DNA of 64,000 nucleotides, from assembly GCA_947426455.1 (NCBI GenBank), contig CANEEC010000002.1, positions 15,430 through 79,429 on the forward strand, given 5' to 3'. The notes under the pieces were generated by a model. The model made no database searches, had not been told where the DNA came from, and saw nothing but the letters and a program-made list of their open reading frames with translations. Below, piece by piece: positions 1-64,000 of the stretch. The stretch comes from an uncultured Clostridia bacterium (GTDB taxonomy: Bacteria > Bacillota > Clostridia > Peptostreptococcales > Anaerovoracaceae). Every line of letters begins with the position of its first letter. Position 1 is the stretch's first letter. Made by a program: the position numbers and the translations under genes.

Positions 1-594
1 CAGCATGGCAAAGTCGCAGCGCCAGTCCAGATCCACCAGGGAACCCGGCTCAATTTTGATGTGCCAGACATCGTTTAAATCCAGGTGCAGCAAGTGCGAA
101 AGCGCCGCGTGAATCACCATGGAATGAGCTACCACCACGATGGTCTGTTCCGTCGTCCCTTCCTTTTCATGCCGCCGGTAAATCTCTTCCAAAAAATCGC
201 CGACCCTTTGGTTCAGCTGGTGGTAAGACTCTCCCTCGGGAACCTGATAACCGTTAAAATCCTGCAAATAGGCGTGATATTCTTCCGGATACGTCTCCTC
301 TAATTGAGCGATGGTCATGTTTTCAAACCGGCCGAAATTCATTTCCAAAATTCGATCGTCCATGCGAATATCCTCTTTGGCAACCGCGTGATCGCCGGCG
401 ATCCGTTCAGCCAACAGGCGTGTTCTGGTCAGCGGACTGGCGTAGATTTCATCGATATGGATTTTGTGAAGCGCCTCTACGATGACGGGAATCGTCGCCT
501 CGCCCACGGTCGAATACAGCGCGTCCGTACGGCCGTACACCAGTCGTTTTTCATTGGCCTCCGTCTTGGGATGCCGGATAAAAATCAGTCTCAT
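1..594 (-). CDS. histidine phosphatase family protein (phosphoglycerate-mutase-like); C-terminal end runs off the window
   Basis: I translated the minus strand from the ATG at 594..592: MRLIFIRHPKTEANEKRLVYGRTDALYST...TIVVVAHSMVIHAALSHL. It has the N-terminal RHxxT..N catalytic motif and a later VAHS histidine. The frame stays open to base 1. It is absent from the ORF track because it is edge-truncated. The + ORFs 85..303 and 304..792 are antisense shadows of it. Confidence 0.75.
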   Translation of the reverse strand, partial: MRLIFIRHPKTEANEKRLVYGRTDALYSTVGEATIPVIVEALHKIHIDEIYASPLTRTRLLAERIAGDHAVAKEDIRMDDRILEMNFGRFENMTIAQLEETYPEEYHAYLQDFNGYQVPEGESYHQLNQRVGDFLEEIYRRHEKEGTTEQTIVVVAHSMVIHAALSHLLHLDLNDVWHIKIEPGSLVDLDWRCDFAML

Positions 595-788
595 CGTCTT
601 GTCTTCCTTTTCTCTACAATAATACAATTTCATTATATCGTTTTCCCTCCGGGACTGCAAACCCCATTCTTCATCAAATCTACACACAGTTACCTGTTAC
701 TTTTCACAAGGAGGGGGTATTATTTAATACAAGAAATATTTTATCGCAAAATAATTTTAGTTAACATCAATTGGAAGAGGACATCTAT

Positions 789-1256
789 ATGAGTCAAAAC
801 ATCCAAACCGAATTCAAATTTACCGTGGGGACGCTGCTGCACAGCACCAGCGCGCAGATGGAATCCTACATGCGGCAGTTTTACGAGGCTTTCGGCCTGA
901 CCACACCCCAGGCCATGGTTCTCCTGCACCTGCACCGCTGCGGTCGGGGAAAAATCTCAGAGGTTGCCTGCAAGCTGCACATGACCAACAGCAACCTGTC
1001 TTCCATCTGCCGGCGACTGGAGCGTGACGGCCTCATCAGCCGAACCCGCGACACGCAGGATCAGCGCATCGTGTGGATCACCCTGACAGAAACCTGCCGG
1101 GATCACCTGTGCCGGCTGGAAAAAAAGATCGACGAGCAGTATCTGAACAACCTGGCATCCGTATCTCCGGAGGATCGCGAAATCATACTGGCCGGTCTGA
1201 CGAAGCTGAACAGTCTCCTGGCCGCCTGCAACGACTGCGATTGCCACAGCAAATAA
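789..1256 (+). CDS. MarR family transcriptional regulator
   Basis: ORF 771..1256. It has winged-helix-like LTTPQAMVLLHLHR...ISEVACKLHMTNSNLSSICRRLERDGLISR..DQR. An ATG at 789 is preceded by GGAAGAGGA. The C-terminus is Cys/His-rich (CNDCDCH). Confidence 0.8.
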   Translation: MSQNIQTEFKFTVGTLLHSTSAQMESYMRQFYEAFGLTTPQAMVLLHLHRCGRGKISEVACKLHMTNSNLSSICRRLERDGLISRTRDTQDQRIVWITLTETCRDHLCRLEKKIDEQYLNNLASVSPEDREIILAGLTKLNSLLAACNDCDCHSK

Positions 1257-1277
1257 CATAGGAGGAACTTCTTAACA

Positions 1278-3317
1278 ATGACAAACAATATGAACCAAAA
1301 CCAGAACAATCAAAACAGCGGCCTGAGAGATCCGGGCGGCTACGACTATCGCGGCGGTTCCAATGGAATGGGAAACCCGCCCAACGGCATGGGCGGTGCG
1401 GGCGGCAATCCGGGCGGCCCCCGGCGTCCGCAGAAACCCAGAAAGTCGATTTTTTATTACTATACCATCGTCATGCTGCTGGTGCTCTGTTTCAACCTGT
1501 TCATCGCTCCCATGATCAACGAAGCCCACAGCACCATTGAAGCTACCACCTACGACGCTTTCCTGGATATGGTGGACAAAGGCCAGGTACAGGTCGTGGA
1601 AATCACCACTGACACCATCTACTTCTCCCCCACCGATTCAGCGGTGGAGAATTTGGAAAATCCCAACATTAAGGTCTACACCACCGGAAACATGAACGAT
1701 CCGGCGTTGGTATCCACCCTGCGCGATGCCGGCGTCACCTTCGGCCGCGTGAAAGATCCGGAGCCGTCGGCTCTGGCCAAATTCGTCAGCAATTACGTTC
1801 TGCCCATTCTCCTGTTCGTATTCTTAGGCCAGATGCTCAGTAGGATGATGGCCAAGCGCATGGGAAACATGGGCGGACCCGGCGCCATGATGGGCGGCAT
1901 GGGTAAGAGCAACGCCAAGGTCTACGAAGCCAGTACCGGCGGCAAGACCTTCGCCGATGTGGCCGGTCAGGACGAGGCCAAAGAGGCTCTGACGGAAATC
2001 GTGGACTTCCTCCACAACCCCGGCCGCTATAAGGAAGTGGGCGCGAAGATGCCCAAGGGCGCCCTTTTGGTAGGTCCTCCGGGAACGGGTAAGACCCTTC
2101 TGGCCAAGGCGCTGGCCGGAGAGGCAAAGGTTCCCTTCTTCTCCACCTCCGGTTCCGAATTCGTGGAAATGTTCGTGGGCATGGGCGCCGCCCGGGTTCG
2201 CGACCTGTTCGCTCAGGCGGAGAAAAAAGCGCCCTGCATCATCTTTATTGACGAAATCGACGCCATCGGTAAGAAGCGCGACCAGCAGGGCATCGGCGGA
2301 AACGACGAGCGGGAACAGACCCTGAATCAACTGCTCACAGAGATGGACGGCTTTGACGCCGGAAAGGGCATCGTCATCCTGGCCGCCAGCAACCGTCCCG
2401 AAACCCTGGATAAAGCGCTGCTGCGCCCCGGCCGCTTCGACCGCAGAATTCCGGTGGAGCTGCCCGACCTGAAAGGACGCGAAGCCATTTTAAAGGTTCA
2501 CGCTGAAAATATAAAATACGACCCCCAGGTGGATTTCAGCGCCATCGCCCGCGCCACTGCCGGAGCCTCCGGCGCCGACCTGGCCAACATCGTCAACGAA
2601 GCCGCTTTACGCGCCGTTAGAGATCACCGTTCTCAGGTAGCGCAGGCTGACCTGGAGGAATCCGTGGAGACGGTCATCGCCGGATATCAGCGCAAGAACG
2701 CCGTGATTTCCACCAGAGAGAGAAACATCATCGCCTATCACGAAATCGGCCACGCGCTGGTAGCTGCAAAGAACAAAAACAGCGCGCCGGTTCACAAGAT
2801 CACCATCATCCCCAGAACCTCCGGCGCTTTGGGTTATACTATGCAGGTGGAGGAGGGAGAAAAGGTTCTCCTTTCCAGAGAAGAAGCCTTTGAAAAGATC
2901 ATGACCTTCACCGGCGGCCGCGCCGCAGAGGAGCTGGTGTTCCACTCCGTCACCTCCGGTGCCTCCAACGACATCGAGCAGGCCACCAAGCTGGCACGCG
3001 CCATGGTTGCCCGCTACGGCATGAGCGATCAGTTCGACATGGTCGCGCTGGAAACCGTGTCCGGTCAGTATCTGGGCGGCGACACCTCCCTGGCCTGCTC
3101 CGCAGAAACCTCCGCTAAAATCGATCAGGAGGTGATTTCCATGGTGAAGGACGCCCATCAGAAGGCGCTGGTCATCCTGAAAGAAAACGAAGCGAAGCTC
3201 CATGAGCTGGCGGAATACCTGCTGGAAAAAGAAACGATCACCGGCGAAGAATTCATGAAGATTCTAAATCAGCCGCCAAAGTATGGTGCCGCTGCACAGA
3301 ACACCGTTTCCGAATAG
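1278..3317 (+). CDS. ftsH: ATP-dependent zinc metalloprotease FtsH
   Basis: 679 aa. Walker A is GPPGTGKT, Walker B is IIFIDEIDA, and the zinc site is HEIGHA. There is a TM segment after an N/Q/G-rich N-terminal extension. Confidence 0.97.
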
Positions 3318-3423
3318 GCGCGTGAATTGCCGTACAAAAACCACAACTACGCCAAACTGCGAAAACTGCAACAGCGCAGAAACACGAAAATCACAGCCAC
3401 GCAAAAAGAGATATCTATAAAGG

Positions 3424-3466
3424 ACGCTCCGCCCGGGAAACCGAAATCCCCAGCGGAGCGTTTTTC
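3424..3466 (+). terminator. rho-independent terminator after ftsH
   Basis: Stem ACGCTCCGC (3424..3432) pairs with GCGGAGCGT (3453..3461) and is followed by TTTTT. Confidence 0.7.
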
Positions 3467-3591
3467 TCTGAAAAAACAGGGCGAAAAATGGAAAAAAAGA
3501 TTGACGAACAAAAATCCAGGGCGTAAATTGAAAGCATACCATACTGTGCCGCGGATACGCGTTCGCGGCGAGAAAGAAAGGATGATGATAG

Positions 3592-4758
3592 TTGGACATC
3601 AAACGCGAAGTCAAAGAGCTGGAGCAGGACATGATTACGCTCCGCCGCAAGTTTCACAGACACCCTGAACTGGGTCTTCACGAGGTGTGGACCTCCGGTG
3701 TCATCGAAGGTTATTTAAAGGATTTGGGACTGGAGGTTCGCCGCTGTATGCAAACCGGCATCATCGGCGTATTGAAAGGCGACCATCCGGGAAAGACCAT
3801 CCTGCTGCGCTGCGACATTGACGCTCTGCCTGTGGAAGAAGAAACCGGTCTTCCCTTTGCCTCGGAGTATCCCGGAACAATGCACGCCTGCGGTCACGAC
3901 GGCCACATGGCTCTGCATCTGACCACTGCCCGATTGCTGGCCAGGCATCGTGATGAGCTTCACGGAACGGTGGTCTTTTTATTTCAGCCTAACGAAGAAG
4001 ATGCGGGAGCCGAATTGATGATTCAGGCCGGCGCACTGGAAAATCCCAAACCGGACGCTGTCTGCGGATTTCACCTGTGGTCGCCCCTTCCCACCGGAAC
4101 CATCGGACTGATCCCCGGGCCTATCATGGCCTCCAGCTACTATTTCAAGCTGACCATTCACGGCCATCCCGGTCACGGAGGCGCGCCCCATACCGCCGTC
4201 AATCCCATCGACGCGGCGGGTCACGTATTGACCGCCATCAAAACGCTTCATACGCTGGAACTGGATTCCACCAAACCCACGGTCATCTCCGTCTGTAAAA
4301 TCCACAGCGGCATCAAGGAAATCACCGTGCCGGAAACTCTGGAAATGGAAGGCTCCATTCGATGCCTTCACGATGGAGATCAGGCTGTCCGAGACCGTTT
4401 CCGCCAGCTTTGCACAGCGGTTTGCGCCGCCTATCGCTGCACCTGCGATATCGAGTTCAAATGCGGAAACTCTCTGCTGAGCAACGATAAGGCCATGACC
4501 AGATTGGCCAGAAGCGCTGCCGAAAACGTGGTAGGTCAGGAAAACATCCTCACCGACAATATCAGCGTCATGTTAGGCGATGACTTCGCGGAATTTTCCA
4601 ACCGCATCCCCGGCGTTTATTACTTCATCGGAACCCGCAGTGAAGAGGCGGGAAGCGTCTATGAACACCACCATCCCCGCTTTGTGATAGACGAAGCGTC
4701 GCTTGCCATCGGCGTACAGATGCAGGCGGAAATGGTCATGCGCTATCTCAATGAATAA
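3592..4758 (+). CDS. M20 family amidohydrolase (N-acyl-L-amino acid amidohydrolase / hippurate hydrolase type)
   Basis: 388 aa. The N-terminus LRRKFHRHPELGLHE and the MHACGHDGH metal-binding motif are typical of the family. The apparent start codon is TTG. Confidence 0.85.
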   Translation: MDIKREVKELEQDMITLRRKFHRHPELGLHEVWTSGVIEGYLKDLGLEVRRCMQTGIIGVLKGDHPGKTILLRCDIDALPVEEETGLPFASEYPGTMHACGHDGHMALHLTTARLLARHRDELHGTVVFLFQPNEEDAGAELMIQAGALENPKPDAVCGFHLWSPLPTGTIGLIPGPIMASSYYFKLTIHGHPGHGGAPHTAVNPIDAAGHVLTAIKTLHTLELDSTKPTVISVCKIHSGIKEITVPETLEMEGSIRCLHDGDQAVRDRFRQLCTAVCAAYRCTCDIEFKCGNSLLSNDKAMTRLARSAAENVVGQENILTDNISVMLGDDFAEFSNRIPGVYYFIGTRSEEAGSVYEHHHPRFVIDEASLAIGVQMQAEMVMRYLNE

Positions 4759-4783
4759 GCGCCGCGTCCTTCGCATAGAAAAA

Positions 4784-4820
4784 CCCCTATCCATCCTCAT
4801 CGATGGATAGGGGTTCTTTT
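4784..4820 (+). terminator. rho-independent terminator after the amidohydrolase gene
   Basis: Stem CCCCTATCCATC pairs with GATGGATAGGGG and is followed by TTCTTTT. Its 3' side overlaps the left copy of the tRNA-end repeat. Confidence 0.75.
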
Positions 4821-4836
4821 GTGGAACTCCCGGCCG
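4809..4836. repeat. left direct repeat: duplicated tRNA-Thr 3' end plus flank (att-like)
   Basis: AGGGGTTCTTTTGTGGAACTCCCGGCCG matches 6288..6315 at 27 of 28 positions. It contains a pseudo 3' end of tRNA-Thr. Confidence 0.8.
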
Positions 4837-4906
4837 AAATTTAATTTCTTACCTGGTACTTACGACGTAAATGCCGTAATTTTATTGTGTTTCTTTTGCA
4901 GCACTA

Positions 4907-4935
4907 TTGATAATTTGAGAAATTCAAGGTATACT
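4907..4935 (+). promoter_or_regulatory. sigma-A-like promoter for the DUF4143 ATPase gene
   Basis: TTGATA, a 17-nt spacer, then TATACT, about 48 nt upstream of the ATG at 4983. Confidence 0.5.
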
Positions 4936-4982
4936 ATACAAGAAAGTAGAGACGCAATCGTCGCAAGTACGAGGTAACTAAG

Positions 4983-6257
4983 ATGATAAAACGAGACTTT
5001 TATTTGAATCGCATGATTCATAACATGTGGAACGGTGAAGTCAAAGTAATCACCGGCATCCGCCGCTGTGGAAAATCCGTATTGCTTTTTGATTTGTTCT
5101 ACGAATACCTTCTCTCACAGGGAGTACAGGAAGACCACATTATAAAAATAGAATTGGATCAGAGACGTTACTATAAGTTTAGAAATCCAATCACACTTTG
5201 CGAATATATCGAGGCCTTTATCACGGAAAAAAAAGAAGATAAATTCTATCTTTTCATTGACGAGGTTCAACTTACCACAAAAATAATCGATAAAGAAAAC
5301 GGTGGAATTGAGGTTTCCATCTATGATATGCTGAATGAACTCAAGGCATATAAGAATTTGGATGTATATGTAACCGGCAGTAACTCAAAAGGCTTGTCAA
5401 AGGACATTGCCACAGAGTTCCGCGGCCGTGCCACCCAAATCCATGTATTTCCCCTGTCCTTTGAGGAGTTCTATTCTCATGTGGGTGGTGACGAGAAAAA
5501 AGCTCTGGATATCTATATGCTTTATGGCGGTATGCCGCGTCTGCTGTCGTTGGCAGATGAAAAAGACAAAAAAGATTATTTATCTTCTCTGTACAGTGAC
5601 TTGTATGTAAAGGATATTGTAGAGCGTAATGGAATTGAACGGGAGGATATTCTGAATGATATCCTAGATTTCCTCGCTTCACAGATCAGTTCTCTGACCA
5701 ATCCCACGAATATTGCCAATGCGCTGACCAGCATAAAAAACGAAAAAGTTAACTCCACACTGGTTTCAAACTATATGCAGTACATTATCGATTCCTTCCT
5801 TGTTTCTATGGCAAAACGTTATGATGTAAAAGGCAAGACCTATTTCAAGTATCCCAACAAATACTACTACGCGGATATTGGCCTTCGTAATGCCCGATTG
5901 AATTATCGTCAATACGATCCCGGCCACATGATGGAAAACATCATCTACAATGAATTTCTGCGTCGAGGTTATTCCGTTGATGTTGGTGTCGTGACTGACC
6001 GTACCGGCGGTGCAAATGTGCAAAAGGAAATCGACTTCGTTGTCAATGATGCCGATAAAAAAATCTATATCCAGTCATCCTTTCGGATGGATACTGATAA
6101 AAAAGAATCCTCTGAACTCGCGCCTCTCATGTTGACAAAAGACTTTTTCAAAAAAATCATTGTCCGCATGGATATTCCTCATAGCTTCTATGATGACAAT
6201 GGAATTTTTCATTGCAATCTGATAGATCTACTGCTTGGTCGTGCAGAATTGTTTTAA
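4983..6257 (+). CDS. AAA-family ATPase with a C-terminal DUF4143-like (PD-(D/E)xK-like) region
   Basis: 424 aa. Walker A is GIRRCGKS and Walker B-like is LFIDEVQ. The C-terminus has ...QKEIDFVVND..KKIYIQSS, which resembles the nuclease-fold tail of DUF4143 proteins. The gene is much more AT-rich than its neighbours. Confidence 0.7.
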   Translation: MIKRDFYLNRMIHNMWNGEVKVITGIRRCGKSVLLFDLFYEYLLSQGVQEDHIIKIELDQRRYYKFRNPITLCEYIEAFITEKKEDKFYLFIDEVQLTTKIIDKENGGIEVSIYDMLNELKAYKNLDVYVTGSNSKGLSKDIATEFRGRATQIHVFPLSFEEFYSHVGGDEKKALDIYMLYGGMPRLLSLADEKDKKDYLSSLYSDLYVKDIVERNGIEREDILNDILDFLASQISSLTNPTNIANALTSIKNEKVNSTLVSNYMQYIIDSFLVSMAKRYDVKGKTYFKYPNKYYYADIGLRNARLNYRQYDPGHMMENIIYNEFLRRGYSVDVGVVTDRTGGANVQKEIDFVVNDADKKIYIQSSFRMDTDKKESSELAPLMLTKDFFKKIIVRMDIPHSFYDDNGIFHCNLIDLLLGRAELF

Positions 6258-6287
6258 GAAAAAACCCCTCTTACCCTGACAGGCAAA

Positions 6288-6315
6288 AGGGGTTCTTTTG
6301 TGGAGCTCCCGGCCG
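6288..6315. repeat. right direct repeat: authentic tRNA-Thr 3' end plus 13-nt flank
   Basis: AGGGGTTCTTTTGTGGAGCTCCCGGCCG. See 4809..4836 for the other copy. Confidence 0.8.
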
Positions 6316-6376
6316 GACTCGAACCGGCGACCCACGCATTACGAATGCGTTGCTCTACCAGCTGAGCCACGGAAGC
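6301..6376 (-). tRNA. tRNA-Thr (anticodon CGU), CCA encoded
   Basis: The reverse complement is GCTTCCGTGGCTCAGCTGGTAGAGCAACGCATTCGTAATGCGTGGGTCGCCGGTTCGAGTCCGGCCGGGAGCTCCA. It folds as a cloverleaf with a 7-bp acceptor stem, D arm GCTC/GAGC, anticodon stem ACGCA/TGCGT with loop TTCGTAA, and T arm GCCGG/CCGGC with a TTCGAGT loop. Confidence 0.95.
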
Positions 6377-6401
6377 ATGCTTAGTTATAATATCACAATT
6401 T

Positions 6402-6435
6402 AAAAGGAGCGTCAAGGAATTCGGCGCTCCTTTCT
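6402..6435 (-). terminator. terminator hairpin after the thi transporter operon (possibly bidirectional)
   Basis: AAGGAGCG (6404..6411) pairs with CGCTCCTT (6425..6432). There is a T-run on the minus-strand reading. Confidence 0.6.
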
Positions 6436-6457
6436 TGATATTTTTTGACGCGCAGCC

Positions 6458-7324
6458 TTATTTTTTCTCCATGGCCTGCAAGATTCGTCGCTTGTAATCG
6501 AGAAACTCTTCGCTCAGCGTAAAACTGCGATCTCTGGGGCGTTCCCTCTCGATGGGAATTTCCGCCACGATTTTTCCGGGGCGTCCCGCCAGGATGTACA
6601 CACGATCCGACAGTAAAATAGCCTCGTCGATATCGTGGGTGATGAACAGCGTGGACAGGTGGATGCGATCCATAACCGCCAGATACCACCGGTGCAGTTC
6701 TGCCTTGGTCAGGGTGTCCAGCGCGCTGAACGGCTCGTCCAACAGGGCTACCCGATCGGAAAACAGATACGTGCGCAAAAGCGCCGCCCGCTGGCGCATG
6801 CCGCCGGACAGCTGACTGGGATAGCGATGCTCCGTTCCCGCCAGTCCAAACTCCTGAAAGTGCGCCGCCGCCTCGGCTCTGGCCGCCTCTTTTTTCACGC
6901 CGCGAATCAGGAGGGGCAGCGCCACGTTATCCAGCACCGTATTGTAGGGCAAAAGCAAATCCTTTTGCAGCATATAGCTGATGTTGCCCGCCTGTCCCGT
7001 CACGTCCTCACCGTCCAGAAATACCTGGCCGCTTTCCGGCTTCATCAGTCCCGAAATCACGTTAAACAGCGTGGTTTTTCCGCCGCCGCTGACTCCCAAC
7101 AGACTGACGATCTCTCGCTCATGCAGATGGATGGAAACATCCGCAAGCACGGTAACGCCGCCAAAGCGCTTGGTGATGTGGCAAGCTGCAAGGCGAGCAG
7201 GCGCGATGTCAGCCGCCCGGTCGCCGTCGGCCATCTGTGCAGCACAGCTTGCCTGAACAACGCAGCTTCCTCGCACAGCGCGGTTTGCCTGCGCGGCGTC
7301 CTCTTTACTCCGGCAGATAGTCAT
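6458..7324 (-). CDS. thiZ: ABC transporter ATP-binding protein (NitT/TauT family; ThiZ-like)
   Basis: Walker A is GVSGGGKTT, the signature is LSGGMRQR, and Walker B is LLDEPFSALD. It is the last gene of the TPP-riboswitch operon. The start is uncertain: ATG at 7324 overlaps thiY, or ATG at 7234. Confidence 0.8.
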   Translation of the reverse strand: MTICRSKEDAAQANRAVRGSCVVQASCAAQMADGDRAADIAPARLAACHITKRFGGVTVLADVSIHLHEREIVSLLGVSGGGKTTLFNVISGLMKPESGQVFLDGEDVTGQAGNISYMLQKDLLLPYNTVLDNVALPLLIRGVKKEAARAEAAAHFQEFGLAGTEHRYPSQLSGGMRQRAALLRTYLFSDRVALLDEPFSALDTLTKAELHRWYLAVMDRIHLSTLFITHDIDEAILLSDRVYILAGRPGKIVAEIPIERERPRDRSFTLSEEFLDYKRRILQAMEKK

Positions 7325-8309
7325 TGGTAAAACCTGTTCCCGGGGCGATGGGTTCTTCCATGAGTTCGTTATCCGTCAGCCACTGATAAAACCGGTTCCA
7401 GCGGGCGGGATCGATGTATCCCCAACGCTCCTCTTCCGCCTTGTACTGATCGCACAGCCACTGCTGACTCGCTCTGACGATTTCCTCATCCAGCTCCGGC
7501 GCCGCTTTCAGCAAGATGTCCGCCGCTTCCTGGGGATGCTCTATGGCAAACTCGTACCCTTTGGCGGTGGCCGCCAGGAACTTCTTCGCCGTCTCACCGT
7601 TTTCCTCTAAAAACGTATTGTTCCCTATGATCACCGGTGTGTAGTAGTCGAAGGCCGGGTTCAGCTGCCCGAAATCCAGCCAGTTGGTCTCCATTCCCTT
7701 TAATGAGGTAGCCACCCCATCCCATCCGTAGAACACCCAAACGGCGTCGATGCCGCTTTGAAGCGCGGTAATCACGTCATAGGCCGTGCTGGGAATCATC
7801 GCCACATCCTCAAAGACGCCGCCGTCTCCCTCCATGATGGTCTTGATCATGGCCTGTTCCACCGGCATCTGCCAGGTGGCGTAATTGTGGCCTGCCATAT
7901 TGGCCGGCCGGTCGATTCCCGTTTCCTTCAGGGAAATGATGCCGGAGGTGTTATGCTGCAAAATGGCGGCCACCGCCTGAATGGGCAGAGCATCGTCACC
8001 TATGAGGGAAGGCGCCATAGTATCCTGACAGGCGATGCCGAACTGAGCCGTTCCCGAGGCAACCATCATGGCCGCGCCATCCTCCACCGGCTGAACGATT
8101 TCCACGTTCAGACCCTGTTCTTCATAGTAGCCGTTGGCAAGCGCCGCATACAGTCCCGTGTGGTTCGTGTTGGGCGTCCAATCCAATACAAACGTAATTT
8201 TTTCCGAAGCGCCTCCGTTCTGTCCATCGTCCTGACTCCCACCACAGCCTGCAAGGCTGAGAAGCATCGCGACAGCCAATGTCAGCGCCATTGCTTTTTT
8301 CTTCATCAT
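7305..8309 (-). CDS. thiY: ABC substrate-binding lipoprotein, NMT1/THI5-like (ThiY-like pyrimidine-precursor binding protein)
   Basis: 334 aa. It has a lipoprotein signal (LSLAGCGG) and NMT1-like periplasmic-binding features. It sits in the operon behind a TPP riboswitch. Confidence 0.75.
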   Translation of the reverse strand: MMKKKAMALTLAVAMLLSLAGCGGSQDDGQNGGASEKITFVLDWTPNTNHTGLYAALANGYYEEQGLNVEIVQPVEDGAAMMVASGTAQFGIACQDTMAPSLIGDDALPIQAVAAILQHNTSGIISLKETGIDRPANMAGHNYATWQMPVEQAMIKTIMEGDGGVFEDVAMIPSTAYDVITALQSGIDAVWVFYGWDGVATSLKGMETNWLDFGQLNPAFDYYTPVIIGNNTFLEENGETAKKFLAATAKGYEFAIEHPQEAADILLKAAPELDEEIVRASQQWLCDQYKAEEERWGYIDPARWNRFYQWLTDNELMEEPIAPGTGFTNDYLPE

Positions 8310-8316
8310 CGTTCTC

Positions 8317-9102
8317 CTATTGTTCTTCCCTGTCCTTTTCTTTCAGATATTTCCAGGGCATCGTCTTCTTTTCCAAAAGAACTACCAGCTTCATCAGGAT
8401 GAGGCTGATTGCGGAAATCAGAAAAATCACGGCAAACATTTTATCAAAAGCGTAAGATTTTTTTACCCGGGTCATATATACGCCCAGTCCGTTCAGTCCT
8501 CCCAGCCATTCAGAAATCACGGCTCCCACGATGGCGTAGGAAACGGCCATCCGCAGCCCGGAAAAGAACTGATCCATGGAGGATTTCAGCTTAATGTGCC
8601 AAAAGATCTGACGCCGGGTGGCTCCCATGGCGCGCATCAGGTTCACCGCGTCCTCATCCGCATTGGCAAAACCCGTCAAAAGACTGATGGTCAGCGGAAA
8701 ATAGCAGGTGAGAATCACCAAAACCACCTTGGGCGCGATACCGTAACCCAGCCACAAAACCAGCAGGGGAGCGATGGCCACAGTGGGGACGGTCTGAGTC
8801 ACCACCAACAGCGGATAGACGGCTTTCTGCAAGAACAGATAGCGATCCATCAGCGCCGCCGTCACAAAGGCCATGAGGACGCTGCATCCCAGTCCTAAAA
8901 AACCCTCTGCCAAGGTGGTTTTTGCGTGCTGCGCCAAAAGCGGAGCGTCGCTTGCCATGGCCTTGACCACATCCACCGGCGACGGCAGCATGTATCGCGG
9001 CATCCATCCGGCAGAGGATGCCAGCTGCCACAGCAGCAGAATCATCGCCAGCAGACAGGCGGGCGCCACTTTATTGAAAACCCCCTGCCGATTGTTACTC
9101 AT
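8317..9102 (-). CDS. thiX: ABC transporter permease (NitT/TauT family; ThiX-like)
   Basis: A polytopic membrane protein. The ATG at 9102 overlaps the stop codon of the upstream DUF77 gene (cATGAGTAA), which suggests translational coupling. Confidence 0.8.
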   Translation of the reverse strand: MSNNRQGVFNKVAPACLLAMILLLWQLASSAGWMPRYMLPSPVDVVKAMASDAPLLAQHAKTTLAEGFLGLGCSVLMAFVTAALMDRYLFLQKAVYPLLVVTQTVPTVAIAPLLVLWLGYGIAPKVVLVILTCYFPLTISLLTGFANADEDAVNLMRAMGATRRQIFWHIKLKSSMDQFFSGLRMAVSYAIVGAVISEWLGGLNGLGVYMTRVKKSYAFDKMFAVIFLISAISLILMKLVVLLEKKTMPWKYLKEKDREEQ

Positions 9103-9400
9103 GGATGTGATGCTTGGTGACCTTCCGCTCAATGGTCAGCACTTCTCCCTCCGGCCGGTAATTGATTTTCACATAAGCCTGTACATGCTTGGAACCGGCT
9201 CGAGCGGCCACCTTCTGGCAGTTTGCCACCACCTCCATCAGCTGGTCGTAGCTGTCGCCCTCGATGGCGGTTTCACACGGCCCTACATAATAATTCAATC
9301 CGGTGCTCTTGATGTAATCGATCACCTCGTCCACTACCCGAATGGTTTCTTCATCCGTGGACATTCTGGGTTCTACCTGAATTGCTACACTTGCCTGCAA
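9095..9400 (-). CDS. MTH1187/YkoF-family (DUF77) thiamine/precursor-binding protein
   Basis: ...ASVAIQVEPRMSTDEETIRVVDEVIDYIKSTGLNYYVGPCETAIEG... is a typical roughly 100-aa DUF77 fold signature. I chose the TTG start at 9400 with the AAAGGAGG RBS 8 nt upstream. The longer track ORF would overlap the riboswitch terminator. Confidence 0.7.
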   Translation of the reverse strand: MQASVAIQVEPRMSTDEETIRVVDEVIDYIKSTGLNYYVGPCETAIEGDSYDQLMEVVANCQKVAARAGSKHVQAYVKINYRPEGEVLTIERKVTKHHIHE

Positions 9401-9494
9401 CTGTTGTACCTCCTTTGATACCGCGGTCAGCGCGCCACCCGCGCACACCGCCTTTGGATTTGAAAGCTCACAGCTTCGCTTAGACCTCTTCGCC

Positions 9495-9650
9495 CATAAA
9501 AAAACCGCCTCGAACATTCCAGGCGGCTGATAGCGATGGTTATTTTTGCGCTCCCTCCGCCGGCATTACCCGGATCAGGTGTAAGGTGACTGTGGCTGCC
9601 ATTTGCCACATCTCAGCCGGACATGCGTCCAGCGCCCCTGCGAGTTTTCA
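9495..9650 (-). promoter_or_regulatory. TPP (THI-box) riboswitch with intrinsic terminator expression platform
   Basis: The minus strand reads ...GGGGCGCTGG..CCGGCTGAGATG...ACCTTACACCTGATCCGGGTAATGCCGGCGGAGGGAGCGC. These are the conserved CTGAGA and ACCTGATC.GG.TAATGCC.GCG.AGGGA elements. A CCGCC/GGCGG hairpin plus T7 follows at 9498..9529. Confidence 0.9.
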
Positions 9651-9783
9651 TTTGTTTACGTTGTCATCCTACCGCACTGAAACGAAAAAGTCAAGGACGG
9701 AATTGAAGGGAATTCCATTTCGTGCTATGATTACACTATCGTAAAAGGTTATTTTTAAGCTGTTGGAACAGGAGACGTCCACT

Positions 9784-10689
9784 ATGAAACAATACAACAC
9801 AGCAACCTCTGTCCGTGCCGCGCTGCAGGCTCACCTTTTCGCCGCTCAGGATTCGGCCTACGGCGACTTCCACAGCGGTCTGGTGCCCAATGTGCCGCGG
9901 AACCGCATCATCGGCGTGCGGATGCCCCGGATGCGCCAAATCGCAAAGACCTTAGCCTCCGGCAAGCTGACCGGCGACAAAACCGATTCCGCCGCCCCGC
10001 CCCTTCGCTGGCAAGACTATTTCGACCAGGTGGAAACCGCCTGGCTGCGCCAGGCTCCCGACGGCGCAGCTGCGCCCGGTTCCGCCGTGACCGATTCTGC
10101 CGCTGGCCATGTGGTTTACGATACAGTTTCCACCGCCACCGACGGCATCATGGAAGAACAGCCGCTGTACTATGAGGAAATTCTCATCGCCGGGCTGGCG
10201 CTGTCCTACGCTAAATTGCCCCTGGATGAGCGATTTGCCTGGATTGCCCGCTTCGTACCTCTCATGGATAACTGGGCGGTCTGCGACACCTTCTGCGGCA
10301 CATGGAAGCCGAAAGAAGCCGAGCTGCCCCTTCTCTGGAACTTTCTGAAAAGCCGCTATCTGACGGAGCTTCACGGCTCTGCCAAGGAATACGATCTGCG
10401 CTACGGCGTGGTCATGCTTCTCAGCTACTTCGTCATGCGGGAGGATTACATCGACTGGGTGCTTTCCATCTGCAATGAAATCGACCATCCGGCCTACTAT
10501 GTGAAAATGGCCGTGGCCTGGGCGCTGTCCTACGCCTTTATCTTCTTCCCGGAAAAGACCATAGCTCTGTTTCAGTCGCCCGACAACAAGCTGGACGATT
10601 TCACCTACAACAAATCCATTCAAAAGGCCTGTGAATCCTTCCGCGTACCGAAGGAGACCAAGGATTTTCTACGTTCGATGAGGCGTTAA
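9784..10689 (+). CDS. DNA alkylation repair protein (AlkD-like HEAT-repeat family)
   Basis: MPRMRQIAK..., ...LMDNWAVCDTFCG..., and YYVKMAVAWALSY are typical of the DNA_alkylation family. The ATG at 9784 has a CAGGAGA RBS. The protein contains an A/P/S-rich insertion. Confidence 0.65.
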   Translation: MKQYNTATSVRAALQAHLFAAQDSAYGDFHSGLVPNVPRNRIIGVRMPRMRQIAKTLASGKLTGDKTDSAAPPLRWQDYFDQVETAWLRQAPDGAAAPGSAVTDSAAGHVVYDTVSTATDGIMEEQPLYYEEILIAGLALSYAKLPLDERFAWIARFVPLMDNWAVCDTFCGTWKPKEAELPLLWNFLKSRYLTELHGSAKEYDLRYGVVMLLSYFVMREDYIDWVLSICNEIDHPAYYVKMAVAWALSYAFIFFPEKTIALFQSPDNKLDDFTYNKSIQKACESFRVPKETKDFLRSMRR

Positions 10690-10735
10690 CTCCGCACGTA
10701 CCCCGTTTTAACCGCCGGTTCACTTTCCCGCCAGG

Positions 10736-11263
10736 TCACTCAATCCGCCGAATCGGACCGCAGGCAATCATGGGGCCGGAGTTTCCCGAAGGTTGCGTTT
10801 TAAAGTCATCGGGGCCACCGTGGATGATCACCACTTTGCCCAGCACCTCCTCCACACCAAACCGGGAGGTCAGCACCGCGCCAAAGGCATATCCCCCGTT
10901 GGAAAACAGCGGAGGAAGGTCGCCCGCATGATACGGATGGGGACAGCCGTAGGGATTGTAATGGCCTCCCGCGTTAGGAAAAGCACCGGTAGGCGCCGGC
11001 GTTTTGTCTCCTTCATAAGTAGAGCTGCAGCTTTCGCCCTCGTGAATGTGCATGGCAAAAATGGAGCTGCCGCAATCCTCCTCGTTCACCGGCAGACCGC
11101 CGATGGACCAGATCAGCAAAGCGCCCATTTCCGTCTGATAAAAATAGACCAGACCGTTGACATCCTCTTCTGCAGATGATCCCTGAACTTCTGCCACCGC
11201 CTGGGGATTGGTCTTCGTGATCCAATCGTAAAGCTCCGTAAACTGTCCCTGTGAATCGAACAT
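10736..11263 (-). CDS. Cu/Zn superoxide dismutase family protein (SodC-like), no signal peptide
   Basis: Metal-ligand pattern: AMHIHEG, GGHYNP, HPYHAGDLP, VIIHGGPDD. The N-terminus MFDSQGQFTELYDW is not signal-like. Confidence 0.75.
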   Translation of the reverse strand: MFDSQGQFTELYDWITKTNPQAVAEVQGSSAEEDVNGLVYFYQTEMGALLIWSIGGLPVNEEDCGSSIFAMHIHEGESCSSTYEGDKTPAPTGAFPNAGGHYNPYGCPHPYHAGDLPPLFSNGGYAFGAVLTSRFGVEEVLGKVVIIHGGPDDFKTQPSGNSGPMIACGPIRRIE

Positions 11264-11319
11264 AATACATCACCTCCTGCCTTCATTGTATGAGGGGCAG
11301 GAGGTTTGTATGCAGGGCG

Positions 11320-11353
11320 AAAAAAGCCGCAGGGAAACTCCCCTGCGGCTTTG
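11320..11353 (-). terminator. terminator after atpC (bidirectional hairpin)
   Basis: AGCCGCAGGG (11325..11334) pairs with CCCTGCGGCT (11341..11350), with T6 on the minus reading. Confidence 0.8.
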
Positions 11354-11371
11354 CAAGTGTTACAAATCAAT

Positions 11372-11791
11372 CTATCGTTTCTGTTGGGAAAGAGAGGCTA
11401 TGGACAGACGAATTTCCGCTCGCTGCAGCCGCGCCGTCTCGTGGGCGCGTTCCTCCTCTGAAAGTTCCGGCTTTGAGAGCTGATGCTCCGCCAGGCGTTT
11501 CGCCTCCTGAGCGCGAGCGATATCGATTTCTGCTGCCCATTCCCAAGTGGTGGGCAAAAGACGGCACTCTCCTTCATGCATGCTGATCATGCCGCCGATG
11601 CAGACGCCCGTCCGCGTCGTACCGTCCTCCATGGTAATGCGAGCCTGCCCCATGCCGATAGCCGTGCAGTAATTGCAGTGACCGGCCATGATTGCCACGT
11701 CGCCTTCGATGGTGCGGCAGATCAGCTGCTGCACGGAAGCATCCAGAACCTGACCGTCCACCGTCTGTATGATTAAGCGAAACGTATTCAT
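11372..11791 (-). CDS. atpC: F1 ATP synthase subunit epsilon
   Basis: 139 aa, the last gene of the atp operon. It has a typical N-terminal beta-sandwich and C-terminal helices (AQEAKRLAEHQL). Confidence 0.9.
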   Translation of the reverse strand: MNTFRLIIQTVDGQVLDASVQQLICRTIEGDVAIMAGHCNYCTAIGMGQARITMEDGTTRTGVCIGGMISMHEGECRLLPTTWEWAAEIDIARAQEAKRLAEHQLSKPELSEEERAHETARLQRAEIRLSIASLSQQKR

Positions 11792-11794
11792 ACC

Positions 11795-14096
<2,302 letters not shown>

Positions 14097-14114
14097 GCGC
14101 ATTTCCTCCTTGCT

Positions 14115-15638
14115 CTATAGTCTCGTTTTCACAAATTCTTCCGTATATGCGGTAAGCGCCCGCTTCAAGGCTTCTTCGCTTTCGCCCTCTAAATTTCCGG
14201 TCTCGCGGATGGCCTTCATGGCCAAAGCGCCGTCCGCCGTGGAATCCAGCGATTCGAACAGACCCTTTTCGTATTCGCGAATGTAGGCGATCTCTACCTT
14301 TTCCAGATAGCCGTTGACGACAGCGTACAGGATAGCCACCTGCTTTTCCACATCCAGCTGGGCATTGCGATCCTGTTTCAAAACCTCTACAATGCGATTT
14401 CCCTGGGCCAGACGCGCCTTGGTATCCGCATCCAGGTCAGAGCCGAACTGAGCGAAGGCCTGAAGCTCTCGGTACTGGCTGTAAACCAGCTTCAACGTAC
14501 CGGCGACCTTCTTCATGGCCTTGATCTGCGCATTTCCGCCCACACGGGATACGGAAATGCCGGGGTTTACCGCCGGCATAATGCCGGAGTGGAACATCTC
14601 TGTCTCCAGGAAGATCTGTCCATCCGTAATGGAAATCACGTTGGTGGGGATGTAAGCCGAAACGTCTCCCGCCTGAGTCTCGATGATGGGAAGCGCCGTC
14701 AGAGAGCCGCCGCCCTTCTCATCGCTCATCTTCGCAGCCCGCTCAAGCAGGCGGCTGTGCAGATAGAACACGTCGCCGGGATAAGCCTCGCGTCCGGGAG
14801 GACGGCGAATCAGAAGCGACAGGGCGCGGTATGCCACGGCGTGCTTGGAAAGATCGTCGTAGATGATCAGGACGTGCTTTCCCTGTGCCATGAAATATTC
14901 ACCCATAGCACAACCCGCATAGGGCGCGATGTACTGCAGGGGACTCAACTCGCTTGCGGTGGCCGCCACCACCGTAGTATAGGCCATAGCGCCGCCCCGG
15001 GACAGGGTTTCCACCAGATTGGCTACGGTGGAACGCTTCTGACCGATGGCCACGTAGATACAGATGACATCCTTTCCCTTCTGGTTGAGAATGGTATCGG
15101 TGGCGATGGACGTCTTTCCCGTCTGACGGTCGCCGATGATCAGCTCACGCTGGCCGCGGCCGATGGGAATCATGGAGTCGATGGCCTTAATACCGGTCTG
15201 TAATGGCTCGCGTACCGGCTGCCGGTCGATGATGCCCGGCGCAGGACTTTCCACCGGACGGAATTCTTTCGCATCGATGGGACCTTCGCCGTCGATGGGC
15301 TGACCCAGCGCATTGACTACGCGGCCGATCATCGCTTCGCCTACCGGAACAGAGACTACCTTGCCGGTGCGCTTGATGACGCTGCCTTCGTCGATGCCCG
15401 CATCGCTGCCCAAAAGTACGATGGACACGCTGTTTTCTTCCAGATTCTGCGCCATGCCGTATTCGCCGTTGGCAAACTGCAGCAGTTCACCTGCCATGCA
15501 CTTTTCCAGGCCGCTGGCACGTGCGATTCCGTCGCCTACCATGATTACCGTTCCGGTCTCATCCTGCTGAATCGCATTTTCATAATGTTTAATCTGACTT
15601 CGGATGATCTTTGAAATTTCTTCCGGTTTCAGTTGCAT
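14115..15638 (-). CDS. atpA: F1 ATP synthase subunit alpha
   Basis: 507 aa, with GDRQTGKT Walker A and very high family similarity. Confidence 0.97.
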
Positions 15639-15651
15639 GATATCACCTCAT

Positions 15652-16191
15652 CTATAATACAATTTCCGCGATTTCTTTCTTCAGCGCCGCCATTCGGTTT
15701 TCCACCGTGCCGTCCAGCCGCGTTCCTTCCATGTCCAGACGGATGCCGCCCAAAACCGCGGGGTCCACCTTACATTCCAGACAGATCTTCTGGCCGGTGA
15801 TGGTTTCCAGACGCTTTTGCAGCGCCGCCTTCTGCGCATCGCTCAGAGAGATTGCCGCCGTAGCCGTCGCTTCGATGATGCCGTTATCGCTGTTATAGCG
15901 ATTGCGCACCTGTCGGGCACAGCCGGAAAGCTCTGACAGCGTTCCGTTTTCGCAGAGGATCTTCAGAAAGTTCAGCAGATAACCTTCCACCTGATCGCGA
16001 AAGGCTTCGTCGATCAAACTGCACCGCTCCGCTTTGGGAATCGACGGCATGGACAGAAGCCGCAGATAGTCCGGATTCTGGTGCAGCAATTCCTTCACCG
16101 CATCGATCTGTTCTAAAATGACAGCTTCTTTCTTCTCTTCTGCGGCCAATTCGTACAGACTGTCTCCGTACAGCTTCGCTACCGGCGTCAT
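15652..16191 (-). CDS. atpH: F1 ATP synthase subunit delta (OSCP)
   Basis: 179 aa. Called from its position between the b and alpha subunits and the YGDSLYELA N-terminus. Confidence 0.85.
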   Translation of the reverse strand: MTPVAKLYGDSLYELAAEEKKEAVILEQIDAVKELLHQNPDYLRLLSMPSIPKAERCSLIDEAFRDQVEGYLLNFLKILCENGTLSELSGCARQVRNRYNSDNGIIEATATAAISLSDAQKAALQKRLETITGQKICLECKVDPAVLGGIRLDMEGTRLDGTVENRMAALKKEIAEIVL

Positions 16192-16688
16192 GACGCCTCA
16201 CCCACATTCTTGATAAACTCGTTGATCAGCGCTTCGTGATCCTGGGCGTCGATCTCCCTTTCCACTACCTTCGATGCGATTTCCATAGCGATGCTGCCGA
16301 TCTCGTCCTTCACCTCGTTGACGGCCTTCTTGCGTTCCAGCGCAATGTCCTGTTCCGCCTTCTGCTTCATCTCCGCCACCTGCTCCTGCGCTTCGTGGAG
16401 CATCTCTTCACTGCGGGAGGTAGCCGTCTTCTGCGCCTTCGCCACGATCTGATCCGCTTCTTCTCTGGCCTTCGCCATGTTTTCTTCGTATTCAGATTTG
16501 ATGGCCAGCGCCTCCTCTTTGGCCTGCGCCGCTTCAGTCAGCTGAGCCTCCGCCAGCGCCTTGCGCTTGGCCACGATCTCCTGCACCGGCTTCCACAGAA
16601 AGCGTTTGAAAATAAACATGGTCAGAGCCAGGTTGCACAGCGTGAAAATCACAGTCCACGGCGCAATACCTACCAATTCCTGAAACAT
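16188..16688 (-). CDS. atpF: Fo ATP synthase subunit b
   Basis: 166 aa, with a single N-terminal TM segment followed by a long charged coiled coil. Confidence 0.88.
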   Translation of the reverse strand: MFQELVGIAPWTVIFTLCNLALTMFIFKRFLWKPVQEIVAKRKALAEAQLTEAAQAKEEALAIKSEYEENMAKAREEADQIVAKAQKTATSRSEEMLHEAQEQVAEMKQKAEQDIALERKKAVNEVKDEIGSIAMEIASKVVEREIDAQDHEALINEFIKNVGEAS

Positions 16689-16700
16689 GCGTTTTTCCTC

Positions 16701-16991
<291 letters not shown>

Positions 16992-17005
16992 CTATAAAAT
17001 TTACT

Positions 17006-17755
17006 TTATTCTTCCGCTGCATTTCCGATGTACATGGTGGTCAGCATACAGAAGATAAATGCCTGCATGAAACTGGAGAACCAGTCAAAATATAACGACG
17101 TGATGGCCGGAACGCCGAAATCCAGAAGCGGTATCTGGGAGAGCAGATCGCCCAGAAGTCCCGGCAGCAAGCGGAACAGCGCCGCACTGGCAACCGCTAA
17201 CGCGGCATAGATCAGCGTACTGATAACATATCCCGACAGGATATTTCCAAAGTGACGGCAAGCCATGCTGATGGGGGTTGCGATTTCCGACAACACGTTA
17301 AAGGGCGTCAGCAGCGCAATGGGCTGCGTGTATCCCTTCAGATAGCCGCCAAAGCCGTTGGTCTTGATCTTCTGACGGGTGATCAAAACGAACACCACCG
17401 CCGCCCAGGCCGCTTCCGTGGACAGATCCGCCGTAGGACTTCGCAGTCCTGTCAAGCTGATCAGATTGCTGATCAGGCTGGTGGAAAACAGCGCGAACAC
17501 CAGCGGAATATATCCGTCAAACTTATCTCCGCCCATATTGTTGCGAACGAAATTTTCAATGGTCTCTACGATCCATTCTGCCACCACCTGCCTCTTGGAC
17601 AGATTGGTGATGGTCAGGTTCTTTCCTAACCAGATGCACAATCCCGAAATCACCGCCAGTACCAGCCAGCTGACCGCAATGGTCTCCGTGATGGGAATCC
17701 CGCCCCCAAGAGGAATTTCAAACAGTATCTTAGGGCCGGTCAACGTAATATCCAT
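17006..17755 (-). CDS. atpB: Fo ATP synthase subunit a
   Basis: 249 aa, polytopic. It carries the conserved R in ...ACRHFGNILSG... Confidence 0.9.
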   Translation of the reverse strand: MDITLTGPKILFEIPLGGGIPITETIAVSWLVLAVISGLCIWLGKNLTITNLSKRQVVAEWIVETIENFVRNNMGGDKFDGYIPLVFALFSTSLISNLISLTGLRSPTADLSTEAAWAAVVFVLITRQKIKTNGFGGYLKGYTQPIALLTPFNVLSEIATPISMACRHFGNILSGYVISTLIYAALAVASAALFRLLPGLLGDLLSQIPLLDFGVPAITSLYFDWFSSFMQAFIFCMLTTMYIGNAAEE

Positions 17756-17758
17756 GGA

Positions 17759-18187
17759 TCAGACTTCACCTCCTTTTTGTTTCGGATGATAGCGCCCCGT
17801 AACCTGCAAAAAGAAAATCGTCACCCGGGGAAACAGCAGCGGAACGATTCCCGCGATCAAATCAAAGCAGGGAAGCAATGCCGCCGCGGCCACCCACGCC
17901 GCCTGAAGCAGCATGCGCCGGGAATAGCTAACCTTCATCCGCTGCTTTGCCTGCGCCGGATCGGGATCGTCGGCAATCTTCTGCACCGTAACCGCAAGTC
18001 CCAGGAAATTTCCTATGGCAACCGCCGCCCCGGCGGCTCCCGCCAAAACCACCTGATATCCGAAAGGCACCATCGCCGGAAACGCCAGATGCCCCAGCGC
18101 AAAAGCCAGATACAGCAGAATCGTTCCGAGAATCGTTCCCTTGGCGATGCGCACCACTTCCAGCTTTACCGTTTCTTCCATCTGCAA
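17759..18187 (-). CDS. atpI: ATP synthase subunit I-like membrane protein
   Basis: A small hydrophobic protein immediately upstream of atpB. The start is uncertain: TTG at 18187 or ATG at 18181. The longer track ORF would overlap the atpZ-like gene. Confidence 0.6.
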   Translation of the reverse strand: MQMEETVKLEVVRIAKGTILGTILLYLAFALGHLAFPAMVPFGYQVVLAGAAGAAVAIGNFLGLAVTVQKIADDPDPAQAKQRMKVSYSRRMLLQAAWVAAAALLPCFDLIAGIVPLLFPRVTIFFLQVTGRYHPKQKGGEV

Positions 18188-18203
18188 ACGAACCCCTCCT
18201 TCA

Positions 18204-18458
18204 TTAACTGTGACGATTGGATGCGGTGGGCGGTTCGTCTTTCTTTCCACGCCGCATGCTCATGCGATAAAACTCTCTGGCCGTAACGCCTCCGCCGCCC
18301 AGTCCCAAAACCACTGCCACAATGAAGAGCCAGGGTGGAAGCTGAAAGCGGTTCACTGCCCACCAGCAGACCAAAAGGCAAAGCAGCAGCGGCATGATCA
18401 GGCTCAAACCCAGCTGACCTACCCAACAGAGATCTTTCATCATCTGATACAATTTCAT
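18204..18458 (-). CDS. AtpZ/AtpI family small membrane protein
   Basis: 84 aa with two TM segments (GQLGLSLIMPLLLCLLVCWW..., WLFIVAVVLGLGGG). It is the first gene of the atp operon. Confidence 0.6.
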   Translation of the reverse strand: MKLYQMMKDLCWVGQLGLSLIMPLLLCLLVCWWAVNRFQLPPWLFIVAVVLGLGGGGVTAREFYRMSMRRGKKDEPPTASNRHS

Positions 18459-18530
18459 AATCGCATTTTCCCTGTGTTTGTTTATTTCTTCTATTCATTC
18501 CCTTTTTTCGACACGCTTAAACGCTCTTGC

Positions 18531-18564
18531 AAAAAAACTGTTACAAACTTCCGTTTGCAACAGT
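18531..18564 (-). terminator. terminator after the glyoxalase gene
   Basis: The minus strand reads ACTGTTGCAAAC-GGAA-GTTTGTAACAGT followed by T7. Confidence 0.75.
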
Positions 18565-18574
18565 CATATAAACA

Positions 18575-18937
18575 TCATCTCTGCGGAATGATTTCAATCC
18601 AATAGCCATCGGGATCGTTGATGAAATACAGTCCCATAGCGTCGTTTTCAAAACAGATAGCGCCCATCTCCTGATGCAGCCGGTGCGCCGCCTCAAAATC
18701 ATCCACATGAAAAGCCATGTGAAATTCATTTTCACCCAAATTGTAGGGTTCTTTACGACCCTCCAGACATGTCAGCTCGATTTCATGGATTCCGGCTTCG
18801 TCGGTGAGAAAGGCCAGGGTAAACCCCTCGCCCTCCTTGCGGCGAACTTCTCGCATTCCCAGCGCCTTTTTATAAAAAGTCAGAGATTTATCCAAATCCA
18901 ATACATTGATATTATTATGCACATATTTGAATTTCAT
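18575..18937 (-). CDS. VOC family protein / lactoylglutathione lyase-like (glyoxalase I)
   Basis: 120 aa. HNNINVLDLDKSLTFYKKALGM...HEIELT...HMAFHVDD...PDGYWIEI matches the family. Confidence 0.8.
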   Translation of the reverse strand: MKFKYVHNNINVLDLDKSLTFYKKALGMREVRRKEGEGFTLAFLTDEAGIHEIELTCLEGRKEPYNLGENEFHMAFHVDDFEAAHRLHQEMGAICFENDAMGLYFINDPDGYWIEIIPQR

Positions 18938-18955
18938 AGCACAATCCCCGCCCCT

Positions 18956-20056
18956 TTATTTTAATTCCGGCATCAGAGCATAGAACAACTCCAGTCTCTG
19001 CTGAATGGTATCCAACTCCGTGTATTCCTTTTGATTGTGGCTGTTTCCTCCCACGGGGCCGCAGCCGCACAGTGTGGGAACGCCCAGCGCTGCGATATGA
19101 TTGGCATCGGATACGCCGCCGGTAGCAACCCATTCAATGGTCTGACCCAATTCTGCAGCCTTGGCGTTGGTCTTAGCGATCAACTCTTCCGTAGCCTTGG
19201 AAGGATTCATGGGTCCGAAGATTCCCTGATATTCCACATCCACCGTCACGTTGGGAACGAAGGGAGTCTTAGCCAATTCCGCCACCCGCTTCTGCACCTT
19301 TTCCATCTCCTCCATCCGTTCAAAGCGCAGATCCACTATGCACTCCGCATAGTCGGGAACCACGTTGGCAGCCGTTCCGCCCTTGACCAGACCCACGTTA
19401 ACGGAAGTTCCGATGGACAGATCCTGAAGTTTGTTCAGCTCCACGATCCACTGCGCCATCTCCGTTACGGCGCTGGCGCCCTTCTCGGGAGCGACGCCGG
19501 CATGGGAAGCCACACCGTGGAACTTTAAGATCAGGTCGATATTTCCCTTGCGCTTCTTCACCATGGCGCCGCCGTCTCTGCCTGGTTCAAAGACAAAGGC
19601 GTAGCGGGACTGCTTGCCCAGCTGGATCATCCAATCTCTGGTAGCCAGAGAACCGATTTCCTCTTCACCGTTAAAGGCCAGGCAAATGCGAAGCTCAGGA
19701 TCGTCCGCCTTCAGCCGTTCCGCCAAAGTGGTCATAGTCAAAAGACCTGCTTTCATATCGGATACGCCGGGGCCGAAGGCCAGGTTGCCTTCTTCGCGAT
19801 AGGGGTGCTCTACCGCCGTACCCTTGGGGAACACCGTATCCATATGACCTAACATCAAAATGTCGATGGGGCCGTCCTCATGGGTGCGAACCTCCAGCGC
19901 CAGAGTATCCGGATCGCGTCTGGTGTAAAAACCCGCGGCCTTGCACTTTTTTTCGAAGAAATCGCCTACCGCGGCCACGCCTTCTCTGTCAAAGCTGCCG
20001 CTGTCGATGTTGACGATAGTCTCCAAATCCTTGCGTAATTGTTCTATCTTCCACAT
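18956..20056 (-). CDS. M20 family metallopeptidase (carboxypeptidase G2-like)
   Basis: 366 aa. Motifs: LMLGHMDTVFP, GPGVSDMKAG, NGEEEIGS. Confidence 0.85.
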   Translation of the reverse strand: MWKIEQLRKDLETIVNIDSGSFDREGVAAVGDFFEKKCKAAGFYTRRDPDTLALEVRTHEDGPIDILMLGHMDTVFPKGTAVEHPYREEGNLAFGPGVSDMKAGLLTMTTLAERLKADDPELRICLAFNGEEEIGSLATRDWMIQLGKQSRYAFVFEPGRDGGAMVKKRKGNIDLILKFHGVASHAGVAPEKGASAVTEMAQWIVELNKLQDLSIGTSVNVGLVKGGTAANVVPDYAECIVDLRFERMEEMEKVQKRVAELAKTPFVPNVTVDVEYQGIFGPMNPSKATEELIAKTNAKAAELGQTIEWVATGGVSDANHIAALGVPTLCGCGPVGGNSHNQKEYTELDTIQQRLELFYALMPELK

Positions 20057-20128
20057 AGCTTTCTCCTTAGATATTTTGGATTTGGATTTATTTTAGCACT
20101 AATTTCTTCTCAACACAATGATCAGACG

Positions 20129-20270
20129 TAAAAAAATAACGCCCAAGTCAAGGCGTTCCTTTCTCATACACATTCGTTCGCTTTGTAGGTACAAATCCGG
20201 TGACCGGCATTTTACATCCGATCACCATCCATGTACCTAATGTTAGACTTTGGTGACGCAAACGTAATAC
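20129..20270 (-). ncRNA. candidate structured leader RNA or sRNA, about 140 nt, ending in an intrinsic terminator
   Basis: It lies downstream of the promoter at 20276..20304. Nested helices: CGTTTGC/GCGAACG enclosing AGGTACA/TGTACCT enclosing GGTGATCGG/CCGGTCACC. Next comes AACGCC-loop-GGCGTT plus T7 (20129..20156). The M20 peptidase RBS is about 70 nt further downstream. Confidence 0.4.
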
Positions 20271-20275
20271 ATGTA

Positions 20276-20304
20276 TATTATATTTCATTATTGCCCTTAT
20301 GTAA
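20276..20304 (-). promoter_or_regulatory. near-consensus sigma-A promoter (minus strand)
   Basis: TTTACA, a 17-nt spacer, then TATAAT, read on the minus strand. Confidence 0.55.
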
Positions 20305-20397
20305 AGTCCCCAATCGAAAGAATGGTTAAATCTTTTTATTTTTTCGTTATTCCGGCAGTTCCCTGTGTATAAATTTTTTCCCCGCCACATTCCCTAC

Positions 20398-20426
20398 TTG
20401 AAAAATGCACATGATAAAGCTACAAT
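20398..20426 (+). promoter_or_regulatory. sigma-A-like promoter of upp
   Basis: TTGAAA (20398..20403), a 17-nt spacer, then TACAAT (20421..20426), 32 nt upstream of the upp ATG. Confidence 0.55.
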
Positions 20427-20457
20427 AATAAAAAAGAGTCAAAGAAGGGAGTCATCT

Positions 20458-21099
20458 ATGTATAACGGAAATGAAAACATCATGATTTGCGACCATCCTC
20501 TGGTAAAGCACAAGATCACCATGCTCAGAAAGAAAACCACCGGAACCAACGAATTCCGCGCCATCGTAGAGGAAATTGCCATGCTCATCGGCTATGAGGC
20601 GCTGCGCGATCTGGAATTGGAAGACGTCGAAGTGGAGACTCCCATTGAAACCGCCATGTGTCCGGTCATCGCCGGAAAAAAACAGGCCATCATTCCCATT
20701 CTGAGAGCGGGTCTTGGCATGGTGGGCGGTCTCTTAAAGCTGATGCCCACCGCAAAAGTAGGACACATCGGCCTGTATCGCGACGAAGAAACCTTCGAAC
20801 CTCACGAATATTACTGCAAACTGCCGACCAATATCGGCCAGCGTAAAATCTTCGTGGTAGACCCCATGCTGGCAACCGGCGGTTCCGCCATCGCCGCCGT
20901 GAATTTCATCAAGCAGCGCGGCGGAAAGAACATCACCTTCCTCTGCGTCATCGCAGCGCCCCAAGGCTTAGAAAAACTGGCGGAAGCTCATCCGGACATC
21001 AAGATTTTCGCGGGAAATCTGGATCGGGAGCTGAATGAAAAAGCCTACATCTGCCCCGGTTTAGGTGACGCCGGTGATCGAATCTTCGGCACAAAATAA
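20458..21099 (+). CDS. upp: uracil phosphoribosyltransferase
   Basis: [15 protein letters not shown]..., ILRAGLGM, and [11 protein letters not shown] (PRPP-binding) match the family. The ATG at 20458 is preceded by AGAAGGGAG. Confidence 0.95.
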
Positions 21100-21118
21100 A
21101 CAATACGATAAAAGGAAA

Positions 21119-21167
21119 CCCCTGCGCAGACCGCCGGATGGAATTCGGCGGCGCGCAGGGGTTTTTT
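21119..21167 (+). terminator. terminator between upp and the convergent permease gene
   Basis: CCCCTGCGC...GCGCAGGGG followed by TTTTTT. Confidence 0.8.
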
Positions 21168-21208
21168 GCTGCCAAGTGCTTTTATAGGGCCTTTTATATT
21201 ATCAGTCG

Positions 21209-22507
21209 TTATTCTTTATCCGGCAGGATCGCATTCAGGATGATTCCCGTCAGCGCGCCAACCGCAAGGCCGGAAAGGCTGATGGTGATTCCAAAGACGT
21301 GGAAGATGATGGCACCGGCCGTACTGTAGTTGATGCCGATGGATAAAACTAAGATCAAAGCCGCGATGATCACATTGCGGGACTTCGCAAAATTCACCTG
21401 ATTTTCCACCATATTGCGCACTCCCACCGCCGAGATCATACCGTAGAGAATCAGCGAAATCCCGCCTACAGTAGCCGTAGGCATCGCCTGAATCACCGCC
21501 GCAAACTTGGGACAGAAGGAGAAAACAATGGCAAACACCGCCGCCAGCCTGACCACAAGGGGATCGTATACCTTGGACAGGTTCAGCACTCCCGTATTTT
21601 CACCGTAAGTGGTGTTGGCCGGCGCTCCAAACAGAGAAGCGGCGATGGTGGCCAGACCGTCTCCCAGAAGGGTTCTGTGAAGTCCCGGATCTTCGATGTA
21701 GTTGCGTCCTGTGGTGGAGGAAATGGCCGAAATGTCGCCGATGTGCTCCACGATGGTGGCCAAAGCGATGGGCATGATAGTGATGATAGCAGTGATCAGC
21801 ATGGACGGATCGAAGGTTTCGTCAAACAGCGCCAGCACCGTCATCTCCCGCCGAAGGGGAACGCCGATGAGATCGGCGGTCTGCACTGTGGAAAAATCCA
21901 CCGCTCCCATGCACACGCCCACCAGATAGGATACGACGACACCGATCAAAATGGGAATGATCTTGACCATGCCCTTACCGAAGATGTTGCAGACAATGAC
22001 GGTAACGATGGCCGCCAGCGCGATAATCCAGTTGGTGGAACAGCTGTTGACCGCCGACTGGGACAGCGTCAGTCCGATGGCCATAATGATGGGACCCGTG
22101 ACGATGGGCGGAAAATACCGCATGATCTTTCGAGCCGAAAAGAGACGAATCAACCCTGCCATGATCAGATACATCACCCCGGCGCAGGCTACGCCAAAGC
22201 AGGCGTAAGGAATCATTGCCACATTGCTGCTTCCGTCCGCAAGCTGGGGCGCAATGGCCGCATACCCGCCTAAAAACGCAAAAGAAGAACCGAGAAAGGC
22301 CGGAACCTTCCCGCCGGTCACCGCGTGAAACAACAGCGTCCCCAGGCCGGCAAACAGAAGGGTCGTCCCCACATCAAGTCCGGTGAGCAGCGGCACCAAA
22401 ACCGTGGAACCGAACATAGCGAACATGTGTTGAAATCCCAAAACCACGGTTTTTCCCGCGCCCAGCTCTTTTACATCGTAAATCGCCTCATGCGTTTTAT
22501 GCTTCAT
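21209..22507 (-). CDS. NCS2 family uracil/xanthine permease
   Basis: 432 aa, polytopic. It has a typical uraA/pyrP-like N-terminus (GFQHMFAMFGSTVLVPLLTG) and is convergent with upp. Confidence 0.85.
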   Translation of the reverse strand: MKHKTHEAIYDVKELGAGKTVVLGFQHMFAMFGSTVLVPLLTGLDVGTTLLFAGLGTLLFHAVTGGKVPAFLGSSFAFLGGYAAIAPQLADGSSNVAMIPYACFGVACAGVMYLIMAGLIRLFSARKIMRYFPPIVTGPIIMAIGLTLSQSAVNSCSTNWIIALAAIVTVIVCNIFGKGMVKIIPILIGVVVSYLVGVCMGAVDFSTVQTADLIGVPLRREMTVLALFDETFDPSMLITAIITIMPIALATIVEHIGDISAISSTTGRNYIEDPGLHRTLLGDGLATIAASLFGAPANTTYGENTGVLNLSKVYDPLVVRLAAVFAIVFSFCPKFAAVIQAMPTATVGGISLILYGMISAVGVRNMVENQVNFAKSRNVIIAALILVLSIGINYSTAGAIIFHVFGITISLSGLAVGALTGIILNAILPDKE

Positions 22508-22685
22508 CCTCTTTCCTCCTTTGCGATTCCTATGACTGTCTGATGTGTAACTGTTTTCTGCGAAAGCGGCATTGCCCTTGATTTATGAAACGGCTTGCCG
22601 CACTGTTCTTATTATAGCACTAAATCGCAAAATCCCTAATGTTTTCTTCTTCTTTTACAAAAACATTTCGTATTCTTTTCTTTGC

Positions 22686-22717
22686 AAAAAAATACCCCAG
22701 ACTGCGAAAGCCTGGGG
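22686..22717 (-). terminator. terminator after the anti-sigma-like gene
   Basis: The minus strand reads CCCCAG-GCTTTCGCAGT-CTGGGG followed by TATTTTTTT. Confidence 0.7.
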
Positions 22718-22747
22718 TTGATCCCGATCGCCTGAAATTTTTCAGCA

Positions 22748-23350
22748 TCATTCTCCGGCGCTAAATTCCTTCGGGTCAAGATATCTGCTGGGACTCATGG
22801 CATACCCCTGTCCATAGGGAATCGTCACATACTGCACTGTATCTCCGACCTTCAGCTGCAGATAGCAAACCCCGTCTTCAAATTGATCCGTAATATCCAT
22901 CACCTGATCCATATAATAGAACTTTACCGTTCCGTCGTCACCGTATTCCAGATCGGGAGCGTTGATCTGCTCCATCAGTTCCTCTTCGGTCAGCGGCCGC
23001 TCGCTTCCGTCCTCCTCAATAGCGACGCCGCCGCCCCGTTCTTCCACTTCCGTACCCTGGTCATCCGGATACTTGATATAATAAGAACCGTCTTCCTCAT
23101 TAAACTCCATCACAGCCGTAGTCTGATCCCCGTGAACCCAAACCTGCACCGTTCGCTGAATTCCCCCCAGATCAGCGGCATAGACCGTAGCCGCGCCGGT
23201 CACCAACACCATGCACGCAGCAAGTCCCGCTGCAATATAGTTTTTTCTCCTCTTTTGACTGATGATTGCCATGTTTTCTACCTCCAAAGAAATCCGTTCG
23301 GAGGCCTGTAACGCCGAAAAGGCTTGTTTATATTTCTCCCGATTCGTCAT
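22748..23350 (-). CDS. putative anti-sigma factor: single-pass membrane protein with an extracytoplasmic domain
   Basis: 200 aa. It overlaps the ECF sigma gene by 23 nt. It has a short cytoplasmic N-terminus, a TM segment (YIAAGLAACMVLVTGAATVYA) and an acidic external domain. Confidence 0.55.
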   Translation of the reverse strand: MTNREKYKQAFSALQASERISLEVENMAIISQKRRKNYIAAGLAACMVLVTGAATVYAADLGGIQRTVQVWVHGDQTTAVMEFNEEDGSYYIKYPDDQGTEVEERGGGVAIEEDGSERPLTEEELMEQINAPDLEYGDDGTVKFYYMDQVMDITDQFEDGVCYLQLKVGDTVQYVTIPYGQGYAMSPSRYLDPKEFSAGE

Positions 23351-23822
23351 CTTCCCATTCCTCCTTCAATACTTCTTTGAGCCGCTTTCTTCCGCGCGAT
23401 AGCCGAGTCTTGACGTTGCTTTCCGATATCCGTAGAATTCTCGCAATGTCCCGCACAGCGTAATCCTCAAAGTAAAACAGATGGATCACGATGCGGTACG
23501 GTTCCGGAAGCCGCATGACCGTCTCAAAGAGGCGTTCCGACTGCGGCGTTTCAAATACCAGAATTTCCATATACTCCTCCAGCGGCACTCTATGGATCCG
23601 CCAGAATTTTTTGTTTGCGTTCTTCGCCTTATTGATGGCTACCCGCAAAAGCCACGCGCGAATATGCTGCTCGTCTTCAAACTCCTTTTTGCTTGTGTGA
23701 TATTGGAAAAACGTATCCCAAACGATGTCCTCGGCCTCCTCCGCATCTCTGCAGATGTGAAATGCCGCCGCATAGAGATTGTTTTGATACTGTTCCGCCA
23801 ATGTCTGAACAGATGGTCTCAT
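23328..23822 (-). CDS. RNA polymerase ECF-type sigma-70 factor
   Basis: Region 2 reads AEDIVWDTFFQY...IRAWLLRVAINKAKN. Region 4 reads YRIVIHLFYFEDYAVRDIARILRISESNVKTRLSRGRKRLKE. The ATG at 23822 has an AGGGAGAG RBS. Confidence 0.85.
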   Translation of the reverse strand: MRPSVQTLAEQYQNNLYAAAFHICRDAEEAEDIVWDTFFQYHTSKKEFEDEQHIRAWLLRVAINKAKNANKKFWRIHRVPLEEYMEILVFETPQSERLFETVMRLPEPYRIVIHLFYFEDYAVRDIARILRISESNVKTRLSRGRKRLKEVLKEEWEDDESGEI

Positions 23823-23988
23823 GAGCACTCTCCCTATTCCTTCTCCGAAAAGCCTTTCACTAATAACACAACCCACACGGCAAAAAGGTGACAATCTTCT
23901 TCGTTATTTTTTATTTTTACATTTTATCGGGATTTCAGTTGACGTCGAATACCACAGGGCTTCCGCTGTTCACCGAATACCGGAAGTC

Positions 23989-24393
23989 TCAGTTGCCCGT
24001 CGCGGATGAAAAATTCGATACGTAAGCGCTAAGCTCCACCAGATTGCCGTCCGGGTCACGCAGATAGAGGCTGTCAATGGCGCCCATGGCTCCGGTGCGT
24101 CTGGCGATCCCCAGTTCTATGGGATAGCCTTTCTTTTCAATTTCGTCTCTGATATCTTCCATGCCGCCCTCCACGATCAGGCAGATGTCCTGACTGCCGT
24201 AGGTGACGTTCTTCGCGGCCGGAAGAAATTCCGCCTTCTTTCGGTGAATGTTGATCTTCTGCGTTCCGAATCTGACGGCGTACCTGTCGTTGCGATGCTC
24301 CAACTCCATATCCAAAATGTCCACATAAAAATGCAAACACTCCTCTAAATTCTGTGTAGTGATCACCAAATGATCGAAATGCGATACCTTCAT
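23989..24393 (-). CDS. VOC (glyoxalase/bleomycin-resistance/dioxygenase) family protein
   Basis: MKVSHFDHLVITTQNLEECLHFYVDILDM...LYLRDPDGNLVEL matches the family. The ATG at 24393 has an AAAGGAG RBS. Confidence 0.75.
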   Translation of the reverse strand: MKVSHFDHLVITTQNLEECLHFYVDILDMELEHRNDRYAVRFGTQKINIHRKKAEFLPAAKNVTYGSQDICLIVEGGMEDIRDEIEKKGYPIELGIARRTGAMGAIDSLYLRDPDGNLVELSAYVSNFSSATGN

Positions 24394-24415
24394 AACCGAA
24401 CTCCTTTCTCGTCTT

Positions 24416-25162
24416 TTATTTTCTGCAAACATCTACAAAAACCCGAAACAGGTGCTGCTGCTGACGGGAATCGAACATCATCTCCGGATGCCACTGAACG
24501 CCTATTGCAAATTTACGATTTTTCGCTTCAATGGCCTCAGGAACCTCATCCGAAGAGACGGCGGTGATCTTTACACCTTGCCCCACATCTCGCACGGCCT
24601 GATGATGAAAGGAATTCACCATGATTTCTTTCGCTTCGAAAATTCTATACAATGCGGAATCCTGCGCCAAAGAGACTTTGTGCCAGCCTGCGTTTCGAGA
24701 ATACCGCTCCTCGCCGAAATGGTTCTCAAAACCTCCTTCTTTCGCCAGATCCTGATAAACCGTACCACCCATGGCCACATTCAGAATCTGTGCGCCCCGG
24801 CAGATGCCCAAAAGCGGTTTATCCCGATTCAGCATGTACTCAGTCACAGCCAAATCCTGAGCGTCACGCCTATGAGACACCACACCGCAATATTCCTTTG
24901 GAAAAGCGCCGTAGCGCTCAGGACCCACATCATGTCCGCCGCTGACCAATATACCGTCCAATCTGTCCAGCAGAGGCTTCATCGTATCAAACTCGCTGCA
25001 CTGAGGAATCAAAATGGGAACCGCGCCGGCTCTTTCCAGCGCGTAAATATAATCTCCGGCCAAATAGACGCCGTCCTGCCCGTCGATAATCAGGTCGGTG
25101 GACGCACCCCAACCGCTGCGCTCATCATAATTGCAGGTAATCCCAATCCAAGGTTTTTTCAT
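24416..25162 (-). CDS. class I glutamine amidotransferase / peptidase C26 (gamma-glutamyl-GABA hydrolase-like)
   Basis: GICRGAQILNV carries the nucleophile Cys, and HHQAV plus QWHPE are also present. Confidence 0.8.
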   Translation of the reverse strand: MKKPWIGITCNYDERSGWGASTDLIIDGQDGVYLAGDYIYALERAGAVPILIPQCSEFDTMKPLLDRLDGILVSGGHDVGPERYGAFPKEYCGVVSHRRDAQDLAVTEYMLNRDKPLLGICRGAQILNVAMGGTVYQDLAKEGGFENHFGEERYSRNAGWHKVSLAQDSALYRIFEAKEIMVNSFHHQAVRDVGQGVKITAVSSDEVPEAIEAKNRKFAIGVQWHPEMMFDSRQQQHLFRVFVDVCRK

Positions 25163-25282
25163 ATTTCCCTCCTGTCATCCAATCTTGTAACAATCCGCGG
25201 TACATTCACCGCAGATCATGATGATTTTGTCTATCATTATTATGGGAAATCCGTTGTTTGTCAACTGCAATTACTTCAAATA

Positions 25283-25314
25283 GAAAAACCCCAAAACACA
25301 GAGTTTCGGGGTTT
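25283..25314 (-). terminator. terminator after rpsI
   Basis: AAACCCCGAAAC/GTTTTGGGGTTT hairpin followed by a T-run on the minus reading. Confidence 0.8.
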
Positions 25315-25334
25315 GCAGATTCTTTGGCAGACAA

Positions 25335-25727
25335 TTATCTCTTTGAGAACTGAGACGCTCTTCTCGCCTTTTTCAGACCGTACTTCTTTCTTTCCTTCAT
25401 TCTCGGGTCACGAGTCAGGAAGCCAGCCGCCTTCAGCGCCGGTCTGTTTTCCGGATCAGCCACGCACAGAGCTCTGGAGATACCGTGTCTCAAAGCTCCG
25501 GCCTGACCGGTAAAGCCACCGCCGCGAACGGTTGCCACTACGTCAAACTTACCTTCAGCTCCAGCCACTTCCAGAGGTCTCTTTACCTCTCTTTTTACGA
25601 TTTCCATACCGAAGTAATCGTTCAGATCCTTCTTATTTACGGTGATATTACCGGTACCAGGGATCAATCTTACTCTGGCTACGGAAGATTTTCTTCTGCC
25701 TGTTCCGCAGTACTGCATTTTTGCCAT
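25335..25727 (-). CDS. rpsI: 30S ribosomal protein S9
   Basis: 130 aa: [21 protein letters not shown]...[12 protein letters not shown]. Confidence 0.97.
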
Positions 25728-26175
25728 TTTGATGTCCTCCCTTCAAGTAGAAATTCCAGATTTCCGGCTTCTGAGCTTCATGCTTGTGTTCCGGACCGGC
25801 ATACACTTTCAGCTTCTTCGCCATCTCTCTGCCCAGAGGACCCTTCGGCAGCATACCCTTTACGGCATGACGCAGAATTTCTTCCGGCTTTCTTTCCAGT
25901 AACTTTTCAAAGGTGATCTCCCGCAGACCGCCGGGATAGCCGGTGTGTCTCTTGTAGATCTTTTCCTTTCTCTTCTTTCCGGTCACTTCCACTTTCTCAG
26001 CGTTGATGATAATGACATAGTCGCCGGTATCAACGTGGGGAGTGTAGATCGGCTTTTTCTTTCCTCTCAGGATGGAAGCAGCTTCGCTGGCCAGTCTGCC
26101 CAGGGTCTTACCCTCGGCGTCCAGTACATACCACTTTCTTTCCACTTCCTGAGGCTTTGCAATGTAGGACTTCAT
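25648..26175 (-). CDS. rplM: 50S ribosomal protein L13, with an atypical 3' extension overlapping rpsI by 80 nt
   Basis: [30 protein letters not shown]... is canonical. The frame has no stop at the usual position after ...HEAQKPE and continues for about 33 more codons into rpsI. Confidence 0.9.
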
Positions 26176-26313
26176 GTTAAACCTCCTTGTCTACTGGGAT
26201 CTCTGCAAGATCGTGTTCGACACTACAAAAAATAACGTGAGGGCCACGGCCGGTGTTCCAGCCTGCACCCTGCGTATATCGTAAAAAGCCGCAAAACGGC
26301 TTTGAACAATCCA

Positions 26314-26345
26314 CAAAAAAACGTGCATTGCGGCACAATGCACGT
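26314..26345 (-). terminator. terminator hairpin after the PsiE-like gene, overlapping the predicted rplM transcription start
   Basis: The minus strand reads ACGTGCATTG-TGCCG-CAATGCACGT followed by T7. Confidence 0.65.
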
Positions 26346-26347
26346 CC

Positions 26348-26376
26348 AGTATATAAAATTTCAACCCTTGTGTCAA
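26348..26376 (-). promoter_or_regulatory. near-consensus sigma-A promoter of rplM-rpsI
   Basis: The minus strand reads TTGACA, a 17-nt spacer, then TATACT. Confidence 0.6.
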
Positions 26377-26416
26377 TCGAATTTTTGCGGTTTTATAAAA
26401 GTTTTTTGAAAATCGC

Positions 26417-26950
26417 CTATCTGTGGTGCTGCGAATACTCCTTCCAAACCCCCGCCTTTTCGATGACCTCCATGGTATTCATCTCGTCGGTGCTCAGCGG
26501 TTGGTTTTGCTTTTCCTTCGTGCGTATCTTTTCCAATATGCGTTCCAGATGCGCCCTCTCCTCATTTTGGTCGTACAGGAATCTCCAGATAGCAAACAGA
26601 CCGGCGATGGCAATGACTCCCAGAAGATGTCCCTGCATGCTGTGATCCAGGATCAACTGGCGCGCCGTGGCAAACATCAGCACCTCCAATACGGCTCCGT
26701 GAGACCGCACCGTAATCATCTTGATAAACTCCAAACCCACCACCAGATTCAAAATATCGCTCAGCATATCGTTCAGCCTTACCGTACTGAAATCCGCGTT
26801 GAATATCTGGTAGGAAATGACCAAATCGATCAATTCAATTCCGATGGCCAGGAGAATAATCAGTGAAATGATCCACTCAAAGGCCGTGGACGCATGCAGC
26901 ACCAACTTCGACAGCTTTTTCGAAATCTCTATGTAATACTCCTTTTTCAC
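26417..26950 (-). CDS. PsiE (phosphate-starvation-inducible E) family membrane protein with a charged C-terminal tail
   Basis: 177 aa. The GLEFIKMITVRSHGAVLEVLMFATARQLILDH pattern resembles the PsiE core. There are 4 predicted TM segments. Confidence 0.5.
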   Translation of the reverse strand: MKKEYYIEISKKLSKLVLHASTAFEWIISLIILLAIGIELIDLVISYQIFNADFSTVRLNDMLSDILNLVVGLEFIKMITVRSHGAVLEVLMFATARQLILDHSMQGHLLGVIAIAGLFAIWRFLYDQNEERAHLERILEKIRTKEKQNQPLSTDEMNTMEVIEKAGVWKEYSQHHR

Positions 26951-27027
26951 ACAAGCTCCTTTCGCGCTGAAAGAACGATCCGTAGGTATTCCTACGGATC
27001 TTCGGTTTGTTCTATTTTATCATATAT

Positions 27028-28356
27028 TTACTCGTTTCGCAAGCTTTCCAGCGCCGACAGATTCATGGCGCGCCGTGCCGGTCCATAACCCGCCGCCACG
27101 CCTACAAACGTAGCGAAGGCAAGCGCCCCCACCGCAATGTACCACGGTATGATGGAAACCGACGAGCCGTAGCCGCCGATATCGCTGAAAATAGAACCCA
27201 TAACGCCCACCAGTACCGTATTCATCAGGAAGGAAATCAAATAACTGAGCGCCAGTCCGATCAGACCGCCGCCAAAGCCGATCAATCCCGCCTCAATGAG
27301 GAACATTTTGCGAATATCCTTCAAATTCGCACCAATGACCTTCATGACGCCGATTTCCTTGGTGCGCTCATAGATGGACATGATCATGGTATTGGTGATG
27401 CCCAGCGCCGCTACAAACAGGGAAATGCCGCCGATGCCGCCCAATACGCCCTGAATCATCCGCGCCGTATCCTGCATGGCGTTCAGCCAATCGGTGGCGC
27501 TGTAGGTATAATATCCCATGTCGTCCTTGAGAATTTCGATGATATCCTCCACTTCGTTGATATCGCTGACGTACACCCATGCCTGGTCGTAGGTCTTGCC
27601 CTGGCGTCCATTGGCGGTGGTATTTTCTTTTCTCGCTTTTTTATTGGCCGCGATGATTTCTTCCAAGTCGTCGATGTTCATATACACGCGGTAAGAGGAT
27701 TCATCGTTTTCCGAGGCTAAAACACCCACGCCCTTACCCTTGAATTCGGGATAGGTGATTTTATCGGGATCGGAGCTTTTCTTTTTCATTCCATACTCCC
27801 AATCCGCCGTAATCACCAGCTTCTCATCCACCACGTCCTCCGGTTCGTCGCTCCAATCGTTTTTGTTGGGGTTGTAAAACCACATAGGGACATTGTTTCC
27901 AAAGAGAACGCCGTTTTTATCGCTGGGGCGCAGCATCCGTCCTTCGCCGATTTCATAATTGAACTTCTCAAACACCTCTGCATCGATGCCCACGAATTCC
28001 GTCTGTGTCACCTTTTTCCCTACGGCAACGGTCATGTACTCGCTGACCACCGGGGTTACCGCGTCCACGCCCTTGATCTCGCCCATGGTTTTCAGCGTCT
28101 TATCGTTGATGATTCCCTTCAGATCGTTCTTATCGGCATTCACGCCGGAACCGCCGTTGGCCGACACCTGAATCAGGTGCAGGTTGCCATAGCTTTCAAT
28201 CTGTTCCTGGAAATTCGCCGTCAGGCCGTAACCGATGGACAGCATGACCACAATGGCGCAGGTTCCTACCACCACGCCGATGACCGCCAGCAGCGTCCTC
28301 GCCCGGCGGCGGAAAAGGTTGCGGAAACAGAGGTCTAATAAATCTCTGCTATTCAT
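27028..28356 (-). CDS. ABC transporter permease, FtsX/MacB-like with a large extracytoplasmic loop
   Basis: 442 aa. Layout is N-terminal TM, then a roughly 250-aa loop, then a C-terminal FtsX 3-TM bundle (...IGVMKVIGANLKDIRKMFLIEAG...). Confidence 0.85.
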   Translation of the reverse strand: MNSRDLLDLCFRNLFRRRARTLLAVIGVVVGTCAIVVMLSIGYGLTANFQEQIESYGNLHLIQVSANGGSGVNADKNDLKGIINDKTLKTMGEIKGVDAVTPVVSEYMTVAVGKKVTQTEFVGIDAEVFEKFNYEIGEGRMLRPSDKNGVLFGNNVPMWFYNPNKNDWSDEPEDVVDEKLVITADWEYGMKKKSSDPDKITYPEFKGKGVGVLASENDESSYRVYMNIDDLEEIIAANKKARKENTTANGRQGKTYDQAWVYVSDINEVEDIIEILKDDMGYYTYSATDWLNAMQDTARMIQGVLGGIGGISLFVAALGITNTMIMSIYERTKEIGVMKVIGANLKDIRKMFLIEAGLIGFGGGLIGLALSYLISFLMNTVLVGVMGSIFSDIGGYGSSVSIIPWYIAVGALAFATFVGVAAGYGPARRAMNLSALESLRNE

Positions 28357-28367
28357 AGCGCCCTCCG

Positions 28368-30383
28368 TTATTCATCTTCCATCTCCAGCTGTTGGTGCAT
28401 CTTCTTTTTACGGTGTCTGCGGAACAGGACGATTCCCGCAACGGCAGCCACAACTCCCACAGCGATAATGACTTTCCAGGGTACGGCGGATTCCGGTTCC
28501 TCCGGCATCGGCTCCATGCCCGGATCATCCCATTCCGGCATCTCCATGGCCTCGAACACGAATTCCTTTTCCACCGTCCGCTCCTGGCCGGATACATCTT
28601 CGTAGGTGAAAATGATCTTCCCTTCCATGGAACCCACTTCTCTGGGAATGAAGCTGAAACTGAAATCATCGGTAGAACCGCTGCTCATATTTCCCACGTA
28701 ATAGCTGTTGGATTCCATGGTATCGAAATTTCCTTCAGCGGTGACCCGCAGATTGTTCAGCGTGGTCTTTCCCATGTTGTAAAATTCTACGCTGGTGCTG
28801 CCCTGGGAACCTACGTAGCACTCATAAGGAGCCGCTACGTCGCCCACTTCCAGCCGGGTATCCTGTACCAGAGGAATGGAAATGGTATCCTCTGCGGTAT
28901 ACGCGTTTCCGGCGCTGTCCTCATACTCCATGCTGACTGTCATCGCAGCCGTAGCCTGCTCCGTTCCGGCATTGGCGCGCAGGTGAACCACCTTGTTATA
29001 GTGACCCTTGGCCTTGATGGAATCCACGAAAAAGGCGTTGGAATTTCCCACCGGAACAAAGACATCTCCTCCGGATACCGTCACCTTCACGTTGCTCAGA
29101 TCTTTTCCCGCCGTGTTCATCAGACCTATGGTCAGCGGAAACTCATCTCCAGCCTTCACATAGCCGCCGCCGTAGTCGTAGGTATCCACCATCAGGCGGG
29201 GCGTCTTGACCGAAGCGCTGTTAGCGTCAGCCTTCACGTAGACACTGGTATACTGCATCACCTGACTTGCAGTTTCATCCTCCAACGAGCTGACGCTCAG
29301 CTTGATGGGATAGGTAGCGTCCTTGCTCTCGTCGGTGGCCATCAGTGTCACTTTATAGCTCTTGCTTTCTCCGGCGGCCAGGGAATTCTCCACGAAGGTA
29401 GCCGTGGTTTTGTTCAGCAGTCCCTCGGGAATATCAGCTTCGATTTTCAGCTGCTTTGCGGCCGTACTTCCGTTATTGCGAACGGTAAAGGACAGCGTAA
29501 AATCCTTCTCGGGCTGCACGGTCTGCGCCGCGGATACGTTGCTGATCACCAGATTCTTCGTAGCCGCGCCCCCGTTTCCTCCGATGGCGGAAATGTAAAA
29601 TGTATCTTCAAACGTGCGATCCTCCCAGCCGTCGCCCTTGGCCACTTTCGCCTTTACGCTCAGCTTGATGGGATGGTTGGTATTCTTCACAGAATCATCT
29701 ACCTTCAGCGGAAAAATAGCGTTCTTTCGGTCTCCTACGCTCAGATATCCCAAATTCGCCGTCGCCGAGGAATTGTTGACGGTGATTCCCTCCGGCAGGG
29801 AAATTTCCGCGCTGACGTCCTGCATGCGAACGCTGCCCCGATTGTAAAATTCAAACCGCAGGCTGTTGATCTGACCGGCAACCAAACCCTCAGGATTATC
29901 CAATGCGTAGTTGATTCCCAGACCATCGTAAGTTCCGTTAGTAGCGGTAAGAGAGACTCTCATATTGGAGCTTCCTACGGTCTCGCCGTTTTCTTCGGCC
30001 TCGACCACCAGCGTGTAGGTGGCGTTGCCCAGGGTTTTGGAAATGTCCACGGCGAAGGACATCTTCGTCTCTTCGTTGGGCGCCAGCGTTACATTCATCG
30101 GCTTTGTCTTTACGGTAAACTGACCTTGTCTTCCGTTGAGTTTCACCGTTACGGTATGCGTCGTCTGAGCATCGTTGTTCTTCACCGTCACTTCGATGGG
30201 ATGCTCTTTATCTCCCGGGGCAGCGTAAAATCCACCGTTTTGAGAGATTTTGATATAATTCCTGGAAGCTCCGTACACGGGATGGGGAACCATCACCATG
30301 CCAAACAGCATCAGGGTCACCAGGAAAAGGGAAATGACCTTTCCCATGGCTCGATTCGTTATGTACTCACTGCGGTTGTTCAT
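28368..30383 (-). CDS. large cell-surface protein with repeated CARDB/NEW3-like Ig-fold modules, an N-terminal signal and a C-terminal TM anchor
   Basis: Signal is ...MVMVPHPVYG/AS. There are five to six repeats of the pattern [FV].[VF].N.G......[VL]....[LI]P.G (for example FEFYNRGSVRMQDVSAEISLPEGI and FTVRNNGSTAAKQLKIEADIPEGL). The C-terminus is WKVIIAVGVVAAVAGIVLFRRHRKKK. The ATG at 30383 has an AGGGAGGA RBS. Confidence 0.7.
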   Translation of the reverse strand: MNNRSEYITNRAMGKVISLFLVTLMLFGMVMVPHPVYGASRNYIKISQNGGFYAAPGDKEHPIEVTVKNNDAQTTHTVTVKLNGRQGQFTVKTKPMNVTLAPNEETKMSFAVDISKTLGNATYTLVVEAEENGETVGSSNMRVSLTATNGTYDGLGINYALDNPEGLVAGQINSLRFEFYNRGSVRMQDVSAEISLPEGITVNNSSATANLGYLSVGDRKNAIFPLKVDDSVKNTNHPIKLSVKAKVAKGDGWEDRTFEDTFYISAIGGNGGAATKNLVISNVSAAQTVQPEKDFTLSFTVRNNGSTAAKQLKIEADIPEGLLNKTTATFVENSLAAGESKSYKVTLMATDESKDATYPIKLSVSSLEDETASQVMQYTSVYVKADANSASVKTPRLMVDTYDYGGGYVKAGDEFPLTIGLMNTAGKDLSNVKVTVSGGDVFVPVGNSNAFFVDSIKAKGHYNKVVHLRANAGTEQATAAMTVSMEYEDSAGNAYTAEDTISIPLVQDTRLEVGDVAAPYECYVGSQGSTSVEFYNMGKTTLNNLRVTAEGNFDTMESNSYYVGNMSSGSTDDFSFSFIPREVGSMEGKIIFTYEDVSGQERTVEKEFVFEAMEMPEWDDPGMEPMPEEPESAVPWKVIIAVGVVAAVAGIVLFRRHRKKKMHQQLEMEDE

Positions 30384-30424
30384 CTCTTGTCCTCCCTTAA
30401 CCATCCTTGTACACGTATTTCATG

Positions 30425-31150
30425 TCACTGCAATTGTTGTTGCTTCGCTTCTATTTTGATGATGTTGCCGTCCTGAATCGTCACCACTTTGTCCGCATAT
30501 TCCGCAATGCTTCTGTCATGGGTCACCAGAATCAGCGTTTGCCCGTGTTTCCTGACCTGATCTACGATCAGCGTCATAACCTCTCGGGTGGTGTTGGTAT
30601 CCAGATTTCCCGTTGGCTCGTCGGCAAAGATGATCTTTGGCGTTCCCACAAGTGCCCTGGCAATTCCCACTCGCTGCTGCTGTCCGCCGGACATCTGGGT
30701 AGGCTTTCGTTTTTCATATCCCTTAAGTCCTACGGCTTTCATCATTTCTCTGGCCTTTTTTTCTCTCTCCTTGTGATCCACGCCCCGAAAGATCAGCGGC
30801 AGACTGACATTTTCCAGCGCGGTGAGCATAGGAAGCAAATGATAAGCCTGAAAGATGAACCCGATGTTTTTCTGGCGAAACAGTGTCACACGCTCTTCGT
30901 TCAGCTTATGAATGGGAATGTCCCCGATGAAGATTTCTCCCTTGGTAGGCTTTTCCAATCCGGCCACCATGTTTAAAAACGTGGATTTACCGGAACCGGA
31001 CGTCCCCAGAAAGCAGACGATCTCCCCCTTGTAAATGGATAAGCTGACGTCGTTCAGAGCAACCACCTTTTCCTCGCCCATGCGATAGACCTTTCGCACG
31101 TGTTCGACGCGAATCAGGGGTTTTGCCTGCGCGGCTGTCTCTTGTTTCAT
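30425..31150 (-). CDS. ABC transporter ATP-binding protein (MacB/LolD-type)
   Basis: Walker A is GTSGSGKST, the signature is MSGGQQQRV, and Walker B is [12 protein letters not shown]. Confidence 0.93.
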
Positions 31151-31222
31151 AGCTTTCCCCTTCTGATACTTCTTTTACGATAACGTCATATGACATGAGC
31201 CAAAACCCCGGCTCACTGTTTT

Positions 31223-31251
31223 ATTATACTTCACAGTGTCACAAGGTACAA
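31223..31251 (-). promoter_or_regulatory. sigma-A-like promoter of the ABC / surface-protein operon
   Basis: The minus strand reads TTGTAC, a 17-nt spacer, then TATAAT. Confidence 0.45.
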
Positions 31252-31337
31252 TGCCGTAAGACACAAATGAAATAAAATCTTCGATTTTTAGACGCGGTTC
31301 CCCTGGGAAAAGTTTCATTCTTCAATCATTTTTTACA

Positions 31338-31369
31338 TAAAAAAGTCCGGATTTTTTCCGGACTTTTTC
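31338..31369 (-). terminator. terminator after tyrS (bidirectional hairpin)
   Basis: AAAGTCCGGA-TTTTT-TCCGGACTTT is flanked by A- and T-runs. Confidence 0.8.
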
Positions 31370-31400
31370 GCTCGTGTTTCTCTTATTTTTTATATTCCGA

Positions 31401-32702
31401 TCACTTCAGCTGCACTTTATGGAAGGTCTTTTTTCCCTTCTTGATGAGGATCGCGCCGTCCTTGAAGGTGTCCAGCGTAATCTTCATCTTCGCGTCAGTT
31501 ACTTTCACGTCGTCGATGGACAGGCCGCCCTGCTCAATGGTGCGGAAACCCTCTCCGTTGGAGGGAACCAGTTTCAGTTCCTTAATCAGCGAAACCACGC
31601 CCATGCCTTCGCCCTCAAAGCGGCTTTTCTCCATGACGGTGGTGGGAACGTCAGCCATGCTGCCGCCGCCGGCAAACAATGCCCGAGCCGCGGACTGCGC
31701 TTTCTCCGCCTCCGCCTCGCCGTGAACCAGTTTAGTCACTTCGTAGGCCAGAATTTCCTTCGCCTTGTTGATCTCCGCATCTTTTAACGCCGATAGGCGA
31801 TTGACCTCGTCCATGGGCAGAAACGTCAGCATCCGCAGGCATTTATTCACGTCAGCATCCTCTACGTTTCTCCAATATTGATAAAATTCATAGGGAGAGG
31901 TTTTGGCAGCATCCAGCCACAAGGCGCCCTTCTGGGTCTTGCCCATTTTCTTTCCTTCGCTGGTGGTCAGCAGGGAGAAGGTCATGCCGTACACCTGCTT
32001 TTGCAGCTCCCGTCTGGTCAGGTCGACGCCGCCTAAAATGTTAGACCACTGGTCGTTGCCGCCAAACTCCATCTTGCAGTCCAGGTCTCTGGCCATGACC
32101 ATGAAGTCGTAAGACTGCATCAGCATGTAGTTGAACTCCAGGAAGGACAGCCCCTTTTCCAAGCGCTGCTTGAAGCACTCTGCCCGCAGCATGTTGTTCA
32201 CAGAGAAGTGACGGCCGATGTCGCGGATGAAATCCACGTACTTCTGAGGCAGAAGCCAGGTGGCGTTGTTGACGCAGATGGCCTTTCCGGCTTCCGGTTC
32301 CTTGTTGGCGCCGCTGCCGTCGTATTTGAATTCATCGTCGAAGTCGATGAACTTGTCGAACAGTTTCTTGAACTGGTCGCAGTTGTGCTGAATAGTCTCC
32401 GGCGTCATCATCTGGCGCATGTCGGTACGGCCGGAGGGGTCGCCCACCATGCCGGTGCCGCCGCCGATGAGAACGATGGGAGTGTGGCCGAACTTCTGCA
32501 TCCACATCATGATGATGACCTGCATGAAGTGACCTACGTGAAGACAATCCGCCGTGGGATCAAAGCCGATGTAAAATTTGACTTTTTCCTTTCCCAACAT
32601 TTCGCGAATTTCTTCATCGTGGGTGGTCTGTTCGATAAATCCTCTCTCCTTCAATACATCGTACACATTGGTGTATTGGCTTACATTATCGGGAATAAAC
32701 AT
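31401..32702 (-). CDS. tyrS: tyrosine--tRNA ligase
   Basis: [15 protein letters not shown] is the HIGH motif and KMGKT is the KMSKS motif. There is a C-terminal S4-like domain. Confidence 0.93.
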
Positions 32703-32720
32703 GTATGTTACCTCTTTTCG

Positions 32721-33152
32721 TTACATTTCGTCGAGCATATCCACGCGGCGCTGATGGCGGCCGCCCTCAAATTCGGTTTCCAGCCAGATATCCACCAGCT
32801 TGATGGCGTAAGCGGTTTCCAGCACCCGACCGCCCAGAGCAATGATATTGGCGTCGTTGTGGCGTTTGGTCATCTCCGCCATGAATTCGTTGGTGATTAC
32901 CGCGGCGCGAACGCCCTTCACTTTATTGGCCGCAATAGAGATGCCGATGCCCGTTCCACAGCAGACGATACCGCGCTGCGCCTCGCCCGAGGCAACCGCT
33001 TCGCCGCAGGCCTTGCCGTACTGGGGATAATCCACCGATTCTTCGGAATGGGTTCCCAGATCCAGAATTTCATATCCTTTTTCATTTAAATGCGCCTTAA
33101 TGGCTTCCTTCAGCGCAAAACCGCCGTGATCGCTGGCTAATGCAATTTTCAT
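32721..33152 (-). CDS. rpiB: ribose-5-phosphate isomerase B
   Basis: MKIALASDHGGFALKEAIKAHL...GIVCCGTGIGISIAANK matches the family. Confidence 0.93.
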   Translation of the reverse strand: MKIALASDHGGFALKEAIKAHLNEKGYEILDLGTHSEESVDYPQYGKACGEAVASGEAQRGIVCCGTGIGISIAANKVKGVRAAVITNEFMAEMTKRHNDANIIALGGRVLETAYAIKLVDIWLETEFEGGRHQRRVDMLDEM

Positions 33153-33161
33153 ACTTTCCTC

Positions 33162-34265
33162 CTACACTGTTACAACGTGATATCCCGCGGATTTTAACAT
33201 GCGGTTCATAATGGCAAAACCCACGGAATCCGAAGCCTCCACGGCGCTTGCCACGATGAAATCCACACCTTCTTCATCGCAGCGCCGCAGTTCGGAAAAC
33301 AGAGTCTTTGCTGCCGCCGCCAAATCCTCATCGGAAAACAGCAGCATGGCCACCTTTTTCCCTCGGGTTTCCTGCTCTTGGGCAAGCCGCTTCGCTTCCC
33401 GATGCACCGCCTCCTGACTGCCCTGAAGAATCACCATTTCCGCCTTGGGGGCATAATGCCTGTATTTCATTCCGGGCGCTTTTGGAGCGGGTCCCACGCA
33501 GTCCTCTAAAAGACGTATCTCCGGCTGTTCATCCCTCCCTGCGGACACATCCCGCGGGCGGTTCACAAACAGCGCCGGATCCATTTCCACTCTGCCGCCA
33601 ATGACCGCTCCAATCTCCTCCGGCGTCACCCAGCCGGGCCGCAGCACCGTGGGGATTTCCTCTGTCAAATCCAATACGGTAGACTCGATTCCCACCCGGC
33701 TTTCTCCCGATTGCAGGATGGCGTCGATGCGTCCGCTCAGATCGTTATATACGTGTTCCCAGCTGGTGGGACTGGGACTTCCCGACAAATTGGCGCTGGG
33801 GCCGGCGATGCACAGGCCGCTCTCCCGAATCAGAGCCAGGGTCACCGGATCGTCCGGCATCCTCACAGCCACCGTGGATAAGCCGCCGGTGGTGCCGTTG
33901 GGAACCGCTTCTTTCTTTTTAAAAATCATAGTCAGCGGCCCCGGCCAAAAAGCATCCATCAGCTTTTCCGCCGTTTCCGAAACGCAGCCGGTCAGCTGCG
34001 TCAGTTGATCTCTTTGCGCAATGTGAACGATGAGAGGGTTGTCCGAGGGGCGACCCTTTGCCGCGTAAATAGCCGCTGCCGCCGCCGGATTCAATGCGTC
34101 GCCGCCCAGGCCGTAAACCGTCTCCGTGGGAAAGGCAACCAATCCGCCCCGCTTCAGGATGTCCGCAGCTTCGCCGATGGCCGCCGCTGCGCGCTTTCGC
34201 ATCGCCTGCATTTCCTCCAAAGACCCCTCCCGGGGCAGTCTGGCATCCAGCAGTTTGGTTTTCAT
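33162..34265 (-). CDS. tsaC: L-threonylcarbamoyladenylate synthase, long form (TsaC/YwlC plus Sua5 C-terminal domain)
   Basis: GGLVAFPTETVYGLGGDA, KGRPSDNPLIVH, and the C-terminal Sua5 domain are present. Confidence 0.88.
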   Translation of the reverse strand: MKTKLLDARLPREGSLEEMQAMRKRAAAAIGEAADILKRGGLVAFPTETVYGLGGDALNPAAAAAIYAAKGRPSDNPLIVHIAQRDQLTQLTGCVSETAEKLMDAFWPGPLTMIFKKKEAVPNGTTGGLSTVAVRMPDDPVTLALIRESGLCIAGPSANLSGSPSPTSWEHVYNDLSGRIDAILQSGESRVGIESTVLDLTEEIPTVLRPGWVTPEEIGAVIGGRVEMDPALFVNRPRDVSAGRDEQPEIRLLEDCVGPAPKAPGMKYRHYAPKAEMVILQGSQEAVHREAKRLAQEQETRGKKVAMLLFSDEDLAAAAKTLFSELRRCDEEGVDFIVASAVEASDSVGFAIMNRMLKSAGYHVVTV

Positions 34266-34304
34266 TGATTTTCTCCTTATATCGGCGCATGACGCCGCTA
34301 TTGA

Positions 34305-35372
34305 CTAAAAGTTCTTCATTTTTTCCGCCTGCTCCGCCGTAATCAGCGCATCCACGATTTCATCGATCTCGCCGTCTAAAAAGCTGTCCAGCTTGTAGAT
34401 GGTCATGCCGATTCTGTGGTCGGACACGCGCCCCTGAGGGAAGTTATAGGTACGGATGCGTTCGCTTCGGTCGCCGCTTCCCACCTGGCTCTGGCGGTCA
34501 GCCGCCTGTTTATCGTGCTGTTCTTTCAGCTTCATGTCATACAGACGGGAACGCAGAACCTTAAAGGCTTTATCCTTATTTTTAATCTGGGATTTTTCAT
34601 CCTGGCACGTCACCACCAGTCCGGTGGGGATGTGAGTCAGACGAACGGCGGAGTCGGTGGTGTTGACGCACTGTCCGCCGTTTCCGGAGGAACGGTACAC
34701 ATCCACCCGCACGTCGTTGGGGTTGATTTCCACTTCTACGTCGTCCACCTCAGGCAGTACCGCAACGGTGGCCGCGGAGGTGTGAATACGCCCGCTGGAT
34801 TCGGTTTCCGGAACCCGCTGCACCCGGTGAACGCCGCTTTCAAATTTCAGACGGGAATAGGCTCCCCTTCCTTTTATCATCACAACGGCTTCTTTGACGC
34901 CGCCGATACCGGTATCGTTCATGTCCATGATTTCCGTCTTCCAGCCGCGGCGCTCCGCATATCTGGTATACATGCGCAGCAGATCGGCGCCGAACAGCGC
35001 CGCTTCATCGCCGCCGGTTCCGGCTCTGACCTCCAAAATGACGTTTCGCTCATCGTTGGGGTCTTTGGGAATCAAAAGCACCTTCAATTCCTGCGCGCAG
35101 CCTTCGATTTTATCTTCCAGCTCGGCGATTTCCATCTTCGCCATCTCTTTTAAATCTTCGTCGGAGCCGCTTTCCGCCAGCAGCTCTTTGGCACCCGCCA
35201 AATCCTCGGAAGCCTTTTTATACTCTCTGTATTTGTTGACGATGGGTTCCATTTCCCCCATCTCTTTGATGTGCTTTTGCCAGACGGTTTGGTTACTGAT
35301 CACCTCGGGATCGGATACCTTCAGGCTCAGCTCTTCGTACTTTTCCAAAATAAAGTCTAATTTGCCAAACAT
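34305..35372 (-). CDS. prfA: peptide chain release factor 1
   Basis: The N-terminus is [15 protein letters not shown]. It has the PET (PxT) tripeptide RVPETES and the GGQ motif [11 protein letters not shown]. Confidence 0.95.
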
Positions 35373-35486
35373 CGCTCGTTTTCTCCTGTCACACATAAAA
35401 AATGATACATCTATCTTAAAAATTTATTATATCATGATTCAACCCGAAAAAAAACCGGAAATTTACATTTCCGGTCTCTTTCATCC

Positions 35487-35696
35487 TTACTCCATATTGA
35501 ACTTTTTCTTGAACTTTTCAACGCGGCCGCCGCGATTGATGAATTTCTGCTGACCTGTAAAGAACGGGTGGCAGGCAGAGCAAACGTCCAATCTCATTTC
35601 TTCTTTGGTGGATTTCGTAACGAAAGTATTTCCGCAAGCGCAAGTTACCTTACATTCCACATACTTAGGATGGATGTCCTGTTTCATATTTTTCAC
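35487..35696 (-). CDS. rpmE: 50S ribosomal protein L31 (zinc-binding type A)
   Basis: 69 aa: MKQDIHPKY...CACGN...[10 protein letters not shown]. Confidence 0.95.
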
Positions 35697-36019
35697 CTTC
35701 TTTCCTTTTGGTAATGTGTATGTCGATTCCCCGGGACTGAATCACCGCGGGATCTTTGGGCAAATTTTTCATAAAACATGCTATTCAATAATAGCACAAT
35801 CACTTTCTTACCGCAAGTTCTTTTTTTGTTTTTGTCCGGTCTTTTTGGGAATTGGCACAAATTGGCGTAAAATCAGCGCAAATTTGCTCTAATAAATTAT
35901 TTTGATGATTTAATCCAAACAATGTATTTTATTTTTTGAAGAAAATGCAGTATGATAAAAAGAAAGAATTGTCTATGGTTATCAATGGTATTTATGAATA
36001 TAAACAGGAGGACAAACCA

Positions 36020-37192
36020 ATGAACATTCAGGAAGCATCTTTAAAGTTCCACGAACAGCTGCGCGGTAAGATCGAAGTCAAGGGAAAGGCTCCGGTGAAA
36101 AACGCCGACGACCTGTCTTTGGCCTACACCCCCGGCGTGGCCGAACCCTGCCGCCACATCGCAAAGAATAAAGACGACGTTTACAAGTATACCGGCAAAG
36201 GCAACATGGTTGCCGTGGTCACCGACGGTTCCGCCGTCTTAGGCCTAGGCAACATCGGTCCCGAAGCCGGCATGCCGGTCATGGAAGGAAAATGCGTTCT
36301 GTTCAAAGAATTTGCGGGCGTTAACGCTTTTCCCATCTGCGTCGCTTCTCAGGACGTAGAGGATATCATCCACACCGTCAAGATGATCGCTCCCAGCTTC
36401 GGCGGAATCAATTTGGAGGACATCGGTTCCCCCCGCTGCGCGGAAGTGGAGCGCCGCCTGAAAAAAGAACTGGATATTCCCGTATTCCACGACGACCAGC
36501 ACGGAACCGCCATCGTGGTCACCGCCGGCCTGATCAACGCTCTGCGGGTGGTGGGCAAGGAATGGAAGGACGTTACCGTGGCCATGAGCGGCGCGGGAGC
36601 CGCCGGTTCTGCCATCGCCAGAATGCTTTTGAACATGGGCGTAAAAGACATCTTCTGCTGCTCCAGCAAGGGCATCTTAAACCGCAAGGAAACCTATTCT
36701 AACTGGGTACACCAGGAAATCGCCGAGCTGACCAATAAGGAAGGCCGCACCGGCGGCATGGCGGAAGCCATCCGCGGAACGGACATCTTCGTAGGCGTAT
36801 CCGTCAAAGACGTGGTGACCAAAGAGATGGTGCAAACCATGGCGAGGGACGCCATCGTCATCCCCATGGCCAACCCCGATCCCGAAATTCAGCCGGATGT
36901 GGCAAAAGCCGCAGGCGCAAGAGTGGTAGGCACCGGCCGCTCCGACCATCCCAACCAGATCAACAACGTATTGGCATTTCCCGGCGTGTTCCGCGGCGCA
37001 TTGGACGCCAAGGCCAGCGACATCAACGAGGAAATGAAGGTGGCCGCCGCAAAAGCCATCGCTTCTCTGGTTTCCGACGAAGAGCTGTCTGAGGATTACA
37101 TCATCGTTCCGCCCTTTGACGCCCGCGTCGGCGAAACCGTAGCCAAAGCTGTCTACCAGGCAGCCATCGATAGCGGCGTAGCGCGGATTTAA
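36020..37192 (+). CDS. NAD(P)-dependent malic enzyme (short form)
   Basis: [28 protein letters not shown], and GGINLEDI match the family. The ATG at 36020 is preceded by AGGAGGA. Confidence 0.9.
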
Positions 37193-37303
37193 CGGATTTG
37201 GCGGATTTGGCGGCGCAATCCCCGCTTGCAGGACTGCCGCAGTGTTGAATGTAATGCGCATTTTCTATGCGCTGCTTGCTCCGTCACAACAAACACGTTC
37301 CAA

Positions 37304-37360
37304 CAAAAAAGGGCATTGCTCATCATTGGAATCGATGATCTGGCAACGCCCTTTTATTTT
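37304..37360. terminator. bidirectional terminator between the malic enzyme gene and the Ltp-like gene
   Basis: GGGCATTGC...GCAACGCCC is flanked by A6 and T-runs. Confidence 0.6.
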
Positions 37361-37375
37361 TGCTTTTCTTTTCTT

Positions 37376-37969
37376 TTATTCCAAATGGTCGATGGCATAC
37401 TGCGCTTCTTCTGCTGTAAATTTCTCTCCGTATTCAGAAGTTAGCTGGTCATAAATTGCCGACGGCGACATACTCATCATATCCTGATAGACTTTTGCTT
37501 TTTCCAGTGCATTGGCGTTCCAATCTGCCTCGAGATGTTCCATCGCGTACTGTGCGGCTTCTGCGCTGAATTTTTCACCGTATTCGGAAGTTAGCTGATC
37601 ATAAATCCCAGCTTTGGACATATGCATATCATCACTATAAATCTTGGCTTTACGGAGAGCAGATTTGTACTCAGCAGGAATTGACGCGTCATTCTTCGAG
37701 CTATCTGTATTTTCTGCATTGGTATCGCTTCCTTGAGTGGTTTCGGTGGAAACAGAAGTATTGAGGTCGCTATTAGAATTGCCGCTCTCATCGCTGCCGC
37801 CATTACCACCGATCGCGCCAATAACTATAATGATAATTAAAATAATAAACCATGCCCTTTGATAAAAAGGTTTCTTATTCTTCGCTCCGCAAGATGGACA
37901 TATCTTTGCCTTTGCTGATATCGAAGCGTTACAATTCTTGCATACCGTCATTTTAGGAGTTTTGGACAT
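37376..37969 (-). CDS. zinc-ribbon, TM and 2x Ltp-repeat (host cell surface-exposed lipoprotein family) protein
   Basis: The N-terminus has CKNC...CPSC, followed by the TM segment WFIILIIIIVIGAIG. Two repeats follow with A.KA.[IV]Y...M.MS..[GA]IYDQLTSEYGEKF[ST]AE.AQYA[MI].HLE. Confidence 0.7.
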   Translation of the reverse strand: MSKTPKMTVCKNCNASISAKAKICPSCGAKNKKPFYQRAWFIILIIIIVIGAIGGNGGSDESGNSNSDLNTSVSTETTQGSDTNAENTDSSKNDASIPAEYKSALRKAKIYSDDMHMSKAGIYDQLTSEYGEKFSAEAAQYAMEHLEADWNANALEKAKVYQDMMSMSPSAIYDQLTSEYGEKFTAEEAQYAIDHLE

Positions 37970-37996
37970 ATCATTTTCCTCTCTTTCTCTTTCGCG

Positions 37997-38980
37997 CTAC
38001 CTGCCTAAGATCTGTTTCTTTTCTTCATCAAATTCTTCCTGCGTTAAAATCCCCTCATCGAGCAGTGATTTCAATTCCCTTAATTGCTCTATTTTGCTTT
38101 TTTCAGCCTGTTTCGGCCGAGCAGAAATGTTTTGTATTCCCTGCGCCATCGTATTTCCCAATGCCACTCCCGCTCCTAATCCTGCCAACCCTCCCTTTTG
38201 CTTAGAAGCCTCCATCATAGCACGAGCCGTCTGATACTGCATAAAAGAGTCCATGTCCTGTTTGGCCATTCCTATGCCCGACTGTTCATCGATCAGTCTT
38301 TCCACTTCGTCCGGCAGGGAAACGTTTTCTACAAGGACATCGCTAAACTGAATGCCTATCGTCCGTGCCTGTTCATTGAGTTTTGCCTGTATCATACCAG
38401 AAAGCTTCCGGTATTCCGTAGCTAAATCAAGAACGGACATTGTTGTTTCTCCCACCGTTATGGAAAAAGCTTCCGTGACCATGGAAGACAGATAGTCAAC
38501 AATATCGTAGGTCATTACAATCCCTTTTGTCCCAAATATCTCTCTCATAAAAACAGGGACATCTGTGATCCGAAAAGCAAATTTTCCAAATGCCCGAATA
38601 CGAACCATGTTAAAATCGCTATCCCGCTTCATAATAGGATTTTTCGTCGCCCACTTATTGTCAATAAATTGCCTTGTACTTACAAAATACAGATCGGCGA
38701 TAACAGGAGAAACGAACAAATACGGAAATGCTTTTAAAGTAGAAAGTACCGGAAAATTTTCTGTTCTCAAAGAATAAGTCCCCGGCGGAAGTATATCTGC
38801 AAGTTGTCCGCCTTTCAGGAAAACCGCGCTCTGACTTTCTCTGACGATCACTTTTGACCCTTGCTTTAGTTCGTTATTTCCACTTTCCCTTTGAAATTTT
38901 GCAACAATCAACTTGTTATTCTTGTCCTCATATTCTATGACATCAAGAAATTGATCTTTTACCACATCAAGTAATCCCAT
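37997..38980 (-). CDS. SPFH-domain protein (YdjI/COG4260-like) with a C-terminal SHOCT domain
   Basis: MGLLDVVKDQFLDVIEYEDKNNKLIVAKF... is typical of the YdjI-like family. The C-terminal KIEQLRELKSLLDEGILTQEEFDEEKKQILGR is a SHOCT motif. The ATG at 38980 has an AGAGGAAG RBS. Confidence 0.7.
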   Translation of the reverse strand: MGLLDVVKDQFLDVIEYEDKNNKLIVAKFQRESGNNELKQGSKVIVRESQSAVFLKGGQLADILPPGTYSLRTENFPVLSTLKAFPYLFVSPVIADLYFVSTRQFIDNKWATKNPIMKRDSDFNMVRIRAFGKFAFRITDVPVFMREIFGTKGIVMTYDIVDYLSSMVTEAFSITVGETTMSVLDLATEYRKLSGMIQAKLNEQARTIGIQFSDVLVENVSLPDEVERLIDEQSGIGMAKQDMDSFMQYQTARAMMEASKQKGGLAGLGAGVALGNTMAQGIQNISARPKQAEKSKIEQLRELKSLLDEGILTQEEFDEEKKQILGR

Positions 38981-38993
38981 ATTCTTCCTCTTA

Positions 38994-39386
38994 TTACTGC
39001 CGTAAAGGCAATCCGAAGTCGTCTTCGAACGAACCCATTGCAATGAAAATGATATCAACAAGCCAACCGATACCACAGATACCTATCGTAAACAAATAGA
39101 GGATACCTGTGCCTATCTTCCCTACATAAAACCGATGCGCTCCTGCCCAGCCCAAAAAGATGCATAAAAGAAGCGCCGTAACTTTACTTTTCCTGCTGAT
39201 GCCTGGCATAACTCCCATGTTATTGATCGGCTGAGGGTTCATACTCATCTGTTGTACGGTTTGAAGCTGCTGCGAGACATCGTTTGTATATGCTGTCGGC
39301 TCGGGCTGTTTATTTGCAACATATCCGCAATAGCCGCAGCCTTCATTTTCCATCGGTGCTCCACACATCGGGCATTTTGTTTCCAT
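38994..39386 (-). CDS. zinc-ribbon plus TM2-domain membrane protein
   Basis: It has CPMCGAPMENEGCGYCGY. The TM2 signature is ALLLCIFLGWAGAHRFYVGKIGTGILYLFT..GIGWLVDIIFI. Confidence 0.75.
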   Translation of the reverse strand: METKCPMCGAPMENEGCGYCGYVANKQPEPTAYTNDVSQQLQTVQQMSMNPQPINNMGVMPGISRKSKVTALLLCIFLGWAGAHRFYVGKIGTGILYLFTIGICGIGWLVDIIFIAMGSFEDDFGLPLRQ

Positions 39387-39420
39387 ATCTGACCTTCCCT
39401 CCCATCAAATTTATTTATTA

Positions 39421-39561
39421 AAAGGTGTACCTTTGAAAACTTCAAACTATCTTGATTGGCGAGATGATTTTTTGCTAAAAAACCTTGAAATTTGCGATTT
39501 TTTGAAGTAAAATAAATTATGTATATACCATAGTGCCAAATTTGTAAAGGTACACCTTTGC
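39421..39561. mobile_element. candidate invertible DNA switch (inverton): 113-bp segment bounded by 14-bp inverted crossover-like sites
   Basis: AAAGGT-GT-ACCTTT is at 39421..39434 and AAAGGT-AC-ACCTTT is at 39548..39561. The switch is adjacent to a small serine recombinase gene. The left site lies only 34 nt upstream of the TM2 gene ATG. Confidence 0.55.
39485..39513 (+). promoter_or_regulatory. sigma-A-like promoter inside the invertible segment, currently facing away from the TM2/SPFH/Ltp operon
   Basis: TTGAAA (39485..39490), a 17-nt spacer, then TAAAAT (39508..39513). Confidence 0.5.
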
Positions 39562-39564
39562 AAA

Positions 39565-40283
<719 letters not shown>

Positions 40284-40317
40284 GTTTTATTTTCTCAACC
40301 TTATCCAGCAAATGTTA

Positions 40318-41409
40318 TTACAGCTTCAACCCCTTGCGGATCTTGATCATGAAGTCCTGCACGTTGGTCACGATGCTCTTGGCGGCCAGACTTCCCCGGT
40401 CGCCCAGCTTGTTCACGGCAAACTCGGAGATATCCACGGTGTAGAAGTAGACGGGACGCACCGTCTTGTCCGCAAGCACCCGATAGGTGGGCGTCATGTT
40501 GCCGGTGGCGATGGTGTGAAGCATGGAGGCCATGCAGATTACCGTAGTGGCCTTTCGCACACAGTTGCGCATGGCGTCCTGACCGCGGTACACGTCGGCA
40601 TACACCTCCGGCATGGGACCGTCGTCGCGGATGGAACCGGTGAGAACCAGCGGAATGTTGTTCTTAATACAGCTGTAGACGATGCCGTTATCGATGCCTT
40701 CTTCCTCAATGAACCGTTCCATGGAACCGTAGCTGCGAACCTTGTTCAGCGTATCGATGTGATTGTAGTGCCCGTTGCTCATCAACCTCTGCGTGCGGAT
40801 GTCCTGCCCTAAAGCCGTGCCCAGATAGGCTCCTTCCAGATCATGGGTGGCCAGCGCATTGCCCGCTAAAACTGCGTCCACATAGCCGTTTTCCACCAGC
40901 TTGGAAAAGGCTTTTCTCGCGGAAGCGTCGAAGGTGCAGGCAGGTCCCATGACCCAAACCACATAGCCGTTTTCTTTTTCATGGCGCAAAAGATCCTGCA
41001 AAAACCGATAATCCGCAGAAAACGCCGTCTCTCTGGAACGCTTCTGTCGGAATAAAAAGACGTTCTCCGATTCGTTTCCGCTGCCGGCAAACCCATCTGC
41101 ATAGACCAAAATTCCGTCCTCGCCGTTTTCCGTGCGGCCGCAGGCCACCAGATCGCCCCGCTTCAGGTTGCGAAATTCTTTCACCTCGATTCGCCCGTCC
41201 TTCCACACGGCCACGCAGTCCATGCGGCTTTCCTCCGCCAAAACCCATGCGCCGTCGATTTTATAATACTCCGGAAAAATACTGGTGGCATGATAACCCT
41301 CCGGCGCTACGAAGTCCATTTCCGCCGCTTTCCAAACGGCGTCGGGAGCGCTTGCCAATCGTTTCTCTGTAAAATCCGGCGCTTTGTATTTTGTCAACTG
41401 AAATTCCAT
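40318..41409 (-). CDS. TIGR00300-like protein (LOR/SDH bifunctional-enzyme conserved region; possible ornithine-cyclodeaminase-type enzyme)
   Basis: 363 aa. The family was recalled from motifs such as VVWVMGPACTFDASAR..., AVLAGNALATHDLE, and LVLTGSIRDDGPMPEV. The assignment comes from memory only. Confidence 0.4.
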   Translation of the reverse strand: MEFQLTKYKAPDFTEKRLASAPDAVWKAAEMDFVAPEGYHATSIFPEYYKIDGAWVLAEESRMDCVAVWKDGRIEVKEFRNLKRGDLVACGRTENGEDGILVYADGFAGSGNESENVFLFRQKRSRETAFSADYRFLQDLLRHEKENGYVVWVMGPACTFDASARKAFSKLVENGYVDAVLAGNALATHDLEGAYLGTALGQDIRTQRLMSNGHYNHIDTLNKVRSYGSMERFIEEEGIDNGIVYSCIKNNIPLVLTGSIRDDGPMPEVYADVYRGQDAMRNCVRKATTVICMASMLHTIATGNMTPTYRVLADKTVRPVYFYTVDISEFAVNKLGDRGSLAAKSIVTNVQDFMIKIRKGLKL

Positions 41410-41514
41410 ATGTCGTTCATCCTTTACATCAAAACAAAATGTCCAATATAGCGTAATATTTTATCACGTTTTCGGACATTTGTCATCTTACTTCGGTTCA
41501 TTTTTTGTATGTAA

Positions 41515-42396
41515 TTATCCTCTGCGGCAAACCGCCAGGCGGTCATGTCCCGCCAAATCTTTGCGGATATCCGCGCAAAAGCCGTATTCACCCGCCAAAT
41601 TCACGATCCTCTGCCCCTGGTCGTGACCGATTTCCAAAAGCGCCACGCCCTGGGGTTTCAGGAACCAGGACAGTCTGTCAAACAGACGGACATACAAGTC
41701 CATGCCCTCTGCTCCGCCGTCCAGCGCCAGTCTCGGCTCGTGGTCTCTCACTTCCCTCTGCAAGCCTAAAATCACGTCAGTGGGTACATAGGGCGGATTG
41801 GAACAGATCAGATCGAACTGCTTCTTTCCCTTTTTCTTTTTTTCATTGACAGAAAACGGTTCCCACAGATCGCCCTCGAAAAAGGTGATGCTCTGATGAT
41901 AGGCCGCCGCATTTTTCTTGGCCACCTGCAGCGCCTCGGGACTGATGTCCGTAGCCGTCACCTTCACCTTGGGCGCGTAATACGCCAGACTGACGGCAAT
42001 CGCGCCGCTTCCGGTACATAAATCCAAAGCTTCCAACGCTCCCAGCGCCGGCTTTTTCATAGTCTTTAACTCTTCCAACGCCGTCTCCACCAGAAGCTCC
42101 GTATCCTGCCGGGGAATCAGCACCGATTCATCCACGTAAAAACGCAGTCCCATAAACTCCTGAGAGCCGATGATGTACTGCACCGGAATGCCGGAGGCTC
42201 TGCGATCCACCAGCTGAAAATATTCCTCGCAGGTTTCATCCGCCAGGGTTTCCGCGCTGTGTGTAAAGAACCAGCTCCGATCCACCTGCATCAGGTGCAT
42301 CATCAAAAGCTGAGCGTCCAGCATGGGGTCGAGACAACCCTCCTGCTGAAAGCGGTTGGAGGCGATATTGAGTATTTCTTTCACCCGCAGTCCCAT
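41515..42396 (-). CDS. prmC: release factor glutamine N5-methyltransferase
   Basis: It has the DLCTGSGAIAV SAM motif and the SNPPYVP (NPPY) catalytic motif. Confidence 0.92.
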   Translation of the reverse strand: MGLRVKEILNIASNRFQQEGCLDPMLDAQLLMMHLMQVDRSWFFTHSAETLADETCEEYFQLVDRRASGIPVQYIIGSQEFMGLRFYVDESVLIPRQDTELLVETALEELKTMKKPALGALEALDLCTGSGAIAVSLAYYAPKVKVTATDISPEALQVAKKNAAAYHQSITFFEGDLWEPFSVNEKKKKGKKQFDLICSNPPYVPTDVILGLQREVRDHEPRLALDGGAEGMDLYVRLFDRLSWFLKPQGVALLEIGHDQGQRIVNLAGEYGFCADIRKDLAGHDRLAVCRRG

Positions 42397-42397
42397 A

Positions 42398-43435
42398 TTA
42401 TCGTTTCTCCCTCTCCGCCGCTTCCAGATCGGCGCGGCGGGTTACGGTTCCGTCGTCGGCGATATCGGCGATGATCAGTTCCTCGTGATTCCAGTCGTCG
42501 GCGATACAGGCCTTCAAAGCCACGATTGCCACCTCCAGCTGCTCCTTATCGGGGCATCGGGTCGTCAGCTTTTGCAGCAGGATACCGGGAAGCGACAGAG
42601 CCTTCACGATGGCGGAGTCGCTTCGACCCGCCCACTGCAGCACTTCATAGGAAATTCCGGCAATTACCGGCAGAAGCAGCAGCCGCGACACGATTCGCAT
42701 CACTAGATTCGGCCAGCCCAGCAGGGAAAACAGCAGCAGACTGATAATCATGACGAACACCATAAAGCTGGTGCCGCAGCGGGGATGGAGCGTCTCAAAA
42801 GTCTGGGCGTTTTCCGGCGTCAGTTCCAAGCCATTTTCATAACAGTGAATGGTCTTGTGTTCTGCGCCGTGGTACTGAAACACCCTGCGAATTTCGTTCA
42901 TCTGCGCGATGACGGCTACGTAACCCACGAACAACAGAATGCGCAAAACGCCTTCCATCAGGTTCAGCGCCAAATGATTCTGCGTAAGGTTGCGGCAAAA
43001 ATTGATGATAAATGTGGGTAAAATGATGAAAACTCCCACGGTAAAGGCCAGAGCAATCACCACCGACAGATACAGCATCGCCGTCAGCGCCGCCTTTTCA
43101 CCGAAATGCTTTTCCAAAAATAGCGTCAGCTTGTCCTTTTCTTCCTCTTGGGGCGCTTCCTCCTCAAAGCTCTCCAACACCTCAGCGGAGTACATCAAAA
43201 TGCCGCATCCCGTCACCATGGAGGAAATGAAGGCGCCCACGCCGCGAAGGATGGGACTCTTCTTCCAGAAACCCGATTTGCTTCGGAGCGTTACCCGAAT
43301 GCGCATCCCGCCGTGAGGATTTCGGATCACCGTAGCGATGCGATCCGTTCCCTGCATCATAATGCCTTCCATGACCGCTTGTCCGCCGATCTTCGTAGGA
43401 CAGGCGTTTTTAATAAAAATTCTATTTAAATCCAT
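42398..43435 (-). CDS. DUF1385 family membrane protein (commonly linked to prmC/rpmE)
   Basis: [17 protein letters not shown]..., [13 protein letters not shown], and HPRCGTSF are characteristic of the family. Confidence 0.8.
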
Positions 43436-44834
43436 CTCTTTCCTCCAGGCCGATCTTCTTCAACACCTGAACAAAATCGCTGTTATTTTTCGTGTGCGCC
43501 ATCTGATCGATGATGCGTTCCGTCACTTCCTGCGTACCCATGTCGGCCATGGCGCGCCGCATGATCCATACGGCCTCCATCTCCTCCTGATTCATCAGCA
43601 GATCCTCTCGTCTCGTACCGGATTTATTCAGGTTGATGGCGGGGAAAATACGCTTCTCTGACAGCTTCCGATCCAGGTGCAGCTCCATATTGCCGGTTCC
43701 TTTGAATTCTTCAAAGATTACGTCGTCCATACGGCTTCCCGTCTCCACCAAGGCCGTGGCCAAAATGGTGATGGAACCGCCTTCCTCCATCTTCCTGGCC
43801 GCACCGAAGAACTTCTTAGGCTTGTGAAGCGCCCCGGGATCCAAGCCGCCGGAAAGGGTGCGTCCCGATGCGGGAACCACCAGATTGTAGGCACGTGCCA
43901 GACGCGTTAAGCTGTCCAAAAGGATCACCACGTCCTTGCCGTGTTCCACCAGACGCTGCGCTCTGGCCAATACCATCTCCGCCACCTTGACGTGATGTTG
44001 GGGAAGCTCGTCAAAAGTGGAGTAGATCACTTCGCCCCCAATGGAGCGCTGCATATCGGTAACCTCCTCCGGCCGCTCGTCCACCAGCAGCACGATTAGC
44101 TCTACCTTGGGATATTTCTTTTCGATGCTGGCGGCAATCTTTTTCAAAAGTACGGTTTTTCCAGCCTTCGGCGGCGCTACGATCAAACCCCGCTGCCCCT
44201 TTCCGATGGGCGCCACCAGATCGATCAGGCGCATGGAAAGATCGCGGGTGCCATCCTCTAAAGACAGCCGCTCTCTGGGAAAGATGGGCGTTAAGCTGTC
44301 GAAATCCGGCCTGCGGATCGCCGCTCCCGGCTCGTCATCATTGACGGTTTTTACGTACAACAAAGCGCCGAACTTCTCGCCTTCGTTGGGTCTGCGGGAA
44401 ATTCCCAGAATTTTATCACCGGTTTTCAGGTTAAAGCGTCGAATTTGGGTAGGAGACACGTAGACGTCGCGCTCGCTGGTAAGAAAATTATGAAACCGCA
44501 GGAAACCGAAGCCGCCTTCGGCGATATCCAAAATGCCTTCCACCTCCGGCCGATCCTGGGTTTTTCTGTCGTATTTCGCTTCTGTTTTCGCTTCGGACTT
44601 TTCCTCTGTGGCAACCGGCTCGGCCTTGGCCTCGCCGGGTGATTCCGCCGCCCGTGCCGCCTGTTCCGCCGCCGCTTTCGCGTCCGCTTCCTGCGCCGCT
44701 TTCGCCGTGTTCAGCAAAAGCTCCAGAAGCTCTGCCTTTTTCAGCTTTTCAAAACCTGTCAGCTTCAAAGCCGCGGCGATTTCCCGCAGCTCCGCTACCT
44801 TTTTGGCTCGCAATGTTTTTTCATCCATATGCAT
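43422..44834 (-). CDS. rho: transcription termination factor Rho (with an A/E/K-rich insertion in the N-terminal domain)
   Basis: It has the Rho N-terminus [13 protein letters not shown], the RNA-binding [14 protein letters not shown], and the Walker A PPKAGKT. Confidence 0.96.
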
Positions 44835-44840
44835 TTCCTC

Positions 44841-45854
44841 TTATTCTTTTGTATCCGTTCCATCGCCATCCGTTCCATCGCCTTCTTCTTCCGTTTCCGG
44901 CTCGATGGAATAAATCTGCGTCAGCATTTCGCCGATTTCCTCCGATTTGGGATACACGTAATACGGCGGATTCGGATCTGGAGAGTTGGGAATCAGGTAC
45001 GTTTCAATATCGTCGCCGTCCAGCGACACAGCCTTTGCCGCCAGCTTCACCATCATATCCAAAGTGATATCCGATTCGATGTTATCGAAAATGGTTTCCG
45101 TAGTTTTCAGCAGATTGGATTTTAACAGCTGTTTAAAAGCGGACTTGACGAACTCCTGCTGCGCCTTTACGCGCCCCAAATCGCCCTCTACGTAACCCTT
45201 TCTGTAACGCAGAAACTGCATAGCGTGCTCGCCGTCCAAAACCTGCTCTCCCTTGGGAATGTTGATGTAAAGCGGCGGTTTATCCGTAGGATCGCTGTAC
45301 TTCATGTTAAATTCAATGTTCATGGGCACGCCGCCAATGGCGTCCACAATGTTCTTTACGCCCTCATATTCCACTACCGCGTAGTAGTGCAGCGGCATTC
45401 CCATCAAAATGTCGCTGACCGCCTTGGCCGTATTCACCGCCGAACCGCGGTAAGCCGCGTTGATCTTCTTTTCCGCCGCGCCGTCATAGCCTGTCCTGTG
45501 ATAAAACGTATCTCTGGGAATAGAGATCACGTCCACATGACCCGCCTTCATGTCAAAGCTGGCAACCATAATGGTATCCGTCAGATTGTCGTTGACGCCC
45601 AGCAAAAGGACGTTAACGCGCTCCTTGTCCTGAAACGCTTCAAAGAAAGGACTGTCCTCGCCGACGATGTAGTTCAGGCTGTCCATCAGGTTTTCTTCCG
45701 GCTCAAACAGCTGGACGTTTCCCACAGAACGAAACAGAAAACGCATGGGCGTAAACAACAGCATCATAACTAAAAACGCTGCGGTAAAATACTTGATAAA
45801 ATCTCTGGTTGCACTCTCTTTTTTTATCTTTTCTTTCGTTGTATTCCTTTTCAT
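44841..45854 (-). CDS. LCP (LytR-CpsA-Psr) family protein
   Basis: It has an N-terminal TM segment, plus VNVLLLGVND..TDTIMVASF and SIPRDT. The C-terminus is acidic (GDGTDGDGTD). Confidence 0.88.
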   Translation of the reverse strand: MKRNTTKEKIKKESATRDFIKYFTAAFLVMMLLFTPMRFLFRSVGNVQLFEPEENLMDSLNYIVGEDSPFFEAFQDKERVNVLLLGVNDNLTDTIMVASFDMKAGHVDVISIPRDTFYHRTGYDGAAEKKINAAYRGSAVNTAKAVSDILMGMPLHYYAVVEYEGVKNIVDAIGGVPMNIEFNMKYSDPTDKPPLYINIPKGEQVLDGEHAMQFLRYRKGYVEGDLGRVKAQQEFVKSAFKQLLKSNLLKTTETIFDNIESDITLDMMVKLAAKAVSLDGDDIETYLIPNSPDPNPPYYVYPKSEEIGEMLTQIYSIEPETEEEGDGTDGDGTDTKE

Positions 45855-45953
45855 AGCCGTTTCCCCTGTATCCCCTTATATTTGCTCCAATGCAATCTTT
45901 TTTCTCGCCCTTAGCAGCAGGGCGCACTATTCTCTTATTTTATCTCTTTTTTA

Positions 45954-45994
45954 TAAAAAAAGAAAGAGGATGATGAAAATACATGCCTCTTTCT
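45954..45994 (-). terminator. terminator after the second LCP gene
   Basis: The minus strand reads AGAAAGAGG-loop-CCTCTTTCT followed by T7. Confidence 0.75.
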
Positions 45995-46005
45995 TCTATA
46001 TTTTT

Positions 46006-47025
46006 TTACTGTGCCTCTGTCTCGCCTTCAACAGGTTCTTCTTCCTTTGGACCGTTATAGATCAAATCTATCATTTCCGTTACGGCTTCTTCATCTGCGA
46101 AATAGAAGGACAGTCGTGTGGAATCCCGCTTCGTGGCCCGCGTTCCCGATTCTCCCGGCAGCTTCCAGGTGTTCAGCTGAATGTCCGATCCGATGGCCTT
46201 CGTCGCCAGCTTTGCCGCCGTTGCCCAGGACAGGTCGCTTTCTACGTTTTCCAGCACCGCCCTGGCAATTTTCAGCACGTCGCCCTCCATGGCCTGTTGA
46301 AACGCCGCCTTCATGAAGGCCTGCTGCGTTTTGATGCGTCCCTCGTCGCCGTCGGGGTAGCTTTTATATCCCTTGAAATTAGTCTTGCGAAATCTGAGAA
46401 ATTCCACCACGTTGTCGCTGTCCAGCACCTGCTTGCCCGCCGGAACATCGATATACAGGGGAGGCTTGTCCGTGGGGTCGCTGTACTTCATGTGAAAGGG
46501 TACGTCAAATTCGATGCCTCCCATGGCCGCCACGATATTCTTCACGCCCTTGTAATCCACCGCCATGTAATAGTGAAGCGGTATGCCGTCCAGCACATTG
46601 CTGACCGCCATGGCCATTTTCTGCATTCCGTTTTCCTTTTCCGTGTTGTAGATGCTGTTGATCTTCTGCGCCGCAGAACTTTTAAACTCGCTGCGCTCAT
46701 AGTACGTATCTCTGGGCACGGAAATCAGATCCAGCGTTTTATTTTTCGTATGAAAGCTGGCAACCATGATGGTGTCGGCCATATTGTCGTTCAACCCCAG
46801 AAGCAATATGTTCACCCGATTGTCCGTACCGAATACCTCTTCCTTCTCCGAAGAAAACTTCAAACCCGCCAGCGTCTCGCTGCCTGCAAACATGCGCTGA
46901 GACAGCAGCATGGCTCCGCCCAGAAACACGCTGAACGCCATGAGAAAGGCCAGTCCAAAGCACTGAAAGGCGGTCATCCCCTTTTTCTTCTTTTTTTCTT
47001 CTTTCGTTTTTTCTCTTCTCCTCAC
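46006..47025 (-). CDS. LCP (LytR-CpsA-Psr) family protein, paralog of 44841..45854
   Basis: VNILLLGLND..ADTIMVASF and SVPRDT are present. The probable start is GTG at 47025, which has a GAAGGGGA RBS. The track ORF extends to 47088. Confidence 0.85.
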   Translation of the reverse strand: MRRREKTKEEKKKKKGMTAFQCFGLAFLMAFSVFLGGAMLLSQRMFAGSETLAGLKFSSEKEEVFGTDNRVNILLLGLNDNMADTIMVASFHTKNKTLDLISVPRDTYYERSEFKSSAAQKINSIYNTEKENGMQKMAMAVSNVLDGIPLHYYMAVDYKGVKNIVAAMGGIEFDVPFHMKYSDPTDKPPLYIDVPAGKQVLDSDNVVEFLRFRKTNFKGYKSYPDGDEGRIKTQQAFMKAAFQQAMEGDVLKIARAVLENVESDLSWATAAKLATKAIGSDIQLNTWKLPGESGTRATKRDSTRLSFYFADEEAVTEMIDLIYNGPKEEEPVEGETEAQ

Positions 47026-47295
47026 GTAAATCCCCTTCGTTCCTTGTGTATTTCCTGCTGCAATGCCGCAGCGCAAATTGCGCCGCACCCGTCGGTTTCA
47101 TTTCTCTGTCGGCGTATCAGCTGCTCACCGCGTCCGCCGCTATTAAATGCGTCTCATATTATACCACACTTTTTCGACGGGAAACTACATTATTTTTCTC
47201 TTAATTAAGACGAATTTTCATCCCCTTTTGTTCTCGTTTTAAAAAATTTTTTTGAGAATATTTGTTCTGGTTTTATGTAAACTATTTTCCGGCCT

Positions 47296-47518
47296 TCCTC
47301 CACAGGGTGGTTCCCTATAGCAAAGCCGACTGATTTCAACGGTTTTCGCGATTCTTTTGCAAGGTTTTCCACGGCATTCCAAAAAGTTATCCAAAGCCTT
47401 ATGTGGATAACTTTAAAACTCTAAACTCAAGTATTTTCAATATATTAAACCTGTTTCAAAAAAATCAACCCCAAAAGTTATCCACAGATTTTCTTCTTTC
47501 TGTGGAAACTTTTCCACC
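47296..47518. promoter_or_regulatory. DnaA-box cluster
   Basis: Two perfect boxes: TGTGGATAA (47402..47410) and TTATCCACA (47478..47486). One box has a single mismatch: TTATCCAAA (47387..47395). Four boxes have two mismatches (47296, 47365, 47501, 47510). An AT-rich tract lies at 47235..47290. Confidence 0.65.
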
Positions 47519-47526
47519 GTCCTTTT

Positions 47527-48294
47527 TTACAGCGAACAACTGTCCAAAACGAACAGAGTTTCGCTTCTTGTTTTCCCCGAAAATTCCAAAATTCCTTCGT
47601 AAATAAATTCTGATAATTTACGCTGGAATTCCGCATTTTTCAGATTTTCTTCGTCTGCGGCGTTGGAGAGAAATCCGCATTCCACAATGACCGTAGGTAC
47701 GGTGGGATCCTTCAGCAAAAGCACATCCCTTTTCCCCAGCGCCTCCCTCTTCGTTCCGTCATCCAGACCGGAAATCAGATTGCCCTGAATCGCTTCCGCC
47801 AATCGCTTGCTTTCCTCTACGATGCTCTCCTGCGCCGCCCGGGAAGGATAAAAGGTCTGGGCGCCTCGAACGGAGCGATCCTCCTGAAAGCTGTTTAGAT
47901 GAATGCTCACCGCCAGCATGGGCTTTGTCCTGTCGATCAGTTCCTTGCGATTTCGCAGATCCTCGGTTTTTCTGGTTCGGATCCGCTTTCGCTCATCATC
48001 CCCTTCGTCCAGTCCCACATCCTCCGTACGGGTCATCACCACATTCCAGCCGTCCCGCTCCGCCAGTTCCTTTAACTGCAAGGCGATAGCCAAATTGATA
48101 TCCTTTTCCGCCGTCCCATTTTTGCTGACGGCTCCGCCGTCGAAACCGCCATGACCGGCGTCGATGACGATGGTATCCGCCGCCGTCTGTTTTGCCGTGA
48201 GCCATACCCCGCCCAGCCACGGCGTCCTCGTCATTGAAACGGCGAGTAAAATCAGGCCAACGGCCACAACTGCGCCAATTCTTTTCTTTTCCAT
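47527..48294 (-). CDS. N-acetylmuramoyl-L-alanine amidase (CwlD-like)
   Basis: It has an N-terminal TM segment, plus IDAGHGGFDGGA and SIHLNSF...GAQTFY...ECGFLSN. The ATG at 48294 has an AGGGGGAG RBS. Confidence 0.85.
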   Translation of the reverse strand: MEKKRIGAVVAVGLILLAVSMTRTPWLGGVWLTAKQTAADTIVIDAGHGGFDGGAVSKNGTAEKDINLAIALQLKELAERDGWNVVMTRTEDVGLDEGDDERKRIRTRKTEDLRNRKELIDRTKPMLAVSIHLNSFQEDRSVRGAQTFYPSRAAQESIVEESKRLAEAIQGNLISGLDDGTKREALGKRDVLLLKDPTVPTVIVECGFLSNAADEENLKNAEFQRKLSEFIYEGILEFSGKTRSETLFVLDSCSL

Positions 48295-48480
48295 CCCCTG
48301 TTCTCCCCCTTTGTGATATAATGTTGTTACCCCGCGACTGACGGCTTGATAAAGCCGGCAGAGCGGCGGTAACACAGATACCATAAGCTTCGGAGCTTTT
48401 CCGATTTTGATTTCGCTGTCATGCCGCGTTTCAATATATTCGAAAAGCGCCGTCAAATATGCGTTTTCAAGGAGGATTTC

Positions 48481-49845
48481 ATGAATAAAACCGTTCGGCT
48501 TTACCAACAGGATGTGGATCTGCGGGAAAACGACGCCGTCGTCCTTTCGCTGCTCACCGATCCACAGGAAATTGCCGCTTTGGGAATCAAAGATAAAACC
48601 GTGCAGTGCCTGTGCGTTTTAGATCAGTCCGTCTTCTTTCCCGAAGGCGGCGGCCAGCCAAGCGACCGGGGAACCATCGACGGCTACGCCGTCTGCCATA
48701 CAAGAGAGCTTGACGACATCGTCTATCACCAGATCGATTTGGAGGCCTGCAGGGCCGCCGGTCTTACGGAACCGTCATCCTATTTCACGCCGGGGCGTCG
48801 GGTTCACTGTGAAATCGACTGGAACCGCCGCTTTGACAATATGCAGCGCCACTGCGGAGAACATATTCTCTCCGGCATGTTTTTCCGTGAATACGGCGGC
48901 GTCAATCGAGGTTTTCACATGGGCGACGACTACATGACCATCGACATCAGTCTGGAGGAAAAGCCGGAATTCACCGAGCTGACCATGGATATGGCGCTTC
49001 ATGTGGAGCGCCTGGCCAACGAGGTGATTTGGAACAACCTTCCGGTCATCACCCGTCGCTTCGCCACAAAGGCAGAGGCGGAACAGCTTCCGCTGCGCAA
49101 AAAGCTGGCCATCGAAAAGGATATCTCCATCGTCTGCGTGGGAGACCCCACGAACCCTGCGGATTCCGTGGCCTGCTGCGGCACTCATCCGAAGTTTGCG
49201 GGGCAGATCGGCTTAATTAAAATCTGGAAGGTAGAGGCCAACAAGGGGATGTTCCGCGTATACTGCGAAGCGGGACAGCGCGCCCTGCAGGATTACGATA
49301 CAAAACATGAGATTTTAACAAAGCTGAATCACAAATACAGTGCCAGCACTTGCGATCTTCTGGAAAAAGTCAAAATCGCCGAAGATAAAATGAGCGTCGT
49401 CCGCACGGAATTGTATCAGTTGAAACAATCCGTCATCCGTCAGCGAAGCCAGATGATCAAAGGCGATCTGGAACTGCTGGCGGCGGGAATCACCGGCGGA
49501 CAAGCCGCGCCCGGCGAGCAAACCGCGCCCTCCGCTCTGCAGGGTACATACCTCAACGGCATTTTGCTGTACGAATTCAACGACATGAAGGTGGACGACC
49601 TTCTGACCATCGGCCGACCGCTTCTGGACGAAATCAAAAAACTGGTGCTGATTTTAGACGGTCAGTCCAATACGCTGCTGCTGTTTTCCAACGGGGAGAT
49701 CGACTGCGGAAAGTTGGTGAAGGAAAACGCCTCCATCTACCACGGAAAGGGCGGCGGAAACAAAAACAGCGCCAGAGCGCTGTTTGATAAAAGAGAATAT
49801 GTCGAAACCTTTATCGACCTCATTGAAAAACATCTGCGTTCTTAA
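48481..49845 (+). CDS. alanyl-tRNA editing protein, AlaX-L type (tRNA-synthetase SAD plus DHHA1-like C-terminus)
   Basis: The zinc motifs are HCGEHILSG (HxxxH) and CCGTH (CxxxH). The C-terminus is GKGGGNKNSARA. The ATG at 48481 has an AAGGAGGA RBS. Confidence 0.8.
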   Translation: MNKTVRLYQQDVDLRENDAVVLSLLTDPQEIAALGIKDKTVQCLCVLDQSVFFPEGGGQPSDRGTIDGYAVCHTRELDDIVYHQIDLEACRAAGLTEPSSYFTPGRRVHCEIDWNRRFDNMQRHCGEHILSGMFFREYGGVNRGFHMGDDYMTIDISLEEKPEFTELTMDMALHVERLANEVIWNNLPVITRRFATKAEAEQLPLRKKLAIEKDISIVCVGDPTNPADSVACCGTHPKFAGQIGLIKIWKVEANKGMFRVYCEAGQRALQDYDTKHEILTKLNHKYSASTCDLLEKVKIAEDKMSVVRTELYQLKQSVIRQRSQMIKGDLELLAAGITGGQAAPGEQTAPSALQGTYLNGILLYEFNDMKVDDLLTIGRPLLDEIKKLVLILDGQSNTLLLFSNGEIDCGKLVKENASIYHGKGGGNKNSARALFDKREYVETFIDLIEKHLRS

Positions 49846-49886
49846 AAGAATGCAGATGTTTTTTTACCAAATATTTTGACCATATA

Positions 49887-50513
49887 CTATTCCGTGATCT
49901 GATACTGAATGGCGTTGACGATGGCCGCCGCGATATTGCTGCCGCCTTTTCTTCCCCTGGCCACGATAGCGGGGACGCCAAGCTCGATGATTTTTTCTTT
50001 GGATTCCACCACATTGACAAAACCCACGGGAACTCCGATGACGGCAGCCGGATCGAGCCTTCCCGCCTTCACCAAATCGTAAATGGAAAGAAGGGCGGTG
50101 GGCGCGTTGCCGATGGCAAAGATCACAGGTCTGTCCAGCTTCGCCGCCTTTTCCATGCTCACAAGAGATCTGGTGACGCCTCTTTCTTTTGCCGCAGCGG
50201 CCACATCTTCATCGCCGATAAAGCAGAGCACCTGTCCGCCGTACCTTTCGATCCGTTTCTTATTGATGCCCGCCTGTGCCATTTTCGTATCCGTCACGAT
50301 ATAAGCGCCCGCTTTGATTGCCCGCTGCACTTTTTCAATGATTCCCTCTGTAAAATACAGACTGTCCGCGTATTCAAAATCGGCGGACGTATGAATGCAG
50401 CGCTTGATGACGGCTTCGTAGCGGGGATCCAGCTCTTTGCCGCCCAGCATCTCGCCGATGATTTCGAAGCTCCTTGCTTCAATCTGATCCGGTTTTATAT
50501 TTTCGATTTTCAT
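49887..50513 (-). CDS. cbiC: cobalt-precorrin-8 methylmutase
   Basis: PDQIEARSFEIIGEML..., CIHTSADFEY, and IFAIGNAPTAL match the family. An alternative GTG start at 50582 overlaps the cbiP stop codon. Confidence 0.9.
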   Translation of the reverse strand: MKIENIKPDQIEARSFEIIGEMLGGKELDPRYEAVIKRCIHTSADFEYADSLYFTEGIIEKVQRAIKAGAYIVTDTKMAQAGINKKRIERYGGQVLCFIGDEDVAAAAKERGVTRSLVSMEKAAKLDRPVIFAIGNAPTALLSIYDLVKAGRLDPAAVIGVPVGFVNVVESKEKIIELGVPAIVARGRKGGSNIAAAIVNAIQYQITE

Positions 50514-50578
50514 TGTGTTTATACCTGCCCTTGCCGGGATTTTCCCGTTGGAAATCCCTTCTCCTGTATCTGTTGATT

Positions 50579-52027
50579 TCACTGTTTGATAAGGCTGTAA
50601 ATCAAATCCATGTCCAACGCCTTACGAAGCCCCTCGGCCAGAAGGTCGTACTGGCTCTGCTTGTAGGCGTCCACGTCGAAGGCCTTCACATCGGAAGCAT
50701 CGAGACCCTTTGCCGCCAACAGCGCTTTCACCACCTCCGCAGCGATTTCTTCCCTGTCAAAGAGGCCGTGAATGTAGGTTCCGTAGACATTACCTTCATT
50801 TATGATGTTTCCGTCCACTCCTGAAATACCCATGTGGATCTCATAACCCTGATAGGTTTTCCCGGACAGCTGGCTGAACATGCCTCCCACATCGGACAAT
50901 ATTCCCACCGCATTGGTTCTGACCTTTTTATTTTCAAAAACGGTGCTGTGGGGCAACAGGCCGATACCGCTCATGGTGCCGCCGTGTTCCACGCCCTGTG
51001 GGTCGGACAGCGACTGTCCCAGCATCTGATAGCCGCCACAGATACCGAAAATCGGTTTCCCCTTGGCATGGAATTTCAAAATCGCCGCCTCCAGTCCCGA
51101 CTGCCGCAGCCACAAAAGGTCGGACATGGTATTTTTCGTCCCCGGCAGAATGATCAGATCCGGATGTCCCAAATCGCCGACGGAACCCACATAGCGAACC
51201 TGTACGCCCTCGATATATTCCAGAGGATTGAAATCGGTGAAATTGGAAATCCTGGGTACTCTGATCACCGCAATGTCCACAAGGGCATCGCCCCTTCGTC
51301 CTTCAAAGCGATCCGTCAGGCTGTCCTCATCGTCCAGATCCAGTTCCATGTAGGGCACCACTCCCGCCACAGGTACGTGAATGATATCCTCCAGCATGTC
51401 CAGACCCGGCTCCAAAATGGTGACGTCCCCGCGGAACTTGTTGATAATCACACCCTTGACTCGCTTCTTTTCTTCTTCGTCAAACAGAAGCATAGTCCCC
51501 GCCAAAGAGGCAAATACGCCCCCCCGGTCGATATCTCCCACCAAAAGCACCGGCGCGTCCGCCATTTTCGCCATGCCCATATTGACAAGGTCGTCCTCCT
51601 TCAGATTGATTTCCGCAGGACTTCCCGCCCCCTCGATGACGATCACATCATATTCAGAGGCCAGACTTTCAAAGGCTTCACGGATATTTTCCCGCAGCTT
51701 TCCCTTTTCTTTATAAAAGTCTTTCGCGGATATATTTCCGTAGACCTCTCCGTTGACTATCACCTGAGAACCCTGATCGCTGGTGGGTTTTAGGAGGATG
51801 GGATTCATTCTGCAATCGGGTTCAATCTGACACGCCTCCGCCTGCATGACCTGAGCTCTGCCCATTTCCATTCCGTCCCTGGTGATGTAGGAATTCAGCG
51901 CCATATTCTGCGCCTTGAAAGGAGCTACCTTGTAGCCGTCCTGTTTGAGGATCCGGCAAATGCCCGCGGTCAGCACGCTTTTTCCCGCATTAGAGCAGGT
52001 TCCCATTACCATGATCGTTTTAGCCAT
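50579..52027 (-). CDS. cbiP: cobyric acid synthase
   Basis: [17 protein letters not shown] is at the N-terminus, and the C-terminal GATase region has ICGGYQMLG. Confidence 0.93.
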
Positions 52028-53096
52028 ATGCTTCTTCCTTTCTTTCCGGCTGCCGCCCGGTGACCTCTGCAAGACAGCGGAGAAAATATTCGTTTTCCTC
52101 CCTGGTTCTGACCGCAATTCTGTAAAAGTGTTCATCCAGCGTAATGTAGTTGGCACAGCTTCGAACCACAATATCAAAGGCCTCCATGGGTTTGATTAAC
52201 TCCCGGTCGCTTCGAAAGAAAATGTAATTGGCCTTTGTATCGTACACCCGATATCCCAGGGATTGTAATCCGTTCCGAAGAAATTCCCTGTTTTCCCCGA
52301 CATAGACCTTGGTCTTTTCGATGAAGCCCTCTAATTTCAGCGCCGCGCAGCCGGCCTTGGACGCCGCTGTGGATACCGCCCACGGCTGGAGGGTCTCTCT
52401 GATTTTCTCTCCATGGGACGGATCGCCGCAGACACAATACCCCAGTCTCAGACCCGCCATGGCGTAAATTTTAGTGAAGGCTTTCAGGATGATGACATTT
52501 TCCAGCCGGCAAATGCAGTCCATCACCGAATACTTCGGTTCCTCCTCCATAAATTCCATAAAGCATTCATCGATCACCAGTATAACGCCGCATCGTCTGC
52601 ATTTTTCCGCGATGTTCAGCATCAAAGCTCTCTCTACTCCAATCCCTGTGGGATTGTTTGGATTGCAGATAAACATCATGTCCAGACCGGCGTCGATGCT
52701 GTCCAAAATCCCTTCATCACAGACAAAGCCGTTTTCCTCTTTGAGAAAGTAGTGCTTCACTTCACTTCCCGCAGTCAGCAGCGCCTGCTGATATTCAGCA
52801 AAAGTGGGAGAGACCACAAGCGCCTGTTTCGGCCGGAAAGCCAGAGGAATGCGGAAAATAAGATCGGCAGCGCCGTTTCCGCAGCAGATTCTTTCTTCCT
52901 CCACCTTGTGAAACCCGCTGATTGCCGCCGTCAGCTCTCTGTGAAAGGGATCGGGATAGCTCTCATATCCGTCGATATTGTCTATGACGGCCTGTTTGAC
53001 TTCCTGCGGCATTCCCAGGGGATTCAGGTTAGCCGAAAAATCATAAACCTTATGGTCGTATTTGTAAATATTTCCCCCATGTACTTCTTTCATCAT
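52020..53096 (-). CDS. cobD: threonine-phosphate decarboxylase (class I/II aminotransferase fold)
   Basis: HGGNIY..., SANLNPLG, and a PLP Lys in the ...[17 protein letters not shown] context are present. The ATG at 53096 overlaps the cbiB stop codon (ATGA). Confidence 0.88.
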
Positions 53097-54055
53097 AACA
53101 GCACCAAAATCATTCTCATTCCCTCGAAGACCGCCAGACACAAAACCGCGGCTCCATACATCAAACGTACCGCTCTGGGTATGTCCTCCGCTTCGATTTC
53201 CCGCACGGGGTCTCCCAGCGTCGGCTTTTTACAGAGCTTCCCAAAATAATACGCGTCCCCCGCCAGCTGGATATTCAGCGCTCCCGCGCAAGCGGATTCG
53301 GGATGGGCGCTGTTGGGACTGGCGTGTTTGTACCGATCCCTGCGGTAAATTCTCCATGCGTTCTTTCCGTCAAAGCCGATGAAACAGCTGCTGACGATCA
53401 TGGCGATGGCCGTAATTCTGGCGGGAATATAGTTGAACGCATCGTCCATACGGGCGGAAAACCTGCCGAAATCTATATATGTATCGTTTTTATAGCCTAC
53501 CATGGAGTCCAGCGTGTTGATCCCTTTGTATAGAAATCCCAGGGGCGCGCCTCCGATGACCATATACAGCAGTGGAGCGACTACGCCGTCGGAGGTATTT
53601 TCCGCAACGGTTTCTACCACAGCCTTCGTAATCTGTTTGAAATCCAGATGTTCTGTATCTCTTCCCACGATCCAGGACAGATATTTTCTCGAATTGGGAA
53701 GATCCTGCTCTCTTATGTATCTGTAGACCCGCATGGCCTCTGTCTTCATGGATTTTGCAGCCAAAATCTGATAGCAGAACAGGGTCTCGACCCCATAGGA
53801 AAGCCACGGATGAATCGCCGCCAGTCCCTTGAGCAGAAAATACGGCACTGCGAAAGACAGAGATACCACCGCGAACCAGAGAACCACCCCCGCCCGTCTC
53901 AGGCTTTTCGGCGTGTCCGGAACCGCTTTTCTCAAGGCCTTTTCCAGAAAACTGATCAGATTTCCTATGAGACAGATGGGATGGGGCAAAAAATGAGGAT
54001 CGCCCAGAATCAGATCCAGAACAAAGGCTATGGCAATCATCATAACGATTTCCAT
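53093..54055 (-). CDS. cbiB: adenosylcobinamide-phosphate synthase
   Basis: LDLILGDPHFLPHPICLIG..., SPNSAHPE, and GG are present. It is a polytopic membrane protein. Confidence 0.92.
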   Translation of the reverse strand: MEIVMMIAIAFVLDLILGDPHFLPHPICLIGNLISFLEKALRKAVPDTPKSLRRAGVVLWFAVVSLSFAVPYFLLKGLAAIHPWLSYGVETLFCYQILAAKSMKTEAMRVYRYIREQDLPNSRKYLSWIVGRDTEHLDFKQITKAVVETVAENTSDGVVAPLLYMVIGGAPLGFLYKGINTLDSMVGYKNDTYIDFGRFSARMDDAFNYIPARITAIAMIVSSCFIGFDGKNAWRIYRRDRYKHASPNSAHPESACAGALNIQLAGDAYYFGKLCKKPTLGDPVREIEAEDIPRAVRLMYGAAVLCLAVFEGMRMILVLL

Positions 54056-55470
54056 GCAGTTCCTCCCATCCCGGCAGCCGCTCCGTAAGCGGCGCATTTT
54101 TTTACAAAATTCTCAGCAAAGGCCACATTGCCCCACAGGTGAAGGTGAGGATATCCAGCGAAAACGGTTTCGTCCGCATGAATGGTCTGCCAGCTGCGTT
54201 CGCCCTTGCGGGCAGTAAACCCCTGTCCGTAGCAGTCGGTGTCGCTGTAGTGGAACTCGTGGCAGCCGATGGAATCTCCCTTTTTACACATCAGATTATC
54301 GCAATTTGCGTAAAGCGTCTTATATCCGAATCTGACCAGGCCCTCCGTCATGTGAAAGTTTCCGGAAACGGCAGCGGCCATCGGGTATGTCTTTGCGTCC
54401 CGGGTAATGGTTTCCCCAAGATACATGAATCCGCCGCATTCGGCAAACACCGGCATACCGGACTGCACCGCCTCTTTGACCTGCCGCAGCATCGTTCGAT
54501 TTTCGCTTAGTGTTTTCAGATATTCCTCGGGATAACCGCCCCCGAAATAAAGGCCGCTGATGTTGTCAGGCAGGCTCTCGTCTTCCAGCGGAGAGAAAAA
54601 TACCAGCTGGGCGCCCAGCTTGTTCAACAGCCGGAAATTATCTTCATAATAGAAGCAGAAGGCCTTATCCTTTGCCACCGCAATGCGGGGAGAGGTTTTC
54701 ACCGCCGCCGTCAGGGGAATGTCCTCATAGGAAATCTCCGGCGCCGTTTCCGCCAGCGCCAAAATGCCGTCGATGTCCAGACATTCTTCCGCGGCTCTTC
54801 CCAGCGCGTCCACCTTGTTCTTTAAGTCCTGAATTTCCTGCGCAGTCACAAGTCCCAGATGGCGGCTTTCGATGGCCGCCTGAGGAACCGGAGGCAGAAA
54901 ACCCAGAACCTTCACTGGCAGGTTTTCTTCGATCATGTTGCGATAGACCGGATACATTCCTGAAGAACAGTGATTGAGAATCACCGCCTTCACTCTGTTT
55001 TCGGAAAACGACAGATATCCGGAAAGTTCTGCTAAAAGAGAGCGGCTCTTTCCCCTGACGGTGACCACTAAAATTTCCGGCGTCTGTGTCACCCGGGCGA
55101 TGTGGTTAGCGGAAAAGCGGTCGTCTTTAAAGCCGATACCGTCGTAAAGACCCATCACTCCCTCTATGACCGCGTAAGCGGCTTTCTCGGGGCAGCCGTC
55201 CTTTTCCTCCCGGCAGTTCTCATCTTCTGCCAGCAGGTATTTCACCGTATTTTCACCGCAAAGAAACAGATCCAGATTTCTGGATTTCGTCCCGATGATC
55301 TCGCTGTGAAACATGGGATCGATGTAGTCGGGGCCGCATTTAAAGCTTCTCACCTCCACGCCTCGACGGACGAGGGCGTTTAACAATCCGCAGGTGACCG
55401 TAGTCTTTCCGCATCCGCTGCCCGTTCCCGCCAGCAGTATTCTGTTAAGATGTTTGATCCTGTTGCTCAT
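54040..55470 (-). CDS. cbiA: cobyrinate a,c-diamide synthase
   Basis: GTGSGCGKTTVTCGL is at the N-terminus, and the C-terminal GATase region has ECGGFMYLG. Confidence 0.93.
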   Translation of the reverse strand: MSNRIKHLNRILLAGTGSGCGKTTVTCGLLNALVRRGVEVRSFKCGPDYIDPMFHSEIIGTKSRNLDLFLCGENTVKYLLAEDENCREEKDGCPEKAAYAVIEGVMGLYDGIGFKDDRFSANHIARVTQTPEILVVTVRGKSRSLLAELSGYLSFSENRVKAVILNHCSSGMYPVYRNMIEENLPVKVLGFLPPVPQAAIESRHLGLVTAQEIQDLKNKVDALGRAAEECLDIDGILALAETAPEISYEDIPLTAAVKTSPRIAVAKDKAFCFYYEDNFRLLNKLGAQLVFFSPLEDESLPDNISGLYFGGGYPEEYLKTLSENRTMLRQVKEAVQSGMPVFAECGGFMYLGETITRDAKTYPMAAAVSGNFHMTEGLVRFGYKTLYANCDNLMCKKGDSIGCHEFHYSDTDCYGQGFTARKGERSWQTIHADETVFAGYPHLHLWGNVAFAENFVKKCAAYGAAAGMGGTAWKSL

Positions 55471-56659
55471 GCAATGTGCCTTTCATGATGTAAACCGGGT
55501 TTTCCGCCTTCATCAGATGGTATGCTCCCAGCCTTTGCGCCGTTGAGATGTTGGCGCAGGTGATCTCCGCGTTCATATGCAAATGCCTCAAAACTTCCAT
55601 GGCCTGAGAAACCGTCTCCAAAGTGACCGCCGTAATCACAAAGACGGTTTTCCGGTTTTTCTGCAAAACGGCTTCCACAATTTCTTTCAGATTGCCGGTA
55701 CTGCCGCCGATAAACACCTTATCCGCCGGAGGAAGTTCCTCCAGTCCGGCCGGCGCCAGCGCCTGCTTCACCACGATGTTTTTCGCTCCGGTCTTTTCCA
55801 TGTTTGCCTGAATCAACCGCACCGCATCCGCTTCCTTTTCTACGGCATAGACCAGGGATTCGCACGCCCGAAACGCCATGGCGCAAGTTACGGAGCCGGT
55901 TCCCGCCCCGATGTCGTACACCACATCCCGAGGCATGATCTCCAGAGCCGAAAGGCAGAGATTACGGACAGCCTCTTTGGTCATAGGACTCTTTCCACGG
56001 ATAAAATCACCGTCCTTCAAAGTTTGGTGACGGTTGACCCAATGTTCGTTTTCAATGACCACGACGCTGAGATCCTCAAAGGTCATCTCTTTGATCTCTG
56101 CGGCGGTTCCTTTGACGATTCGTTCATCGGGCAGAGAAAGATTTTCCCCCACGGAAAGAACTACATCCGCAAGACCCGCCTGATACAGCTGCTGCGCGAT
56201 ATGATGCGCCTTCACGCTGCCGCCGGACAGCGTAAACACCCTTTCATTGTAGCAGACATTGGGTACAATGGAGCTTTCCCTGCCATGGAGGCTGCAAAGC
56301 TTCACGTTTTCATAACCCATGTTCAGCTTGGAAAGAAAATAGGACAAGCTGCTGATGCCGCAGAGAAAAGAAAGCTCCACAGAAGAATCCACTCCTTTGG
56401 CAATGGTGGAAGCGATGCTGTAAAATCCCGTATCGCCGGAAGCCGCCACGCATACCGTCTCCTCCCTGTCCGCATTGGCGTTGATATAGGAAACGGTGTC
56501 CGCAACGCCCATGACCCGCACCTGATCCGTCATGCCGGAAAGAGGTTTTTCAAGCCTTTGCGCCGTCAGCACCAAATCGGCGGTTTTCACCGCCTCTCGA
56601 ACCTGTTCCGTATACAGTTTCAATGCTCCGGGTCCCGTGCCCGCTACGATTACCTTCAT
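55445..56659 (-). CDS. cbiET: bifunctional cobalt-precorrin-7 (C5)-methyltransferase / cobalt-precorrin-6B (C15)-methyltransferase (CbiE-CbiT fusion)
   Basis: The N-terminal tetrapyrrole methylase reads MKVIVAGTGPG. The C-terminal SAM methyltransferase motif is VYDIGAGTGSV. Confidence 0.88.
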   Translation of the reverse strand: MKVIVAGTGPGALKLYTEQVREAVKTADLVLTAQRLEKPLSGMTDQVRVMGVADTVSYINANADREETVCVAASGDTGFYSIASTIAKGVDSSVELSFLCGISSLSYFLSKLNMGYENVKLCSLHGRESSIVPNVCYNERVFTLSGGSVKAHHIAQQLYQAGLADVVLSVGENLSLPDERIVKGTAAEIKEMTFEDLSVVVIENEHWVNRHQTLKDGDFIRGKSPMTKEAVRNLCLSALEIMPRDVVYDIGAGTGSVTCAMAFRACESLVYAVEKEADAVRLIQANMEKTGAKNIVVKQALAPAGLEELPPADKVFIGGSTGNLKEIVEAVLQKNRKTVFVITAVTLETVSQAMEVLRHLHMNAEITCANISTAQRLGAYHLMKAENPVYIMKGTLHEQQDQTS

Positions 56660-56672
56660 ATGCTTTTACCCT

Positions 56673-57029
56673 TCAGTTTCTGATTCTGTCCACTAAAATA
56701 TCCGCCAGCCGTTGGTCAACGCCTAAGGTTTTGCCCATTTCCATGGTGACCTGAGGGTATTTTTTCAGGATTTCTCCGATTTCCTTGGGGATATCCTCTC
56801 GAATGTGAATTCCCTCAAACAGGAAATACGGCACTACCTTGATGTGCGTAACGCCCTGCTCCGCCAGCGCGCCGATGCCGCGCTCAATATTTTCGTCGCA
56901 GAATTCCATATAGGCGATTTCCATGGGCATATCGGTCATTTTTTCTCTCACCATGGCAACCACATCGTTGACAGTCTTTTTTGTAGCCTCCACCCGGCTG
57001 CCGTGAGCTAAAATTAAAACACCCTTCAC
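56673..57029 (-). CDS. cbiX: sirohydrochlorin cobaltochelatase, short CbiX form
   Basis: 118 aa, with GVLILAHGSR... and VVPYFLFEGIH. Confidence 0.85.
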   Translation of the reverse strand: MKGVLILAHGSRVEATKKTVNDVVAMVREKMTDMPMEIAYMEFCDENIERGIGALAEQGVTHIKVVPYFLFEGIHIREDIPKEIGEILKKYPQVTMEMGKTLGVDQRLADILVDRIRN

Positions 57030-58294
57030 TTGATTTCCTCCAAAATTCTTCCGTACGTTTCAATGGTAAAATCCAGTTCTTCTCTGGTGAAGCAACGATT
57101 GATAAACATGGCTTCATACTGGGACGGCGCCACATAAATGCCCGCCGCAAGCAGCTTTGCGAATAAGCGGCGGAAACCCTCCGTGTCGGATTTGCGCGCG
57201 CTGTCATAATCCGTCACCGGTTCTTTGGTGTTGAACATGCAGACCAGAGAACCGATGTGATTTACCGTCCGTCCGCTGACCCTGCCAAGGCCCTCCGCCA
57301 GATAGTCGCCCTTTTCGTTGATATCGTCGTAGATGCCGGGATCGGCCAAAAGCTGCTCCAACGTCGCGATTCCCGCCGTCATGGCGATGGGATTTCCCGA
57401 CAGCGTACCCGCCTGATATACGCTTCCCAGAGGAGAAACGCATTTCATGATTTCCTTTCTGCCGCCGTAAGCGCCCACGGGCATACCGCCGCCGATGATT
57501 TTGCCGTAGGTGGCAAGGTCGGGCGTTACGCCGAAGTATTCGGCCGCGCCGCCGAAGGCCAGCCGGAAACCCGTGATGACCTCGTCGAAAATCAAAAGCG
57601 CGCCGTACTGATCGCACAGACTCCGCAGTCCCTGAAGAAATCCCTCCTTGGCCGGCACCACGCCCATATTGGCCGCCGTGGCTTCTACGATGACGCAGGC
57701 CACGTCGTCTCTGTTGTTTTTCATCAGCGTTTCCACGCTGTCCAGATCGTTGTAGCGGGCAAGGAGCGTATCCTCTGCCGCGCCTTTCGTCACGCCAGCG
57801 CTGTCGGGATCGCCGAAGGTCATCGCCCCGGAGCCCGCTTTCACCAGCATGGCGTCGCTGTGTCCGTGGTAGCAGCCCTCAAACTTGATAATCTTATTTT
57901 TTTTCGTATAGCCCCTGGCCAGACGCAGAGCGCTCATAACGGCTTCCGTACCGCTGTTGACCATGCGGATCATTTCCACATGGGGAAGATGACCGCAGAT
58001 CAGCTCTGCCAGCTCCACCTCCAATTCCGTACACGCGCCGAAGCTGAGACCCTTTTCGATCCGTTTTCCCACCGCCGCAATGACCTTGGGATCCGCGTGG
58101 CCTAAAATCATAGGCCCCCAGGAGCCAACGTAATCCAGATATTCGTTTCCTTCTACATCATAAATCTTGTTTCCCCGGGCCTTCTCGATAAAGGGGGGCG
58201 TCATTCCCACGGACGCAAAGGCGCGAACGGGACTGTTGACGCCGCCGGGCATAACCTCTTTGGCTCTGTCAAATAGCCGCTGTGACGTTTTCAT
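57026..58294 (-). CDS. hemL: glutamate-1-semialdehyde 2,1-aminomutase
   Basis: MPGGVNSPVRAF and LIFDEVITGFR match the family. Confidence 0.96.
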   Translation of the reverse strand: MKTSQRLFDRAKEVMPGGVNSPVRAFASVGMTPPFIEKARGNKIYDVEGNEYLDYVGSWGPMILGHADPKVIAAVGKRIEKGLSFGACTELEVELAELICGHLPHVEMIRMVNSGTEAVMSALRLARGYTKKNKIIKFEGCYHGHSDAMLVKAGSGAMTFGDPDSAGVTKGAAEDTLLARYNDLDSVETLMKNNRDDVACVIVEATAANMGVVPAKEGFLQGLRSLCDQYGALLIFDEVITGFRLAFGGAAEYFGVTPDLATYGKIIGGGMPVGAYGGRKEIMKCVSPLGSVYQAGTLSGNPIAMTAGIATLEQLLADPGIYDDINEKGDYLAEGLGRVSGRTVNHIGSLVCMFNTKEPVTDYDSARKSDTEGFRRLFAKLLAAGIYVAPSQYEAMFINRCFTREELDFTIETYGRILEEIK

Positions 58295-59274
58295 TAACCG
58301 ATATCCCCTCTCTTGATAGCATCCGCGATTTCCCTGGCATAATAGGTCATCAGGATGTCCACTCCGGCGCGGTACATGGAAGTTGTAGTTTCACACATAA
58401 TGCCGTATTCGTCGATGAGACCGGCCTTGCCGGCATTCTTAATCATGGCGTATTCGCCGCTGACGCTGTAAGCCGCAATGGGCAGATTTGTGTTGTAGGA
58501 CAGTTCTTTCACCACGTCCAGATAGGACATAGCCGGCTTCACCATGAGGATATCCGCTCCTTCTTCTTCATCCAAAGCCGCTTCTTTCATGGCTTCGCGA
58601 ATGTTGTGGGGATCCATCTGATATGCCTTTCTGTCTCCGAAGGACGGCGCAGAACCCGCCGCTTCCCGGAACGGTCCATAGAACTTGGACGCATACTTCA
58701 CAGCGTAGCTCATGATCGGCGTATTTTGAAATCCGTTGTCATCAAGACCTGCCCGAAGGGCGGCAATGCGGCCGTCCATCATATCCGAGGGCGCCACCAT
58801 ATCCGCGCCCGCCGCCGCGTGGGAAACCGCTATGGCGGTGAGGTATTTCAGAGTTTCATCGTTGTCCACATCGTGGCCGCAGAGGATGCCGCAGTGACCG
58901 TGAGACGTGTATTCGCACATACATACGTCGGTGATTACATAAATATCGTCTTTATATTCTTCCTTGATGGCGCGAATCGCCTGCTGCACGATGCCGTTTT
59001 CCGCATAGGCCTGGCTGCCCACTTCATCCTTTTCCCTGGGAATGCCAAAGAGAAGGACTTTGTTGACGCCGTGAGAAAGACAATCGTCGATGATTTCCTT
59101 CGCTCTGTCCGGACTGTATCTGTACTGTCCTTCCATGGCGGAAATCTCCGCTTTGATATTGGTTCCTTCTTCAAAGAAGATGGGATAAATCAGGCTGTCC
59201 GCGGACACTCTGGTTTCACGGACCATTCCCCGAATCAAAGGATTTGCTCTCAGTCGTCTCGGTCTGTTAATCAT
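58294..59274 (-). CDS. hemB: porphobilinogen synthase
   Basis: RPRRLR..., DVCMCEYTSHGHCG (zinc Cys triad), and MVKPA are present. Confidence 0.96.
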   Translation of the reverse strand: MINRPRRLRANPLIRGMVRETRVSADSLIYPIFFEEGTNIKAEISAMEGQYRYSPDRAKEIIDDCLSHGVNKVLLFGIPREKDEVGSQAYAENGIVQQAIRAIKEEYKDDIYVITDVCMCEYTSHGHCGILCGHDVDNDETLKYLTAIAVSHAAAGADMVAPSDMMDGRIAALRAGLDDNGFQNTPIMSYAVKYASKFYGPFREAAGSAPSFGDRKAYQMDPHNIREAMKEAALDEEEGADILMVKPAMSYLDVVKELSYNTNLPIAAYSVSGEYAMIKNAGKAGLIDEYGIMCETTTSMYRAGVDILMTYYAREIADAIKRGDIG

Positions 59275-60739
59275 TGCTTTCTCTCACTTTCTCGACCATG
59301 CTGTCAATGGTCGCCACTTCAGAAATTACGGTTTCAAATCCAAAGGTTGCCGCTTCCGCCGCGGTCTGCTTTCCGATACAAAGAGCCTTCACGCCGGCGA
59401 AATCCTGTCGCTTCTGGGTTTTGACGAACCCGTCCACACAGGATCTGCTGGTAAAGGTCACGTAATCCCAGCGTTCCAAATCGGTCAGGGGTGGATGCTC
59501 CACATAGGAGGTGTTGTAGACGGGATAGTCCAGATACTCGATTTTCTCCGCCTTCAAAGCCTCCGTCAGATCGGCCGTGCCGATTTTCGCCCGCAGGAGA
59601 ATTACCCTGCTGTCCTTTCCCACAAAGCCTTTCGATACCATCTCCCTGCCCAAAGTTTCTCCGTCGAACACGGAGGGGACAAAATCGGCTTTGAGGCCGT
59701 ACCGGCTAAGAGCTGCCGCCGTGGCGCTGCCGATACAGGCAAGCTTTTTGCCAAAGACGGCTCTCGCGTCCCTTCCCTGCTCAAAGAGCCACTGGAAAAA
59801 GGAATGCACCCCCTCAGCGCTGGTAAACGCGCAGGTATCATAGTCCTCAAAGGGCGGCGCCATGGGCCTGATGAAGTCAGTGCGGATGCACGGATACAAC
59901 GCCGTTTCCGCCCCTAAAGCCCTCAGCTTTTCCTCCAGCCGGGAGGCCTTGCTCTTTGGTTGGGTGACCAAAATCCGCTTTCCTTTCAGGGGGAGTTTGT
60001 CAAACCAGTCAAACCTGTGGGACAGGGAACATACCCTGCCGATGGCGATCACCGCCGGGGATTTCACCTGATGCTCTCTGACCACCCCTTCGATATGCTC
60101 CAAATCCGAGACGAATTTTCTCTGTGCGGCACGAGTTCCGTTTTCAATGACGGCACAGGGCATATCCCTTTCCATGCCCGCCGCCATCAGGCCGGATGCG
60201 ATGCGTCCCACGGTGGAAACGCTCATCATGAAAATCAAAGTTCCTTTCAGCCTGACCAGCGCGTCAAAATCGATGGCAAGCTCCGCCCCCGCTCTCGCGT
60301 GACCCGTGATAATGTGCAGAGACGAGCAGAAGTCTCTGTGAGTCACCGGAATTCCCCCGTAGGCGGGTACGGCGATGGAGGACGTGATGCCCGGCACCAC
60401 TTCGAAATCCACACCGTTGTCGGACAAAAGTTCCAATTCCTCTCCGCCCCGTCCGAAGACGAAGGGATCGCCCCCCTTCAATCGAACCACTTTCTTTCCG
60501 GCCAGCGCCTCTCGCAGTAAAATCCGGTTGATTTCATCCTGGGGAACGGGGTGATTTCCCACGTTCTTTCCCACGTCGATTCGTTCTGCACTTTCCGGAA
60601 TCAGCTCCATAATGCTTTCGCTGACCAGTCTGTCATAAACCACCACCTGCGCTTCCTGAATCAGGCGGGCGGCCTTCACCGTGAGCAGCTCCTTATCTCC
60701 CGGCCCCGCTCCTACTAAATATACGACGCCCTTACTCAT
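59267..60739 (-). CDS. cobA-hemD: uroporphyrinogen-III C-methyltransferase / uroporphyrinogen-III synthase fusion
   Basis: The N-terminal SUMT region has VYLVGAGPGD and RLKGGDPFVFGRGGEE. The C-terminal roughly 240 aa are HemD-like. Confidence 0.9.
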   Translation of the reverse strand: MSKGVVYLVGAGPGDKELLTVKAARLIQEAQVVVYDRLVSESIMELIPESAERIDVGKNVGNHPVPQDEINRILLREALAGKKVVRLKGGDPFVFGRGGEELELLSDNGVDFEVVPGITSSIAVPAYGGIPVTHRDFCSSLHIITGHARAGAELAIDFDALVRLKGTLIFMMSVSTVGRIASGLMAAGMERDMPCAVIENGTRAAQRKFVSDLEHIEGVVREHQVKSPAVIAIGRVCSLSHRFDWFDKLPLKGKRILVTQPKSKASRLEEKLRALGAETALYPCIRTDFIRPMAPPFEDYDTCAFTSAEGVHSFFQWLFEQGRDARAVFGKKLACIGSATAAALSRYGLKADFVPSVFDGETLGREMVSKGFVGKDSRVILLRAKIGTADLTEALKAEKIEYLDYPVYNTSYVEHPPLTDLERWDYVTFTSRSCVDGFVKTQKRQDFAGVKALCIGKQTAAEAATFGFETVISEVATIDSMVEKVRESND

Positions 60740-61613
60740 GGCGGCCTCCTTTCATGGCAAGAGCCAGCTGTCTGCCCAGTGCTTCTCCTTCCCATTTGTT
60801 TCCTTTGATTTCATCTATGTACTGACGATCCGCTTCATCTACGTAATAGCCTCTGATGGAAATTTCCTCGCCGGAAATGACAGCATAGGCCGCCACGGGA
60901 GAACTGCATCCCCCGTCGAGAGTTTTGACGAAGCTGCGCTCCGCCAGGGCGACGAGCCTTGATTCTTCATCGGCAAAGTCAGCCAGAAACGCCGCTTCGT
61001 AACCGGCTCTTGCCTGGACCGCCAAAATACCCTGACAGGCCGCCGGTAAAATTTCCTCCGTAGTGAAGATTCTGCTCACCCGGTGTTCCAAAGCCAGACG
61101 TTTCACCCCCGCATAGGCCAAAACGATGGCGTCGTACTGCCCTTCATCCAGCTTTCTCAGCCGGGTCTGCACATTGCCCCGAATCGGCCGGATATCCGCA
61201 TCGGGAAAGAGCTTTTGCAGCTGCAGCGTCCTTCGTTTGCTGGCGCTCCCCAAAACCGGATGCTTGGGCAAAGCGGAAAGTCCTTCCCTCAAAATCAGTA
61301 CGTCTCTGGGGTCTTCCCTTCTGGAAAAGGCGATGAGGGGAAGTTCCCCGCAGACCTCCATGGGCATATCTTTCAGACTGTGTACGGTCAGATCCGCCCT
61401 TTTTTCCAGTAACGCCTTATCCAGTTCCTTCACAAAGAGACCTTTTCCGCCGATCTGATCCAGCGTCTTATCCAAAATCATGTCCCCTGTGGTCTTCATG
61501 GTCAACAGGCTGACATCGATACTGCTGTCGTATTTCCTGATCGCGTCGATAACCATTTCCGACTGAATGACGGCCAATTTGCTCTCCCGGCTTCCTACGA
61601 TTACTTTCATCAA
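60732..61613 (-). CDS. hemC: hydroxymethylbilane synthase
   Basis: KVIVGSRESKLAVIQS..., TTGD, and RGNV.TRL match the family. Confidence 0.95.
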   Translation of the reverse strand: MMKVIVGSRESKLAVIQSEMVIDAIRKYDSSIDVSLLTMKTTGDMILDKTLDQIGGKGLFVKELDKALLEKRADLTVHSLKDMPMEVCGELPLIAFSRREDPRDVLILREGLSALPKHPVLGSASKRRTLQLQKLFPDADIRPIRGNVQTRLRKLDEGQYDAIVLAYAGVKRLALEHRVSRIFTTEEILPAACQGILAVQARAGYEAAFLADFADEESRLVALAERSFVKTLDGGCSSPVAAYAVISGEEISIRGYYVDEADRQYIDEIKGNKWEGEALGRQLALAMKGGRHE

Positions 61614-62074
61614 TACGCCTTTCCTTCTATGATTTCTCTTACTTTAGCGGCGGCGTTTTTCGTCGCCCCGTGATTCTCACCGGTTCCCGCGATGCCGGCG
61701 GTCACTTCCTCGCCCGCCGCAACGGCCGGGAAGAAAAAGTTACATTCTTCTCTGTTATCGCAGACGCTGACAAAGAGTCCCCGCTCCTTTGCGTCCTGAC
61801 CGATTCTATGGTTTACGGCTCTGTCGCCGGTACAGGCCAACACCATGAAACACCCCGCCAGCTGCTCCGAGCTGTAGGGCGTTTCCCGCAGGGTAATCCG
61901 CCCCTCCCCGGCCAGCCGCTTCACTTCCTCACCGGCGGCAAGGCAGACCACCGTCACCTGAAAATCGAATTTCATCAGCGTTTGGATTCTTCTGAGCCCG
62001 ATCGTTCCGGCGCCCACCACCAGCACGTTTCTGCCGGATGAAGGTACGAAAAGGGGAAAATATCTATTCTTCAT
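61610..62074 (-). CDS. sirC: precorrin-2 dehydrogenase / sirohydrochlorin ferrochelatase-type (SirC / CysG N-terminal-like)
   Basis: 154 aa, with the Rossmann motif VLVVGAGTIGLRR. Confidence 0.8.
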   Translation of the reverse strand: MKNRYFPLFVPSSGRNVLVVGAGTIGLRRIQTLMKFDFQVTVVCLAAGEEVKRLAGEGRITLRETPYSSEQLAGCFMVLACTGDRAVNHRIGQDAKERGLFVSVCDNREECNFFFPAVAAGEEVTAGIAGTGENHGATKNAAAKVREIIEGKAY

Positions 62075-62849
62075 AAAAAGCCTCTGCTTCCTTTATGGCC
62101 TGCTGCAAGGAAATCCCTGTTTCCTCCGCAGGTCTTTCGATGACAATGACCTTGCAGTCCTCTGCAAGAACCGCCATTTTATCGTCGAATCCACCGGGTT
62201 TTCCGGTATTTTTGGTCACCAGCCAGCGGCATCCGTACTGCCTCATGGTGGCCAGATTCATTTCCCCGGAAAAGGGTCCCTGCATGGCGATGATATTCTT
62301 TTGTGAAATGCCCGCCGATAGACAGGACTGAATGGACTCCGAGCTGGGCAGAACCCTGGCCACAACGCGGTTTTCCATGTCCTCGATGCCCCTGTAACGA
62401 GACAGTTCCTTCGCTCCGGTGGTGAGAAGAACCTTTTCCCTGTGGGTATTGAGAATGTCCACAGCGTCTTCTATGGAGGAGACGGAAATCATCCCGGAAG
62501 CCTCCCGGAGGCTTTCCTGCCGCAGCAGGCGAAGATACGCACAGGACGTCCTGCGACAGGCCGTTTGGATATTCTCGGTGACTTCCCTTGCGTAAGGATG
62601 GGTGGCGTCGATGACCATACCGTAATCGCCGTTGTCCAGCATCCGGGTCATTTCCTCCGCGTCCATCCTTCCCTCCATGACGGAAAGTCCCGCAAGATTG
62701 GAAAGCGCTCCCGCTCCATAAGCCGTTGCCACGCAGAAATCAGCTCGCTTCTGCCATCCTCTGCGGCAAAATTCCTCGGCCAGAGCGCGGCCTTCAAAGG
62801 TTCCCGCAAAGACTAGTATTTTCTTTTTTTTACACGCCTTGATATCCAC
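62064..62849 (-). CDS. cbiJ: cobalt-precorrin-6A reductase
   Basis: 261 aa, with ILVFAGTFEGR... and DATHPYA. Confidence 0.88.
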   Translation of the reverse strand: MDIKACKKKKILVFAGTFEGRALAEEFCRRGWQKRADFCVATAYGAGALSNLAGLSVMEGRMDAEEMTRMLDNGDYGMVIDATHPYAREVTENIQTACRRTSCAYLRLLRQESLREASGMISVSSIEDAVDILNTHREKVLLTTGAKELSRYRGIEDMENRVVARVLPSSESIQSCLSAGISQKNIIAMQGPFSGEMNLATMRQYGCRWLVTKNTGKPGGFDDKMAVLAEDCKVIVIERPAEETGISLQQAIKEAEAFYEE

Positions 62850-63561
62850 GAGGTGTTACCAGCTTTCCGTTGATGACTTTGGTGGCGCTGTTTCCTACAA
62901 ATACCGTAGTAAACATATCGATATCGTCGTTGTCCTTCAAGTCCGCCATAGTGCAAACCACAGCCTTTTCTCCCTCCCGCCCGATGTTCTTCACATAGCC
63001 GCAGGGGGTGTCCCAGCTCTTGGCGCAGCTCATAATTTCCGCGGCCCGATCGATGTAGTCGCGGCGCTTTTTGCTCTTGGGATTGTATATGCACACGGCA
63101 AAATCGGCTTCCGCCGCCGCTCGGAGCCGCTTTTCGATTTTCTCCCAGGGCGTCAGAAGATCCGACAGCGAAATCACCGCAAAGTCATGAATCAGCGGCG
63201 CTCCCAAAACCGCCGCGCCGCTGCAGGCAGCCGTAATGCCCGGCACCGTGATGATTTCCACCTCCGGATGGTCCGCCGCTACCTCCGACATCACTCCGGC
63301 CATGCCGTAGACGCCGGCGTCACCGCTGCATACAAACGCTACGGTTTTTCCTTCCAATGCCGATTCCAAAGCCATCCGGCAGCGATCCACCTCCTGTTTC
63401 ATGGCGGTAGATTTCACTTCTTTATCTTTGACCAGTTCCTTGACCAGCTCCACATACAGCGTATACCCCACCACCACATCGCTTTCTTCGATGGCGGCGA
63501 CAGCCTGAGGGGTCATGTATTCCCTGTTTCCGGGGCCGATGCCCACGACGTATATTTTCAT
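62830..63561 (-). CDS. cbiH: cobalt-precorrin-3B (C17)-methyltransferase
   Basis: MKIYVVGIGPG..., and VCSGDAGVYGMAG match the family. Confidence 0.9.
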   Translation of the reverse strand: MKIYVVGIGPGNREYMTPQAVAAIEESDVVVGYTLYVELVKELVKDKEVKSTAMKQEVDRCRMALESALEGKTVAFVCSGDAGVYGMAGVMSEVAADHPEVEIITVPGITAACSGAAVLGAPLIHDFAVISLSDLLTPWEKIEKRLRAAAEADFAVCIYNPKSKKRRDYIDRAAEIMSCAKSWDTPCGYVKNIGREGEKAVVCTMADLKDNDDIDMFTTVFVGNSATKVINGKLVTPRGYQGV

Positions 63562-64000
63562 TCAGCCAACCTCTTTTCCAAGGCGCTCCCGAAAGCTGTG
63601 CCACTTGTGGAAGTCGTCCATATACTTTTCTATGATCTTCTCGATTTCCCGCATCTGCTCTTCCTGACGGGCGTCCCTGATATCCCTTCCCAGCGTGTCG
63701 ATATCGTAATATCTCACATCGGGCAGCTTTTCTACCATGGGGTCGATATCCCTGGGCACTGCCAGATCGATAAACACCTCCGGAATACGCTTCATTTTCT
63801 GTATTTCTTCCAAAGTTACCGTATAGTGGGGACTCAGCGTGGCGCTGATCACCGCATCTGCTTCTTCCATTTTCGAATACCTGTCGGCATAGTTGACGGT
63901 TTTCGCACCCTTGGGAACGATATTTTCACCGTACTTGTACTGACGCAGGGTCATGGTCGCTTCCAAACCCTCCTTGACGAGAAGCTCCGCCACCAGCCGT
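63562..64000 (-). CDS. hemA: glutamyl-tRNA reductase, C-terminal part (the 5' end lies beyond the window)
   Basis: ...FIDLAVPRDIDP... and a C-terminal dimerisation helix are present. The frame is open at base 64000. Confidence 0.85.
   Translation of the reverse strand, partial: RLVAELLVKEGLEATMTLRQYKYGENIVPKGAKTVNYADRYSKMEEADAVISATLSPHYTVTLEEIQKMKRIPEVFIDLAVPRDIDPMVEKLPDVRYYDIDTLGRDIRDARQEEQMREIEKIIEKYMDDFHKWHSFRERLGKEVG

What the first reader, a model, noticed from the sequence alone, without database searches (positions are those of the whole stretch)
37376..39386. Uncharacterised three-gene membrane module (Zn-ribbon-TM2, SPFH-SHOCT, Zn-ribbon-TM-2xLtp) on an AT-rich islet
- The operon downstream of the putative switch has three genes.
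  - A 130-aa protein with an N-terminal CxxC...CxxC ribbon and a TM2 domain (GAHRFYVGK).
  - A 327-aa SPFH protein of the YdjI/COG4260 type, with a SHOCT oligomerisation tail in place of the family's usual C-terminal Zn-ribbon.
  - A 197-aa protein with a Zn-ribbon, one TM segment, an S/N/D-rich linker and two Ltp repeats.
- Established knowledge: Ltp of the Streptococcus thermophilus phage TP-J34 is a surface lipoprotein that mediates superinfection exclusion. B. subtilis YdjI belongs to the ydjFGHI (PspA) membrane-stress locus and helps localise PspA.
- From memory, I am not aware of a described system combining these three parts under phase-variable control.
- The islet (about 37.37 to 40.24 kb) is clearly more AT-rich than its surroundings. 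My spot count of line 38641..38700 gives 23/60 G+C, against about 38/60 in a core line such as 4141..4200. This suggests horizontal acquisition.
- Inference: this may be a phase-variable envelope module for phage exclusion or membrane-stress scaffolding, with no PspA partner in the window.
Basis: partly seen in the sequence, partly recalled or inferred. Interest (0 to 1): 0.65.

Follow-up and report, generated by a model that had tools for sequence, protein, structure and literature searches.

The report
Phase-variable SPFH membrane operon with Ltp
A small, horizontally acquired operon that a DNA-flipping switch turns on and off encodes a membrane scaffold plus a surface protein resembling a known phage-blocking protein; the same operon recurs in many gut bacteria and I found no description of it, but its function has not been tested.

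Summary
On the minus strand lie three tightly packed genes:
- a Zn-ribbon-TM2 protein (39386..38994);
- a soluble Band_7_1 SPFH protein with a SHOCT tail (38980..37997);
- a Zn-ribbon-TM protein with two Ltp repeats (37969..37376).

They sit on a 2,959-bp AT-rich islet (37360..40318; GC 0.43 against 0.53).

The triad is not a chance neighbourhood. In 39 species-representative genomes, TM2 lies directly upstream of the SPFH gene in 38. A third gene with the same conserved Zn-ribbon-TM anchor follows in about 27. Its outer domain varies: DUF6591, Ltp or an OB fold.

Phase variation is shown directly. The 111-nt promoter segment between the inverted repeats occurs in both orientations in independent assemblies of this same cassette (9 OFF, 1 ON). 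Two sister cassette lineages also show both orientations. The window is OFF.

Conspecific strains carry HicAB plus an AAA_14/DUF4143 ATPase in the same slot.

Function is inferred. The most likely reading is a membrane-tethered SPFH platform that displays an Ltp-type phage-exclusion domain. A PspA-independent envelope-stress role is the main rival. There was no PADLOC match, no defence-island enrichment and almost no phage carriage. No description turned up in the literature searched. I rate it a new variant of known kinds.

The parts
37360..40318 (.). Strain-variable AT-rich islet that carries the whole cassette (recombinase, switch and three genes)
   Evidence: Conspecific contigs L094, L095 and L098 align at 97-99% identity up to 40319 and from 37359 onward. 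Between those points they carry HicB/HicA + AAA_14/DUF4143 instead. Islet GC is 0.426 against 0.526.
39565..40182 (-). Small serine recombinase (DNA invertase), 205 aa from the GTG start
   Evidence: Pfam Resolvase E=5.5e-28. PHROG 125 'DNA invertase' E=7.5e-52. Called as 205 aa in L104, L105, L109 and L111. It is 58-76% identical to the recombinases of the sister cassettes.
39546..39559 (.). Recombinase-proximal inversion site core. It reads AAAGGT-GT-ACCTTT on the operon strand and lies within the 30-nt inverted-repeat arm 39530-39559.
   Evidence: Inverted repeat I1. These are the only two occurrences in the window; 0.18 expected by chance.
39435..39545 (.). 111-nt invertible segment, OFF orientation in the window
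   Evidence: It is identical in L093, L104, L105, L109, L110 and L112. L106, L108 and L111 differ by one T. L107 carries its exact reverse complement.
39485..39513 (+). Promoter-like site TTGAAA-17-TAAAAT inside the invertible segment. In the window it points away from the operon, towards the 3' end of the recombinase gene.
   Evidence: Consensus scan, 10 of 12 matches. In L107 the same site faces the TM2 gene, about 85 nt upstream of its ATG. Promoter activity has not been tested.
39421..39434 (.). Operon-proximal inversion site core, within inverted-repeat arm 39421-39450
38994..39386 (-). Gene 1: Zn-ribbon + TM2-domain membrane protein, 130 aa
   Evidence: Pfam TM2 E=2.3e-22. The CxxC...CxxC motif and the GxHRFY motif are conserved across 41 orthologues. 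It lies directly upstream of the SPFH gene in 38 of 39 genomes.
37997..38980 (-). Gene 2: soluble SPFH (Band_7_1) protein with a Gly-rich segment and a SHOCT tail, 327 aa
   Evidence: Band_7_1 E=1e-69 and SHOCT E=2.6e-8. No TM segment. More than 6,400 homologues; the best 120 all show Band_7_1, and 119 of them also SHOCT.
37376..37969 (-). Gene 3: Zn-ribbon - TM - acidic linker - 2 x Ltp repeat, 197 aa, predicted N-in/C-out
   Evidence: Ltp x2 E=8.4e-52. Match to 4eqq E=1.6e-22. PHROG 4980 'superinfection exclusion' E=4.2e-65. The N-terminal 38 residues have pI 10, the Ltp region has pI 4.6, and there is no lipobox. The anchor is conserved in 30 loci.
37302..37360 (.). GC-rich hairpin (18-nt arms) followed by a T-run after gene 3. 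It probably acts as a bidirectional terminator shared with the convergent malic-enzyme gene. It lies in the conserved flank.
   Evidence: Inverted repeat I5, the sequence itself and its conservation in L094.

Best explanation
The locus is a mobile accessory operon.

**Conserved core (shown by co-occurrence).** The core is a Zn-ribbon-TM2 membrane protein plus a soluble Band_7_1 SPFH protein with a SHOCT tail. A third, exchangeable gene uses a conserved cytoplasmic Zn-ribbon + single-TM anchor to place a variable domain outside the membrane. In this genome that domain is two acidic Ltp repeats.

**Expression (inversion shown, promoter inferred).** A Hin-like serine invertase flips a 111-nt segment between two AAAGGT-GT-ACCTTT sites. 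The segment carries a promoter-like site. The window is in the OFF state.

**Assembly (inferred).** The SPFH protein has no membrane anchor of its own, like B. subtilis YdjI/SamI. I infer that it is recruited to the inner face of the membrane by the TM2 protein and oligomerises there into a platform. The Zn-ribbon anchor of gene 3 would dock on that platform.

**Function (inferred).** In ON cells the Ltp repeats on the outer face would block DNA injection by tailed phages, as Ltp of phage TP-J34 is thought to do through the tape-measure protein. Switching would spread the cost and the benefit across the population.
For: **Domains and topology.**

**Operon compactness.** The intergenic gaps are 13 and 27 nt, each with a ribosome-binding site, and a hairpin terminator follows gene 3.

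**Co-occurrence.**
- TM2 lies upstream of the SPFH gene in 38 of 39 species-representative genomes.
- An anchor-bearing third gene follows in about 27 of the 39.
- Starting instead from the anchor, 46 of 72 metagenome loci with enough upstream DNA have the SPFH gene directly upstream.
- The anchor is conserved (invariant C10, C13, C24 and G28; C27 nearly so) while the outer domain changes between DUF6591, Ltp, tRNA_anti-like OB, DUF4352 and DUF5067.

**Inversion.**
- This cassette: 9 assemblies OFF and 1 ON, the ON copy being an exact reverse complement.
- The L010-type and L015-type cassettes also occur in both orientations.

**Recruitment precedent.** YdjI/SamI is soluble and needs the co-operonic membrane proteins YdjG and YdjH (PMC8581546; bioRxiv 10.64898/2026.02.06.704340). 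Distant SHOCT-tailed Band_7_1 genes are followed by a multi-Zn-ribbon protein.

**Pointers to phage exclusion.**
- Homology to Ltp, with the acidic pI that family shows (PMC3952083; PMC5137146).
- A temperate-phage-like contig carries TM2-SPFH-TM-DUF6591 between its replication and packaging genes.
- The chromosomal slot is alternatively occupied by HicAB + AAA_14/DUF4143.
- C. difficile CwpV is a precedent for phase-variable Sie-like protection (PMC4737114).
Against: - No experiment bears on the function.
- There is no PADLOC match for any of the three proteins.
- Flanking genes are heterogeneous housekeeping genes with no defence enrichment.
- Only 2 of 2.9 million viral contigs carry the module, and no close phage or plasmid copy was found.
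- Most orthologous operons carry DUF6591 or no third gene rather than Ltp, so the core pair must have a function that does not depend on Ltp.
- About a fifth of loci have a MerR-type regulator upstream, which suggests stress induction.
- 36% of anchor-bearing genes lie without an adjacent SPFH gene.
- No physical interaction among the three proteins was tested. The AlphaFold model was unusable (mean pLDDT 49).
- The Zn ribbons of genes 1 and 3 share no significant similarity beyond the CxxC pattern.
- Promoter activity is inferred from a consensus match only.
Confidence: 0.45

Rival explanations
1. It is an envelope-stress or membrane-maintenance module that works like B. subtilis YdjGHI/SamGHI without PspA. 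The membrane proteins would sense envelope perturbation through the extracellular domain of gene 3. The SPFH scaffold would then stabilise or signal at the membrane. Phage exclusion would not be its role.
For: - The SPFH protein is of the same Pfam family type (Band_7_1, soluble) as YdjI. It lies with Zn-ribbon and TM partners, as in ydjGHI.
- A MerR-type regulator lies directly upstream in 8 of 39 loci.
- The TM2-SPFH core occurs without any third gene in about a third of loci.
- Flanks are mostly housekeeping genes.
Against:
- The partners are not YdjG/YdjH-like. No TPM domain was detected, and TM2 stands in their place.
- The islet varies between strains, was horizontally acquired and is kept OFF in most assemblies. 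That is odd for a housekeeping stress system.
- The Ltp domain has a documented anti-phage role.
Confidence: 0.25
2. It is a phase-variable surface-display module for interaction with the host or with other bacteria. The Ltp, DUF6591 or OB domain would serve as an adhesin or ligand-binding head. Switching would serve colonisation or immune evasion.
For: - Invertons in gut bacteria mostly control surface structures (abstract of PMC11892184).
- The Ltp domain of pneumococcal CbpL sits in a non-lipoprotein surface protein implicated in infection (PMC5137146).
- The outer domains are exchangeable while the anchor is constant.
Against: - A membrane-proximal domain on a linker of about 37 residues is unlikely to reach beyond a Gram-positive wall (inference).
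- This reading gives no role to the conserved cytoplasmic SPFH and TM2 pair.
- No adhesin-type repeats or wall anchors are present.
Confidence: 0.15
3. It is an abortive-infection or toxin-like system. The TM2 hairpin protein would be a latent membrane-permeabilising effector. The SPFH cage would hold it in check until a phage cue sensed by gene 3 releases it.
For: - TM2-domain proteins occur in nine PHROG families of unknown function.
- Expression is kept OFF in most assemblies, which fits a costly product.
- The same slot holds a toxin-antitoxin pair in other strains.
Against: - No evidence of toxicity exists.
- Many loci appear to lack a switch or any recognised regulator.
- TM2 has no similarity to known effectors.
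- The idea is purely speculative.
Confidence: 0.07
4. The three genes are unrelated neighbours that happen to sit together on an islet.
For: 36% of anchor-bearing genes occur without an adjacent SPFH gene. The third gene is absent from about a third of SPFH loci.
Against: - TM2-SPFH adjacency holds in 38 of 39 genomes across Clostridia, Erysipelotrichia, Atopobiaceae and Flexilinea, in unrelated flanks.
- Gene order, strand and short gaps are the same throughout.
- 64% of anchor genes lie directly after an SPFH gene.
Confidence: 0.02

Closest known systems
B. subtilis PspA-YdjGHI (SamGHI) membrane-stress operon
   Same: - The SPFH protein is soluble, with a low-complexity or Gly-rich segment after the SPFH domain.
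- It is encoded with Zn-ribbon- and TM-containing partner proteins.
- In B. subtilis those partners recruit it to the membrane (PMC8581546; bioRxiv 10.64898/2026.02.06.704340).
- That YdjI belongs to Pfam Band_7_1 is my recollection and was not tested here.
   Different: - There is no PspA.
- The partners are a Zn-ribbon-TM2 protein and a Zn-ribbon-TM-ectodomain protein, not YdjG (2 Zn ribbons + NTF2-like + TM) or YdjH (TPM domain).
- The tail is SHOCT rather than a Zn ribbon.
- Control is by a DNA inversion switch or MerR rather than sigma-W.
- The locus is a mobile, strain-variable islet.
Ltp superinfection-exclusion lipoprotein of S. thermophilus phage TP-J34 (PDB 4eqq)
   Same: It has two acidic Ltp (HTH-like) repeats outside the membrane, E=1.6e-22 over both repeats. 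It is anchored in the membrane at its N-terminus.
   Different: - The anchor is a cytoplasmic Zn ribbon plus a TM helix. There is no signal peptide or lipobox.
- In the window it is encoded on a chromosomal islet, not a prophage.
- It is co-operonic with TM2 and SPFH genes.
- Exclusion activity has not been tested.
C. difficile CwpV, a phase-variable Sie-like anti-phage surface protein
   Same: - It is host-encoded.
- It is switched ON and OFF by inversion of a DNA element upstream of the gene.
- Its outward-facing C-terminal domains vary between strains.
- It is proposed to block phage DNA entry (PMC4737114).
   Different: - There is no sequence relationship.
- CwpV is a wall-anchored S-layer-type protein. 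From memory, it is switched by a tyrosine recombinase (RecV) acting on a leader or terminator element.
- Here a serine invertase flips a promoter, and the product is a three-protein membrane module.
SPFH-NfeD operons (stomatin/flotillin with NfeD/YuaF/YqeZ)
   Same: An SPFH scaffold gene is paired in an operon with a small membrane-protein partner, and the pair spreads by lateral transfer (PMC2636767).
   Different: The partner is TM2, not NfeD. The SPFH protein is itself soluble, whereas 10 of the 12 prokaryotic SPFH subfamilies in that study have an N-terminal TM region.
Hin/Gin-type invertible promoter switches and gut invertons
   Same: - A small serine invertase lies next to a short segment bounded by inverted repeats.
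- Each repeat has palindromic half-sites around an asymmetric central dinucleotide.
- The segment carries a promoter-like site.
- Both orientations are found in natural populations.
   Different: The regulated cargo (TM2/SPFH/Ltp) was not found in the inverton literature I could search. Any need for an enhancer or Fis is unknown.

Membership tests
SPFH superfamily, Band_7_1 subfamily (PF13421; the YdjI/SamI type) | Full-length match to the Band_7_1 profile | tested here: met
   E=1e-69, profile positions 6-209 of 211. The score is lower than for distant relatives (1e-87 to 1e-104), so this is a divergent clade.
SPFH superfamily, Band_7_1 subfamily (PF13421; the YdjI/SamI type) | No intrinsic membrane anchor (soluble SPFH) | tested here: met
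   Maximum 19-residue Kyte-Doolittle score is 1.39, below the 1.6 threshold.
SPFH superfamily, Band_7_1 subfamily (PF13421; the YdjI/SamI type) | C-terminal Zn-ribbon, as in YdjI | tested here: not met
   The tail is SHOCT (E=2.6e-8). Family tails vary among GYF_2, Zn ribbon and SHOCT.
PspA-YdjGHI / SamGHI system | PspA (ESCRT-III-like) gene in the operon | tested here: not met
   The operon holds only the three genes.
PspA-YdjGHI / SamGHI system | YdjG-like (double Zn ribbon + NTF2-like + TM) and YdjH-like (TPM domain) partners | tested here: not met
   Pfam finds TM2 in gene 1 and Zn ribbon + Ltp in gene 3, with no TPM domain. Direct comparison with the YdjG and YdjH sequences was not possible.
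PspA-YdjGHI / SamGHI system | Membrane partners recruit the SPFH protein | not testable with these tools
   This needs localisation or interaction experiments. The single-chain AlphaFold model had mean pLDDT 49.
Ltp-type superinfection-exclusion proteins (PF07553) | Two tandem Ltp (HTH-like) repeats | tested here: met
   Two stretches match, E=8.4e-52. Residues 95-196 align to both repeats of 4eqq.
Ltp-type superinfection-exclusion proteins (PF07553) | Acidic repeat region | tested here: met
   The Ltp region has pI 4.60, with 19 D+E against 9 K+R. The criterion comes from PMC5137146.
Ltp-type superinfection-exclusion proteins (PF07553) | Lipoprotein signal peptide with a lipobox Cys | tested here: not met
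   No [LVI][ASTVI][GAS]C motif is present. The N-terminus is a basic Zn ribbon followed by a TM helix.
Ltp-type superinfection-exclusion proteins (PF07553) | Encoded by a prophage and expressed in the lysogen | tested here: not met
   The islet holds only the recombinase and the three genes, between housekeeping genes. One related phage-like contig exists (L103).
Ltp-type superinfection-exclusion proteins (PF07553) | Blocks phage DNA injection | not testable with these tools
   Needs phage challenge experiments.
TM2 domain family (PF05154) | Two-helix hairpin with the conserved G-x-H-R-F-Y motif | tested here: met
   E=2.3e-22, profile positions 2-51 of 51. The motif is conserved in 41 orthologues.
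Serine-invertase invertible promoter switch | Small serine recombinase adjacent to the switch | tested here: met
   Resolvase E=5.5e-28 and PHROG 'DNA invertase' E=7.5e-52.
Serine-invertase invertible promoter switch | Inverted repeats bounding a short segment | tested here: met
   30-nt arms, 80% complementary. The 14-nt cores occur only at these two places in 64 kb; 0.18 expected by chance.
Serine-invertase invertible promoter switch | Both orientations present in natural populations | tested here: met
   L107 is ON, while nine other assemblies and the window are OFF. Sister cassettes also show both states.
Serine-invertase invertible promoter switch | The segment carries the operon's promoter | tested here: inconclusive
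   There is a consensus match, TTGAAA-17-TAAAAT. Analogous sites lie in the sister switches: TTGAAA-17-TATACT and TGGAAA-17-TATAAT, the latter with an extended -10. No transcript data are available.
Known anti-phage defence systems (PADLOC-DB v2) | Match to any component model | tested here: not met
   None of the three proteins has a match at E<=0.01.
Defence-island resident | Flanks enriched in defence genes | tested here: not met
   Of 119 flanking ORFs from 39 genomes, only generic HTH hits and three single defence-like hits were found. In the window's species, however, the same slot alternates with HicAB + AAA_14/DUF4143.
SPFH-NfeD operon | NfeD partner gene | tested here: not met
   No NfeD domain in genes 1 or 3.

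The most novel reading that the evidence does not exclude
The TM2 / SPFH-SHOCT / Zn-ribbon-TM-X triad may be a previously unrecognised, widespread class of modular trans-membrane platform in gut Firmicutes. A cytoplasmic SPFH assembly tethered by TM2 would dock interchangeable Zn-ribbon-anchored surface heads (Ltp, DUF6591, OB fold, DUF4352). The heads would act as phase-variable or MerR-induced barriers to phage genome entry. That would make it an SPFH-organised superinfection-exclusion system that is host-encoded and horizontally mobile.
Probability: 0.25. Interest if true: 0.75.

Novelty: new variant of a known kind. Interest (0 to 1): 0.55.

Why it matters
- **Soluble SPFH proteins.** Soluble bacterial SPFH proteins are poorly understood, and B. 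subtilis YdjI/SamI is the one member characterised in the papers I read. This operon offers a second, simpler and very widespread context. The SPFH protein has more than 6,400 homologues, and its clade is 65-91% identical across at least three phyla. It has a defined membrane partner (TM2, a domain of unknown function in bacteria) and a natural genetic ON/OFF switch that makes phenotypes easy to test.
- **Phage defence.** If the Ltp version excludes phages, it would be a host-encoded, phase-variable form of a prophage defence. It would also link SPFH microdomains to phage entry.
- **DUF6591.** The swappable heads would then give a handle on DUF6591, the commonest head in this survey.
- **If not.** Otherwise it is still a clean example of an inverton-controlled accessory islet in gut Clostridia.

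Tried and rejected
1. **AlphaFold2 of the SPFH-SHOCT protein.** Mean pLDDT was 49, so no fold search was run.
2. **The search for homologous proteins with the 60-aa anchor.** The word index returned only 3 hits, so the search was wasted. The exhaustive representative search replaced it.
3. **Metagenome scan for either junction of the window's switch.** It found 0 matches. The ON copy came instead from an exact-protein look-up.
4. **Phage and plasmid collections.** Only distant SPFH hits (under 34% identity) turned up, so I rejected the idea that the module is typically phage- or plasmid-borne.
5. **Rfam scan of 36500-41000.** Nothing found.
6. **Similarity between the Zn ribbons of genes 1 and 3.** Not significant, although PHROG 10292 matches both.
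7. **Inverton papers.** The text-held supplements of one paper mention neither SPFH nor TM2, and the other paper has no supplements held as text.
8. **Direct repeats or target duplications at the islet borders.** None is evident. How the islet inserted is unresolved.


Full report
**1. What is in the sequence**

Between a malic-enzyme gene (35936..37192, +) and an ArgZ-like gene (41409..40318, -) lie four minus-strand genes.
- A small serine recombinase, 40182..39565 (Resolvase E=5.5e-28; PHROG 'DNA invertase' E=7.5e-52).
- A 130-aa protein, 39386..38994, with an N-terminal CxxC...CxxC ribbon and a TM2 domain (E=2.3e-22).
- A 327-aa protein, 38980..37997, with a full-length Band_7_1 SPFH domain (E=1e-69) and a SHOCT tail (E=2.6e-8).
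- A 197-aa protein, 37969..37376, with a Zn ribbon, one TM helix, an acidic S/N/D linker and two Ltp repeats (E=8.4e-52).

The last three genes are separated by 13 and 27 nt, each gap holding a ribosome-binding site. A GC-rich hairpin with a T-run follows them. The SPFH protein has no hydrophobic segment.

Gene 3 has a basic N-terminus (pI 10), a TM helix at residues 39-57 and an acidic Ltp region (pI 4.6). It has no lipobox. This predicts an N-in/C-out orientation with the Ltp repeats outside the membrane. Residues 95-196 align to both repeats of the TP-J34 Ltp crystal structure 4eqq (E=1.6e-22).

The 359-aa ORF in the mechanical list is an upstream GTG extension; all 120 best homologues are 325-334 aa long.

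**2. The islet**

The ArgZ-like protein is encoded identically on 22 public contigs. In the eight shown, the slot next to that gene holds HicB (HicA too in some) and, where the contig reaches that far, an AAA_14/DUF4143 ATPase. In the three contigs I aligned, the DNA is 97-99% identical to the window up to 40319 and again from 37359.

The cassette islet is therefore 37360..40318 (2,959 bp). Its GC is 0.426 against 0.526 for the rest of the window. Other windows of that size have sd 0.024 and minimum 0.466.

In one other assembly that carries the cassette (L093), the islet differs from the window by 5 substitutions and one 14-bp deletion. The adjacent malic-enzyme flank is only about 96% identical. 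This fits recent acquisition. No terminal repeats were seen at the borders.

**3. Is the triad real?**

The SPFH-SHOCT protein has more than 6,400 homologues. The best 120 are at least 79% identical. All show Band_7_1, and all but one also show SHOCT.

A scan of one genome per species returned 39 loci with 65-91% identical SPFH proteins. They come from Oscillospiraceae, Lachnospiraceae, Erysipelotrichaceae, Atopobiaceae and Flexilinea. DNA homology to the window is confined to the cassette. In those 39 loci:
- a Zn-ribbon-TM2 gene lies directly upstream in 38;
- a third gene follows in about 27, with a conserved N-terminus of the form M.K.PK..C.NC...CP.CGAKNKKP.YK..WF plus a TM helix;
- the outer domain of that third gene is DUF6591 in 18, Ltp x2 or x3 in 7, and a tRNA_anti-like OB fold in one.

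Conservation is graded. SPFH is 65-91% identical to the window's, TM2 44-63% (full-length matches) and the anchor 45-76%.

I then tested the association from the other side. The 60-residue anchor matches 1,315 representative clusters. Among the best 150, the attached domains are DUF6591 (29), tRNA_anti-like (23), Ltp (14), DUF4352 (11) and DUF5067 (7). Of 72 metagenome loci found through the anchor and having at least 1 kb upstream, 46 have the SPFH gene directly upstream and 26 do not.

The conserved core is therefore the TM2 + SPFH-SHOCT pair. Gene 3 is a frequent but exchangeable third member. Distant Band_7_1 homologues (39-46% identical, other phyla) have no TM2 neighbour. Their tails are GYF_2, Zn ribbon or SHOCT. 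The SHOCT-tailed ones I inspected are followed by a multi-Zn-ribbon protein that recalls YdjG.

**4. Regulation**

The recombinase gene and gene 1 are separated by 30-nt inverted repeats. Their cores read AAAGGT-GT-ACCTTT, that is, palindromic arms around an asymmetric centre. These are the only two copies in 64 kb. They bound a 111-nt segment holding a promoter-like site, TTGAAA-17-TAAAAT. In the window that site points away from the operon, so the window is OFF.

Ten independent assemblies encode the identical TM2 protein. Nine have the window's orientation. One (L107) has the exact reverse complement, which places the promoter-like site about 85 nt upstream of the TM2 ATG. Two OFF assemblies (L108, L111) have run accessions close to L107's, suggesting the same study, and share its single-base variant.

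Two sister cassette lineages also occur in both orientations:
- L009 and L010 are ON, while L011 and L012 are OFF;
- L136, L138, L147 and L182 are ON, while L140-L144, L151 and L159 are OFF.

Inversion is thus shown directly. Promoter activity is inferred.

The switch accompanies only part of the family: 6 of 39 genomes, and 16 of the 46 SPFH-positive metagenome loci. In 8 of 39 genomes a MerR-type regulator lies directly upstream on the same strand instead.

**5. What it probably does**

The following facts are shown or rest on the literature.
- The SPFH protein is soluble.
- YdjI/SamI of B. subtilis is also soluble and depends on the co-operonic membrane proteins YdjG and YdjH for membrane localisation (PMC8581546; bioRxiv 10.64898/2026.02.06.704340).
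- Ltp of TP-J34 sits outside the membrane and is thought to block DNA injection through the tape-measure protein (PMC3952083; PMC4737114).
- CwpV of C. difficile shows that a phase-variable, host-encoded, Sie-like barrier exists in Clostridia.

From these I infer three steps.
- TM2 tethers an SPFH assembly to the inner face of the membrane.
- The Zn-ribbon anchor of gene 3 docks to that assembly.
- In ON cells the Ltp repeats hinder phage genome entry.

Other hints support the phage reading. A temperate-phage-like contig carries TM2-SPFH-TM-DUF6591 between its replication and packaging genes. In this species the slot alternates with a toxin-antitoxin pair plus an ATPase.

Several results count against it.
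- There is no PADLOC match.
- Flanks show no defence enrichment.
- Only 2 of 2.9 million viral contigs carry the module, and no close phage or plasmid copy was found.
- Ltp is the minority head.
- The MerR association suggests stress induction.

I put 0.45 on the phage-exclusion platform, 0.25 on a PspA-independent envelope-stress role and 0.15 on a surface-interaction role. An abortive-infection reading gets 0.07 and chance adjacency 0.02.

**6. Comparison with known systems**

The module works like a YdjGHI-type SPFH recruitment system, but it fails that system's membership tests: no PspA, no YdjG/YdjH-type partners and no Zn-ribbon tail.

Gene 3 belongs to the Ltp domain family but not to the lipoprotein, prophage-encoded Sie class. 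It has no lipobox and does not lie on a prophage.

The switch meets every sequence-level criterion of a serine-invertase inverton.

The SHOCT paper reports Band_7_1 as the commonest SHOCT partner and did not find oligomerisation.

Literature searches for TM2 with SPFH, SHOCT, DUF6591 or invertons found no description of this operon. NCBIfam has no model for genes 1 or 2.

**7. Verdict**

This is a real, recurrent and, as far as I could find, undescribed operon made of known parts. Phase variation is directly evidenced; function is untested. I rate it a new variant of known kinds, with moderate interest.

Noticed in passing
window 37360-40318 compared with L094-L101 (for example L094:7092-9463): Conspecific strains carry a different AT-rich insert in exactly the same slot: 2,372 bp, GC 0.41, with HicB/HicA toxin-antitoxin genes plus an AAA_14/DUF4143 ATPase. 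The intergenic site between the ArgZ-like and malic-enzyme genes is therefore a hotspot for accessory cargo.
   Followed up: partly
L093 (equivalent to window 40125-40138): One assembly of the same cassette has a 14-bp deletion near the 5' end of the recombinase gene, which is a frameshift. Its switch is OFF, so it may be a naturally locked-OFF variant.
   Followed up: partly
L009:4743-5174 and L014:2541-2729: Two sister cassettes look locked ON. L009 has a truncated recombinase with the switch ON. L014 lacks about 41 bp including the operon-proximal inverted repeat, with the promoter facing the operon. An assembly artefact is not excluded.
   Followed up: no
window 39485-39513 (+): In the OFF state the promoter-like site points into the 3' end of the recombinase gene. 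It could produce antisense RNA to the invertase and so feed back on switching. This is untested.
   Followed up: no
L023:4990-5433, L031-L033, L035, L036, L040, L047 and several metagenome loci (for example L114, L160): A MerR-family regulator lies directly upstream of many DUF6591-type operons, on the same strand. In some metagenome loci a MerR-type gene lies on the same contig as an anchor-DUF6591 gene that has no TM2-SPFH upstream. The regulator, core and head therefore look combinatorial.
   Followed up: partly
L103:7607-10032: A temperate-phage-like IMG/VR contig has an integrase, a repressor, SSB, replication genes, HNH, ParB, a methylase and a terminase. Between its replication and packaging genes it carries TM2 - SPFH (56% identical) - TM-DUF6591, in the manner of a moron.
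   Followed up: partly
L070:7040-8146, L082:7141-8307, L077:6997-8130: SHOCT-tailed Band_7_1 genes of Bacteroidota and Armatimonadota are followed by a protein of about 370-390 aa with several CxxC pairs. This recalls YdjG and suggests a general partnership between Band_7_1 and Zn-ribbon proteins.
   Followed up: partly
P0053 (447 aa): One database protein fuses TM2 with Band_7_1 and SHOCT in a single ORF. It may be a gene-call or frameshift artefact, or a natural fusion. Either way it agrees with the two acting together.
   Followed up: no
L041:4807-5583: One locus has an additional protein with a Big_2 domain and three Ltp repeats just upstream of TM2, and an OB-fold (tRNA_anti-like) head on the anchor gene downstream.
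   Followed up: no

What the first reader, a model, noticed from the sequence alone, without database searches (positions are those of the whole stretch)
39421..39561. Candidate serine-recombinase inverton: two 6-2-6 palindromic sites that differ only in core-dinucleotide polarity, flanking a 113-bp promoter cassette
- Seen directly: AAAGGT-GT-ACCTTT lies at 39421..39434 and AAAGGT-AC-ACCTTT at 39548..39561.
- Each site is a perfect palindrome apart from the central 2 nt, and that dinucleotide is reversed between the two sites (GT versus AC).
- Small serine recombinases cut with a 2-nt stagger at the centre of a dyad-symmetric site, and the non-palindromic core sets site polarity. Two sites in this relative orientation therefore predict inversion rather than excision.
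- The right site ends 3 nt from the stop codon of a 205-aa resolvase/invertase-family gene ([11 protein letters not shown]...).
- The left site lies 34 nt upstream of the ATG of the first gene of a three-gene operon. Only an RBS (GGGAGGGAAGG) sits between them, so the operon has no room for a fixed promoter.
- The enclosed segment carries a near-consensus promoter (TTGAAA, 17-nt spacer, TAAAAT; 39485..39513) plus a second weaker one (TTGATT, 18-nt spacer, TAAAAA). Both are on the + strand. They point away from the operon and antisense into the recombinase gene.
- I found no comparably good promoter on the minus strand of the segment.
- Inference: in this assembly the switch is OFF. Inversion would place the -10 element about 80 nt upstream of the TM2-gene ATG.
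- Caveat: the sites are only 127 bp apart centre to centre, which is short for looping and would probably need a DNA-bending protein.
Basis: partly seen in the sequence, partly recalled or inferred. Interest (0 to 1): 0.8.

Follow-up and report, generated by a model that had tools for sequence, protein, structure and literature searches.

The report
Invertible promoter switch, caught flipped
A 125-bp piece of DNA carrying a promoter sits between a recombinase gene and a three-gene membrane/phage-exclusion operon and can be flipped by the recombinase to turn the operon on or off. The same locus is found flipped, base for base, in another public sample.

Summary
AAAGGTGTACCTTT lies at 39421-39434 and its reverse complement at 39546-39559. 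These are the centres of two ~24-bp dyad sites (11-2-11) with a GT/AC core, 125 bp apart.

- One public contig of the same organism (L174) carries this exact locus with the segment inverted precisely at the predicted cores. It shows 0 mismatches to an in-silico flip and 56 mismatches to the unflipped sequence. Eleven other contigs and the window are in the OFF orientation.
- At least four related lineages also occur in both orientations.
- The recombinase belongs to a very large, highly conserved family in gut Clostridia. Most members are followed by the same architecture: stop codon, GT site, promoter cassette, AC site, RBS, cargo gene.

New points:
- In the OFF state, the fixed flank and one cassette end together form a strong hairpin with a U-tract. 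This probably terminates the outward-facing promoter. Inversion dismantles it.
- Cassette lengths are quantised at about 115, 126 and 137 bp, which suggests helical phasing.
- Cargo genes vary: SPFH/Sie-like genes, DNA methyltransferases, surface proteins and TnpB.

The kind of switch is known. This family and its features appear undescribed in the literature I could search.

The parts
39565..40182 (-). Small serine recombinase gene (205 aa, GTG start). Presumed invertase of the switch.
   Evidence: PF00239 E 4e-28. PHROG 125 'DNA invertase' E 7.5e-52. Best solved relative is Sin/Bin3 2r0q, E 4e-30, with YGYIRVS and SIDRLGRNY aligned to the Sin catalytic motifs. The exact protein is held as P0001.
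39541..39564 (.). Recombinase-proximal crossover site, about 11-2-11 bp: TTTGTAAAGGT-AC-ACCTTTGCAAA on the + strand. The core is 39552-39553.
   Evidence: Half-site logo T-n-T-n-n-AAA-n-GT with conserved positions out to 11 nt from the core. Inversion breakpoint verified in L174.
39416..39439 (.). Cargo-proximal crossover site: TATTAAAAGGT-GT-ACCTTTGAAAA on the + strand. The core is 39427-39428. The 14-mer is 39421-39434.
39429..39551 (.). Invertible cassette between the two core dinucleotides. It is in the OFF orientation in this window.
   Evidence: Found exactly reverse-complemented in L174, same species, 0 mismatches to the in-silico flip.
39485..39513 (+). Cassette promoter TTGAAA-17-TAAAAT. 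It points toward the recombinase gene here. After inversion it would sit on the - strand at about 39467-39495, with a 5' UTR of about 73 nt before the TM2 ATG.
   Evidence: Conserved as TTGAAA-17-TATAAT/TAAAAT in relatives, in either orientation. ON-state geometry read from L174.
39530..39585 (+). OFF-state-specific hairpin (39530-39576, 21-bp stem centred on the proximal site) followed by UUUUACUUUGU. It is a probable intrinsic terminator for the OFF-facing promoter. On the other strand it forms a 3' stem-loop for the recombinase mRNA.
   Evidence: dG -26.9 kcal/mol, z -5.6. Across relatives the hairpin is strong only in the OFF orientation: mean -19.1 against -10.3 after an in-silico flip (n=50), and the reverse for ON loci, -10.2 against -21.8 (n=9).
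39393..39403 (-). Ribosome-binding site GGGAGGGAAGG of the first cargo gene.
   Evidence: Read directly.
38994..39386 (-). Cargo gene 1: zinc-ribbon plus TM2-domain membrane protein (130 aa).
   Evidence: PF05154 E 2e-22.
37997..38980 (-). Cargo gene 2: SPFH (Band_7_1) protein with a C-terminal SHOCT domain (327 aa).
   Evidence: PF13421 E 8e-70, PF09851 E 2.5e-8. Gene call in L001.
37376..37969 (-). Cargo gene 3: zinc-ribbon membrane protein with two Ltp repeats (197 aa), resembling a superinfection-exclusion protein.
   Evidence: PF07553 E 8e-52. PHROG 4980 'superinfection exclusion' E 4e-65.

Best explanation
This is a working promoter inverton, that is, a phase-variation switch.

Anatomy. 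A 125-bp cassette (39429-39551) is bounded by two ~24-bp dyad-symmetric sites in inverted orientation. Their polarity is set by a central GT/AC dinucleotide.

Inversion. The adjacent 205-aa small serine recombinase is inferred to bind both sites, cleave with a 2-nt stagger at the cores, and invert the cassette.

OFF state, as in the window. The cassette's single sigma-70-type promoter faces the recombinase gene. Its transcript runs straight into a 21-bp hairpin plus U-tract. That hairpin is assembled from the fixed flank just after the recombinase stop codon and the promoter-downstream end of the cassette. The transcript is therefore inferred to terminate after about 60 nt. The same stem-loop caps the recombinase mRNA and insulates the operon.

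ON state. The promoter faces the operon, with a ~73-nt leader and the RBS retained, and the hairpin is dismantled. The operon encodes a TM2 protein, an SPFH/SHOCT protein and an Ltp-type superinfection-exclusion-like protein, so it is expressed only in a subpopulation. This is plausibly bet-hedging over envelope state or phage susceptibility.

Context. The whole module (recombinase, switch and operon) is a low-GC island.

Shown: the site anatomy, exact inversion in the same species, conservation and co-variation of the sites, and the orientation-dependent hairpin.
Inferred: that this recombinase is the catalyst, that the promoter and terminator are active, and the operon's function.
For: - Exact inversion in the same organism. 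L174 equals flipped L004 with 0/775 mismatches, against 56 unflipped. It equals flipped L173 and L175 with 0 mismatches over the first ~2.3 kb.
- Orientation count for this species: 11 other contigs plus the window are OFF and 1 is ON.
- Related lineages in both orientations with collinear flanks. The SPFH-cargo lineage has 9 OFF and 6 ON contigs; flanks are 96-100% identical and the interior matches only in reverse complement. Other flipped pairs are L107 vs L142/L162, L110 vs L111, L085 vs L070/L047, L053 vs L038/L021/L065 and L089 vs L020/L017.
- ON and OFF cassettes interleave in a similarity tree, which indicates repeated inversions.
- 66 of about 85 informative genome loci keep an inverted-repeat pair of at least 13/16 directly after the recombinase stop codon.
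- The core is GT/AC in 47 of 49 loci, and the half-site logo extends to 11 nt.
- Half-site variants co-vary between the two sites: GTGTAG/CTACAC, GTGTGA/TCACAC, GCGTAC/GTACGC.
- The promoter is conserved.
- The hairpin depends on orientation.
- The recombinase has intact catalytic motifs and a resolvase-type architecture.
- There is no room for a fixed promoter between the left site and the ATG, and no - strand promoter in the cassette.
Against: - No read-level data were available, so the switching rate and within-sample heterogeneity are unknown. The ON contig could in principle be a strain fixed in the other orientation.
- In the SPFH-cargo lineage no ON/OFF pair has an identical cassette (best 94%).
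- Promoter, terminator and recombinase activity are all predictions.
- The hairpin's U-tract is interrupted (UUUUACUUUGU), and the simple terminator scan did not list it because its 4-nt loop and A/U-rich stem fall outside the scan's rules.
- A 125-bp loop is very short for a serine-recombinase synapse. No accessory site or bending-protein site was identified.
- Read-through from the recombinase gene could make OFF leaky.
- PADLOC finds no known defence family in the operon.
Confidence: 0.87

Rival explanations
1. The orientation difference is an old, fixed polymorphism. The cassette was inverted in some lineages in the past, but the switch no longer flips in this organism, so the window's locus is simply a permanently silent or read-through-expressed operon.
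For: - 11 of 12 same-species contigs and the window share one orientation.
- In the SPFH-cargo lineage, ON and OFF cassettes differ by 6-17%.
- There are no read-level data.
Against: - The ON contig L174 is identical, 0 mismatches over 775 nt to 2.3 kb, to flipped OFF contigs. It even shares their private 1-nt T-run variant. L004 and L175 have accession numbers in the same run series as L174 (SRR279768xx-279769xx).
- The recombinase ORF and both sites are intact.
- Orientation is homoplastic across the cassette tree.
Confidence: 0.07
2. The cassette's main job is to regulate the recombinase rather than the operon. In the window's orientation the promoter makes an antisense or 3'-overlapping RNA that controls recombinase expression, and the operon is driven from elsewhere.
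For: - The promoter faces the recombinase gene in the majority state.
- The hairpin overlaps the recombinase 3' end.
Against: - The hairpin plus U-tract lies between the promoter and the coding sequence and should stop most transcripts.
- The cargo gene always follows the distal site at RBS distance, with no space for its own promoter.
- In ON loci the same promoter points at the cargo.
Confidence: 0.04
3. The 125-bp element is a miniature transposable element with terminal inverted repeats that has inserted in either orientation. It is not a segment inverted in place.
For: It is short, bounded by inverted repeats, and found in both orientations.
Against: - It always sits at the same position, directly after the stop codon of a serine recombinase gene.
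- The outer half-sites lie outside the swapped segment and are conserved.
- There are no target-site duplications, and no other copy in the 64-kb window.
- The breakpoints fall in the 2-bp core region of dyad sites typical of serine recombinases.
Confidence: 0.01
4. The flipped contig is an assembly artefact caused by the inverted repeats.
For: Inverted repeats can create assembly bubbles. Several same-species contigs are short or end near the locus.
Against: - The perfect repeat is only 14 bp, shorter than usual assembly k-mers.
- The flipped contig is contiguous across both junctions into the recombinase gene and the operon.
- Flipped states recur in many independent assemblies from different studies and assemblers.
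Confidence: 0.01

Closest known systems
Hin/Gin/Cin/Pin DNA invertase switches (Salmonella hin-hix flagellar switch, phage Mu gin-gix)
   Same: - A small serine recombinase is encoded next to the switch.
- Two dyad-symmetric crossover sites of about 24-26 bp lie in inverted orientation.
- A 2-bp asymmetric core sets polarity.
- As in Hin, the segment carries a promoter whose orientation decides expression of flanking genes. (Established knowledge of these systems; anatomy here.)
   Different: - The segment is 125 bp rather than about 1-4 kb, and the recombinase gene lies outside it.
- No Fis-dependent enhancer can be assumed. As far as I know, Fis is an enterobacterial protein that Firmicutes lack.
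- The protein is closer to Sin/Bin3 and resolvases (E 4e-30) than to Gin (E 1e-16).
- A state-specific terminator is built across the crossover site.
Bacteroides fragilis Mpi and related Bacteroidales promoter invertons
   Same: - Serine-type invertase acting on short (~200 bp) promoter cassettes flanked by inverted repeats.
- Gut commensals; cargo includes surface structures.
- Detected in metagenomes in both orientations (PMC8748976, PMC11892184).
   Different: - The Mpi model NF009949 scores 44 bits against a cut-off of 272, so this protein is not a member.
- Mpi acts in trans on many promoters genome-wide, whereas here each switch has its own recombinase in cis.
- The repeat motif and promoter type differ (sigma-70 TTGAAA-17-TATAAT rather than the Bacteroides motif).
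Sin / Bin3 (Tn552), beta recombinase (pSM19035) and other Firmicutes plasmid resolvases
   Same: - Closest solved structures and sequence relatives: 2r0q E 4e-30; plasmid homologues up to 52% identity.
- From my own knowledge, untested here: Sin and beta need a DNA-bending protein (HU/Hbsu), and beta can invert between inverted sites. That offers a plausible route to synapsis on a short loop.
   Different: - Those enzymes resolve plasmid or transposon multimers at res sites that include accessory binding sites.
- Here there are two single crossover sites in inverted orientation flanking a promoter, and no accessory site was recognised.
Clostridioides difficile RecV switches (flgB, cwpV, cmrRST, pdcB)
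   Same: - Short invertible regulatory cassettes upstream of operons in a member of the Clostridia.
- In the flgB switch, orientation acts after transcription initiation through Rho-mediated effects on the leader (PMC7446863). This is a parallel to the orientation-dependent terminator proposed here.
   Different: - RecV is a tyrosine recombinase that acts in trans on several switches.
- Here a serine recombinase is linked in cis, and the terminator is intrinsic and split across the crossover site.

Membership tests
Small serine recombinases (resolvase/invertase family) | N-terminal resolvase catalytic domain (PF00239) | tested here: met
   E 4.4e-28, 98.6 bits against a cut-off of 23.3, residues 4-147.
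Small serine recombinases (resolvase/invertase family) | Catalytic serine and the Arg/Asp cluster (YxRVS...Q; DRLGR) | tested here: met
   [11 protein letters not shown] and SIDRLGRNY align to the Sin motifs IGYARVSSLDQ and SIDRLGRNY. They are invariant in 29 homologues.
Small serine recombinases (resolvase/invertase family) | C-terminal helix-turn-helix DNA-binding domain after the long E-helix | tested here: inconclusive
   - No Pfam HTH hit.
- The C-terminal 66 aa alone find nothing in the PDB.
- The full-length alignment to Gin spans residues 4-191.
- The AF2 model gives a confident three-helix bundle at 160-200 (pLDDT 71-90) after helix 102-144.
- The best fold match is the gamma-delta resolvase-DNA complex over 196 columns. 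The overall model quality is low.
Promoter inverton (invertible promoter switch) | Inverted repeats flanking a segment that is observed in both orientations with fixed flanks | tested here: met
   Same-species contig L174 against L004/L173/L175. Several related lineages as well.
Promoter inverton (invertible promoter switch) | A promoter inside the segment that faces the regulated gene in only one orientation | tested here: met
   This is met by sequence prediction only. TTGAAA-17-TAAAAT is the sole consensus-like site in the cassette, is conserved in relatives and tracks orientation. Promoter activity was not measured.
Promoter inverton (invertible promoter switch) | A site-specific recombinase that catalyses the inversion | not testable with these tools
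   The only evidence is cis-linkage: the recombinase gene ends at the proximal site in the window and in about 66 related loci.
Hin/Gin-type enhancer-dependent invertases | Fis-bound recombinational enhancer in cis, and a loop long enough to trap it | tested here: not met
   The segment is 125 bp with no room for an enhancer-containing loop. Presence of an enhancer elsewhere was not testable. Sequence is closer to Sin and resolvases than to Gin.
Mpi family master invertase (NF009949) | Score above the NCBIfam curated cut-off | tested here: not met
   44.2 bits against a cut-off of 272.
IS607-family TnpA serine transposase (NF033518) | Score above the curated cut-off, and an N-terminal MerR-like HTH before the catalytic domain | tested here: not met
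   24.6 bits against a cut-off of 110. The catalytic domain starts at residue 4, so there is no N-terminal HTH. This test matters because 11 related modules sit upstream of tnpB.

The most novel reading that the evidence does not exclude
The window's switch may be one member of a very large and so far uncharacterised family of self-contained, horizontally mobile 'recombinase plus ultrashort promoter-inverton' modules in gut Clostridia. The family has more than 8000 proteins at E <= 1e-20 (the search's candidate cap) and at least 573 loci among species-representative genomes.

The family would have three features not described for other invertases:
1. A crossover site embedded in a split terminator that exists in only one orientation. 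This gives a clean OFF state and insulates the recombinase gene.
2. Cassette lengths restricted to helically phased classes (about 115, 126 and 137 bp). This implies an enhancer-independent synapse on a loop shorter than the persistence length of DNA.
3. Plug-in control of very different cargo: Sie/SPFH envelope operons, DNA methyltransferases, a PLD-SNF2 defence-like helicase, surface proteins, CsrA and TnpB RNA-guided nucleases.
Probability: 0.45. Interest if true: 0.78.

Novelty: new variant of a known kind. Interest (0 to 1): 0.66.

Why it matters
- Phase variation in gut Clostridia. Outside C. difficile it is poorly charted, and surveys report few invertons in this group, the main Clostridia-dominated inverton group being linked to tyrosine recombinases (PMC11892184, PMC8748976). 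This locus gives a concrete, sequence-defined serine-recombinase switch with a simple signature. That signature could be used to annotate thousands of ON/OFF loci in gut metagenomes.
- Possible link to phage pressure. In this organism the switch gates a superinfection-exclusion-like envelope operon, so orientation could report or shape phage pressure.
- Mechanism. The 115/126/137-bp quantisation and the orientation-assembled terminator make testable statements about how a small serine recombinase synapses two sites across a very short loop, and about how an inverton avoids antisense damage to its own recombinase gene.
- Engineering. The module is compact (about 0.8 kb), which makes it attractive as a genetic switch for Firmicutes.
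- TnpB. Its link to TnpB genes would mean phase-variable expression of RNA-guided nucleases.

Tried and rejected
- Exact-pattern scans of viral contigs for the cargo-side junction of the ICE-borne L007 type and of the window type: 0 hits each.
- Metagenome scan for the window's cargo-side junction: 0 hits.
- Rfam scan of 39200-39800: only chance-level hits, with E 0.12 and 1, far below the gathering scores. No known RNA element explains the hairpin.
- PADLOC on the three operon proteins and the recombinase: nothing.
- Search for longer repeats marking a larger mobile element around the island: none.
- First k-mer test for orientation: uninformative because it counted both strands. It was replaced by direct comparison.
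- The gapless palindrome score: too crude where the arms carry 1-nt indels. It was replaced by folding energies.
- C-terminal domain alone against the PDB: no meaningful hit.
- AF2 model: low overall confidence because the alignment is shallow, so the fold search is only indicative.
- Literature: eight full-text searches and several papers found no description of this recombinase/site family. Jiang et al. 2019 (PMC6543533) is not held, so prior listing of individual loci in bulk inverton catalogues cannot be excluded.
- The AA/TT periodicity peak at 11.5 bp is only suggestive, because the cassettes are related by descent.

Full report
**1. The observation**

The left 14-mer AAAGGTGTACCTTT is at 39421-39434 as reported. 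The right one, AAAGGTACACCTTT, is at 39546-39559, two bases left of the reported position. The two are exact reverse complements, so they form a 14-bp inverted repeat whose arms are each nearly palindromic.

A search allowing two mismatches finds nothing else in the 64 kb except one doubtful site at 2861. Shuffles give 0.18 matches on average and never reach the observed count. The repeat extends inward to 30 nt at 80% complementarity.

The promoter TTGAAA-17-TAAAAT at 39485-39513 (+) is the only consensus-like promoter inside the segment on either strand. The neighbouring genes are as described:
- a 205-aa PF00239 serine recombinase (39565-40182, -);
- a tight three-gene operon on the same strand, made up of a TM2 protein, an SPFH Band_7_1 protein with a SHOCT domain, and a zinc-ribbon protein with two Ltp repeats.

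The Ltp protein matches PHROG 4980 'superinfection exclusion' at E 4e-65.

**2. The architecture recurs at related loci**

The recombinase has more than 8000 relatives at E <= 1e-20. The nearest are 80-88% identical. At least 573 loci were found in one-genome-per-species bacterial genomes, almost all gut Clostridia.

In 66 of about 85 informative loci, an inverted-repeat pair of at least 13/16 follows the recombinase stop codon. The layout is constant:
- stop codon;
- about 10-30 nt;
- a dyad site with core GT;
- a cassette;
- a dyad site with core AC;
- an RBS and a gene.

In 47 of 49 non-redundant genome loci the cores are GT (proximal) and AC (distal). All four half-sites share the logo T-n-T-n-n-A-A-A-n-G-T, with information out to 11 nt from the core.

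Where half-sites differ from the consensus, the change is mirrored at the partner site: GTGTAG with CTACAC, GTGTGA with TCACAC, GCGTAC with GTACGC. That is the pattern expected if the two sites must remain recombination partners.

**3. Inversion is seen directly, including in the window's organism**

Look-ups of the operon proteins returned further contigs of the same organism. One of them, L174 (Logan SRR27976897), has the cassette reverse-complemented between unchanged flanks.
- Flipping L004 (SRR27976904) in silico at the two core dinucleotides reproduces L174 with 0 mismatches over 775 nt. The unflipped sequences differ at 56 positions.
- Flipped L173 and L175 match L174 without mismatch over the first ~2.3 kb.
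- L004, L173, L175 and L174 share a private 1-nt shorter T-run. L004, L175 and L174 have neighbouring run accessions.

Among relatives, the SPFH-cargo lineage sampled by a site-pattern scan of metagenomes has 9 OFF and 6 ON contigs. Their flanks are 96-100% identical and their interiors align only in reverse complement. Other flipped pairs are L107 vs L142/L162, L110 vs L111, L085 vs L070/L047, L053 vs L038/L021/L065 and L089 vs L020/L017. ON and OFF cassettes interleave in a similarity tree, so orientation has changed many times.

A 14-bp perfect repeat is too short to cause such results through misassembly. A transposon-like origin also fits poorly, given the fixed position, the conserved outer half-sites and the absence of other copies.

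**4. How it most likely works**

The promoter is conserved in the cassette (TTGAAA-17-TATAAT or TAAAAT) and its direction tracks orientation.

In the ON contig L174 the promoter gives a leader of about 73 nt with no strong structure before the RBS.

In the OFF state something more is present. The proximal site lies at the centre of a 21-bp stem (39530-39576, dG -26.9 kcal/mol, z -5.6) followed by UUUUACUUUGU on the promoter's strand. The outer arm is the fixed sequence just after the recombinase stop codon. The inner arm is the end of the cassette that lies downstream of the promoter.

Across 59 non-redundant loci with a clear promoter direction:

| Observed state | n | Mean proximal hairpin dG as found (kcal/mol) | Mean dG after in-silico flip (kcal/mol) |
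|---|---|---|---|
| OFF | 50 | -19.1 | -10.3 |
| ON | 9 | -10.2 | -21.8 |

I infer a split intrinsic terminator that inversion assembles and dismantles. In the OFF state it stops the promoter's transcripts before they run antisense into the recombinase gene, and it caps the recombinase mRNA. In the ON state it is gone. This step is inference; no transcript data exist.

**5. The short loop**

Centre-to-centre distances of 108 non-redundant cassettes fall into distinct classes:

| Length range (bp) | Cassettes |
|---|---|
| 113-117 | 33 |
| 123-128 | 59 |
| 133-142 | 13 |
| 118-122 | 0 |
| 129-132 | 0 |

After collapsing to 46 clusters with less than 65% interior identity, the classes remain. 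Lengths are concentrated modulo 10.5-11 bp (R = 0.68). AA/TT dinucleotides show a spectral peak near 11.5 bp, but shared ancestry weakens that test.

The simplest reading is that the two sites must sit on a defined face of the helix relative to each other, as expected for synapsis across a very short, probably protein-bent loop. No accessory site was recognised.

**6. What the recombinase is**

Sequence comparisons:
- The closest solved relatives are Sin/Bin3 (E 4e-30), then gamma-delta and Tn3 resolvases, then Gin (E 1e-16).
- Plasmid homologues in Enterococcus, Bacillus and Clostridium are at most 52% identical.
- The curated models for Mpi and IS607 TnpA are far below their cut-offs.

Features of the protein itself:
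- The catalytic motifs are present, and they are invariant across 29 homologues.
- The C-terminal DNA-binding domain is not detected by sequence profiles. It is modelled as a confident three-helix bundle, and the best fold match is the gamma-delta resolvase-DNA complex.

It is therefore a small serine recombinase of resolvase topology. It is not a member of the Hin/Gin, Mpi or IS607 groups.

**7. Context and cargo**

The recombinase, switch and operon form a low-GC island, 38-46% against 53-60% in the flanks. The island lies between a malic enzyme gene and a nickel-pincer-dependent ornithine cyclodeaminase gene.

In relatives the same module precedes very different genes:
- TnpB/Cas12f-like proteins in 11 of 42 loci, all of the 115-bp class;
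- SPFH proteins;
- zinc-ribbon membrane proteins;
- C5 and MmeI-like DNA methyltransferases;
- a PLD-SNF2 helicase resembling DrmD/BrxH;
- CsrA;
- SLH and other surface proteins;
- a GGDEF protein.

One variant sits on an integrative element next to a large serine recombinase and TnpV. The module thus behaves as a portable ON/OFF switch.

The function of the window's operon is inferred only from domains. The Ltp match suggests superinfection exclusion. From my own knowledge, not tested here, the SPFH, zinc-ribbon and TM2 proteins recall the Bacillus subtilis ydjGHI envelope-stress genes.

**8. Novelty**

Promoter inversion by an adjacent serine invertase is a classical mechanism (Hin; Mpi in Bacteroides). 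The papers I could read report few invertons in Clostridia, and link the main Clostridia-dominated group to tyrosine recombinases (PMC11892184, PMC8748976). None mentions this recombinase family, its GTGTAC-centred sites, the quantised cassette lengths or the orientation-dependent hairpin. The 2019 PhaseFinder paper could not be read, so individual loci may already sit in bulk catalogues.

I rate the finding a new variant of a known kind.

**9. Verdict**

- The window shows the OFF state of a real inverton.
- Confidence that the segment inverts in place by site-specific recombination at these sites is about 0.9.
- Confidence in the full functional model, including promoter-driven operon control by the adjacent recombinase, is about 0.87.
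- The terminator model and the helical-phasing constraint are well-supported inferences that still need experiments.

Noticed in passing
window 37250-40250: The recombinase, switch and three-gene operon form a low-GC island (38-46% GC against 53-60% in the flanks). It sits between a malic enzyme gene (35936-37192, +) and a putative nickel-pincer-dependent ornithine cyclodeaminase gene (40318-41409, -). This suggests horizontal acquisition of the whole module. No flanking repeats were found.
   Followed up: partly
L021, L027, L028, L038, L041, L042, L044, L046, L053, L056, L065 (about 30-80 nt after the distal site): Eleven related recombinase-inverton modules sit directly upstream of a TnpB/Cas12f-like gene of about 390 aa (OrfB_IS605, HTH_OrfB_IS605, TNB domain). 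All have 113-115-bp cassettes without the TTGAAA-17-TATAAT promoter. L053 is flipped relative to L038/L021/L065. This implies phase-variable expression of an RNA-guided nuclease. The recombinase is not an IS607-type TnpA.
   Followed up: partly
L055, L077 (C5 MTase); L058, L067, L068 (MmeI-like MTase); L047, L070, L085 (PLD+SNF2 helicase); L075, L079 (CsrA); L045, L062, L063, L081, L091 (secreted/SLH proteins): Cargo genes of related switches include DNA methyltransferases (possible phasevarions), a DrmD/BrxH-like helicase, the global regulator CsrA and large surface proteins.
   Followed up: partly
L023 (sites about 28 and 144 nt after the recombinase stop) and L035 (about 17 and 159 nt after the stop): There are two exceptions to the GT/AC rule. 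L023 has a palindromic AT core at both sites, which should abolish site polarity. L035 has the polarity swapped, with AC proximal and GT distal.
   Followed up: no
L093-L161, SPFH-cargo lineage (cargo flank ACAATAAAAAATCGAAGGAG): Cassette interiors are markedly more divergent (83-94% identity) than the flanking recombinase 3' end and cargo 5' end (96-100%). This suggests fast cassette evolution or exchange of cassettes between modules.
   Followed up: partly
L071 vs L072, first about 260 nt after the recombinase stop: L071 looks like L072 with the whole cassette and leader deleted. The proximal site is fused directly to the cargo start region, and the junction is not at the distal site.
   Followed up: no
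L012-L091 record titles: The recombinase is 75-83% identical across MAGs labelled Oscillospiraceae, Lachnospiraceae, Faecalibacterium and Megasphaera, and even Succinivibrio and Bacteroides sp. CAG:545. The alignment of 29 homologues has 81% mean column identity. This reflects either strong conservation with horizontal spread or binning contamination.
   Followed up: no
L007-L011, positions 970-4603: An 86%-identical recombinase with its own inverton lies on an integrative element next to a 600-aa large serine recombinase, TnpV, DUF3801 and a VapE-like primase. It drives a zinc-ribbon/OB-fold membrane protein. That recombinase (P0019) is indexed in 293 blocks of the assembly collection.
   Followed up: partly
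window 40243-40284: An 11-bp-stem hairpin (AAGCAGGGCAT...ATGCCCTGCTT) with T-rich tails on both strands lies between the ornithine cyclodeaminase gene and the recombinase gene. It is probably the terminator of the upstream gene. No clear promoter for the recombinase gene was seen in the ~55 nt between this hairpin and the GTG start (read directly).
   Followed up: no
MT835780.1, MT836372.1, MT836284.1, MT836625.1 (hits H1-H4): Four unannotated 'Bacteriophage sp.' contigs from human faeces encode homologues of the recombinase at 47-67% identity. Whether they carry invertons was not examined.
   Followed up: no
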